Assembly (NCBI GenBank): GCA_031414455.1
Contig: JANNVM010000606.1
Span: 1 to 35,439 of the forward strand
Source: Verrucomicrobiota bacterium
GTDB lineage: Bacteria > Verrucomicrobiota > Verrucomicrobiia > Verrucomicrobiales > V1-33
Length of the DNA: 35,439 nt
Reading direction: 5' to 3'
Shown: positions 1-35,439 of the stretch, piece by piece
Layout: the number at the start of each line of letters is the position of its first letter
Numbering within the stretch: position 1 is the first letter of the stretch
The notes under the pieces: model-generated
Told to the model about the DNA's origin: nothing
Database searches by the model: none
The model's input: only the letters and a program-made list of their open reading frames with translations
Position numbers and translations under genes: made by a program

Positions 1-732
1 GTGATCCACGCCGGGTGGACGTTCCGGGTTGTACATGGAGTCGGTCATGTCGCGCATGAAGACGACGTTCTTGCCCAGATAAACCTGCTGACGAATTCCG
101 AACGGACGACCGAGCACGCACATGTTCAGGTGAACCCCGCAAAGGATAACGTTGTCCACGCCGCGGGCGGTCAAAAGGTTCCAGGTTTCCTGGCCGTCAT
201 CGGTCAGGGCGTCGCCTTCCATGAGTTCGATGGCCGGGTGCTGGCGTTTCCACGGAGGAACAATCTCACATTTTACTCCGGTGCAGGAACAGCCCATGTC
301 GCTGTCATCCACCGGAAGGACCGCTTCGTGTTTGGGATCGGTCCAGCACCATGCCGTGCCCCAGCGGGGCGCGCTGGCGAGGGAAACGGGAGCTTTGGCA
401 AACGGTGCGGCCTGCGCGAGACGGCGCTGTGGTGTGTCTTTGTAAAAACCAGTGACGCTGCTGGGAGCGTGAATAATGAAGATGCCTTTGGTCCGCGCGG
501 TCTTCAGCATGGTGTTCATGGGACCGGCGAGTTCAGTGACACGGCGGGCCGCGCTTTTGCACCAATGATCGTCCCACATGTCGCAGACGATGATGGCGGT
601 TTTCGCGGGGTCCCATGCGGCCGGCTTTTCTACAACACCATCACCGGACTTCGGACGGGAACGCAGAGTGAGTTGCAGAGGATCGGCACGGAGCGTGGCT
701 ATCATTGCGAAGAGGAGGATCAGGGAGCGCAT
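1..732 (-). CDS. Secreted isochorismatase/nicotinamidase-like (cysteine hydrolase) protein, 3' end runs off window
   Basis: Not in the ORF track because it has no stop in the window. Manual translation from ATG 732 gives MRSLILLFAMIATLRADP...TAIIVCDMWDDHWCKSAARRV...IIHAPS...VILCGVHLNMCVLGRPFGIRQ...RDMTDSMYNP: signal peptide plus isochorismatase-type D and C motifs. Confidence 0.85.
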   Translation of the reverse strand, partial: MRSLILLFAMIATLRADPLQLTLRSRPKSGDGVVEKPAAWDPAKTAIIVCDMWDDHWCKSAARRVTELAGPMNTMLKTARTKGIFIIHAPSSVTGFYKDTPQRRLAQAAPFAKAPVSLASAPRWGTAWCWTDPKHEAVLPVDDSDMGCSCTGVKCEIVPPWKRQHPAIELMEGDALTDDGQETWNLLTARGVDNVILCGVHLNMCVLGRPFGIRQQVYLGKNVVFMRDMTDSMYNPERPPGVDH

Positions 733-797
733 GGCGGGAGCGTGGCCGTGTTTATGAAACCGGGCAACCCGTGAAAAAGCGCAAGCGCGCGGCCCGG

Positions 798-2084
798 TCA
801 TCGGGTGAAGGCACCGCTGATCCGGCGACCGGCGCGCGGCCTGCCGTTGAAATCGGTGTCCGTGAGGAACTTCGCATCGGCGTGCTCCAGCGGGGCTTCG
901 GCGACAGGCGCGGCATCGTGCTGCGCGGCATCCCAGGTCACTTTCAGAAAGTCCTCCAGGCCCCGGCCTTTCGCACAGCCGGTCATCGGTCCGTCACCCA
1001 GCGCCACATTGCCGCTGATAGTGATGCCGGTGCTGCCGTTCGCGAAGTGCAGGGCGTTGCCGTCGCGGGAGTAGAGGATGTTGTTGGCGAGCACCATGTC
1101 CTCACGGGCATTCCATGATCCGCCACGGAAGGCGTGGGTGCTGTTGATGATGGTGTTGTGGATGACGTGAAGGCTGCGGGTCTTCCCCGCATGATCGGTG
1201 CTGGCAAATCCCGCACCCTGACCGTTTATCATGACGTTGTTGCGCACGATGGCCTCGCCCTGCACCTGCATGACGTGATCGCCGCTGCTATAACAAATAT
1301 TGCGCTCAATGATGTTCACCGCCCTGCCGCCGGTGCCATAGACGGTGATGCAGGGGTAGTTGCAGTCGTGAACGTGGTTTTCCGCGATGAGATTGCCCCA
1401 CGATCCCTGTTTGACCTCAATGCCGTCACCCTGACTGCCGCGGCAGTCATGCACGTGATTCAGGGCGATAACACTTTCGCTCATGATATGATTCCCTTCA
1501 TGGCTGCCCAGATACATGCCCTCGGCATGGCCGGCCCCGTGATGAATGTGATTTCCGGTAATGTGCAGACGGCTGGTCGTTGCGCTGTTGGCGCTCAGGC
1601 AGACTTCGCCGGTGTGGTGAATATGGCACCGGTCGAGCCAGACATCGCTGCACTGCCCGAGCCTAACACCGTGACTGCCGCCGGTGATCTCCAGTCCGCG
1701 AAGGCACAGAAACTGCACCGGCCCTCCCTGCCCTGCATTGAGCACATTCTGGCGCGCATCGGGGCACGTGATGACGACTCTGGCCGCTTCCTTCGCCACG
1801 ATCCACACCGGAGCCTCCGCCGTGCCGCTGGCGCGGAGGTCCCACATTCGCCCGACACTGTAAGTCCCCGCGGCAATCGCCAGCCGGTCGCCCGGCTTCA
1901 GTGCTTCGACGGCCCTGACAAGTTCCGCCCCGGCCTGCTCCGCTGTGGCTCCGGCCTCTATGGCATGAGAAATCGTCCGCAGCGGGGCGACGTGCGCCCA
2001 CGCCGGTTCATAACGATCTGCAGCAGTGGAGTGGCCGGGGCAGAATAGAACAGCGAGGAGAGTCAGTATGGCGGCGTGGCACAT
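798..2084 (-). CDS. Secreted right-handed parallel beta-helix protein (pectate lyase-like fold)
   Basis: Signal peptide; LKPGDRLAIAAGTY cap; repeated IxxNxIH/VH coils (ITGNHIH, IALNHVH, IAENHVH, IERNICY, VRNNVM, VIHNTII); C-terminal DFNGRPR...GAF. Confidence 0.85.
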   Translation of the reverse strand: MCHAAILTLLAVLFCPGHSTAADRYEPAWAHVAPLRTISHAIEAGATAEQAGAELVRAVEALKPGDRLAIAAGTYSVGRMWDLRASGTAEAPVWIVAKEAARVVITCPDARQNVLNAGQGGPVQFLCLRGLEITGGSHGVRLGQCSDVWLDRCHIHHTGEVCLSANSATTSRLHITGNHIHHGAGHAEGMYLGSHEGNHIMSESVIALNHVHDCRGSQGDGIEVKQGSWGNLIAENHVHDCNYPCITVYGTGGRAVNIIERNICYSSGDHVMQVQGEAIVRNNVMINGQGAGFASTDHAGKTRSLHVIHNTIINSTHAFRGGSWNAREDMVLANNILYSRDGNALHFANGSTGITISGNVALGDGPMTGCAKGRGLEDFLKVTWDAAQHDAAPVAEAPLEHADAKFLTDTDFNGRPRAGRRISGAFTR

Positions 2085-2138
2085 GGGATTCGCGGGCGGA
2101 TGAGAATGAAACGGCGGACAGAGGTTCGACGCGACCGC

Positions 2139-3500
2139 TCACAACGACTCGAGGAACTTAACGAGTGCGGCGCGGTCGTCTTTGGTGAGGGCTTTGAACG
2201 CGTCGCGTGCGGCAATGGCTTCACCGCCGTGCCAAAGGATCGCTTCGGTGACCGTACGGGCACGGCCGTCGTGGAGGAAGAAGGCGTTGCCGTTCACGGC
2301 GGCATTGAGGCCGAGGCCCCAGAGCGGAGCGGTGCGCCACTCCGTGCCCGTGGCTTCGCCATCGGGGCGACCGTCCGCAAGGTCCGGCCCCATGTCATGC
2401 ACCAACAGGTCGGTGAAGGGATGAATGGTCAGGGCGCGGAGTTCCTCGAATGGATAGTCGCCTCCGGTCTGCATCTCCGGCAGGTGACACGCGGCGCAAT
2501 TGAGTTGACGAAACATCGCCGCGCCGCGCTGGACGGCGGGATCGCTAATGCCGCGCCGCGCAGGGACGCCAAGACCGCGGAGGTAGCTCTCCATACGGTC
2601 CATGACCAGCGTGTCGGCCTCGGGCTTTCCACCGTCGGGAAACGCGGTGAGTTTCGCAGCCTGGACAGCCGTATGATTTTCACCGGCATGTTCCGCTGAG
2701 GTGATGCCGATGTCGCCGGCGAACGCCTCGGCCGCCTGCTGACGCAGCGTCGGCTGATTCGCTTTCCACCCGAAGCGACCGGCGGCCTTCGCCTGCTTCG
2801 CCGAGTCCCACACTTGATTGAGCCGGCCGGAAATGCCGTCGTTGTTCTTGTCCTCCGGATCGGTGTTTTTTTCGAGATCCGCGACGGCAACGGCCTCCAG
2901 CAATCCCCCGCCAATCACCGGCGGTGCGAGGCGGGGGCTGATCAGCAGACCGGCGGCGGGCTCGCCGTAGTTCCAGCGGGCAATCGTAATGTCAGGACGG
3001 CGGAGTTTCACCACTTCGCCATCGGTGAGCGTCACGGAAGAATCCACCCAGGTCACTTTCACGTCCGCCTCAGCTTCCGCACCCGGCAAAGCGCGCACGG
3101 CGAGCTGGCCACCGTAGATGCTGTCAGGCGTTCCGTCCGCGGCACTGAGGCGCAGGAGCAGACCGGTCATCACTTCGTTGCCGGACGGCGGAGCGCCGCG
3201 ACCGTCGTTCACGTGACAGGAACTGCACGAACGCGCATGGAAGAGCGGGCCCAGTCCGTCGCGATTGGCTGCGGTCGCGGGAGCACTCACCCAGTTGTCT
3301 TTGAAGAAGGAATTGCCGACGTGAAACTCCCGTTTGTGCTGGCGGGACAGATTGGTCAGGGGCGCGGAGAAGGCTTGCTGGCCAGCAGTGGTGAGTCCGG
3401 GGGCCGCAGGGGTGGAAATGCAGAAGGAAAATGGAAAAAGGAAAAATCCGGAATGACAAATCATCCGCGGTCGCCATGCGATTGATTCGAGTTTATTCAT
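2139..3500 (-). CDS. Di-haem oxidoreductase family protein (DHOR, putative thiol oxidoreductase)
   Basis: Two CxxCH motifs (CSSCH, CAACH), DGLGPLFHARSC, GRFGWKA, WRTAPLWG and LHDGRART; lies directly behind an imelysin gene. Start uncertain (3551, 3506, 3500 or 3464). Confidence 0.9.
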   Translation of the reverse strand: MNKLESIAWRPRMICHSGFFLFPFSFCISTPAAPGLTTAGQQAFSAPLTNLSRQHKREFHVGNSFFKDNWVSAPATAANRDGLGPLFHARSCSSCHVNDGRGAPPSGNEVMTGLLLRLSAADGTPDSIYGGQLAVRALPGAEAEADVKVTWVDSSVTLTDGEVVKLRRPDITIARWNYGEPAAGLLISPRLAPPVIGGGLLEAVAVADLEKNTDPEDKNNDGISGRLNQVWDSAKQAKAAGRFGWKANQPTLRQQAAEAFAGDIGITSAEHAGENHTAVQAAKLTAFPDGGKPEADTLVMDRMESYLRGLGVPARRGISDPAVQRGAAMFRQLNCAACHLPEMQTGGDYPFEELRALTIHPFTDLLVHDMGPDLADGRPDGEATGTEWRTAPLWGLGLNAAVNGNAFFLHDGRARTVTEAILWHGGEAIAARDAFKALTKDDRAALVKFLESL

Positions 3501-3555
3501 TGTCATTGGCTGCCCGGGCTTCGCTCCGGCTCTGCATTCTTCATTTTGCATTTCC
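3414..3555. repeat. Inverted pair of degenerate heptamer arrays
   Basis: 3414-3447 ggaaatg-cagaagg-aaaatgg-aaaaagg-aaaaat; 3530-3555 reverse-complements to ggaaatg-caaaatg-aagaatg-cagag. Confidence 0.6.
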
Positions 3556-3556
3556 C

Positions 3557-4741
3557 TCAGCCTTCCACGCCTTCCGGCGGCACTTCGGGGACTTCGATGT
3601 TCAGGGAACGGGCCAGTTTGCGGAGTTCCGCACCGGTATCCTCGAGGGAGGTGATGAGGGCGAGTACCGCCTTGCGCCCGGGGGCGTCGTCCTCGCCAAG
3701 GATCGCTTGATCAAACGGCTGCGGGATGGCCTGTGCTTTAGCGAGATTCCCGTCGATGAGGGATGTCAGCGCCGGCTCCATGTCAGGCTGCACCGCGAGG
3801 CAGATGTCGCGCAGGCCGGGGCCCTCCAGTTTGACGCCGCCGGGTCTGACATAAACTCCGCGCCAGACATTTTGCAGGGCCGCAGCGTCCATGACATTGT
3901 CCTGCCAGGTGGTGTCACTGAAACAGGAGTGTTCGTTTTCCTGATCCCTCGTATCCCATGCCACCTGGAGGCGTTCGCCGGCGAGTTCGTTTTCACTGAG
4001 AAAGATGAGCGCGCTGATGATGCGCTCCACGGAATAGTCCACCCCCTCTTCAAACACGGAGCGAAAATTGGCATGATAGTTATTCGGGTCTTCAGGAGCC
4101 CATTCTTCCGTCAGGGAACCGAGCTGGCGCACGATGAGATCCGTGCACGCCTGGAGATACTCGCCGCGGCGTTTGGCGTTCGGCGCCGTGGTGTAGTCGG
4201 TGAACGACCGTGCTCCGGGCCCCGTGGCGCTGCGGTCCGGACCCCAGAGGAGGAACTCCACCGCATGCCAGCCGCAGGCGATGTTCTTTTCTCCATCGGT
4301 CTGATTCAGGCGCACCAGCACTTCGGGTGCAATTCGCGGATAGGTGCGCGTATTGCCGATGATCCCAGGATCCACACTGCCCGGCGGCGCTTCGATGAAA
4401 CTCTCATCCAGCGGCCAGGAATTGAGGAGCGGCTCCGGGCCGTCAGGGTCGTCAATGGGGCCGGCATAGAAACGATAGGCCTCCGACTGCAGATAAGGCC
4501 GGCGCGCCCCGATCCACGCTTTGCGTGCGGCCTCCATTTTTGCGGCATCCGGCGCGGCGAGAAATTCCCGCACCGCCGATTCCAGAACTTCCGCCTCCGC
4601 CACGCAGTCGGAGTAATTCGCCTGGATCAACTTCGCGTGATGCAGCACCACGGCCCGTTTGACCGTCGTCGCATCCGCAACCTGAGACCACACCGTGCGA
4701 GGCAGCAGTGTCAGTATGAGTATAAACAGTGGGCGGATCAT
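3557..4741 (-). CDS. Imelysin family (IrpA-like) iron-uptake-associated exported protein
   Basis: GWHAVEFLLWG (GxHxxE motif), LNSWPLDE and EHSCFSDTT; signal peptide from ATG 4741 (MIRPLFILILTLL). Confidence 0.92.
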   Translation of the reverse strand: MIRPLFILILTLLPRTVWSQVADATTVKRAVVLHHAKLIQANYSDCVAEAEVLESAVREFLAAPDAAKMEAARKAWIGARRPYLQSEAYRFYAGPIDDPDGPEPLLNSWPLDESFIEAPPGSVDPGIIGNTRTYPRIAPEVLVRLNQTDGEKNIACGWHAVEFLLWGPDRSATGPGARSFTDYTTAPNAKRRGEYLQACTDLIVRQLGSLTEEWAPEDPNNYHANFRSVFEEGVDYSVERIISALIFLSENELAGERLQVAWDTRDQENEHSCFSDTTWQDNVMDAAALQNVWRGVYVRPGGVKLEGPGLRDICLAVQPDMEPALTSLIDGNLAKAQAIPQPFDQAILGEDDAPGRKAVLALITSLEDTGAELRKLARSLNIEVPEVPPEGVEG

Positions 4742-4886
4742 GGCGGAATGACGGCAGACTACTGCGACGTTTATAAAACGCCAGCAGGCACCGAACCTCT
4801 CACGCATTATGGAAAGTATAGACTGGATTGGTTGCCCCTGACGCATTTCCGGTCAGACTCGGCGCCTGAGTCAACCTCTCCGCATC

Positions 4887-7800
4887 ATGAAACATTTCAT
4901 CTCCGTAATTAGCGCGATGCTCCTGGCCGGGGGAGCGGTCAAGGCACAGCAAACGATTCTCGCCCCATGGAACCACACGTGGGCCGTCATGCATCCGATG
5001 GGGGCGATGCCGGACGGACCAGCAGGACCGGATCCGGACTTTGACACCACCTGGTATCTGCCGGCGGCGGAGTTTGGGCTGCAATACAACGGGCCCCTGT
5101 TTGGCGGAGCGCAGAGCGGCACGGTCGCCACGGCCAACTCCTACGACTCCCGGCTCACTGAGGGCCCGGTCGGTTACGACGTCATTGGTTACTTCACTGC
5201 GGCGGGAGCGGAGTTCACCAGCTTTGGCGACAACGACGGCAATACGGCGAACGGGCGCGCGGGCAGCCTCACAACTCCAGCCAGCGGCCAGCGGCGTGCC
5301 GCCTACCTTCGCTCCACTTTTACCGTTCCGTCCGGCGGAGGCATGCTCATCAATCCCCGCATTCGCTATCTGATCGATGACGGCGCCTATCTCTACCTGG
5401 ACGGTGAACTTGTCGCAGCCATCAATATGGCGGCGACGACGCCTGCAAATCTCGACAGTTATGCCGCGACGCCCGAAATCGTCGCCCCAGCCACGGGCAA
5501 TGAAGGAGCCCTGCTGACTCTCGACCTCAGTCTGCCCGCCGGAGCGACGTCAGGGACCGCCCGCATCGTGAAGCAGACTCTCAGCCTAACCGAAGGCGGG
5601 CATACCCTCGCGCTCTCGGTTCGCAACAATGCCCTGACAAGTTCCGACATGGTGATTGCGCTTGAGCTTTCCGCCGACAACGGATGCACACTCGCAGCCA
5701 CCACGGAAACCGTCACCCGCAGCGATGCCGGCACGCCCTACGTTCCCGGAGATGATACCTTCTCCTTCAGGGCCACCGTCACCGGGGTGAATGCCGGGAC
5801 CACCTGGACGAGCGATGATGCGGCCGTAACTTCCGGCGCTTACGATACCCCGACGACGTTTGGTCCCTATCCCGTCACGGCCAGCCCGAAGGTGATCACT
5901 TTCACTTCCGCCTCCCTGCCGCCCTGCACCACGCAGGTCAGCGTGACGCCGCCCGGCGGCACCCTCCAGGCCGCGGTGCAGGCGTTCTCGCGCCATCAGC
6001 AGGGCACCGTGGATCCCGCCGACGACACCTTCACGTCGAGCGTGCTCGTGAGCGGACAGTTTGTATCGAATGCCTGGCGGATCGTGAGCACCACGCCTGC
6101 CGCCGCCGCCGCGGGCTCGCCGCCTGGCGGAACGACAGGAATCGCAACGTCCTTTGGTCCGTTCGGCGCAGGCAGCGCACCCGTTACGATCACCGTTGCC
6201 GACGCCGCCGATGCTTCCATCACCGCTCAGGTCGTGCTCGCCCCGCAGGCGTTCATCGGCAGCCGCTCCCTTGGCGGCGTGACCACCAGCTTTCTCTCGG
6301 CCGAGCCGCTGCCGTCTCAGTGGGTGGCCACCACGGCCCTCTCGCCGGTCATCACGATGTCGAATGCCGGCGGCGACATCTGGCGCGAGTTCCGCTCGCC
6401 CGTTTTTGACCTGACCAGCGCCGGACCCGTCGGCTTCGTGGCCGAACTCGTGGCCCGCGATACAAGCGCGACCTCGAACTTCGAAGACGTGGATGCCTTC
6501 CGCGCCAAACTCATCGTCACCACTACGGGCGGCACGTCGGAGATCAATCTCATCGCGCCCTTCGACACCAATGCGAACGGGATGCTCAACGGCAGTCCCG
6601 CTCCCTACGATGCCGCGGCGGATGAATTTAATCTCAAGCGCGAGGCGATCACCGTCTCCCTCAGCAATACCATGCGCCTTGAGGCCGTGGTGCCGGCGAA
6701 TGCGAACTCCGTGCAACTCGTGGTCGAAGCCAAAAGCATCGCCACGAACGAGTTCTTCGATGTCAGGAAGATCAGCTTCAGCGACCAGTGCGGCTTTGCC
6801 GTCGTCGCCTCAAATGTCACACGCAACCTTCAGGGCCAGCCGGGCAATCCTGCTGCGCACACGGTGGACTTCACGCTGCGCGCCAACCCAGCCGGAGCCG
6901 TTTCGCCCGCGGGTTGGGATGTCACATTCAACCGTCTTGGCACTCCGGTGGCCGGAGCCAATATCACTTCCGGGGCGTACAGCACCAATGTATCCGTCAC
7001 CGGCATGCCCGCTGAGGGCGTACCCATCACGGCCATTCTCAAGGACAAGGCCGATGCCTCCTGTTTCACCGGCGTGAACATCACGGTGCAGGCGCCTCCT
7101 CTCGAGGTGGGCACTCTCTCCGCCGGCGCGATCACCTCACCGGTCTTTTCCAGCGGCCCCGCCACCGGCTGGACGGCCATCGCCACTGGATCACAAATGA
7201 ACGCCGCGGCCGCCATCGGCGACTTCTCTACGAATGCCGTGGACCTCAGCGCGTTCAGCGGAACCGTTGCCTTTTCCATGACCCTCGAAGCCGAGGAAAC
7301 GAGCACGGGTTCCAACTTCGAGGACACCGACACCTTCCTCGCCGAACTCATTCTCTTTGATGGCACGAACACAACGACCGTGAATCTCGTAACGGCGTTC
7401 GACCGGAACGTCACCGGCCAGATGAACGGTGGCGTCACTGTTCCCGCGTATGACCCCGGCGCAGACGATTTTAATACCAACTCTGAAGCCGTAGCCGTGG
7501 CGTTGAAGAATAACTTTCTCCTGACGCACACCATTCCTGACAATATCCTCACCGCCACCCTCCATATCCGTGCGAGGGCGGATGCCGCCAGCGAGTTCCT
7601 GCGGATGCACAATGTCCGCTGGGCGGCCTCCTCGCTGCCCGGCTCCGCCGACCGCGATGGCGATGGCGTCACGGATGCCAGCGAAACCCTCGCCGGAACC
7701 GATCCGAACAGTTCCTCCTCCGTCTTCCGTGTCTCCAGCCTGACAATTTCCGGCAATACCGTGAGCGCCGGCTTCTCTACCGTGACCGGAAAATTCTACC

Positions 7801-7982
7801 ACGGTTACACCAGCACCAACCTGACCCAATGGACCCGCGACGACAGCCTTGCGGCCATCCCTGGTGACGGCAATGCCGCCGCATGGCCGTTCTCTCCCGT
7901 GCCGGTTTCCGGAACTCCCGCACGCTACTTCCGGGTGGCGGTTGGTGCGAGCGCCGGTGCGTTCCCTCCGTCGCAGCCATAG
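4887..7982 (+). CDS. Large secreted/surface modular protein (1031 aa) with a Verrucomicrobia-type C-terminal module
   Basis: Signal peptide ending VKA; jelly-roll-like AYLRSTF...IDDGAYLYLDG segment; internal repeats; C-terminal DRDGDGVTDASETLAGTDP...RYFRV. Confidence 0.8.
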   Translation: MKHFISVISAMLLAGGAVKAQQTILAPWNHTWAVMHPMGAMPDGPAGPDPDFDTTWYLPAAEFGLQYNGPLFGGAQSGTVATANSYDSRLTEGPVGYDVIGYFTAAGAEFTSFGDNDGNTANGRAGSLTTPASGQRRAAYLRSTFTVPSGGGMLINPRIRYLIDDGAYLYLDGELVAAINMAATTPANLDSYAATPEIVAPATGNEGALLTLDLSLPAGATSGTARIVKQTLSLTEGGHTLALSVRNNALTSSDMVIALELSADNGCTLAATTETVTRSDAGTPYVPGDDTFSFRATVTGVNAGTTWTSDDAAVTSGAYDTPTTFGPYPVTASPKVITFTSASLPPCTTQVSVTPPGGTLQAAVQAFSRHQQGTVDPADDTFTSSVLVSGQFVSNAWRIVSTTPAAAAAGSPPGGTTGIATSFGPFGAGSAPVTITVADAADASITAQVVLAPQAFIGSRSLGGVTTSFLSAEPLPSQWVATTALSPVITMSNAGGDIWREFRSPVFDLTSAGPVGFVAELVARDTSATSNFEDVDAFRAKLIVTTTGGTSEINLIAPFDTNANGMLNGSPAPYDAAADEFNLKREAITVSLSNTMRLEAVVPANANSVQLVVEAKSIATNEFFDVRKISFSDQCGFAVVASNVTRNLQGQPGNPAAHTVDFTLRANPAGAVSPAGWDVTFNRLGTPVAGANITSGAYSTNVSVTGMPAEGVPITAILKDKADASCFTGVNITVQAPPLEVGTLSAGAITSPVFSSGPATGWTAIATGSQMNAAAAIGDFSTNAVDLSAFSGTVAFSMTLEAEETSTGSNFEDTDTFLAELILFDGTNTTTVNLVTAFDRNVTGQMNGGVTVPAYDPGADDFNTNSEAVAVALKNNFLLTHTIPDNILTATLHIRARADAASEFLRMHNVRWAASSLPGSADRDGDGVTDASETLAGTDPNSSSSVFRVSSLTISGNTVSAGFSTVTGKFYHGYTSTNLTQWTRDDSLAAIPGDGNAAAWPFSPVPVSGTPARYFRVAVGASAGAFPPSQP

Positions 7983-7988
7983 GGCGCA

Positions 7989-9428
7989 TCACGCCAGCAG
8001 TTCCGTCACCACGCGCGCGGACTGGCCGTCGGTTAGAGTGACGTCGAGACCGTTGCGTTTGTAGATGAGCTTCGCGTGATCAAGCCCAAAGAGGTGCAGA
8101 AGCGTGGCGTGCCAGTCGTAGTGGTGAACCACATCCTTGACGGCCTTGTGCCCCCACTCGTCAGTCTCGCCGTGGGCATAACCGCCTTTGAAGCCGCCGC
8201 CCGCCATCCACGTCGAGAACCCGTGCGTGTTGTGATCGCGGCCCCATTTGTCTGGACCACCGTCGTTTTGCAGCACGGGCAGCCGACCCATTTCCCCGCC
8301 CCAGTGGACGACGGTGGAGTCAAGAAGTCCGCGCTGTTTGAGGTCCTTCACGAGCGCCGCGCACGGCTGATCCACCTCCCGGCAGCGGTTGGGGAGTTCG
8401 CCGCGGAGGGAGCCGTGATGATCCCATGACTGGCCCTGATTGAGCACCTGGACGAAGCGCACGCCGCGCTCCACCAGCCGCCGGGCAATGAGACACCGCG
8501 TGGCATAGTCGCGCGTGTGGTCCTGATCGAGGCCATACATCTTTTTAATGTGCTCCGGCTCGCCGCTGAGATCGAAGGCCTCTTTCGCGGCGTGCTGCAT
8601 TCGTGCGGCGAGGGCATAACTTTGAATGCGGGCATCGAGATCGCTGTCGCCGGCATGACGGGTGAGATGGTTTTTGTTCAGCACGTTGAGCAGTTCAAGC
8701 TGGCGCTGCTGCCCGGATCCTGACAATTGCGGCGGGGCATCCAGATTGAGAATGTGAGGCTCGCCGGGACGCACCATGGTGCCCTGATACACTGCCGGCA
8801 GCCAGCCGGCCGTCCAGTTTTCGTTGTTCATCAGCGGCTGCCCGTGCGGACTCGTCAGCGCCAAATAGGCCGGCAGATCCTGCGTCTCACTGCCGAGACC
8901 ATAACTCAGCCATGAACCCAGCGTCGGCCGCCCGGGCGTGACGCGACCGCTGTGCAGCGCATACATGGACTGTCCGTGATTGTTCACGCCCGTCTGCATC
9001 GACCGGATGAGCGCGATGTCGTCCACGATCTCCGAAAGGTGGGGAAGCAGTTCGCTGATCTCCATGCCGCACTGCCCGCGCGGCGCGAACTTCCATGGAC
9101 TGCCGAACACCTTGCTGCTCGCCTCCGCGGCATTGTCGTAACGGATTTCTCCGGGGAATTTCTGCAGGTGGTACTTCGTCAGTTGCGGCTTCGGATCGAA
9201 CAAATCCATCTGGCTCGGCCCGCCGATCATGAAGAGCGAGATCATCGCCTTTGCCTGCCCGCGCCGCGGCGACGGCTTCTTTGTCAGGTCAAATGTCTCC
9301 GCCCCCGTGAGCGGTTTGGTCGGTGCCGCGAGCAGTCCGTCGCGGCTCAGCAGCCACGGCAGCGCCAGCGAGCCAAGGCTGAAGGCATTGGCCCGGAGGA
9401 AATGGCGGCGGGAGAGAAGTGATTGCAT
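7989..9428 (-). CDS. DUF1501 domain protein (Tat-exported, PVC-type)
   Basis: SRRHFL Tat motif; LFMIGGPSQMDLFDPKP; CLIARRLVERGVRFVQ; WDHH; GEMGRLP; GRDHN. Confidence 0.93.
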   Translation of the reverse strand: MQSLLSRRHFLRANAFSLGSLALPWLLSRDGLLAAPTKPLTGAETFDLTKKPSPRRGQAKAMISLFMIGGPSQMDLFDPKPQLTKYHLQKFPGEIRYDNAAEASSKVFGSPWKFAPRGQCGMEISELLPHLSEIVDDIALIRSMQTGVNNHGQSMYALHSGRVTPGRPTLGSWLSYGLGSETQDLPAYLALTSPHGQPLMNNENWTAGWLPAVYQGTMVRPGEPHILNLDAPPQLSGSGQQRQLELLNVLNKNHLTRHAGDSDLDARIQSYALAARMQHAAKEAFDLSGEPEHIKKMYGLDQDHTRDYATRCLIARRLVERGVRFVQVLNQGQSWDHHGSLRGELPNRCREVDQPCAALVKDLKQRGLLDSTVVHWGGEMGRLPVLQNDGGPDKWGRDHNTHGFSTWMAGGGFKGGYAHGETDEWGHKAVKDVVHHYDWHATLLHLFGLDHAKLIYKRNGLDVTLTDGQSARVVTELLA

Positions 9429-9485
9429 AACGGAATTTGATGGCCGGTTCAGAGAACCGAATACGCAACCTCACGGCGGCTTTAA

Positions 9486-9785
9486 TCAACGCGTTCCCCT
9501 TAGCTCTTTCGAAATCCAGCGCGGATTCCTCCGGCAATCCAGGATCCGAAACACAAGGACCTCACCTTCCGAAATCCGATAGTAAACCGCATGAGGAAAC
9601 CGGCTGGCGATAAGACGGTGGAAGCCGAAAACCTGCCGGTGGACACCAGCAAGACTCTCCAAACTCAAAACATCTGTTTTGATACCGTTCAGAAAATAGC
9701 TGCCGGCTCCGGGATCCTGGCATTCGTAAAAGTCCCGTCCCTCTGCCAAATTGCGTTGAACCGTGCGTAGAATCCGTACCGTCAC
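9486..9785 (-). CDS. Type II toxin, RelE/ParE family
   Basis: 99 aa; FYECQDPGAGSYF...HRLIASRFPHAVYY...ILDCRRNP; the GTG start overlaps the antitoxin stop (GTGA). Confidence 0.85.
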   Translation of the reverse strand: MTVRILRTVQRNLAEGRDFYECQDPGAGSYFLNGIKTDVLSLESLAGVHRQVFGFHRLIASRFPHAVYYRISEGEVLVFRILDCRRNPRWISKELRGTR

Positions 9786-9997
9786 CTGCTGGCCGCGTGC
9801 AATTCACTCCATGCCGTCTCGAGATCAAGTATTTCAACCCGTCCCGCCGTGAACTCCGCTTCCGTTTTCCCAAGCGCTACCTCATGCCAGGGAGGGCTGG
9901 AGACATCATCGCCTTCAGCCGTCAGATCCACCCACAGATCCTCAAGGAGCCGGAGCTTTTCGGCGCGCGGAAGACGACGGAGTTCAGCAGTACTCAT
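9782..9997 (-). CDS. Addiction-module antitoxin (TIGR02574-like)
   Basis: 71 aa from ATG 9997: LPRAEKLRLLEDLWVDL...SPPWHEVAL; immediately upstream of the toxin. Confidence 0.85.
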   Translation of the reverse strand: MSTAELRRLPRAEKLRLLEDLWVDLTAEGDDVSSPPWHEVALGKTEAEFTAGRVEILDLETAWSELHAASR

Positions 9998-10004
9998 GCA
10001 GTTG

Positions 10005-10032
10005 ACTGTAATTTCCAGGCCGGGAGATGCAA
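10005..10032 (-). promoter_or_regulatory. Probable sigma70 promoter of the TA operon (leaderless)
   Basis: Minus strand reads TTGCAT-N16-TACAGT-N7-ATG(9997). Confidence 0.5.
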
Positions 10033-10069
10033 GGCTTAATTGGCCGTCACAGTCGGCCCGATTATAGGG

Positions 10070-10110
10070 CTCCTCCACATACAGAAACCGGTTCGTGTGC
10101 AGCATCACCT
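10070..10110 (-). pseudogene. Relic of the 3' end of a PSD1 (DUF1553) gene
   Basis: Encodes VMLHTNRFLYVE versus VMLSTNRFLYIE* at 14371-14411; 32/41 nt identical by manual count. Confidence 0.7.
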
Positions 10111-10183
10111 CGACGCTCCATGACGGCGCTGGCGGGCCTGTCATGCGATTGCGGCTTCCTGGAGTGCATCCGGAAGTGGCCAC

Positions 10184-13100
10184 TCACCAACCTGAGCGGG
10201 ATGTCCCCGAGCCCGATGAGAAACTCGACCGGGAGGTGCCTGATGAGGAGGATGAACGCGAAGAGGATGAGAATCCACCGGAGGAAGATCCGAAGCTGGA
10301 AGAAGCGCTGGAGAGGCGCTGGCGCTCACGCCGCGCTTCCTCCTCGCGCCGCTCCTGTTCCCGGCGTCTCCGGCGCTCTTCGGCTTCTGCCGCCTCCAAA
10401 GCGTTTTGCGCCTCCCTCGCCGCGGCGTTGGCGAGCCTCGCCGCCTCTGCATACGCTCCGCGATCCAGAGCTTCGCGCGCAGCGTACAGTCCACGCTGCC
10501 CGGCTCCGGAATCAATGCTGACACCGAAGGGTCCGCTCCATCCGCGCAGGGAGCGAATCGCCGAGGCGGCCCGCTGCAGGCCGCGGATGGACTCCTCCGC
10601 CTGCTCCAGCTCGCCGCTCAGCACCGAGCGCAGCCGCACCGCTTCGGCGGCGATGCCATCGGCGGCGGAATCAATCTGCGGCCAGTCCTCATGAGGCTCC
10701 GTCAGCCGGCGGCGGCATGTCTGCAGCAACTGATCGAGAGGTGGAAGCGATTGGACAATCTGTGAAATTGCCCCGCTGTCAGGAATCTGATCCTGCTGCG
10801 ACCTCGCCGCGAGCTGATTGAGACTCGTGAATTGGCGTTCCGCCTCCTTCACGCTCAGCACGGCATCGTTGTGCAGTGCGGCATCGGCCGTGAGCTGTCG
10901 CTCCAGTTCCTGCATCGCGGTCCGGCAGGACTCAAGGGACTGTGCCGCAAGGAAAGGATCTGCGGTAGTCCCCGCGGCGGCGGCGGCCTGCACCGCGTGA
11001 TCAACTGCGGTATTGATTTCCCGCATCCTGTCCACGCTGCGCCGCATAGCGGACGTCTGAGTGGCAGCCTCCGCAACCCGCCGCCGCCAGGCGTCCAGTT
11101 CCGCGGCCAGCGTCTGGTTCCCCGCCGCAGCCTGAGTCAACTTTTCTTCATGGGCTCCGATCTCATCAAGGTGCGCCGCGGCTTGTTCATTGTTTCCCTC
11201 TGCATGTCCGTGGCGGCCCGCGGCTGTCAAAATGAGTCCTGACTCGCGCTGCTGTTTTGATTCAGCGGTCTTCCGGCGGGCCTGCTCCAGCAGGGATTCC
11301 ACATCACGAATGTTATTACTGAGCGTATCGCCCGTGGCGGAAATGAGCGCTGAGGCCGCCCATGCCGTTTCCATGCGACGCAGTTGTTCCGTGCGCTGCG
11401 GAAGAGTCCCTGACAAACGAACTGTTTCCGCCGCGATCATCCGGGCCTGCTCCGGCCATGCGGTGAAGGCTTCCCGGGTTGCGGTGATCAATGCCGCGGC
11501 GGCCGCGCAGCAGGCATCGCATGCGTTGAGAGCCTCCGCAGCAGCGGCGGTGTCGCCGCGATCGATCTCCGCCAGCGAAGCAGCGTGCTGCTCCCGGGCC
11601 GCGGCCAGTTTCACCGATGGATTCCGCCCGTCATCCTCACAAAGCACTTTCTCCGGCGGGATGCTGAGTTCACCGCCCAGTTGCACCCGCGCGTCACGCA
11701 CCGCGTCCTCCGATTTTCCAATCACCGGCAAACAGGACTCCGCAGCGCGCTTCATCAGATCAGCGGCGGTGCGAACCTTCACTCCCTGCAAGTTCAATTC
11801 CGCCGCCAGGGCGGCGACTGCCGCAGTCTGGACTTCATCCACTGCGGCGCGCGCGATTGCACCGGCCTTTTCAGACAGCGCTGTCAGAGCCTCGTCCACC
11901 CAAACCGTGCGGCGGCCCGACGTTACCAATTCCGCCGCCGCTTCACGAATACGGGGAAGCAACTCCGCGCGCGCCTGCCGCACCACGCCGCAGATCGCTT
12001 TGGCATCCGCTGCCTTGCGGGCTCCGGCGGCCAGCGGCTTTTCCATCGCCTGCACCGGATCCTTCGCCGCCATCCTGTCAGCGCCGGCCTGATCCGCCCG
12101 GGCCGACGGAAGCAGCGCGGCAAACAACGGCTCCAGCAGAAACAGCCTGTCGGTTAGGGCCGCGTCATGGAGTTGCTGTTCCATCAGTTCGATGCCGTCG
12201 AGATCCGCGTTCAGCTTTTCGCGGTCAGCGGAAATGCGCAGCCAGGCAATGTCGATGCGGTCGAGACTCCCGAGCGCGCGGGCGGCGCGCTCATTGAAGG
12301 CGGTGATGAGTTCATCGAATGTCAGGGAAAACGGCTCGGTGTCCTCCCGCTTCCCCAGCAGACCGCGCCACTCGGACGGCACGGCATCCGGCGCAGACAA
12401 CGGAACCGGTCGCAGCGGATCCTCCGGACTGAACGAAATCCGGTCCTCATTCAATAACTGCACGGCATCGTCATAGCGTTTACCGGCGACGAAATTCACC
12501 GCAGTCGCCAGCAGATTGCGCGGCAGCGCGAGTCCACGGGATCTCTCCAGCACGCCGTCGATGGCCGACGACATCACAAAGAGCTGATCCACATCGCGAA
12601 TCGTCTGATGCGCGATGGCTGCCGTGTCTCCGGTCCAGCCGCTGCTTTCCAAAATGGCGGTCGTTCCCACACTGGTACGCGTGCGCTCCATGAGTTTGAA
12701 CAAGCCCTCCGTCTTTTCGCGAAATGCCTTTTCCCATGCCTCAAGGAGCGAGAGCGCCTTTGTTCTGACGCGGCGGCGGCGACGGTTGCCGATGATGCCC
12801 CCGGCAAGGACAAGCCCGCCGCCAACGATGCCACCCGTTTGCCATGCGCGACGCCGGATCAACCGGTTGCGCTCCCACACGGCACCGGCCCGCTCCGCAT
12901 CCGTCAGGAAACCGGAGGCCTTTTGCAGGGCTCCGGCGGCTGATTGGCCGGATGAAAAATCGCGACGGGCCGTTTCGAGCGCGGCGGTTGCGTTTTCCAT
13001 GGCTGCCGCCGCATCCCCGCTCCCGGCCGGCAAACTCATGGCCCTGGCGCGCCCCGCCACCCGCACCAGTTCCTCCGCCTCGCGTCTGGTCTCTGTATCC

Positions 13101-14170
13101 GCCACTGCCGCCGCCTGCAGCAGTTTCGCGGACACAGCCAGTGCGGCTGACCAGGAGGCGTCCGCATTCGCATGCGCCGCGACGGATTCCTTCAGAGCCT
13201 CCCGCGATTCCAGCAGCGCCGCCTGAGCCCGCGCGCTATCTTCGTGCAGGCGGAGCGCATCCGTTTCCCTTTGCTGCCCCGCTATCAATTCGGGACCGCG
13301 GGCATGATCGGCAAGCAGACGCAGATACGCCTCCAGCGGTTGCTCCACGCCGCGCATCGCCGCCACGGCCTCGTCATTGCGGCCAGCGCTCAGGCTGGCT
13401 TCAGCGGCGTCCAGTTGCCGGGCCCACGGCCCGGTCGCCTGAGTTAGCAGACTGCCCTTCGCCGCCGGATAGCCCCGGCGGATCTCCTGTTCCGCCGCCC
13501 GGGCTTCTGTCAGGCGACCGCGCAATGCGGCGATCGTCGCGGCCGTTTCCTCCCGCGCCCGGCGCACGCGTTCCTCTCCTCGCCGGCGCTCCTCCGCCTC
13601 CCCGGCAAGACGCCGGGCGAGTTCTCCATCGAGGAAACTCACCGTGTCCTTCACCGCATCCGCCACCCGCCCGCCCCCGCGCATCGCCCGGATGGCTGGC
13701 GCGTCCAGATTGCCATTGAAGTTCCCTTCGCCCAGCCCGCGGCGGTCATACACATCCGATCCGTAATAGCTGAATTTCCGTTCGCGCAGGAAAATCACAA
13801 AGAACGCGCCGCTGCGCTCGCCGGTCTGCAGATGCTTCAGTTCTCCAAACCCCGTCTCCGCGGGCAGCGTCTTGCCCAAGCCGTGCTCCACGGCATCCAT
13901 GCCGGTGAAACGCGAGCCCTCCTTATCATGGAACGATTCGTCCCCGGCGTGTTCGCACAATACCACTGTCCAGTTAGTCGCCCGGGCATCCAGCCATGCT
14001 TCCAGTTCCGCGAGCCGCTCCTCCGGCAGTACATTCCCCTTCACATACAAATGCTGCGCCGCCGACCACACCGCCGGCACGTCCGTCGCACGACTGACAT
14101 TGCGCGCCGGCTCCGCTGTGACGCGTCCCGCAGCGACAATCGTGACAAGGTAAATGATCAGTCTTTTCAT
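10184..14170 (-). CDS. 1328-aa membrane-anchored protein: TPM-like N-domain, one TM helix, long helical region, Ser/Gly tail
   Basis: Signal peptide; GAFFVIFLRERKFSY...APAIRAMRGGGRVADAV; TM GGIVGGGLVLAGGIIG followed by NRRRRR; Ala/Glu/Arg-rich helices; ends SSFSSGSGTSRSGW. The CDS is solid, the TPM call is tentative. Confidence 0.7.
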   Translation of the reverse strand: MKRLIIYLVTIVAAGRVTAEPARNVSRATDVPAVWSAAQHLYVKGNVLPEERLAELEAWLDARATNWTVVLCEHAGDESFHDKEGSRFTGMDAVEHGLGKTLPAETGFGELKHLQTGERSGAFFVIFLRERKFSYYGSDVYDRRGLGEGNFNGNLDAPAIRAMRGGGRVADAVKDTVSFLDGELARRLAGEAEERRRGEERVRRAREETAATIAALRGRLTEARAAEQEIRRGYPAAKGSLLTQATGPWARQLDAAEASLSAGRNDEAVAAMRGVEQPLEAYLRLLADHARGPELIAGQQRETDALRLHEDSARAQAALLESREALKESVAAHANADASWSAALAVSAKLLQAAAVADTETRREAEELVRVAGRARAMSLPAGSGDAAAAMENATAALETARRDFSSGQSAAGALQKASGFLTDAERAGAVWERNRLIRRRAWQTGGIVGGGLVLAGGIIGNRRRRRVRTKALSLLEAWEKAFREKTEGLFKLMERTRTSVGTTAILESSGWTGDTAAIAHQTIRDVDQLFVMSSAIDGVLERSRGLALPRNLLATAVNFVAGKRYDDAVQLLNEDRISFSPEDPLRPVPLSAPDAVPSEWRGLLGKREDTEPFSLTFDELITAFNERAARALGSLDRIDIAWLRISADREKLNADLDGIELMEQQLHDAALTDRLFLLEPLFAALLPSARADQAGADRMAAKDPVQAMEKPLAAGARKAADAKAICGVVRQARAELLPRIREAAAELVTSGRRTVWVDEALTALSEKAGAIARAAVDEVQTAAVAALAAELNLQGVKVRTAADLMKRAAESCLPVIGKSEDAVRDARVQLGGELSIPPEKVLCEDDGRNPSVKLAAAREQHAASLAEIDRGDTAAAAEALNACDACCAAAAALITATREAFTAWPEQARMIAAETVRLSGTLPQRTEQLRRMETAWAASALISATGDTLSNNIRDVESLLEQARRKTAESKQQRESGLILTAAGRHGHAEGNNEQAAAHLDEIGAHEEKLTQAAAGNQTLAAELDAWRRRVAEAATQTSAMRRSVDRMREINTAVDHAVQAAAAAGTTADPFLAAQSLESCRTAMQELERQLTADAALHNDAVLSVKEAERQFTSLNQLAARSQQDQIPDSGAISQIVQSLPPLDQLLQTCRRRLTEPHEDWPQIDSAADGIAAEAVRLRSVLSGELEQAEESIRGLQRAASAIRSLRGWSGPFGVSIDSGAGQRGLYAAREALDRGAYAEAARLANAAAREAQNALEAAEAEERRRRREQERREEEARRERQRLSSASSSFGSSSGGFSSSSRSSSSSGTSRSSFSSGSGTSRSGW

Positions 14171-14370
14171 GGGCGGGTTTTATACCATTCTCCACGCAGT
14201 CAAACAGTACAATTCGCCCGTCCATTTCTACGCGGACGCGATGATTTCGGCGGCGGCTGCACCGGCCTTGCCACTCCTTCCCGGGTGGCGGTAATGTTAT
14301 CGGAAAAGATTGCCGCCGGCCGAGCCCGGGCGCAGCAACAGGAACGGCTTCGGCTGACTCCCCTTCGTGT

Positions 14371-16953
14371 CTATTCGATGTATAGAAAGCGGTTCGTGCT
14401 CAGCATCACCTGACACCATGCAGCGAGGGCGCCGGCGGCGGACTTGTCGCGGTCGAGGCCTTGTTTGGCGAGGTCGGTGCGCTGCTGGTGGAGGAACGCA
14501 AGGCTGCGGGCGGTTTCGAGGGCGTCCGGCGCAGTTCCAAAGAGGAGCGCCCATGCGCGGACAATCCTGACGGTGTCATTGGCAGGTGCTTCCCGCTGGA
14601 GCCGGCCGGCAAGCGCCTGAGATTGCTCGATGCTGAACGCATCGTTCATGAGCAGCAGTGACTGCGGGGCCACGGTGGTGACCGTGCGCGACGTGCAGTT
14701 GGGGTTCATCACCGGGAGATCGAAGGTGTCGAGCACCGTGAGCGGACGCGAGCGGCGGCTTTCGATGTAAAGGCTGCGCCTCTGCGCGCCCTCGGCGACC
14801 GACTCGATCTTATCCACCATGCCGTTGCCGGGATTGATGACCTCGCGTCCGGGGACGATGCGCCCTGTCGTCACATCGCGCGCCACGCTCACCGGTTCGC
14901 CCCCGATAACAGGAATCAGTTTGCCGGAGACTGCGAGCATGGCATCGCGGACGGACTCAGCGTCAAGTCGCTGCAGTTTCCAGCCCGGGTAAAGTCGCTC
15001 ACGCTCTGTGTTTACGTGTGGATCTCCCGCCTGACGCCAGGTGCGGCTGGTGAGCATGAGTTTGTGGAGCCGTTTCAATTGCCAGCCGTGCTCCACAAAG
15101 CCGGCAGCCAGCCAGTCGAGCAGATCCGGGTGTGTGGGCCGCTCCCCAAGCGCACCAAAGTCTCCCGGAGTCCTGACCAGCCCCCGCCCGAAATGATGGA
15201 GCCAGAAACGGTTTACGAGCACGCGGGCGGTGAGCGGATTTTGTTTTGCAGTCAGCCACTGCGCGAAGGCGAGTCGCCTTCCGCTCGTCGGCAGATCAGG
15301 TTTCGGACTTGTCAGGGCCACCGGCTCGCCCGCCGTGGACAGCACCTCGAACACCCCGGGTGAAATCTTCTCACGCGGCTGCCCGTGGTCGCCGCGGCTG
15401 AAGAGAAACGTGTCCGGCACGGCATTGGCAAACTCCGTCGCCGCCATCACAAAATGCTCCTTCGGTCTCGTGGCACGGTGCGCATTGGCTTTGGCTTCCA
15501 TCTCCACGCGCTTGTTGTTCGCCGGCGGATCAAACAGCAGCAGGATGCCCTCCTGCTTCGGCACGTTGGCTTCGACGTATTTCTTGAGCAGCTCCGTCTG
15601 CTCCGGCGTGCGTTTACCTTCCTCCGTTTCCCGCGCGGTCTTCACGGCGGCGCGGTCAGCTTCCGGAACTTTGGCGAGGCGTTCCGCGAAGATTTCCTCC
15701 AGCCGCTTTAGAGCGAATGCCACCCGTTCGGCATCCATTTGCTTTGCCTCGGCTTCGATCTTCTCCGCCTGTTTGCGTTCCTCGTCGTTGTAGAGCGAAA
15801 AGAGACGGTTGCCGGGCGGCTGCCAGTTTTTCCAGTTATAGACGGGCTCGAAAACCGCACGCAGGCGGTGGTAGTCCTGATGGGAAACGGGATCGTAACG
15901 GTGGTCGTGGCACTGCGCGCAGCCAACGGTCAGGCCCATGAGGGAGGTGGAGACGATCTTGATGGTCTCGGCCATGACCTGATTTCTTGCGAGGCTGGCA
16001 TCCGCCACACTGCCGCCGGTGGGGTCCGGGGCCATGCGGAGGAATCCGGTGGCCGCCAGGCGATCGGCGGCACCGGGTTCGAGGATACGCTTCTTCACGT
16101 CGTCGTGCGCCGCGCCGAGCAGTTCATCTCCGGCCAGTTGTTCCGTAATAAACCGGTCCCACGGCAGGTCCTCATTGTGCGCCCTGACAACATAGTCGCG
16201 GTAATGCCATGCATACGGCCGCGGCAGGTCCTCTTCGTGCCCTTCGGAGTCCGCATAGCCCGCCGCGTCGAGCCAGTGGCGGCCCCAGCGCTCGCCATAA
16301 TGCGGCGAGGCCAGCAGGCGGTCCACCTGTTTCTCAAAAGCATCGGCCGCGGGGTCGTTGACAAACGCCGCCACCTCTTCCGGCGACGGGGGCAAACCTG
16401 TTAGATCGAACGACAGCCGCCGCAGCAGCGTGACCCTGTCGGCCTCCGGCTGGAAATCAAGCCCCGCCGCCCGCAGCGGCACGGCGATGAAAGCATCCAC
16501 CGGATTCGTCTCGCCATCCGGCACAGCGGGCTTCCCGATCGGGCGGAAGCTCCAGAAGTTTCGTTCCTCATCGGTGATATAGACGGCGGGAATCGTCTCC
16601 GGCTCGTCGCGCAGGGTCGGCGCGCCCGCGGCAATCCATTGCTCCAGCAGGGCGACTTCTGACGGGGCCAGTTTCTTCTCGCCCTTCGGCATTTTGCCGC
16701 TGCGAACCAGTTGCACCATGTGGCTCGCCTCCGCATTCCCCGGCACCATCACCGGACCGTCATCGGTCTTGTGCAGCATGAACCGCCGCAGCCGAAAATC
16801 CACGCCGCCCTCCTTTTTCCCGCCTTCACCATGGCAGTGGAAACAATGCGCCTTCAGCAACGGCCGCACGTCCCTCTCAAACACGGGTGCCCCCTGCCCT
16901 GCCGCGCAGAGCTGAGAAAGGCAGAGCGCCGTGAGAAGCCGGGATCGTGTCAT
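14371..16953 (-). CDS. Planctomycete cytochrome c + DUF1549 + DUF1553 (PSD1) protein
   Basis: CFHCH and CAQCHDH; YGERWGRHWLDAAGYADS; NPLTARVLVNRFW; PTHPDLLDWLA; APQSLLLMN. Start 16953 preferred over 16974. Confidence 0.95.
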   Translation of the reverse strand: MTRSRLLTALCLSQLCAAGQGAPVFERDVRPLLKAHCFHCHGEGGKKEGGVDFRLRRFMLHKTDDGPVMVPGNAEASHMVQLVRSGKMPKGEKKLAPSEVALLEQWIAAGAPTLRDEPETIPAVYITDEERNFWSFRPIGKPAVPDGETNPVDAFIAVPLRAAGLDFQPEADRVTLLRRLSFDLTGLPPSPEEVAAFVNDPAADAFEKQVDRLLASPHYGERWGRHWLDAAGYADSEGHEEDLPRPYAWHYRDYVVRAHNEDLPWDRFITEQLAGDELLGAAHDDVKKRILEPGAADRLAATGFLRMAPDPTGGSVADASLARNQVMAETIKIVSTSLMGLTVGCAQCHDHRYDPVSHQDYHRLRAVFEPVYNWKNWQPPGNRLFSLYNDEERKQAEKIEAEAKQMDAERVAFALKRLEEIFAERLAKVPEADRAAVKTARETEEGKRTPEQTELLKKYVEANVPKQEGILLLFDPPANNKRVEMEAKANAHRATRPKEHFVMAATEFANAVPDTFLFSRGDHGQPREKISPGVFEVLSTAGEPVALTSPKPDLPTSGRRLAFAQWLTAKQNPLTARVLVNRFWLHHFGRGLVRTPGDFGALGERPTHPDLLDWLAAGFVEHGWQLKRLHKLMLTSRTWRQAGDPHVNTERERLYPGWKLQRLDAESVRDAMLAVSGKLIPVIGGEPVSVARDVTTGRIVPGREVINPGNGMVDKIESVAEGAQRRSLYIESRRSRPLTVLDTFDLPVMNPNCTSRTVTTVAPQSLLLMNDAFSIEQSQALAGRLQREAPANDTVRIVRAWALLFGTAPDALETARSLAFLHQQRTDLAKQGLDRDKSAAGALAAWCQVMLSTNRFLYIE

Positions 16954-17091
16954 GCGCCCATGACGCGACCGCACCCGGAATTCTTACACCCGGGAGCGGC
17001 CAATCGGTTCCGCCGCAAATCGTCCATCAATGGGCGGTGGCGCTGCCCGGCAGGCAACCTCTCAACTCCGGCCTCAGTCTGAAGCGCCGGA

Positions 17092-17862
17092 TTACTTCAC
17101 CTGCCGCTTCAGGAACTCTTCGGCCATCGCCTTGTATGCCTGGGCGGCTTTTCCGTTGGGGTCGTATTCAATAAGCGGCTTCTCAAAGCTCTGACTTTCC
17201 GCCACCGCAATGCTGCGCGGGATGTGCGTCTCATACACGATGCCCTCAAAAGCTTTCCGCACTTCCTCCATCACGGCGCGGGCGTGACTGGTGCGTCCGT
17301 CATACATGGTCAGGAGGATGCCCTCCAGTTTGAGCGACGTGTTGATCCCGTTGGCTTTGATGTGCTCGTGAATGTCCACGATGCGCGCCAGACCTTCGAG
17401 CCCGAAATATTCGCACTGCAGCGGGATGAGCAGGCCGTCAGCGGCCGAAAGCGCCGACGTCATGAGGATTCCCAGCGACGGCGGGCAGTCAATGATGAGG
17501 TAATCGTAGCGCTGTTCGTGTTTCAGAGGCAGGAGCACTTCACGGAGCCTGACAAGGTGATTGTCCGATTTCACGAGATCCACTTCGGCACCGGCGAGTT
17601 CTGTTTGAGCCGGAATCATCCAGAGCCCCGGAAAGCGGGTCGCCTGAATCTTCCCCGCAAGGGTATCCTCGCCGATCAGCACCCGGTAAAGGCTCTGCCC
17701 TTCGTCGCAAGGCACCCCAAGAGCACTGGAGGCATTGCCCTGGGGATCGAAATCGAGCAGCAGGACCCGCACGCCGCGCGCCGCGAGGCACGCGGCAAGG
17801 TTCACGGACGTCGTCGTTTTTCCGACGCCGCCTTTCTGATTGGCTACTGCGATGATTTTCAT
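17092..17862 (-). CDS. parA: ParA/Soj family ATPase
   Basis: ANQKGGVGKTT deviant Walker A, DFDPQGNAS, IIDCPPSLG, PLQCEY. Confidence 0.92.
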   Translation of the reverse strand: MKIIAVANQKGGVGKTTTSVNLAACLAARGVRVLLLDFDPQGNASSALGVPCDEGQSLYRVLIGEDTLAGKIQATRFPGLWMIPAQTELAGAEVDLVKSDNHLVRLREVLLPLKHEQRYDYLIIDCPPSLGILMTSALSAADGLLIPLQCEYFGLEGLARIVDIHEHIKANGINTSLKLEGILLTMYDGRTSHARAVMEEVRKAFEGIVYETHIPRSIAVAESQSFEKPLIEYDPNGKAAQAYKAMAEEFLKRQVK

Positions 17863-18032
17863 ACTGCCGAACTGGGCCGCGCCACTTCTCACGCCACTGC
17901 GGGGAATGCCAGCGGCTTTTTGTCATGATGGGCGGAATCCGGCGGGCAACGAAATGATAGGCGCACCGGGCTGGCGGCAAAGTCCCGTTCTCCGGACTTG
18001 TCGCGCTGCGGAACGCCGTTACCTGCCCGCAG

Positions 18033-19787
18033 ATGAAAACCATTCTTCGCGTCTTCCCCTGGCTGCGCCGATATCCTGGCATGGCGATGGCCCAGCTTGT
18101 CTGCGCCGTCATCGGCACCCTCCTGGTGCTGGTGCCGCCAAACGCCATCAAGACGATCGTGGACGACGTCATTCGCGGCGGACAGCCGGACAAACTCGTG
18201 CCCTGGGTGCTCATGGCGGCGGCGGCATGGTTTGGACGGGACCTCCTCAACGCCCTGCGCATCATTTTGAACAATACGCTGGAGCAGAGCGTCATCTTCG
18301 ACATCCGGAGCGACCTCTACCGGAGGCTCCAGTCGCTGCCACTGCCGTGGTTCGACAAAAAGCCGACGGGCGACCTGATGACGACGATCGCGGAGGATGT
18401 GAATGCGATGGAGCGTGTGCTCATTGACGGCGTGGAGCAGGGTGTAGTGGCGGTGCTGCAGATTGTTATCGTCGGCTCATGGATGTTCTGGCACAGTGGC
18501 ACACTCGCGGCCATCGGCATGATTCCCATTCCGCTGCTCATGGGGGGGGCGCTTCTTTACACCATGACCGCGCGAGGCCGCTACAAGGCGGTGCGCAATG
18601 CGACGAGCGAGATGAACAGTATGCTGCACGACAACATCAGCGGCATCCGGCAGATCAAGACTTACAGCATGGAGGAGGCCGAACACTCCCGCTTCAATGC
18701 CTTCAGCGACCGGCTGCGGATTGCCACACTGAAGGTGATGCGCGCATGGTCGTTCTATAATCCAACGATGAGTTATATCGCCGCTCTCGGCACCGTGCTG
18801 GTGCTGCTCTTCGGCGGCCGCGCGGTGCTCGACGGTTCGCTGACCCAGGGTGAGTTCACCGGCTTCCTCTTCCTCATGCCGTTCTTCTATGAGCCGGTGG
18901 GCCGGCTGCATCAGTTGAATCAAATCCTCCAGGCCGGACGTGCCGCCGCGGACCGTGTGTTCGACATCATGGACGCCACGCCGGAGGACAACGCCGATGC
19001 CGGAGAACCGCTTCGACTGACAAAAGGCCATGTCGTCTATGATGATGTGCGTTTCACCTACAGCGGCAAACACGCCACCCTCCAGGGCGTGAGCCTCGAA
19101 GCGCAGCCAGGGCAGGTCATTGCGCTCGTGGGTCCGACGGGCGCGGGGAAAAGCACGATCATCAATCTGCTCACGCGCTTCTACGAATTTGAGAGCGGCG
19201 ATATTACAATCGACGGCCAGAGCATCCGCAAGGTCAGCAAACCGGCGCTGCGTTCCGCCATCGGCTATGTGACTCAGGAGAGTTTCATGTTTAACGGCAC
19301 CGTGCGCGACAATCTGATCATCGCGAAACGCGACGCCGCGGAGGAGGACCTCTGGCGCGTACTGGAAGCGGCCAATGCACGAGGCTTTGTCGAGCGGTTG
19401 CCGGAAAAACTCGACACGAAAGTCGGCGAGCGGGGTGTTAGACTCAGCGTCGGTGAAAAGCAGCGCCTTTCCATTGCCAGGGCGCTGTTGAAGAATCCAC
19501 CGATCCTCCTGCTCGACGAAGCCACCGCCAGTGTGGACACGGAAACCGAGCGCCTGATTCAGCAGGCGCTGGAGCGGCTCATGGTGAACCGCACGTCATT
19601 CGTGATCGCGCACCGGCTGAGCACTGTGCGACACGCGGACCGGATCTACGTCCTCGATCTCGGCAAAGTCGTCGAGCAGGGCACTCATGCGGAGTTGCTC
19701 GCGCATGGCGGACTCTACGCCGAGCTGTGCCGCACCGCCTTCCTCCACGGCGAAAATGAAAAGGATCCCCCCTCCCTGCGGGATTGA
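18033..19787 (+). CDS. ABC exporter, fused permease/ATPase (MsbA/ABCB-like)
   Basis: N-terminal TM helices; GPTGAGKS, LSVGEKQR, LLLDEAT, IAHRLST. Confidence 0.95.
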   Translation: MKTILRVFPWLRRYPGMAMAQLVCAVIGTLLVLVPPNAIKTIVDDVIRGGQPDKLVPWVLMAAAAWFGRDLLNALRIILNNTLEQSVIFDIRSDLYRRLQSLPLPWFDKKPTGDLMTTIAEDVNAMERVLIDGVEQGVVAVLQIVIVGSWMFWHSGTLAAIGMIPIPLLMGGALLYTMTARGRYKAVRNATSEMNSMLHDNISGIRQIKTYSMEEAEHSRFNAFSDRLRIATLKVMRAWSFYNPTMSYIAALGTVLVLLFGGRAVLDGSLTQGEFTGFLFLMPFFYEPVGRLHQLNQILQAGRAAADRVFDIMDATPEDNADAGEPLRLTKGHVVYDDVRFTYSGKHATLQGVSLEAQPGQVIALVGPTGAGKSTIINLLTRFYEFESGDITIDGQSIRKVSKPALRSAIGYVTQESFMFNGTVRDNLIIAKRDAAEEDLWRVLEAANARGFVERLPEKLDTKVGERGVRLSVGEKQRLSIARALLKNPPILLLDEATASVDTETERLIQQALERLMVNRTSFVIAHRLSTVRHADRIYVLDLGKVVEQGTHAELLAHGGLYAELCRTAFLHGENEKDPPSLRD

Positions 19788-19832
19788 ATAACCATTGCAT
19801 CGCCCGCAGGAGCCCGGCAAAATCCGGGCACT

Positions 19833-20399
19833 ATGGCCGGTGAAAACCAGGAAGCCGATGATGTCACCCAAATCCTCCAGGCCATCCGGCTGGGGGATTT
19901 GAGGGCCAGTGGTGAATTGATGCCCGCCATCCACGCGCAGCTCCGCCGCATCGCTGCCGTGAAAATGGCCGGCGAGCACCCCGGCCACACGCTCCAACCG
20001 ACCGCGCTCGTCCACGAGGCATGGCTGCGGCTGGGGGACGGATCGTTTGAAAACCGCGCGCACTTCTTCGGTGCCGCCGCCGAAGCCATGCGCCGCATTC
20101 TTGTGGACCGCGCGCGCCGCAAACAGCGCGCCAAACACGGTGGCGGCCAGGATCACCTCAATCTCGACAGTCTCGAAATCGCCGCCCCCGAAGACAGCGA
20201 CGAACTGCTCGCCGTCCATGACGCCCTGGACCGCCTCGCCGCCCACGACGCCCGCAAGGCCGAACTGGTGAAGCTTCGCTACTTCGCCGGCCTCTCCTTC
20301 GAAGAATGCGCCGCCCTGCTGGGCGTTTCCGTCCCCACCGCCAAACGCGACTCGTCCTTCGCCCGCGCATGGCTGCACAGCGCCATCCGGAATGACTGA
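19833..20399 (+). CDS. ECF sigma factor, TIGR02999/ECF43-like (kinase-associated)
   Basis: HTLQPTALVHEAWLRL, RAHFFGAAAEAMRRILVDRARRK, VKLRYFAGLS, ARAWL. Confidence 0.93.
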   Translation: MAGENQEADDVTQILQAIRLGDLRASGELMPAIHAQLRRIAAVKMAGEHPGHTLQPTALVHEAWLRLGDGSFENRAHFFGAAAEAMRRILVDRARRKQRAKHGGGQDHLNLDSLEIAAPEDSDELLAVHDALDRLAAHDARKAELVKLRYFAGLSFEECAALLGVSVPTAKRDSSFARAWLHSAIRND

Positions 20400-20687
20400 T
20401 ACAAGGCAGGCACTAATGAGTCGCGGTCCGGCAACAGCCAAACGCGAGACATCCGCCAGCGGCGGCCCCGCGCGCCCTTCCCGCCATCCCCGGACCTCCG
20501 CGACGGACTCGATCATCGTTTCGCCCTCATAGTCGATCGTGCCCCGATAGCCTTCCAGCATCAGTTCGGCGAGCGCGTGGGCATCCGAAGTCCGCGGTGC
20601 TCTCAAATCAAGGCCAGGGGATGCCGCAGCCGGATCGCGCGCATCGAAGCCCGTCAAATCGAGGAAGTATTCGTGGCGTTGGGTCAT
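20400..20687 (-). pseudogene. 5' fragment of a GNAT-like acetyltransferase, truncated at the sigma gene stop
   Basis: AGGAGG-N7-ATG at 20687; LRAPRTSDAHALAELMLEGYRGTIDYEGE...SRLAVAGPRLISACLVS, after which the frame continues only as antisense of the sigma gene; no acetyl-CoA-binding motif. Confidence 0.6.
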
Positions 20688-20755
20688 CAAGATTCCTCCT
20701 ACAGGGAATGGCGGTCTGCGGCCACCATGTTCCACAGGAGTTACCACTGCACGAC

Positions 20756-20877
20756 GTAACGCAGTCCGTCCCGGCTGCCGTTCCGCAGGGCCTCCGGCCT
20801 GCATATTGGGCACGCCGCGCAGCCAATTCGGCAGGCGGGACGCACTGCGGAACGGCAGGCCAGAGGCGCTGCGTTAC
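20756..20877. repeat. REP/REPIN-like imperfect inverted repeat
   Basis: Arms 20756-20802 and 20831-20877 share gtaacgcag, ctgccgttccgcag and cctgc in inverted orientation; each arm contains two small gcag...ctgc palindromes. Confidence 0.75.
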
Positions 20878-20927
20878 CTCGCAGCGCTGTCCCGTCCCAC
20901 ATCATGCTTCACATTTCCTGGCTCTGC

Positions 20928-20958
20928 GTGATACGATCCGCCCCGGATTCTCGCATGA
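20928..20958 (+). promoter_or_regulatory. Putative ECF promoter, copy 1 (upstream of the kinase)
   Basis: GTGATAC-N15-CTCGCATGA, same spacing as the copies at 24818 and 25719. Confidence 0.65.
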
Positions 20959-20982
20959 TGGGAGACGACCATCCACCAGCCC

Positions 20983-23900
20983 ATGAACTCCGAAGAAGAA
21001 CTCTTTGAGCACGCCGCCGCCCTGCCGCAGGCGGAACGCGCGGCGTATCTCGACTCCGCCTGCGCCGGCCAGCCGGAACTGCGCGGGCGCATCGATTCGC
21101 TGCTGCGTTCGCATGAGGTCACCGGATTCATGGAAGGCCACACCGTGGTGCTGCCGGGGCCGCCGGCGGAACAGACAGGCGAGCGCATCGAGCGCTACCG
21201 GCTGCTCCAGCAAATCGGTGAGGGCGGATTCGGCACCGTCTGGATGGCGGAACAGGTCGAGCCGGTGACCCGCCGCGTGGCACTCAAGATCATCAAGGCC
21301 GGCATGGACACGAAGGAAGTCATCGCCCGCTTCGAAGCCGAACGCCAGGCGCTGGCGATGATGGATCATCCCAACATCGCGCGGGTCTTCGACGCCGGCG
21401 CGACCGACAAGGGCCGGCCGTTCTTCGTCATGGAACTGGTGAAGGGCATTCCCATCACGCGCTTCTGCGACGAGCAGCAGTTCACCATGCGCCAGCGGCT
21501 GGAGTTGTTTGGGGACGTCTGCTCCGCCATCAATCACGCCCACCAGAAAGGCATCATCCACCGCGACATCAAGCCGTCCAATGTCATGGTCACCCTCAAC
21601 GCCGACCGGCCCGTGGTGAAGGTCATTGATTTCGGCATCGCCAAAGCCACCCAGGGCAAACTCACCGACCGCACGGTCTTCACGCGCTTCGAGCAGTTCC
21701 TCGGCACGCCCGCCTACATGAGCCCGGAACAGGCTGCGATCAGCGAACTGGACATAGACACCCGCAGCGACATCTACGCCCTCGGCGTTCTGCTCTACGA
21801 ACTGCTCACCGGAACGCCGCCCTTCGATGCCAATACCCTCGTCTCCGCCGGCTACGAGGAAATGCGCCGCATCATCCGCGAAGTCGAGCCGCCCAAACCA
21901 AGCACCTGTCTCAAACAGTTGCTCACAGCATCCACAGCCGACGGAGCCTCTGCCAAATCTCAAATCTTAAATCATAAATCTCAAATCCCTGCTGACCTCG
22001 ACTGGATCGTGATGAAGGCCCTCGAAAAGGACCGCACCCGCCGCTACGAGACGGCGAACGGCCTCGCCTTGGATATTCAGCGGTTCCTTTCGGACGAGCC
22101 GGTGAGAGCGGGGCCGCCCAATGCCGCCTACAAGCTCAGGAAGTTCGCCCGGCGCAACAGGGTGGTCCTGCGCGTGACCGCAGGGATTGCGGCGGTGCTC
22201 ATCGCCGCAACGGTTGTCAGCGCCTGGCAGGCGGTGCGCGCAGGGCGCGCCGAGGCAAAGGCGATACAGAAGGCGCTCGACGAGTCGGTGGCCCGTGCGG
22301 AAGCCGAAACGGCACGCCGGGAAGCCGAGAACATTAAGAACTTCCTCCTTGGCGTCTTTGCGAGTCCCGATCCGGCGCGGCAGGGGGCCAGCATCACTGT
22401 CGCCGAATCCCTCACCCTCGCGCTTCAGAAAATGAGAAGCGAACTCGCTGGCCAACCGGAACAGCGGTTTGTTCTGCAAAGTTCCATTGCATGGACTTTG
22501 CATACCCTTGGCTACACGAATTTTGTCATTCCCTACGCTGAAGAGACGCGCGATTACTTCGTTGCGGCTCGTCCTCCGGAACACCTCGACGCGCTGAGGG
22601 CGAAGCATAGCGTGGCGATTTTCTATATTGTGGCAGGGCGGACGGAGGAGGCAACGGCTCTTTTCGAAGAGTTATACTCGATTGAACAACGGACGCTGCC
22701 GCCCGAGCATTCTGAGTATCTGGAGTTGCTCCAGACGATGGCCAACCTGTCGGTGTGTTACCAGGCATTGAACCGGAAACCTGAGGCGCTCGCCGTGCAT
22801 AGAAAAGCCATGGATATCTGTCGTTCAAAATACCCTGACGAGCACTTCGCGACAGTCAGAGCCAAGGAAGGCCTGGCTACATCGTACTATTCGACGGAGC
22901 AATGGGACGAGGCGCTGAAGCTGCGGAATGAAGTGCTGGCACACCGCCGCAAGACCTTCAAAGCCGGGAATCCCGGTCCATTGCTGGTTGCGCTGGAAAA
23001 CACAGCCCAGTCGCTCAACACCGCCGGAAGAAAGGATGAGGCTTCCGCGTTAAGGACTGAGGCGGAAAAGGTTCGGCAGTCCCCGCCGGAAGCTACTGCT
23101 CACAATCTTTTGGGAATGGATCCCAAAAAAGCGAAGCAGCGGATAACAGCAGCGTTGGCCGCACGGCGATTCGATCAAGCGATTGAGACATGCCGTGAAC
23201 TCGTCAAACTACAATCCGGGCAGGCCTTCCCCGCGGATGATGATGCTGAGCCGGAAGCGTGGCTGGCGAATGCTCTCCTTCTTCGTGCCGCAGAGGCCCG
23301 CAAGGGTAGGGAGGATAACGACGCTGCCACGCTCTCCCGCGAGGCGGATGAACTGATTCGGGGGCTGCTCACCTGCAAAACCTCCCTGAATGTAGCTGGA
23401 GCCAGGGTGGATCTTTTTTGCCGTTACGGTCACTGGCAGGAAGCCGCGGCGTTTTGCCGTGCCTTTTGCGAGCAGTTTCCGGGTAACCCGTGGCCGGCTT
23501 TCCGGCTCGGCCCTCTCCTGATTGAAACAGGTGAAACCGCGGCCTTTGAAACGCTCTGTCGGAAAATCCTGCATCCGATTTCCTCATCGAAATTGGAGAA
23601 CCTGAAACCATTGTTGGATTCGCTGGTGGCGGAATTCAAGGGACACGGACCGGACGTGCTGGCGAAAACCGTCTGTCTCCGGCCGGTAAATGAGGCAGAC
23701 CTTCATTGGGTTGTCGTGCTCTCCGAGAAGGCGGTGACGCTGCAAAATGAGCGTTATCGGAACTGGTATGTCATGACCCGGGGCCTCGTAGCCTGCCGGG
23801 CGGGAAAATACTCCGATGCGATTGCGTCGGTGGAACCGGTTCTCCCCCACCTGCCGCCCGTGGCACAAGCGACCAGCCAGGCAATACTGGCCATGGCCCG

Positions 23901-24075
23901 ACACGGAATGAAAGAGGCAGACGCCGCCCACACGGCATGGGAACTAGGCGACCAATTGCTCAAAGCGAACTGGTTCTCGGAGACCCGCATCGCCCTCGAC
24001 GGTAATCCCCACGACGGGCTGATCGCGCACATCCTTTTGCGGGAAGCGAAGGCCCTGCTCGAAGCCGGCAAATGA
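20983..24075 (+). CDS. Hanks-type Ser/Thr kinase with TM helix and C-terminal TPR region
   Basis: GEGGFGTV, VALK, HRDIKPSN, DFG, GTPAYMSPE; TM after RKFARRNR; TPR-like helices. Confidence 0.95.
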   Translation: MNSEEELFEHAAALPQAERAAYLDSACAGQPELRGRIDSLLRSHEVTGFMEGHTVVLPGPPAEQTGERIERYRLLQQIGEGGFGTVWMAEQVEPVTRRVALKIIKAGMDTKEVIARFEAERQALAMMDHPNIARVFDAGATDKGRPFFVMELVKGIPITRFCDEQQFTMRQRLELFGDVCSAINHAHQKGIIHRDIKPSNVMVTLNADRPVVKVIDFGIAKATQGKLTDRTVFTRFEQFLGTPAYMSPEQAAISELDIDTRSDIYALGVLLYELLTGTPPFDANTLVSAGYEEMRRIIREVEPPKPSTCLKQLLTASTADGASAKSQILNHKSQIPADLDWIVMKALEKDRTRRYETANGLALDIQRFLSDEPVRAGPPNAAYKLRKFARRNRVVLRVTAGIAAVLIAATVVSAWQAVRAGRAEAKAIQKALDESVARAEAETARREAENIKNFLLGVFASPDPARQGASITVAESLTLALQKMRSELAGQPEQRFVLQSSIAWTLHTLGYTNFVIPYAEETRDYFVAARPPEHLDALRAKHSVAIFYIVAGRTEEATALFEELYSIEQRTLPPEHSEYLELLQTMANLSVCYQALNRKPEALAVHRKAMDICRSKYPDEHFATVRAKEGLATSYYSTEQWDEALKLRNEVLAHRRKTFKAGNPGPLLVALENTAQSLNTAGRKDEASALRTEAEKVRQSPPEATAHNLLGMDPKKAKQRITAALAARRFDQAIETCRELVKLQSGQAFPADDDAEPEAWLANALLLRAAEARKGREDNDAATLSREADELIRGLLTCKTSLNVAGARVDLFCRYGHWQEAAAFCRAFCEQFPGNPWPAFRLGPLLIETGETAAFETLCRKILHPISSSKLENLKPLLDSLVAEFKGHGPDVLAKTVCLRPVNEADLHWVVVLSEKAVTLQNERYRNWYVMTRGLVACRAGKYSDAIASVEPVLPHLPPVAQATSQAILAMARHGMKEADAAHTAWELGDQLLKANWFSETRIALDGNPHDGLIAHILLREAKALLEAGK
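21954..21988 (+). repeat. 5x YAAATCH heptamer inside the kinase CDS
   Basis: caaatct-caaatct-taaatca-taaatct-caaatcc, translated KSQILNHKSQI. Confidence 0.85.
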
Positions 24076-24617
24076 CTGCCGCCATCCACACAGCCCGCCT
24101 TGATTTGAATCCCATGACGCCACCGGTCATCCGGGCGCTTCTGGCGGGGGATCATGGGGAGGCGGGGCGATTGCTGAGTGTTTGTTGGCCGGCGGATTGC
24201 GAGGTTCACCGTGATGCTCTGGAGATGCGTCTGGGGCAGTTGGAGGCGGACCCAGGGCTGCAACCCTGGTTGTTGCGGGCGATGGTGCTGCGGGAGGAGG
24301 GGGCCGTCGTCGGTCACATTGGATTTCACGCGGCACCGGGGCATGAGTGCCTTGCGGAACTGGCGCCGGGCGGGGTGGAGTTTGGCTACGGGGTAATGGA
24401 ATCCTATCGCCGGCGCGGTTTGGCGACGGAGGCGATCGAGGCCCTGATGCGCTGGGCGCGGGAGGTGCATGGCGTGGAGCGATTCGTGGTGAGCATCAGT
24501 CCGGAGAACGGGCCGTCGCTGGCGCTGGCGGCGAAGCTGGGGTTCCGGAAGATTGGATCGCACATGGATGAATTCGACGGGCCGGAGGATATTTTTGAGA
24601 GGGTGTTGGGAGATTGA
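24072..24617 (+). CDS. GNAT acetyltransferase, RimJ/RimL-like
   Basis: IHTARLDL, VGHIGFH, VEFGYGV...YRRRGLATEA, NGPSLALAAKLGF; ATGA overlap with the kinase stop. Confidence 0.9.
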   Translation: MTAAIHTARLDLNPMTPPVIRALLAGDHGEAGRLLSVCWPADCEVHRDALEMRLGQLEADPGLQPWLLRAMVLREEGAVVGHIGFHAAPGHECLAELAPGGVEFGYGVMESYRRRGLATEAIEALMRWAREVHGVERFVVSISPENGPSLALAAKLGFRKIGSHMDEFDGPEDIFERVLGD

Positions 24618-24663
24618 ACAGGAGAGAACGGAGGGCTTGAGGTATAATTCAGTGAAGATGCAA

Positions 24664-24760
24664 GGTGCCCGGTGCCCGGTGCTCGGTGCTCGGTGCTCGG
24701 TGCCCGGTGCCCGGTGGTCGGCAGCTGCCTTCTGACACCGCGAACCGAAAACCGAGAACC
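24664..24760. repeat. Heptamer array 8x GGTGCYC-like with an inverted partner array
   Basis: 24664-24719 ggtgccc x2, ggtgctc x3, ggtgccc x2, ggtggtc; 24733-24760 reverse-complements to ggttctc-ggttttc-ggttcgc-ggtgtca. Confidence 0.85.
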
Positions 24761-24817
24761 AGCCCCCGGCTCGCCTCTGCTTCCTCCGCGGCCTCCTGTG
24801 AAAAATATCTTCCCCCG

Positions 24818-24848
24818 GTGATCCGATTGGCGGCCGGAACTCGCATGA
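24818..24848 (+). promoter_or_regulatory. Putative ECF promoter, copy 2
   Basis: GTGATCC-N15-CTCGCATGA, preceded by the A/T tract aaaaatatctt. Confidence 0.65.
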
Positions 24849-24856
24849 GGGGGCGC

Positions 24857-25135
24857 ATGAATCCTCCTGATGCGCATACATTGGAAGCCAACCTCTGCGA
24901 AGGCGGAGTGCTGCTGCATTACCGGCTGGGGGTGGCGGACAGCATCCGGCTGTTGTGCCGGCGCGGGCCGGAGCGGGAGTATGCGATGCTGGCGGAGGAT
25001 GAACCGGCGCCGGTGACAGACTGCCGCCCCAAGCTCGACCCCGACCGTCCCGAGACGCGCTACTACCGCGCCATCCTGAGCTACGCCAATGCCATGTGTC
25101 AGTTCACGAACGAGATCGTGGTGACGGTGCCGTGA
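24857..25135 (+). CDS. Small hypothetical protein (92 aa), probably a beta-sandwich/FN3-like domain
   Basis: Protein-like beta-rich sequence GGVLLHY...IRLLCRRG...DCRPKL...PETRYYRAIL...EIVVTVP; directly follows promoter copy 2. Start 24857 or 24845. Confidence 0.55.
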   Translation: MNPPDAHTLEANLCEGGVLLHYRLGVADSIRLLCRRGPEREYAMLAEDEPAPVTDCRPKLDPDRPETRYYRAILSYANAMCQFTNEIVVTVP

Positions 25136-25137
25136 GT

Positions 25138-25696
25138 GGAAAGGAGTGTCCGCAGATTACGCAGATTTTCGCAGAGGCTAATTCCAATGAGCGTTCAAGA
25201 TGAACCGCATCACGCAGCCCAACGGGCTGAAATGAGAAAGCCCGGGGCCGCGCCCTGAGCCTTATACGGAAGTCGCCGTGACCGCCGAGAGTGGCGCGGA
25301 GCCTTTATAACCAGGTGGGGCGAGGCTGTGCCCGAGCCGACTTCCTGCGGGCCGGCGCCTTAGCGCCGGGCGGCGCGGAGCGGGTGTTGGCACCAGTGGA
25401 AGCGCCCGGGGCGAGAGCCATGACGCGGCGCTTTGCCCGCAGAGAAAGCGAAATGGGGTGGCTCTCGCCCTGCAAGTTCTGCGTGACGACCGCGAGGCTC
25501 CGCGCCCCCTCCGCCCACGGAAATCAGGGCTCGGGCGCAGCCTCGCCCCACCTGGTTTTGATGGGCCTCCGGCCCGGAATCGTCGCTCACGGACTTTCGT
25601 ATAAGGCTCAGGGCGATGCCCCGGGCTCTCTCATGGTGCCCCTTTGGGGCACGGGCACTGCGGAAATCTGCGTAATCTGCGGACTCAATCCTTTCC
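25138..25696. repeat. Composite nested inverted-repeat element (~560 nt)
   Basis: Arm pairs: 25138-25174/25658-25696; 25232-25288/25580-25634; 25309-25338/25528-25557 (29/30); 25372-25381/25497-25506 (10/10); 25409-25420/25459-25470 (12/12); 25429-25434/25445-25450 (6/6). Confidence 0.9.
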
Positions 25697-25718
25697 CGCA
25701 AAATTATTTTTCACCCGC

Positions 25719-25749
25719 ATGATCCTCCGCGGCGCGGAAACTCGCATGA
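25719..25749 (+). promoter_or_regulatory. Putative ECF promoter, copy 3
   Basis: ATGATCC-N15-CTCGCATGA, preceded by the A/T tract aaaattattttt. Confidence 0.65.
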
Positions 25750-25801
25750 GGGAGCGGACCGGGCATTCTTCCGGCTCCGCAAACAAACACAACACTACCA
25801 A

Positions 25802-27157
25802 ATGAAAACACCTCAAGCCCATCGCGGGTTCCGCGCCACCGAGCGCCGGACCTGTTCTCCAAAGAAATCACTGCTGCTCACTGCCGCGGTGCTGCTGTTG
25901 CCGGCAGCGGACCTCACGGCGCAGGCCACCACGTTCGACGTGAACCTGCAGTCCGAGCAGTTCAACCTCTACACCGATCCCTACAACGGGAACGAGATCA
26001 AAGTCGGAGGCTTCTCCGGCCTGTATCCGGTGCCCGGCAAGCCGGGGTCCTTCTATGCGATCACCGACCGCGGACCGACGCCGGACTTTAAGGGCAGCGA
26101 CGGCAAAATCCTCAAGACCTGGGCTGTCCCCGGATTCGGGCCGCACCTGATCACGGTGCGTCTGATGCCCAACGGCACCGCAAAAATCGATGAGGTCAAG
26201 CCGCTCAAACGCCCCAACGGCGGCCACATCACCGGCCTGCCAACCACCAAACCGGCGACTGACATTCCCTACGACTTCAATTTGAATGTCCTGCCTTTTG
26301 ATGAGGACTCCCTCGACGCCGAGGGCATCACGATTGACCCGTGGGGCAACTTCTGGGTCTGCGAGGAATACAAGCCGAGCGTGGCCATGATCGCACCTAA
26401 CGGAAAGGTGCAGATGCGCCTGGTGCCGGCCGGCACGGTGGTGGGCACGGAGGAGGTGCCGACCTATCCGGTGCTGCCTGCAGTCCTGTCCAAACGCCGC
26501 AGCAATCGCGGATTTGAAGGCATCACGGTGTCGGCAGACGGCATCCTCTACGCCATTGTGCAGCGGCCGCTGAACAATCCGAACCGCGCCGCGGCTGACG
26601 CCAATGGCAATGTCCGGCTGGTGGCGATTGATCTCAACACGCTGGGCGGGGCTCCCGTGATCCGGCAGTATCTCTATCAGGTGCCGCCTATCATTCCGAT
26701 CACCCAGCCCCTCAGCATGACGTTAAGTGACCTGTTCTCCACGGGGCCGGGCAGGATGCTGGTGCCGGAACGCGCGACCGACAAACTGTTCGAGATCGAT
26801 GTGACCCATGCCACTGACATCACTCCGTTTGAAGATGGCACAGGGAAGCTGAAAGCTCCGCTCTCCGCCACCAAGACGACGATTGAGCAACTGACTCCCG
26901 CCGACCTCACTCTGCTCGGCATCGTGCCGGTGAGTAAAACAGTCGTGATTGATTCGCTCACGGCGATCAGTCCGCTCCTTGAGAAGGTCGAGGGGGTCTG
27001 CAAGATCGGTAACACGATCTACCTGACGTACGACAACGACTTCAATGTCGCGGAGGCCGGCAGCACTCCTGCCAATCCCAATCCCAACGGGCCATTCGTC
27101 CAACTTGAATTGCTTGGCGCGAATTACCCGAAGATTTGGGCCGTGCAGGTGCCGTGA
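25802..27157 (+). CDS. Secreted esterase-like activity of phytase family protein (beta-propeller)
   Basis: Signal peptide; GGFSGL, AITDRGP, LDAEGI, FWVCEEYKP, RRSNRGFEGI, EKVEG, DNDF. Confidence 0.88.
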   Translation: MKTPQAHRGFRATERRTCSPKKSLLLTAAVLLLPAADLTAQATTFDVNLQSEQFNLYTDPYNGNEIKVGGFSGLYPVPGKPGSFYAITDRGPTPDFKGSDGKILKTWAVPGFGPHLITVRLMPNGTAKIDEVKPLKRPNGGHITGLPTTKPATDIPYDFNLNVLPFDEDSLDAEGITIDPWGNFWVCEEYKPSVAMIAPNGKVQMRLVPAGTVVGTEEVPTYPVLPAVLSKRRSNRGFEGITVSADGILYAIVQRPLNNPNRAAADANGNVRLVAIDLNTLGGAPVIRQYLYQVPPIIPITQPLSMTLSDLFSTGPGRMLVPERATDKLFEIDVTHATDITPFEDGTGKLKAPLSATKTTIEQLTPADLTLLGIVPVSKTVVIDSLTAISPLLEKVEGVCKIGNTIYLTYDNDFNVAEAGSTPANPNPNGPFVQLELLGANYPKIWAVQVP

Positions 27158-27176
27158 ACTGATCCCCGGGGAAGCA

Positions 27177-27210
27177 CAGAGCCACTGCCGCGGGGGCGGC
27201 AGTGGCTTTG
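27177..27210. terminator. Hairpin between convergent genes, probable terminator
   Basis: agccactgccgc-gggg-gcggcagtggct: perfect 12-bp stem about 20 nt after the stop; only a short U tail. Confidence 0.55.
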
Positions 27211-27325
27211 CCTGGGGAGGAGCGCGGATTCCCAATGCAGCCAGTTCCAGCGGCGCGGCGCGGAAGTCATCCGTTTCGTTTCTGATTACGCCGCGAGAGT
27301 GCGTGGGGGAGTTCCTCTCTCCCCG

Positions 27326-28714
27326 TCATTTTTGTTCCACCTGAGTCACGACGCCGTTCACGCGGCCTTTGTGGAAGCGCGTTTGAAAGTTCTCGCCGAC
27401 CTGCAATTGCGCCGCTTCACGCACGACGCGTCCGGTGGCAGTAAGGGTACAGGTAAACCCGCGCTCGAGCGTCGCTTCGGGTCCAAGAGTGCGCAGCAGT
27501 CCGGCGTGTTTTTCCAACGATGACCGCAGCCTCTCCAGAGCCGCGGCAGCCCGGGCGGACAGGCGTTCGCCGAGCATTTGCAGCGTCGCGGCGCGCCGGG
27601 CCATCATTCGTTCAGGCGTGCGGAGTTCGAGGAGGTGCTGTGAGGAAATGACGGCCGCGTCGCGGCGCTGCAGATTGTCGGATATGAGCCGGCGCAGGGA
27701 ATCCTCGATGCCGTCGAGCCGCTGCCGCCAGGGAAGCAGCAGGCGTTCGGCATCCCGCTGCAGCGGGCCGCGGGCTGTGAGTTCGATGACCCGCTGCGCC
27801 GACTCCAGCGCCTGACGCACGCGGCGTTCCATGCGCTGGCCCTGACGTGTTAGACCGGCAAGGAGTTCTTCGCGGTCCGGCGCGAGCAGTTCCGCCGCGG
27901 CGCTCGGCGTAGGTGCCCGCAGGTCGGCGGTGAAATCGGCGATCGTGAAATCAATCTCGTGTCCCACGGCACTGATAACGGGAAGCCGGCAGGCGAAGAT
28001 CGCGCGGGCGACGACTTCTTCGTTGAAGCACCAGAGATCCTCGAGGCTGCCGCCGCCGCGCGCCACCACGACGGTGTCTATCACCGGGAGCGCCCGCCCG
28101 CTTTCACTGTCAACAAGCCGGAGTGCCGCGGCGATTTCGTGCTCGGCCCCTGCGCCCTGCACGCGCACCGGTGCGACGAGCACGCGCAGGTAAGGAGCGC
28201 GCCTCGCGAGCACATTCAGCATGTCCTGGAGCGCGGCACCCGTCGGCGAGGTCACGATCGCGACACAGCGGGGAAAGCGAGGGATGGCCTGCTTGTGCTC
28301 CACGGCGAACAGCCCCTCCGCGGCGAGCCGGCGCTTCAACTCTTCGAACTTCGCCTGCAAGGCCCCCTGGCCTGCCGCCTGCACTTTCTTCACCAGCATC
28401 TGATACTGGCCGCGGGCTTCATAGACGGTGACTTCGCCAAAAACCTGGACCAGCATCCCGTCCGCGAGCGGCGTCCTCACATACTGAGCGCTTCCTTTGA
28501 ACAGCACGCAACTCAATTGCGCTCCCGCATCCTTGAGCGTGAAATAATGGTGCCCGCTCGACTGGAGCCGGTGATTGCTGATTTCGCCCTGCACCCACAC
28601 GGAACCGATCTGACGCTCCAGCACTTCCTTCACGCGCCGGGTGAGTTGCGTGACGGTGAGGATGGGCACCGCGGGAGCAGCGGTGTCTTTTTGGCTGGAG
28701 GAAAACAGGTCCAC
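27326..28714 (-). CDS. xseA: Exodeoxyribonuclease VII large subunit
   Basis: VWVQGEISN, SGHHYFTLKD, VTSPTGAA, ARGGGSLEDLWCFNEE, SAVGHEIDFTIADF, RAPTPSAAAE. Confidence 0.97.
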   Translation of the reverse strand: MDLFSSSQKDTAAPAVPILTVTQLTRRVKEVLERQIGSVWVQGEISNHRLQSSGHHYFTLKDAGAQLSCVLFKGSAQYVRTPLADGMLVQVFGEVTVYEARGQYQMLVKKVQAAGQGALQAKFEELKRRLAAEGLFAVEHKQAIPRFPRCVAIVTSPTGAALQDMLNVLARRAPYLRVLVAPVRVQGAGAEHEIAAALRLVDSESGRALPVIDTVVVARGGGSLEDLWCFNEEVVARAIFACRLPVISAVGHEIDFTIADFTADLRAPTPSAAAELLAPDREELLAGLTRQGQRMERRVRQALESAQRVIELTARGPLQRDAERLLLPWRQRLDGIEDSLRRLISDNLQRRDAAVISSQHLLELRTPERMMARRAATLQMLGERLSARAAAALERLRSSLEKHAGLLRTLGPEATLERGFTCTLTATGRVVREAAQLQVGENFQTRFHKGRVNGVVTQVEQK

Positions 28715-28823
28715 GGCGGAATTTCGGGGGCACCGATAGTTCGTCTGCAGCCGTTGTCATCCTGAATGCCTCTGACCGTCCATTGCCCGGAAGGCAGCCC
28801 TGAAACCCCGCCGGTTGGACAGC

Positions 28824-28852
28824 TTGACGGAGCCAAAATGCGCTCCTACTCT
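28824..28852 (+). promoter_or_regulatory. Probable sigma70 promoter of the bamD-lptE operon (leaderless)
   Basis: TTGACG-N17-TACTCT-N7-ATG(28860). Confidence 0.6.
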
Positions 28853-28859
28853 CCCCATT

Positions 28860-30227
28860 ATGATACCCGACCTGAGACGCCTCGTTTTAGTCACCACGGC
28901 CCTGACCGCACTCCTCGCTGCGCAGGATGCGCACGCCTGGGGCAATCCATTTAAAAAGAAGAACAAAGCCACTTCGACTGTTCCTGCCGGGGAGGAAATG
29001 CGCGCCGCGGAGATGACCGCAGCGGAGTTGATGGGCCGGGCCCGGGCTGAGGAAGCCGCCGGCAAAGCCGGTGCCGCCATCGCCGGATACAAAAAAATCG
29101 TCACCACCTATGGTTACACCAGCATGGCACCTCCAGCGCAGTTCCGCATTGCGGCAGCACTGGAAAAGGACCGCAAGTACGAGAAGGCGTTCGAAGCCTA
29201 TCAGGAACTGATCACCAACTACCGCCAGACGCCGCAGTTTTCCGAAGCACTGGACCGTCAGTATGGCATCGCTTCCCAGAGCCGCTCGGAAAAAACCGGC
29301 CGCACGCTGGGCTTCAAGTCACGCATCGGTGCGGAGGATCAGGTCGCGATGTTCCAAAAGATCATCGCCAACGCCCCGCAGGGCACTCATGCCGCGGCGT
29401 CACAATACGAGATTGGTCTGATCCATGAGGAGGAAGAGGAGCGCGACTCCGCGATCTCCGCTTACAAGAAGGTGGTGCAGAACTATCCGCGCAGCCCGCT
29501 CGCCGTTGAAGCCCAGGGCAAAATCGGCAAGACCTACATGGCGAAGATTGACGAAGGCAGCCGTGACCGCAATAACATCACCGAAGCCCGCAAGGCTACA
29601 GAGGAAGGGATGGGTCTCTTCCCCGGGGCTCCTGGCGATATCATGGGCACGACCGGCGCGATAGACGACGCGGCGGCGGACAGTTCCTACGAGACCGGCC
29701 GGTTTTACCAGAAGAAGGGCAACTATCGCGCGGCGATGATTTACTACTCCGACGTGCTCAAAAATCCAGGCTCCAGCCACTACGAAGAGGTGCGTGACCG
29801 GGTGAATGAAATGAGCAGCAAAGATCCGACGGTGATGGATTCCATGAAGAACCTTGCGCTCGACACGCGCAGTCTCGCCGTGCCGGCCGCCGCAAACCTC
29901 AAGGGCAAGGCCGAGTATTTCGGCCCGCCCGGACCGAATCTCGCCTCAACCGTGCGCCGGCCGCAGATGCGCAGCGACTTTGTGCCTAACACTCCTCTGG
30001 AGCCCGGCGATTTGCCGGCGATTCCTGGAGCGCCCGACAATTCCCTGCTCGACCCCAACGCTCTCCCGCCGCCTGACACCACGACACCCATGCCGGAGGC
30101 CCCGCCGATTCTCGAGCCGACACCTGCTCCGGCACCCGAACCTCCGGCACCTGAAGCGCCGGCACCGGACGCAAAGGTGGAGGAAAAACCCGCCATTCCT
30201 GTGGAGGAGCAGCCCAAGGCCAACTGA
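28860..30227 (+). CDS. bamD: BamD-like TPR outer-membrane assembly protein with Pro-rich C-terminal tail
   Basis: Signal peptide (AHA-W); TPRs AFEAYQELITNYRQT and AISAYKKVVQNYPRS; YETGRFYQKKGNYRAAMIYY; adjacent to lptE. Confidence 0.75.
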   Translation: MIPDLRRLVLVTTALTALLAAQDAHAWGNPFKKKNKATSTVPAGEEMRAAEMTAAELMGRARAEEAAGKAGAAIAGYKKIVTTYGYTSMAPPAQFRIAAALEKDRKYEKAFEAYQELITNYRQTPQFSEALDRQYGIASQSRSEKTGRTLGFKSRIGAEDQVAMFQKIIANAPQGTHAAASQYEIGLIHEEEEERDSAISAYKKVVQNYPRSPLAVEAQGKIGKTYMAKIDEGSRDRNNITEARKATEEGMGLFPGAPGDIMGTTGAIDDAAADSSYETGRFYQKKGNYRAAMIYYSDVLKNPGSSHYEEVRDRVNEMSSKDPTVMDSMKNLALDTRSLAVPAAANLKGKAEYFGPPGPNLASTVRRPQMRSDFVPNTPLEPGDLPAIPGAPDNSLLDPNALPPPDTTTPMPEAPPILEPTPAPAPEPPAPEAPAPDAKVEEKPAIPVEEQPKAN

Positions 30228-30246
30228 CCGCTGCGGAGCCACTCGC

Positions 30247-30855
30247 ATGATGTTTTCCTCCGCATTCCGCGCCCTTCTCGCCGCCGCCGGGGCGCTCGCT
30301 CTCACTTCCTGTGCCGGATACCGGCTTGGTGCAGACCAGCCGGCCGTCATGGAAGGCGTGCAGACCATTGCGGTTCCCGTGTTCCGGAACGACTCCACCA
30401 TTCCCCGCTCTGCTGTTGTTATTACCAATCGCGTAGTCCGCCAGTTCCAGGTGGATGGCACCTATCGCATTGAAGACACGAGCCGGGCGGATGCGATCGT
30501 CCGCGGCACCATTCGCCCGGTGCGCCGCCAGCAGTTGCGCAACGACAAATACAACGTTCTGCGCACCATTGAGCAGGAAGTCCGGCTCGTGCTCGACTAC
30601 TCGGTTGAGACCCGCAGCGGTGCCGTCATCACGACGGGTACTGTCGAGGGCTCCACGAGCGCCTTTCTTGACTCCAACTTCCAGCGCAGTGAATCCCAGG
30701 CACTCGACGAAGCCGCGTCCCGCCTCGCCGACGATCTCGTGAGCCGGCTCTCCGAGGGCTGGGGCAGTGCAGATTTGCCGGTATCGGCTGCCTCCCAATC
30801 CAGCGCCCCGCCAAAATCGGAACTGGAGTCGAAGATTCCGTTCCTTGGCCGGTGA
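30247..30855 (+). CDS. lptE: LPS assembly lipoprotein LptE family
   Basis: Lipobox LTSC followed by AGYRLG; TIAVPVFRNDS; ADAIVRGTI; C-terminal helix LADDLVSRLSEGW. Confidence 0.85.
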   Translation: MMFSSAFRALLAAAGALALTSCAGYRLGADQPAVMEGVQTIAVPVFRNDSTIPRSAVVITNRVVRQFQVDGTYRIEDTSRADAIVRGTIRPVRRQQLRNDKYNVLRTIEQEVRLVLDYSVETRSGAVITTGTVEGSTSAFLDSNFQRSESQALDEAASRLADDLVSRLSEGWGSADLPVSAASQSSAPPKSELESKIPFLGR

Positions 30856-30953
30856 GCGGGGATTCCCGGAATCTGCAAGCCCGGTCCGCAAAGGAATCCT
30901 TCGCAACTGCGGACTCGACATTCCGTCATTCCCCTCCTTTTCTCCGCATCGTT

Positions 30954-31928
30954 ATGAAAACCATTCTTCTCGCTGCCGCCCTTCTCGTTCCGCTGTTCGC
31001 CCACGCTGACGATCCGAAAAAGGAACCGGGAAAATCTGCCCCCGTGGTAGCGATGGAACGTGCGCAGGCGGATGAAGACTACGGGATTCAGGGGGAATAT
31101 TCCGGAATGCTGGACGGAAAGAAAACGGGCGTGCAGGTCATCGCCCTTGGCGGAGGTAAATTCGATGCCGTGCTCTATCGCGGAGGATTGCCGGGCGACG
31201 GCTGGAGCGGCAAAAAAAATGAAATCGACCGCGGCAGTGCCGTGCGGGCGGACGCGGCCGTTAAACTAACACTGGCAGGTCAGACCGGAACTGTTGCCGG
31301 TGGAAAACTAACGCTCGGCACCGGCACCCTGGACCGTGTCGAGCGCAAAAGCCCCACGATGGGCGCGGCCATGCCCGCAGGCGGAATTGCGCTCTTTGAC
31401 GGAACGAATGCCGACGCATGGGACGGCCAGGGAATGAGTGAAGATAAACTTCTCAAGCAGGGACAGAATTCGAAACAGAAATTTCAGAGCTATACGGTCC
31501 ATCTTGAGTTCATGCTGGCCTACAAACCGGATGCGCGGGGTCAGGAGCGCGGGAACAGCGGATTCTATAACCAAAGCCGCTATGAAGTGCAGGTGCTCGA
31601 CAGTTTCGGACTCGAAGGGAAGGACAACGAATGCGGCGGCATTTACTCCGTCAAAGCACCCGACCTCAACATGTGCCTTCCCCCGCTCCAGTGGCAGACC
31701 TACGATATCGAATTCACCGCCGCGAAATTTGACGCTTCCGGCAAGAAGACCGCCCATGCGAGGACCACCGTAAAGCATAATGGCGTGATCATTCACAAGG
31801 ATGTGGAAATCCCCCACGCGACCACTGCGGCGCCTCTCGGCGAAGGCCCGGAGCCCGGCCCGTTTCACTTGCAGGACCACGGGAATCCCGTGCGCTATCG
31901 CAACATCTGGATCGTGGAGAAGAAATAG
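30954..31928 (+). CDS. DUF1080 (3-keto-disaccharide hydrolase-like) secreted protein
   Basis: Signal peptide MKTILLAAALL; LFDGTN, RGNSG, YEVQVLDS, WQTYDIEF, LQDHGNPVRYRNIW. Confidence 0.92.
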   Translation: MKTILLAAALLVPLFAHADDPKKEPGKSAPVVAMERAQADEDYGIQGEYSGMLDGKKTGVQVIALGGGKFDAVLYRGGLPGDGWSGKKNEIDRGSAVRADAAVKLTLAGQTGTVAGGKLTLGTGTLDRVERKSPTMGAAMPAGGIALFDGTNADAWDGQGMSEDKLLKQGQNSKQKFQSYTVHLEFMLAYKPDARGQERGNSGFYNQSRYEVQVLDSFGLEGKDNECGGIYSVKAPDLNMCLPPLQWQTYDIEFTAAKFDASGKKTAHARTTVKHNGVIIHKDVEIPHATTAAPLGEGPEPGPFHLQDHGNPVRYRNIWIVEKK

Positions 31929-31959
31929 GCGGCGTGCCTCAGAGACTTCACGTCCTGAA

Positions 31960-31994
31960 CAATTCGTAAATCATAAATCGCAAATCATAAATAA
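31960..31994 (+). repeat. 5x YAAATCR-like heptamer directly upstream of ybaB
   Basis: caattcg-taaatca-taaatcg-caaatca-taaataa, then a-ATG(31996); same unit as 21954-21988. Confidence 0.8.
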
Positions 31995-31995
31995 A

Positions 31996-32310
31996 ATGGA
32001 CCTCTCGAAAATGATGAAGCAGGCGCAGAAGATGCAGAAAGACATGGCCACTGCGCAGGCCGCCCTCGCTGAACGCACTGTGGAAGCCACCGCCGGCGGC
32101 GGTAAAGTCACCGTCACCGCCACGGCCGCCGGTGATGTGACCGGCATTCGCATTGACCCGTCAGTCGTGGATCCCACCGACGTGGAAATACTCGAAGACC
32201 TCGTGCTCACCGGCGTGCGTGCGGCCCTCGCGGAAGGCCGGCGTGTGAGCGAGACGGAAATGAAGAAGATTACCGCCGGCATGGGACTGCCGCCGGGAAT
32301 GGGATTCTGA
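31996..32310 (+). CDS. ybaB: YbaB/EbfC nucleoid-associated protein
   Basis: MMKQAQKMQ, VEATAGGGKVTV, IDPSVVDPTDVEILEDLV, GMGLPPGMGF. Confidence 0.95.
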   Translation: MDLSKMMKQAQKMQKDMATAQAALAERTVEATAGGGKVTVTATAAGDVTGIRIDPSVVDPTDVEILEDLVLTGVRAALAEGRRVSETEMKKITAGMGLPPGMGF

Positions 32311-32522
32311 ACGCGGCCTCACTCAGGCCGGAAGAGTGAGCCGGGCGATCCGCAGTTCCCTGCTTGAATGCGGCACGTTCCCTGTCGAGTACCCGTATGG
32401 CTCCGATGATCAGGCACCTGGACCAACAACCACGCCGAATTCAGGCCGTCTGTGTGGCGTTGTCTCTTGGCCTTGGACAATTCCTGACACAAACCGCAAC
32501 CTGCAGCGAGTGGCCGGACGGA

Positions 32523-32810
32523 TTGAATTCCTTTCTCAAGGCGATCAAGGAAGAGGATTCCAACCTGCTCGACCGCACGATGATCCTTTATGGATCGCAC
32601 CTCGGCAACGCCAGCAGCCATAACAACACCAACATGCCGATCCTGCTGGCCGGCGGCGGCTTCAAGCATGGCCAGCACCTTGCCTTCGATCCGGAAAACA
32701 ATTACCCGCTGCCCAGACTGTTCGTTTCCATGCTGCAACACCTCGGGCTGGAGGTTGACACTTTCGCGTCCGGCAAGGGGACGATGACGGGGCTGGACCC
32801 CACAGCGTGA
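32523..32810 (+). pseudogene. C-terminal fragment of a DUF1552 (HXXSHH) protein
   Basis: [38 protein letters not shown]...[10 protein letters not shown]...[11 protein letters not shown]; the N-terminal bulk of the family is absent and there is no credible start. Confidence 0.75.
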
Positions 32811-32843
32811 ATGGTGCCCGCAGGATCATCCCGCGGCAAGTGG

Positions 32844-33581
32844 CTAGCCTTTCTTGCGAATGGCGAAGGCGATCAGCAGACCGATACCGAAGGACGCGGC
32901 AACAATGAGCCAGAAGTTTCCGGGGGAGTTCGGGATCGGGCTTTTTACATCCATGGCGAGAATGCTCGCAACGGCGGTCAGCGGAAGGAAGATGGCGGCG
33001 ATCACATTGAGCCGGTGGGCGGTGACCGTCATGCGGCGGGCATTCTCCGCCTGCGCCTCTGCCTGACGCGCCGCGATATAACTGAGGCCGAACTGCGCGT
33101 CCTGAAGCAACAGTTCGCCGGTGCGTTCGAGAGCCGCGGCACGGTCGCGGTGGCTGATGAGTTCCCGGTCCTCCTTCACCAGTTCCCGGCCCTGCTGGAG
33201 CGCCCGGTGGAGTTGTCGAACGGCACGCAGCAACGGAGCAGTGCCTTCAAGAACGTCGTGATATTCCGCAGCCGTGGTGGCCTTGTTCTCCCTGGCTTCG
33301 AGGTCGAACAGGGGCCTTTCGAAATTGGTGAGATAATCCCCCAGGGTCCCGGATGGCGTGGCATTCCGATGAATCTTCCATTCACCTGCGGGCTGCCGCC
33401 AGCAAAAGACGGGAATGCGCTCGATCATTCCCGGAGCCGGCGGTTCGTGGAGAATCAGCAGCAGGTGACCCTCTTCGAAAATGGCCCGCTGGGCACCGGC
33501 CTCACGTCCGAGCCGCAAACGGATGGAGGCGGGAATTTGCCAGTTATGCGGAAGCGGCGAGGGAAGTTGAGAGGGAGTCAT
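32844..33581 (-). CDS. CorA-like divalent cation transporter family protein (short form)
   Basis: Helical N-region, then RLNVIAAIFLPLTAVASILAMDV and a second TM helix ending in RKKG; start 33581 or 33587. Confidence 0.7.
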   Translation of the reverse strand: MTPSQLPSPLPHNWQIPASIRLRLGREAGAQRAIFEEGHLLLILHEPPAPGMIERIPVFCWRQPAGEWKIHRNATPSGTLGDYLTNFERPLFDLEARENKATTAAEYHDVLEGTAPLLRAVRQLHRALQQGRELVKEDRELISHRDRAAALERTGELLLQDAQFGLSYIAARQAEAQAENARRMTVTAHRLNVIAAIFLPLTAVASILAMDVKSPIPNSPGNFWLIVAASFGIGLLIAFAIRKKG

Positions 33582-33624
33582 GACCACGGAATGCTATCCA
33601 TGCCGCGCGCCAGGGCAAGCCGCC

Positions 33625-34308
33625 TCACAACGGCGGCCGCAGCGTGAGCCGGCGCTTCATTCCGGACTGACTCGCTTGATAGACGATACCGCTGCTTACA
33701 TCGAGGCAGGAAAGAAAGCCGCCGCCGTAGGCCCAGGTGTCGATGCAGATGGTATGGCCGAGGTTCAGCGGAACCCCGGTGCTCTGGGAAGTGTGGCCGC
33801 AGATCATCGTTTTGCCCGAATGGTGAGCCTTTGGATTCTTCGTGAGGAATTCCCAGAACAGCACCACCGGAGGCTGCTCTTGAAGTGGAATTTCAGGCGA
33901 CAAATTCGCATGCACAAAGATGTGCCTGTCCGTTTCCCAGTAGTCGAAGAATTCGCTCTCAAGAAACTCCCAGTGCTCCGCCGGGACGTCGGAGTGGGTC
34001 GGATTCTCCTTGTCGGGCGCGTAAGACTTCAGCGTTTGCCGCCCTCCATGTCCGCGCCAGTCCTGGTCCCACACCGGATCGCCGCGGGAGCGGAGCATCA
34101 TAATCTCGTGATTTCCCTTCAACAGAATGACCTGACAGAACGACTTCAGTTGCATGAGCCGGGTGATCACGCCGCAGGAGTCCGGCCCGCGGTCCACCAC
34201 ATCACCGAGGACGATGAGGGTGTCCTGCGGAGTCAGTTTGGCGAACCGGATAAGATGATCAAAAGCCGCAAGGCAGCCGTGGATGTCGCCGATGGCGAGC
34301 GTGCGCAT
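33625..34308 (-). CDS. PPP-family metallophosphoesterase (Ser/Thr protein phosphatase-like)
   Basis: GDIHG, GDVVDRG, GNHE, FVHA, CGHT, IDT. Confidence 0.93.
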   Translation of the reverse strand: MRTLAIGDIHGCLAAFDHLIRFAKLTPQDTLIVLGDVVDRGPDSCGVITRLMQLKSFCQVILLKGNHEIMMLRSRGDPVWDQDWRGHGGRQTLKSYAPDKENPTHSDVPAEHWEFLESEFFDYWETDRHIFVHANLSPEIPLQEQPPVVLFWEFLTKNPKAHHSGKTMICGHTSQSTGVPLNLGHTICIDTWAYGGGFLSCLDVSSGIVYQASQSGMKRRLTLRPPL

Positions 34309-34329
34309 GTGTCAGGGGATGCGCGCTTC

Positions 34330-35439
34330 TCAGATCCCCTCCACACTCCAGCCGTCACGGAATTTCGGCCGCACAAATGCCGTGGCCTCATCAGCGCCGG
34401 CGAATTTCATGGCGGCACTGTCCCATGTGAGTTTTTTACCTGGAAACCGCACCGCAATAGTGCCGAGATGAGCAGCTTCCGTGAGCGGCACGGCATAGTC
34501 GAAATGACTCGTCGTCTTCCCTTCCCCGAGGCACGCGAGCACGAAACTCGTGTAGTGCTCCTGCGGACTGCCGGGCACCAGCTGCTTTTTCAGCGCCCGG
34601 TATTCGACCTCTTTCGTCAGCGGGAGAAGCTGCGGACGGGCACCGAAGTGAACGATCATCAGCGTCCCGTTCTCACCGACAAATGCCGAACCGTTGCCGG
34701 GAAGGTCGCGCCCCTCGAGACCGGGAATCACGTCCTTCGCAGGCTGCTTGCCGCCATCGTACCAGTAGAGCGGCATCGTTTTCCCTGCCGTGCGCTCATT
34801 GCCGGCGAATTCGTAGCGGAATGCCTCCCACTGCGGCCATGAATCGCCGCGGCGCTTCGCGTCATCGAGCCATGCCTGCTCCGCTCCGGTGCATTCCACA
34901 GTAATCGGAGCAGCGAGATCGAGCGCCTTGTAGGCATTGTCCATGATGTGGCAGGTGAAGTCCGCGACCGCACCGCCGCCAAAATCCTGCCAGCCGCGCC
35001 AGTTGAACGGATGATAGCTGCCGTTCCGGTAGGGCCGCTCCGGCGCCACGCCGAGCCAGAGATTCCAGTCGAGCCCCTCCGGCAGCGGCTCCGCGCCGTC
35101 AGGACGCGCCGCCTGCGGAAACTGCGCGCCGGTCCAGCAGTGGACCTCTTTCACTTTGCCAATCACGCCATCACGAATCATCTGCACCGTCGTGCGATAC
35201 TCGCTGCTGCTTTGGATTTGATTTCCCATCTGTGTGACCACACCCGCCTTTTGTGCCGCCGCGCGCAGTGCGTGGGCTTCATAAATCGTGCGCGTGAGCG
35301 GCTTCTGACAATAAACGTGCTTCTTCCGGTTGAGCGCATTCATTGCGATAATGGCGTGCATGTGATCCGGGACCGTGACGTTCACACTCTCAAATTTGTC
35401 GCTCTCATTCGCAAACAGTTCACGCCAGTCCTGATAAAT
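34330..35439 (-). CDS. Gfo/Idh/MocA oxidoreductase, 5' end outside window
   Basis: Frame is open to the window end (IYQDWRELF...VNVTVPDHMH); HVYCQKPL, TQMGNQ, WNLWLG, WRGWQDFGGG. Confidence 0.93.
   Translation of the reverse strand: MYQDWRELFANESDKFESVNVTVPDHMHAIIAMNALNRKKHVYCQKPLTRTIYEAHALRAAAQKAGVVTQMGNQIQSSSEYRTTVQMIRDGVIGKVKEVHCWTGAQFPQAARPDGAEPLPEGLDWNLWLGVAPERPYRNGSYHPFNWRGWQDFGGGAVADFTCHIMDNAYKALDLAAPITVECTGAEQAWLDDAKRRGDSWPQWEAFRYEFAGNERTAGKTMPLYWYDGGKQPAKDVIPGLEGRDLPGNGSAFVGENGTLMIVHFGARPQLLPLTKEVEYRALKKQLVPGSPQEHYTSFVLACLGEGKTTSHFDYAVPLTEAAHLGTIAVRFPGKKLTWDSAAMKFAGADEATAFVRPKFRDGWSVEGI

Follow-up and report, generated by a model that had tools for sequence, protein, structure and literature searches.

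A kinase-linked ECF sigma factor and three conserved predicted promoters in a locus of an uncultured verrucomicrobium

The window, i.e., the whole 35,439-nt stretch of verrucomicrobial DNA analysed here, carries on its + strand a gene (19833..20399) for a 188-aa sigma factor with ECF architecture, comprising sigma2 and sigma4 only. PF07638 covers its residues 9-186 and Sigma70_r4_2 residues 140-181, and its scores of 177.8 bits with PF07638 and 202.7 bits with TIGR02999 exceed both family cut-offs (21.1 bits for the Pfam model and 126.15 bits for TIGR02999, named Sig-70_X6 in NCBIfam), and 14 control genomes gave no match over the cut-off. At the DAED place of region 2.2, this sigma has QPTA, whose threonine, T57, is encoded by the ACC codon at 20001-20003, within ...TLQPTALVHEAW..., and is the candidate phospho-acceptor that the original prediction had pointed to. 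QPTA is invariant in the sigma orthologues (4/4) and, among 41 paralogue matches, the position equivalent to T57 is occupied by Thr in 37 and by Ser in 1. Replacement of DAED by uncharged residues together with a Thr is the mark of ECF43, and its presence here, in a TIGR02999/PF07638 protein, agrees with the earlier assignment to an ECF43-type, kinase-linked sigma. A literature search found no paper linking TIGR02999 or PF07638 to ECF43, a correspondence that is presumed here. No anti-sigma domain was detected among the seven proteins scanned; the sigma has an ABC exporter and a kinase as neighbours, and the 92-aa protein described below, which is without known family, might play an anti-sigma role. 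Residue 174 of the window sigma is Ser (TCG), whereas Trp is found in all four orthologues and in every paralogue whose alignment reaches this column; the window copy may therefore be impaired, unless the substitution reflects an error in the assembly.

Downstream of the sigma gene lies that of a Hanks-type Ser/Thr kinase of 1030 aa (20983..24075, + strand; Pkinase 6.2e-46, TPR_12/TPR_10), and the two genes share one locus in the related genomes G012, G043, G008, and G015 as well. The kinase comprises a conserved N-terminal region of ~65 aa, a kinase domain (residues 72-356), one hydrophobic span at ~395-417, judged by eye from the translation to be a membrane span, and a long TPR-rich C-terminal part. 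Its GEGGFG, VALK, HRDIKPSN, and DFG motifs, as expected of a Hanks kinase, are invariant in five orthologues. Structure prediction of a complex between kinase residues 1-370 and the sigma weakly supports contact between the two, with a score of 0.36 against 0.00 for the best of three controls; of 80 solved complexes, 58 pass the mark used for such predictions, as do 2 of 110 mismatched pairs, but at scores of 0.60 or less it is passed by only 7 of those 80 solved complexes plus both passing mismatches. In these runs, which took custom alignments as input, at least 33% of contacts agreed and partner pLDDT was at least 70. The kinase stop codon overlaps (ATGA) the start of a gene for a 181-aa GNAT acetyltransferase (24072..24617, + strand; PF13302 3.9e-19), and the kinase-then-GNAT order is retained in G012 and in G043, the latter having a second kinase-GNAT pair.

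Two further genes on the same strand complete the locus. The first (24857..25135) encodes a 92-aa protein without a Pfam or NCBIfam match and, by eye, without a signal peptide. It falls into 6 clusters among 5.8 billion proteins, 51 of its 92 alignment columns are invariant in seven sequences, and its gene occurs at 21 places in 12 of the 301 genomes of the order, all within one family. The second (25802..27157) encodes a phytase-like protein of 451 aa (PF13449 1.4e-38), with a signal-peptide-like N-terminus as judged by eye and no relative in the PDB by sequence; among the family's 37 other genomes, 5 have an orthologue, with 66-75% identity. A terminator-like hairpin followed by a T run (27305..27323, + strand; a consensus match only) separates the phytase-like gene from xseA, which is convergent with it.

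A DNA pattern search for RTGATNC-N15-CTCGCATGA returned exactly three matches in the window, all 31-mers on the + strand, intergenic and preceding a gene, and located the three identically spaced copies just where the original prediction had quoted them. Of these predicted promoters, P1 (20928..20958, GTGATAC-N15-CTCGCATGA) leaves 24 nt to the kinase ATG (20983), P2 (24818..24848, GTGATCC-N15-CTCGCATGA) leaves 8 nt to the start codon (ATG) of the 92-aa ORF (24857), and P3 (25719..25749, ATGATCC-N15-CTCGCATGA) leaves 52 nt to the phytase-like ATG (25802). Each site thereby precedes one of the units named beforehand as targets: kinase and GNAT (Pkinase, PF13302), the 92-aa protein, and the phytase-like protein (PF13449). 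The A/T tracts announced for two sites are seen upstream of sites 2 (gaaaaatatctt) and 3 (caaaattattttt), two sites that resemble each other over 23 nt only and so do not belong to a larger duplication. The 200 nt preceding the sigma gene showed no copy of the motif. The 8 nt between P2 and the 92-aa ATG imply a leaderless or nearly leaderless mRNA; in four family members, this ATG is only 8-12 nt past CGCAT. Some gene callers start the 92-aa protein at an ATG inside the box (P0002, P0004), which would be at odds with a promoter there. Two dispersed palindromic repeats are present in the same intergenic regions as the boxes, which lie outside them.

The whole assembly was then searched on both strands (8,182,819 bases in 1344 contigs; this genome, G000, 8.18 Mb). 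The 9-mer CTCGCATGA by itself is found at 39 places, including 4 on this contig, but the full motif occurs only at the three window sites, so that the scatter for which a genome-wide scan had been proposed is not observed. The pattern was also absent from 100 dinucleotide-preserving shuffles of the window (0/100). It is thus scarcely credible that the boxes are chance occurrences or fragments of dispersed repeats: the palindromic repeats do share their intergenic regions, but orthologous loci keep the boxes without the repeats, and the uniqueness of the motif in the genome and the matrix ranking given below contradict this explanation too.

Conservation upstream of orthologues, another of the proposed checks, was indeed found. 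The box TGAT[AC]C-N16-[TC]CGCAT is present before the phytase-like orthologue in 5/5 related genomes (G043, G012, G008, G015, and G014), and it is kept at the sites of the distant G015 and G014, where the spacer has diverged. It precedes the kinase in three of the four kinase-holding loci (G012, with a spacer longer by 1, G043, and G008), being absent before the G015 kinase orthologue, and the 92-aa gene in both of its orthologues (2/2), i.e., in G012 and in a relocated, inverted copy in G008. When scored with a weight matrix derived from nine sites in other genomes and none in the window, the window sites come 1st, 2nd, and 3rd genome-wide (47.5, 42.0, and 31.7 bits), the next match (30.8 bits) being a paralogous kinase junction. 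The genomes of five relatives each contain 2-7 copies of TGATMC-N16-TCGCAT, against 0 with the pattern reversed, and these sites cluster in the orthologous locus (2/2 in G015, 3/4 in G043, 2/5 in G008, and 2/7 in G012). Over the genome as a whole, however, the correct spacing is only slightly favoured, with 74 matches at N17 versus 50-63 at spacings of the same codon phase.

A bipartite, gene-oriented element of fixed spacing, conserved while its spacer varies, is what is expected of an ECF-type promoter. Such conserved sites in a fixed position before genes, some with G+C-rich dyads in the spacer (by eye), could also be operators of a DNA-binding regulator other than a sigma factor. This is improbable, however, as the conserved halves are not related to each other as a palindrome or as a direct repeat, orthologues do not share the spacer dyads, the orientation of the box towards the gene is fixed, the loci have no conserved regulator gene, and the box tracks TIGR02999 sigma genes genome-wide. 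An action at the level of RNA or translation, in which the ATG of CGCATGA would start a short uORF or the 92-aa protein, or in which the leader would fold, is still harder to sustain. It could account for the ATG that follows CGC in 11 of 12 aligned orthologous sites, for the 19-codon ORF, seen by eye in both the window and G043, that runs from the box ATG and ends on the start codon of the phytase-like gene, and for the hairpin of the phytase-like leader (z = -2.99). Yet the ATG is not required, since ATA takes its place at the G015 site and paralogous boxes read CGCAGG, CGCACT, or CGCCTG; the frame opened at the kinase site differs from that of the kinase and stops after ~17 codons; of the three folds, two do not surpass those of shuffled sequences (z = -0.63 and -0.86); no Rfam family matches; and the TGAT half is left without explanation.

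The window locus is one of many of its kind. This genome contains at least 34 paralogous sigma-kinase modules, with 34 sigma genes over the family cut-off. In G000, 15 of 37 sigma genes are followed by TG....-N16/17-CGCA[TC] at no more than 200 nt, as are 8 of 20 in G014, compared with 6.8% of random windows; over the same distance, only 2 of 29 sigma genes are preceded by it. The -35 class pairs with the sigma4.2 helix, AKRDW going with TGATAC, AKRTW with TGGCCC, [AV]ERLW with TGGCGG or TGAGGG, DRHW with TGGCGT, and QRYW with TGTCC; this pairing was seen in G000 and again in G014, but sigma, box, and kinase are inherited together, so that neither it nor the paralogue counts are independent observations.

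Five or six paralogous sigmas combine an AKRD(W) helix with a TGATAC/TCGCAT box, and this raises the question of which sigma reads the window boxes. They could be ECF-type promoters read mainly or also by paralogous TIGR02999 sigmas, the regulon then being common to several modules and not private. The ..TAKRDW.. helix is shared by the sigmas on C502 (87% identical), C684, C319, and C532, whose kinase junctions carry TGATAC (TGAGAC on C532), then N16 and [TG]CGCA, the boxes on C502, C684, and C319 being P1-like; more sites of this type exist, two on C1246 and a second on C502, and the window sigma itself has the Ser at the conserved Trp174. Conversely, in relatives the sites stay grouped beside the orthologous sigma, exact CTCGCATGA combined with TGATNC is limited to the window locus, and the paralogue boxes diverge just past the -10 (TCGCATAT, TCGCATGT, and TCGCAGGT). 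A regulon shared in this way is on balance unlikely, although the -35 type and sigma4.2 helix are common to several paralogues and sequence alone therefore does not single out the adjacent sigma as sole reader.

The explanation that we favour, and regard as likely, is that the boxes are ECF-type promoters read by the adjacent sigma after its activation by the kinase, with positive feedback on the kinase. The motif with its uniqueness and conservation, the gene content, QPTA, the intact kinase motifs, and the placement of the box behind and not ahead of the sigma genes across the family are observed directly; from these data we infer the promoter role, the sigma that reads the boxes, its phosphorylation, the direction of regulation, and a signal. 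The promoter would consist of a -35 TGAT[AC]C, 16 nt of free spacer, and a -10 TCGCAT(GA), often with an A/T-rich, UP-like tract upstream. With QPTA in place of the acidic DAED, the sigma presumably cannot bind core RNA polymerase before T57 is phosphorylated, a step that would be carried out by the neighbouring membrane-anchored kinase; this would have its N-terminal region and kinase domain in the cytoplasm, cross the membrane once, and sense a cue with a large, TPR-rich part on the outside. Active sigma would in turn direct transcription of the kinase-GNAT operon, thereby closing a positive feedback loop, as well as synthesis of the cytoplasmic 92-aa protein, from a nearly leaderless mRNA, and of the phytase-like protein, which is probably secreted. 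The sigma gene, which has no such promoter of its own, would presumably be expressed at a basal level. Every computational test that the original prediction had named and that was run favoured this interpretation, which is thus supported at the sequence level.

The closest known counterparts belong to ECF43, whose consensus at the DAED place is given as QTTA (PMC13147305). In the EcfP/PknT system of Vibrio parahaemolyticus, an ECF sigma without DAED likewise adjoins a Hanks kinase gene and has its Thr at the same place of region 2.2, in STTA instead of QPTA, where it is phosphorylated in EcfP; EcfP has no anti-sigma factor, and here none was found by domain among the seven scanned proteins (PMC8999054, PMC8103513). 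The window locus differs in belonging to the Verrucomicrobiota and in its TPR-rich outer part, the conserved N-terminal region of its kinase, its very high copy number, with 34 sigma genes over the family cut-off, and its other output genes. EcfK/PknS of Xanthomonas citri is also described as an ECF43 sigma paired with a transmembrane Hanks kinase, with a region 2.2 Thr (T51 in QATE) and control of neighbouring genes, but its target is a type VI secretion cluster and not three small transcription units, as predicted here (PMC13147305, PMC7777525). In addition, EcfK reportedly has an acidic residue beside this Thr, its T51A variant is still functional, and linker phosphosites matter (PMC13147305), while QPTA of the window sigma has no acidic neighbour. 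Groups ECF59, ECF61, ECF62, ECF217, ECF267, and ECF283, from Planctomycetes and others, resemble the window sigma in having a conserved Ser/Thr kinase neighbour, and usually have no anti-sigma factor (PMC7826278, PMC8999054); kinase-linked groups other than ECF43 are said to retain mostly a DAED-like acidic motif (PMC8999054), which the window sigma does not.

The locus adds a well-supported new case to a known type of bacterial signalling, of which this genome has dozens of copies. The earlier description of an "undescribed signalling system" is too strong, since the design, an ECF sigma with a Hanks kinase, was already known and the genome has at least 34 paralogous copies of it, this locus included. 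To our knowledge, only two phosphorylation-activated sigma factors have been studied so far, in Vibrio and Xanthomonas, and we know of no account of the targets of such sigmas or of how many parallel copies are insulated from one another. The locus offers a complete set, open to testing, in an uncultured verrucomicrobium, with a sigma and its candidate Thr, a kinase, three conserved predicted promoters whose -35/-10 box is defined, and output genes.

More tentatively, and with considerable doubt, the TIGR02999-Hanks kinase pairs of this verrucomicrobial family could be viewed as a large array of parallel sigma-promoter-kinase cassettes, at least 34 of them in this genome, in which the sigma is not autoregulated, promoter choice is coded in a helix, and the 92-aa protein and GNAT are accessory parts not recognised before. 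A sigma-dependent promoter between the sigma and kinase genes would then provide feedback on the sensor, and the x-R-x-W stretch of the sigma4.2 helix (AKRDW, AKRTW, ERLW, DRHW, or QRYW) would set the -35 box. The 92-aa protein and GNAT recur in several cassettes (the window, C428, G014:C361, and G043) and might act as a feedback brake replacing the missing anti-sigma factor. The position of the box after the sigma and before the kinase, together with the helix-linked -35 classes, suggests how dozens of switches may coexist, and the family-wide pattern could supply orthogonal sigma/promoter pairs.

Classical ECF promoters, such as those of Bacillus subtilis sigma-W, are of the TGAAAC-N16-CGTA type. 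The boxes described here resemble them in being bipartite, with a spacer of ~16-17 nt, a -35 with AC or CC at its end, and a short -10 that includes CG, but this -10 is CGCAT and not CGTA or CGTC, and the box is placed between the sigma gene and its kinase instead of ahead of the sigma gene. A search based on autoregulation (as in PMC7826278) would therefore probably miss this box, and searches of that kind may miss promoters throughout this sigma group.

The locus is a well-defined new example of what is probably a kinase-activated ECF sigma factor, itself a known kind of system, and the description of it as undescribed in the original prediction does not hold in that respect. It lies between an ABC exporter, upstream, and a convergent xseA gene, downstream. 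The 188-aa ECF sigma (19833-20399) matches PF07638 with 177.8 bits and TIGR02999 with 202.7 bits (cut-off for the latter, 126.15). The 1030-aa Hanks kinase with TPR repeats that comes after it (20983-24075) carries the motifs GEGGFG, VALK, HRDIKPSN, and DFG, invariant in five orthologues, and, judged by eye, one hydrophobic span after the kinase domain. The kinase stop codon lies within the start of a GNAT gene (PF13302), which is followed by the gene for a 92-aa protein (24857-25135), for which neither Pfam nor NCBIfam returned a match, and by that for a phytase-like PF13449 protein (25802-27157), whose N-terminus resembles a signal peptide and for which no PDB relative by sequence and no NCBIfam match were found.

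Three copies of the pattern RTGATNC-N15-CTCGCATGA were found in the window, all on the + strand, at 20928, 24818, and 25719, i.e., before the kinase-GNAT operon, the 92-aa gene, and the phytase-like gene, with gaps of 24 nt, 8 nt, and 52 nt, respectively, between the end of the site and the start codon (20983, 24857, and 25802). These boxes are probably promoters of ECF type that the adjacent sigma reads after phosphorylation of its T57 by the kinase. As originally proposed, the motif occurs thrice here and is not scattered through the genome: the full pattern is restricted to these three sites when both strands of the whole assembly (8,182,819 bases, 1344 contigs) are searched, with 39 occurrences of the 9-mer CTCGCATGA by itself, and 100 dinucleotide-preserving shuffles gave 0 matches. 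The second and third sites are alike over 23 nt only, and are therefore not part of a larger duplication. A sigma-70 promoter at the first box was considered and rejected; TTCACA-18-TACGAT overlaps this box in a consensus scan, and TGATCC boxes, inspected by eye, lack the A and T of an extended -10.

Orthologues of the phytase-like protein (66-75% identity) are present in 5 of the 37 other genomes of the family (G008, G012, G014, G015, and G043), and TGAT[AC]C-N16-[TC]CGCAT precedes the gene in all five loci, so that the motif is kept upstream of orthologues, a check that had been suggested along with the original prediction. In 6/6 loci, the phytase-like promoters carry an A/T-rich tract 8-20 nt ahead of TGAT. 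Kinase orthologues with an upstream box are found in G012 (with a spacer one nucleotide longer), G043, and G008; a box was also looked for upstream of the G015 kinase and none was found. The box precedes the 92-aa gene in G012 as well, and in G008 this gene is relocated and inverted, yet TGATAC-N17-CGCATGA stands 8 nt before its ATG. Both boxes are kept in the distant genomes G015 and G014, where the 16-nt spacer is unrelated. With a weight matrix built from nine sites of other genomes, the window sites being excluded, these sites take ranks 1, 2, and 3 genome-wide (47.5, 42.0, and 31.7 bits), scores that partly reflect common descent of the spacers in close relatives. TGATMC-N16-TCGCAT occurs 2-7 times per genome in five relatives, against 0 for the pattern read backwards, and many of these sites lie inside the orthologous locus (2/2 in G015, 3/4 in G043, 2/5 in G008, and 2/7 in G012). 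The second box of G015 is located before a gene for a secreted leucine-rich-repeat protein, after which the sigma gene follows, and the third of G043 after a second kinase-GNAT pair and before a Dabb-domain protein.

Could such boxes have another function? That they are an operator for another regulator is unlikely, as their two halves show no symmetry, their orientation is fixed, and no conserved regulator gene is found nearby. An RNA element or an upstream ORF is likewise unlikely: the ATG is lost in G015 and in paralogues, for two of the three folds around the boxes, stability does not exceed that of shuffles, and an Rfam search of the whole window gave no match. Repeat debris is ruled out, since the boxes lie outside both dispersed palindromic repeats of these spacers and orthologues keep the boxes though they lack the repeats. 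Separately, the predicted 5' leader of the phytase-like gene contains a stable hairpin (GAGCGGACCGG...CCGGCUCCGC, 25752-25780), and the fold of 25711-25805 has a z-score of -2.99; by eye, the leaders in G043 and G012 also have CCGG-rich hairpins.

In ECF sigmas, an acidic DAED patch contacts the beta-prime subunit. The sigma studied here (...TLQPTALVHEAW...) has QPTA at this place, and translation puts T57 at codon 20001-20003, in agreement with the original prediction. According to the literature, ECF43 sigmas have uncharged residues at the DAED place, with QTTA as consensus and STTA in EcfP, and the Thr of this motif is phosphorylated by the adjoining Hanks kinase (PMC13147305, PMC8999054, PMC8103513). 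QPTA is invariant in 4/4 sigma orthologues, and across paralogue matches in the genome under study the position of its Thr is occupied by Thr in 37/41 and by Ser in 1/41. By analogy, the sigma would work like ECF43, a likeness of mode and not of group name; no literature linking TIGR02999 or PF07638 to ECF43 was found. Complex prediction for the sigma and kinase residues 1-370 scored 0.36, versus 0.00 for the best of three controls, and weakly supports the pairing; in the benchmark of this score, 58 of 80 solved complexes and 2 of 110 mismatches attained the mark, and at scores of 0.60 or less only 7 of the 80 did so, together with both passing mismatches. In the proposed mechanism, the kinase would phosphorylate T57, and the activated sigma would read the boxes as ECF-type promoters, with transcription of the kinase-GNAT operon providing positive feedback; the 92-aa and phytase-like proteins would be induced as well. 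Residue 174 of the sigma, in the sigma4.2 helix, is Ser (TCG, 20352-20354), whereas Trp (TGG), one base away, is found in 4/4 orthologues and in every paralogue aligned there; the substitution may be genuine and impair the sigma, or it may reflect an assembly error.

A search for sequencing runs carrying DNA of this organism, which is found in freshwater sediments, listed none of RNA, and four of the runs gave DNA contigs only. In the literature searched, neither ECF43 nor sigma/kinase pairs of Verrucomicrobia had a published promoter motif; the predicted motifs of PMC7826278 are placed in its supplements, and the box motif may already be in print.

The module belongs to a large family. TIGR02999 matches above cut-off number 34 in this genome, 23 in G014, 18 in G012, and 0-7 in the other 38 relatives, and the kinase has dozens of close paralogues in the same genome. 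A relaxed motif flagged paralogous sigma-kinase junctions on three contigs (C502, C684, and C319), and CGCA[TC] occurs within 140 nt upstream of 23/35 kinase paralogues, as compared to 32% of random windows. TG....-N16/17-CGCA[TC] occurs within 200 nt after 15/37 sigma genes in this genome and 8/20 in G014 (6.8% of random windows), and within 200 nt before only 2/29, which places the box between sigma and kinase genes. Neither the window nor the four orthologous loci show a box ahead of the sigma gene; this gene would not be autoregulated through the predicted promoter box. In a 6-mer analysis upstream of kinase paralogues, in which the conserved 3' ends of sigma genes masked part of the signal, CGCATG (10 times, 2.0 expected) and TCGCAT (6 times, 0.94 expected) still came out as enriched. 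The genome-wide excess at the proper spacing is modest, with 74 matches at N17 versus 50-63 at spacings of the same codon phase.

The -35 class follows the sigma4.2 helix: AKRDW goes with TGATAC, AKRTW with TGGCCC, [AV]ERLW with TGGCGG or TGAGGG, QRYW with TGTCC, and DRHW with TGGCGT together with a CGCC -10 element. This correspondence, present in the genome under study and again in G014, is suggestive of recognition but no proof of it, since the parts of a module are inherited together. The same helix and the same box type are common to five or six paralogous sigmas, and there may thus be cross-talk between them at these boxes. Other sigma/kinase modules likewise have a box variant of their own in two or more copies on a single contig, as on C502 (14099 and 18263) and C1246 (5144 and 3171), with several GTGAGCC...CGCTCATG copies on C1098. 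Small local regulons thus seem typical of the TIGR02999 sigma/kinase family.

The 92-aa protein falls in 6 clusters among 5.8 billion proteins and occurs at 21 places, confined to a single family, in 12/301 genomes of the order; 51 of the 92 alignment columns are invariant. TGA...-N16/17-CGCAT precedes 6/19 placeable members, and a seventh, on contig C361 of G014, lies between sigma and kinase genes with a box about 85 nt upstream. On contig C428, a sigma gene is followed by the box, a 92-aa paralogue, and a GNAT paralogue, in that order. In four members, the ATG stands 8-12 nt after CGCAT, a distance that points to leaderless or near-leaderless mRNAs, and this requirement at the 92-aa gene is the weakest spot of the promoter reading. 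Most other members have a different upstream box, TCCGTCAC; in distant homologues (loci L024-L028, L035-L037, L039, and L040 in relatives), TCCGTCAC(A) followed about 12-16 nt on by TTTGC is conserved 60-90 nt upstream of the gene, and may be a promoter read by a different alternative sigma. A search of related loci with the 92-aa alignment returned a single locus, that of G012. The AlphaFold2 model from 7 sequences (mean pLDDT 53.0) is too poor for use, and a protein atlas leads from this protein to small Fn3-like clusters (0.95 and 0.94). Between the GNAT gene and the second box, a run of GGTGCYCG octamers (24659-24721) gives rise to an inflated, spurious 156-aa ORF (24665-25135) that covers the real 92-aa gene.

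Between the 92-aa gene and the third box lies a nested palindrome of 537 nt (25148-25684), with arms of 27, 57, and 37 nt that are 82-96% complementary and with related copies on dozens of other contigs. It resembles a MITE-like insertion, since orthologous loci have only about 40-400 nt at this position, without such an element. The sigma-kinase gap is unusually long (583 nt, against about 170 in G012 and about 75 in G043) and holds a palindromic dispersed repeat of about 130 nt (20750-20880), with blastn matches on 33 contigs; no copy of the remaining stretch, 20400-20750, occurs elsewhere. A 96-aa antisense ORF on the minus strand (20400-20687) gave no match in a Pfam search, and the guess that it is a GNAT remnant was dropped. 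Further upstream, the window encodes a PSCyt1/PSCyt2/PSD1 (DUF1549/DUF1553) protein (14371-16974, minus strand) and a DUF1501 protein (7989-9428, minus strand), a pair typical of Planctomycetes and Verrucomicrobia.

Follow-up and report, generated by a model that had tools for sequence, protein, structure and literature searches.

The palindrome occupying positions 25138-25696 of the window (the whole 35,439-nt stretch of DNA analyzed here) is likely to consist of at least three independent non-coding mobile repeats that became nested at a single intergenic site, as DNA-level elements with no dedicated function. The original prediction had described six nested inverted repeats and had proposed either the successive insertion of different palindromic elements into one another or a rod-like structured RNA. 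The first of these proposals stands in that different palindromic elements are indeed nested, but six inverted repeats do not equal six insertions: the three inner stems proved to be parts of one family, termed family C, and the second shell was found to comprise units resembling the Acido-Lenti-1 motif plus the ends of a MITE. Nested mosaics of the REP type are of a known kind; the families making up the layers described here are new members.

Palindrome structure and the empty orthologous site

The window is contig C606 of a MAG of 8.18 Mb with a G+C content of 62%, a completeness of 95%, and a contamination of 5.5%. As this MAG is fragmented (1344 contigs) and carries the contamination noted, all copy numbers given for it are lower bounds, and some apparent paralogues could be strain variants. 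An inverted-repeat search recovered every one of the predicted shells in place, and the mini-hairpins and the periodic 9- to 10-nt CGCAGATT repeats that had been claimed were also seen. The pairings were as follows.

25138-25148 with 25686-25696: inverted repeat, 11 nt, 91% complementary
25148-25174 with 25658-25684: inverted repeat, 27 nt, 96% complementary
25218-25274 with 25592-25648: inverted repeat, 57 nt, 82% complementary
25302-25338 with 25528-25564: inverted repeat, 37 nt, 89% complementary
25372-25381 with 25497-25506: perfect 10-bp stem, GGCGCGGAGC
25409-25420 with 25459-25470: perfect 12-bp stem
Within inverted repeat I5: 6-bp apical stem, read from the sequence

An alternative fold had also been suggested, and positions 25293-25304 can indeed form a perfect 12-nt pairing with positions 25495-25506. 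The + strand of positions 25130-25705 folded into a single rod with an MFE of -389.7 kcal/mol, compared with a mean of -252.1 (standard deviation, 6.5) for 100 dinucleotide-preserving shuffles, none of which was as stable (z = -21.2). The - strand was nearly as stable as the + strand (MFE, -381.3; z = -17.7).

In a fragmented MAG, the contigs of which are broken by repeats, such a structure might be suspected of being an assembly fold-back artifact or a chimera. However, contigs from a second study (runs X3, X5, and X7) matched the three stretches of the locus listed below with 0 to 3 letter differences, the left arm of shell 3 (approximately 25297-25351, a multicopy sequence) being covered by repeat contigs only and the whole block being spanned by no single record.

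25024-25296: end of the upstream ORF, shell 1, and shell 2
25352-25553: core
25559-26023: right-hand arms of shells 3, 2, and 1, followed by sequence of the next gene

These contigs tile both sides of the palindrome, and the presence of the same junctions on both halves argues against a fold-back. Furthermore, the arms are imperfect (82 to 96% complementary), whereas a fold-back would yield perfect arms. These results confirmed that the palindrome is real and no artifact of this assembly, and the probability of an artifactual origin is negligible.

The 559-nt block is intergenic and lies among the following features.

24665..25135, + strand: small ORF upstream of the element (from the ORF list), with a likely start at an ATG near 24846
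24795-24860: second copy of the promoter-like box
25697..25760, + strand: conserved promoter-like box upstream of the phytase-like gene, outside the element at its right border
25802-27157: phytase-like gene, the next gene after the element

In agreement with the original prediction, the element begins 2 nt past a stop codon, the upstream ORF ending at 25135, and stops just before a copy of the promoter-like box, which adjoins its right border. A search allowing up to 2 mismatches detected the two window copies of this box and no others in this genome, and a longer version of the pattern gave zero matches. The small ORF had no Pfam match. In the congener G012, the gene order is conserved (protein kinase, GNAT, small ORF, phytase-like gene); the orthologue of the small ORF occupies the same location, its translation is 75% identical, and the promoter-like box follows it directly. 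The element is missing from G012, where the conserved ATTATTTTT...GGAAAnTCGCATGA box follows the stop codon after a gap of 16 nt; the corresponding interval in the window, from the stop codon to the ATTATTTTT box, consists of 2 nt, the 559-nt block, and a further 6 nt. This empty orthologous site indicates that the whole block is an insertion. The phytase-like gene was present in only one other genome of the genus, G008, where the gene order differs. No intermediate stage of this locus was found, the sole syntenic relative (G012) being without all of the layers.

Repeat families of the four layers

Separate BLAST searches with each shell returned different contig sets and independent copy numbers, which points to nesting, as had been predicted. 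The layers were assigned as follows.

25138..25217, no strand assigned: layer 1 (family A), left side; the arm, 25138-25174, consists of three 9- to 10-nt CGCAGATT repeats
25215..25259, - strand: layer 2, left Acido-Lenti-1-like two-hairpin unit, with outer mini-hairpin CAGCCCAACGGGCTG, linker, and half of hairpin 1
25256..25274, + strand: layer 3, left TIR of MITE family E (TGAGCCTTATACGGAAGTC), exact pattern match
25293..25577, + strand: layer 4, family C, imperfect palindrome of approximately 270 nt
25311-25338 and 25528-25555: GTGG-tagged REP-like arms of family C
25352-25369: optional hairpin of family C, present in 21 of 29 copies and missing from 8
25592..25610, - strand: layer 3, right TIR of MITE family E, exact pattern match
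25607..25651, + strand: layer 2, right Acido-Lenti-1-like two-hairpin unit, with outer mini-hairpin GTGCCCCTTTGGGGCAC
25652..25701, no strand assigned: layer 1 (family A), right arm, directly after layer 2 (inverted repeats I3 and I20)

Family A, the outermost layer, is best read as a MITE-like element. Arms of three CGCAGATT repeats were found at approximately 15 other loci in this genome, these loci having been picked by eye among 61 regular-expression hits that were mostly chance matches. Insert-free copies occurred on contigs C874, C921, C601, and C1264, with an intact length of 100 to 150 nt, and copies on contigs from other metagenomes had just 19 to 29 nt separating the arms. Direct repeats of 5 bp were observed at two copies (ATTAA on C1132 and TTGAG/TTGAT on C921). 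In the window, the left arm is followed by approximately 40 nt of family-A interior for which the right side offers no counterpart. The insert adjoins the third repeat of one arm, on the right margin of the family-A interior, and layer 2 abuts the family-A right arm; hence, the insert is off-center and the nesting is asymmetric at the level of family A.

Layer 2 consists of two units that resemble Acido-Lenti-1 (RF01687) and have its two-hairpin layout. Both units aligned over the full RF01687 model (positions 1-46), with two hairpins and a linker of approximately 12 nt beginning with GCU, and their cmscan scores were 24.2 bits for the left unit and 26.2 bits (E = 0.0022) for the right unit, compared with a gathering score of 37. 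With R1, a model of our own derived from 20 units of this genome, the scores were 13.3 bits (E = 0.18) and 16.6 bits (E = 0.03), respectively. The weakly matching window units belong to a sub-threshold local subfamily. A related arm on contig C222 scored 32 bits with R1 (E = 8e-6); from its position 9 on, this arm has approximately the same sequence as a unit on C7, which had an Rfam score of 30.4 bits.

Layer 3 is a MITE, family E, the TIR sequence of which is TGAGCCTTATACnnAAGTC (19-nt ends starting with TGAGCCTTATAC). Counts of these ends were 7 for this genome, 5 for G010, and 46 for the congener G011, where they often lie at contig ends; reversed-pattern controls gave 0 to 2 matches. In G011, the same ends bound elements of 281 to 348 nt with a canonical interior unrelated to family C. 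Family E has the attributes of a MITE, namely TIRs, a size of 262 to 357 nt, and no ORF. An empty site was found by comparing contigs C222 and C7, which have common flanks of 173 and 89 nt with 94 to 96% identity: C222 carries a 262-nt E insert bounded by TGAGCCTTATAC...GTATAAGGCTCA and by a direct repeat, GGGCAACGCCC, and GGGCAACGCCC is present once in C7. Perfect direct repeats of 11 to 12 bp were detected in three of the eight E copies having both ends; the copy on C684 matched at 9 of 11 positions and the remaining copies matched at 3 to 7 (fixed 11-nt register). For the window copy, the outside flanks matched at 8 of 11 positions, which is inside the range of unrelated GGG...CCC flanks (56 mismatched pairs; mean, 6.1; best, 10/11).

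Family E targets the tips of small hairpins with the pattern GGGC-N3-GCCC; in one case the hairpin was that of a GTAG REP. Hairpin 1 of each layer-2 unit in the window includes the last four letters of the adjoining E end, without which it would be incomplete, a configuration that fits the splitting and duplication of one hairpin by insertion. The double-headed hairpin target, as reconstructed, had 0 unoccupied matches in a search of the genome. Ends of family E enclosing family C with the same short junctions were present in the window, on C684, on C486 (a half copy), and on contig C814 of G011. This recurrence suggests that a chimeric E::C element has moved as a unit, and layers 3 and 4 of the window probably arrived in this form.

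No autonomous partner of family E, with the same ends and a transposase, was detected among the E ends listed for G010 and G011 out of 41 genomes; the five G010 sites were MITE-sized copies or ordinary ORFs, and no pair of ends at kilobase distance was listed. Similarly, no transposase with ends of family A, E, or C was found in this genome or its relatives. IS1397 is an insertion sequence that targets REP hairpins. Other MITEs and insertion sequences with this specificity are known (Tobes and Pareja 2006, PMC1525189), and, as far as the available text of that paper describes them, family E resembles these elements in its TIRs, its lack of coding capacity, its direct repeats, and its palindrome-tip targets. 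It differs from them in a duplication of 11 to 12 bp, in targeting the tips of both Acido-Lenti-1-type and REP hairpins, and in having no autonomous partner in the genomes covered above.

The existence of traveling composites such as E::C and the lack of all layers at once at the syntenic site of G012 would also be accounted for if the block, or most of it, had arrived in one transposition via the outer family-A ends, the nesting having taken place earlier elsewhere. This is unlikely, as the junction between family A and layer 2 was detected at no other locus in the genome by BLAST or nhmmer searches with the shell-1 and shell-2 segments, and the joints found in other runs were the family-A copies with closely spaced arms rather than composites. 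The family-A ends in the window are also degenerate compared with those of intact copies. Successive insertion of separate elements is further favored by nesting in the reverse order. A family-C copy at positions 380-980 of C905 has an apex occupied by an Acido-Lenti-1 doublet with a score above the Rfam threshold, and this doublet encloses another hairpin; a family-C copy on C860 contains a GTAG REP of the kind flanking a RAYT-like gene on C1095. Nesting in both orders indicates that the layers are independent inserting elements and not one design.

Family C, which forms layer 4, occurs mostly without shells 1 and 2. An nhmmer search of the genome gave 80 hits at 48 loci, and at 34 of these the copy was nearly full length. 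A mismatch-tolerant search detected 75 arms on 46 contigs; paired arms were present on 25 contigs and lay 205 to 232 nt apart, start to start. The exceptions to this spacing were C905 (509 nt), the only pair widened by an insert, and a doubtful pair 4.1 kb apart on C1033. The latter interval was considered as a candidate autonomous element and rejected, the genes in it being a polysaccharide deacetylase, a sigma factor, and unknown ORFs only. Family-C copies are approximately 69% alike, with a within-copy symmetry of 0.688 compared with a between-copy identity of 0.692. There are three arm subtypes, two GTGG-tagged and one GTAG-tagged with its own 9-bp hairpin, and the subtypes match within every copy. 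The GTAG-type arm is a good hairpin (C1172, 9-bp stem), whereas, as read from the alignment, the GTGG-type arm of the window self-pairs over 4 bp. Alignment of 29 copies identified the 10-bp, 12-bp, and apical stems as conserved parts of the family, and in the 8 copies without the optional hairpin the left side mirrors the right. Family C was found in 4 of the 13 congeners searched; the arms alone, with other spacers, were present in two further genera (approximately 155 nt in G018 and approximately 110 nt at one G012 locus). A strict two-part pattern detected at least three family-C loci in a species-genome collection, all in Verrucomicrobiales-type MAG records.

The extreme stability of the fold and the placement of the element directly after a stop codon and ahead of the next promoter-like box could be indicative of a functional rod-like RNA, read through from the small-ORF promoter and acting as a 3' stabilizer, a terminator, an insulator, or a double-stranded RNA; effects of REPs on termination and mRNA stability are reported in the available text of Di Nocera 2013 (PMC3733652). 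Compensatory changes also keep the family-C arms paired. Among 37 consensus pairs in 29 copies, 93% of cells were paired, and double changes were observed in 74 cells, compared with 28.9 in 500 shuffles, none of which reached this number, and 6 to 24 in slid controls; this strong covariation would fit selection on the fold as well. However, the layers are separate dispersed families, 47 of the 48 family-C loci were intergenic according to a crude GC3-based gene caller, and orientation was mixed, with 8 copies lying with and 13 against co-directional neighboring genes. The + orientation folded better in 19 of 29 copies, which was not significant (Wilcoxon p 0.10), and G-U pairs numbered 250 compared with 222. 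The combination of intergenic loci, mixed orientation, and strand-equal folding indicates that family C is a DNA-level repeat and not a strand-specific RNA. Moreover, no Rfam family reached its gathering score anywhere in the window, a scan for promoters and terminators found no site inside the element, and the orthologous operon of G012 is without it. The structured RNA of the original prediction, therefore, found no support and is very unlikely, and nested DNA-level repeats remain the preferred reading.

Mosaics of REPs, REPINs, and BIMEs associated with RAYT (Y1) transposases are established in the available texts of several studies (PMC3733652, PMC2817692, PMC3116915, PMC3333891), and Di Nocera 2013 (PMC3733652) describes, in the text available, GTGG-tagged REPs in the verrucomicrobium O. 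terrae as well as REP dimers inside larger palindromes. The O. terrae GTGG consensus is absent from the available supplements of that paper, and its likeness to family C is one of description. Family C shares with REPs and REPINs an intergenic location, a high G+C content, hairpin formation, and dispersal. Its arms have the 5' GT(A/G)G tag and form inverted pairs, head to head, the spacer between them being conserved, as described in the same text (PMC3733652), and, in common with REPINs, it consists of inverted doublets that form one hairpin and are intergenic and high in copy number. The differences are a structured spacer of approximately 160 to 190 nt, compared with the 20 to 100 nt given in that text, the weak hairpin of the GTGG arm in the window, and the lack of a RAYT gene flanked by family-C arms among 26 Y1 hits of this genome and 15 Y1 loci of relatives. 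In this fragmented MAG, none of the 26 Y1_Tnp hits had the arm motif within 2.5 kb, and when all family-C copies were compared with 14 Y1 loci by BLAST, the matches were all short and belonged to another REP family. In five relatives, the arms had no match at the 15 Y1 loci, and an arm pattern search produced no RAYT link. The association of the shell-3 arms with RAYT genes that had been envisaged was, hence, not borne out in this genome or its relatives. Family C works like a REPIN but is not filed as one because no RAYT gene flanked by the same REPs was found.

Acido-Lenti-1 units and Y1 transposase genes

Acido-Lenti-1 is itself a dispersed repeat in this genome, with at least 57 matches at E <=1 and at least 24 above the gathering score when 150 of 1953 candidates were scored. 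Many of these matches were inverted pairs approximately 150 to 160 nt apart. On contig C1024, a Y1 gene encoding 148 aa lies between two matches (42.2 and 41.5 bits), the left one on the - strand and the right one on the + strand. The same inverted layout was detected with R1 on C431 and C1057, and a unit was present on one side of the gene on C1154, beside a contig end; the R1 training set included one unit from C1024 and one from C431 but not the others. In relatives, the motif was observed on both sides of a Y1 gene in G019 (C120) and G011 (C756) and on one side in G012 (C10). Homologues of the C1024 protein were then taken from 29 other genomes of the phylum (38 of 301 genomes had a match). 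The motif was present on both sides, defined as inverted orientation within 250 nt, in 12 of these, on one side in 13, and on neither side in 4. With the RF01687 model, 7 of the first 20 of these loci were matched, 3 of them above threshold. As a rough control, the 35-kb window contained no R1 match at E <=0.01.

The C1024 protein matched NCBIfam NF033573 (IS200/IS605) at 62.4 bits, with a cut-off of 55, and Pfam Y1_Tnp at 74.3 bits, and its Y motif, YILKQEEHH, agrees with the signature (Y---Q--HH) given for TnpA_Y1 subclass 1.2. Members of the IS200/IS605 family have subterminal hairpins at both ends that lie on the same strand and are not inverted repeats. This same-strand arrangement does not hold here, the units being inverted on C1024, C431, and C1057 and at 12 of the 29 phylum loci; inverted flanking units correspond instead to a REPtron or TIRtron layout. 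In the available text of Quentin 2018 (PMC6006769), most members of TnpA_Y1 subclass 1.2 are said to come from cyanobacteria and Bacteroidetes, and the subclass to be generally without terminal secondary structures. Judged against that text, the proteins described here share the Y---Q--HH signature with subclass 1.2, and their genes are like REPtrons and TIRtrons in being flanked by inverted structured repeats; they differ from subclass 1.2 in having defined two-hairpin ends and in being present in Verrucomicrobiota.

In the accessible material of Weinberg 2010 (PMC2864571), Acido-Lenti-1 is filed as an sRNA, whereas here RF01687 behaves as an inverted DNA repeat round Y1 genes. The supplement tables, seed alignment, and diagram available for that paper contain no text on the genomic context of the motif, and no mention of a transposase was found in the accessible passages of papers naming it. 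The 'double palindromic TIRs' of acidobacterial Y1 genes, as described in the available text of Di Nocera 2013 (PMC3733652), may be the same thing. A joint proposal would be that Acido-Lenti-1 is the inverted terminal repeat of a Y1 HUH gene of the subclass 1.2 type and of gene-less doublets and that the MITE with the 11- to 12-bp duplication preferentially lands in the hairpin tips of this motif and of REPs; we consider the case for this proposal to be evenly balanced.

Insertion order and significance

On the preferred reading of successive insertion, and with an order deduced from the layering, a family-A MITE would first have inserted immediately downstream of the small-ORF stop codon, and an Acido-Lenti-1-like hairpin unit would then have come to sit off-center within family A. 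A family-E MITE would subsequently have entered the GGGC-N3-GCCC tip of the first hairpin of this unit, duplicating the tip, and in the inserting E copy a family-C palindrome would already have replaced the usual interior. Short GC-rich hairpin tips may be the preferred targets of these elements. Such a preference would lead to nesting and, as each insertion adds further tips, palindromes would grow from the inside. The direct repeats suggest a staggered-cut enzyme of the cut-and-paste type for families E and A, and a Y1 HUH enzyme may have mobilized the Acido-Lenti-1-type units. The block might incidentally affect transcription, for example by causing termination downstream of the small ORF.

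The block itself is ordinary selfish DNA, and its value is that of a worked example in which empty sites and a target duplication show how very long intergenic palindromes can grow via hairpin-tip insertion. Four uncatalogued repeat families are named for a Verrucomicrobiales lineage, a little-studied group, and repeats of this kind break metagenome assemblies and can pass for structured RNAs. The Acido-Lenti-1 result would provide a testable function for an orphan Rfam family, as the ends of a Y1 transposase unit, and would supply DNA substrates for a Y1 subclass described as being without them. If the joint proposal is true, Russian-doll palindromes would record, in a form that can be read, the hierarchical targeting of hairpins, with the elements serving as mutual safe insertion sites.

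Promoter-like boxes and short ORFs in the window and in family A

Two copies of a promoter-like box, ATGATCC..GCGGC..GGAAAnTCGCATGAGGG, were present in the window:
24795-24860, upstream of the small ORF
25697-25760, upstream of the phytase-like gene

Both boxes were retained by the congener G012, which has the same gene order at this locus, and the two window copies were the only ones detected in the source MAG at a threshold of two or fewer mismatches. It could serve both genes as a regulatory site, or alternatively act as a promoter for an alternative sigma factor.

Some copies of family A, the MITE-like outermost layer of the nested palindrome, contained a Shine-Dalgarno-like GAAGGAG followed, after an 8-nt gap, by a candidate ORF of 16 to 20 codons; the putative peptides were MVTYTRRMSRTSVTTC, MVPCTLWMSRVPVTTRAHRC and MTSPITHRVSREPVITF. 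A small conserved hairpin, ACTCAYC..GGGTGA, was also observed in these copies, which were among the following contigs of the MAG (loci L105-L113):
C921, 17038-17175
C902, C360, C1297 and C601

This conserved stretch may encode a peptide or may be purely structural. The short ORF was absent from the other family-A copies, including that of the window.

Family-C duplicates and RAYT-like genes

Two copies of family C, the innermost layer of the palindrome, were almost identical, flanks included:
C826, 663-936
C701, 2789-3060

Such similarity points to a duplication of recent date or, given the 5.5% contamination of the MAG, to variants from two strains that were placed in one bin.

Two RAYT-like genes, of 233 and 254 aa, lay within these stretches of the MAG:
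C1095, 7990-9010
C854, 11590-12400

Each was flanked by its own hairpin repeats, those of the C1095 gene being GTAG-tagged (GTAGTCGTGGACTTTAGTCC) and those of the C854 gene consisting of GAGGGGGCAGGCTGCCCCCTC. As these flanks differ, the MAG contains several REPtron-like units with different REPs. Approximately a dozen ORFs of 360 to 390 aa (on C437, C856, C279, C587, C620, C943, C706, C833 and others) exhibited a Pfam Y1_Tnp match that was confined to model positions 6-61, with scores of 27 to 37 bits; these ORFs are a multi-copy gene family.

Acido-Lenti-1 units and Y1 transposase genes

Bona fide Acido-Lenti-1 (RF01687) units bordered IS200-like Y1 transposase genes as inverted repeats, and were also dispersed through the MAG as inverted doublets without a gene. 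Eight identical units were detected (C189, C218, C428, C533, C534, C798, C911 and C1026), and their identity extended 25 nt into the flank on both sides; they are probably the end of a larger, recent, multi-copy element. Contig ends lay close to several of these units.

Y1 genes with Acido-Lenti-1 units were found at:
C1024, 2923-3562 (locus L044, 1315-1954), Y1 gene with flanking units
C431, C1057 and C1154, further Y1 loci with units
L139-L167, homologous Y1 loci across the phylum, most of them with units

In another genome of the collection (G195), five Acido-Lenti-1-like units formed a tandem array with a period of 71 to 72 nt (contig C2, locus L145, 2010-2340), immediately adjoining a Y1 gene. 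Among homologous loci across the phylum, the motif was present on both sides of the Y1 gene in 12 of 29 and on one side in 13 of 29. The Acido-Lenti-1 Rfam family may represent the DNA end of the Y1 unit rather than an sRNA.
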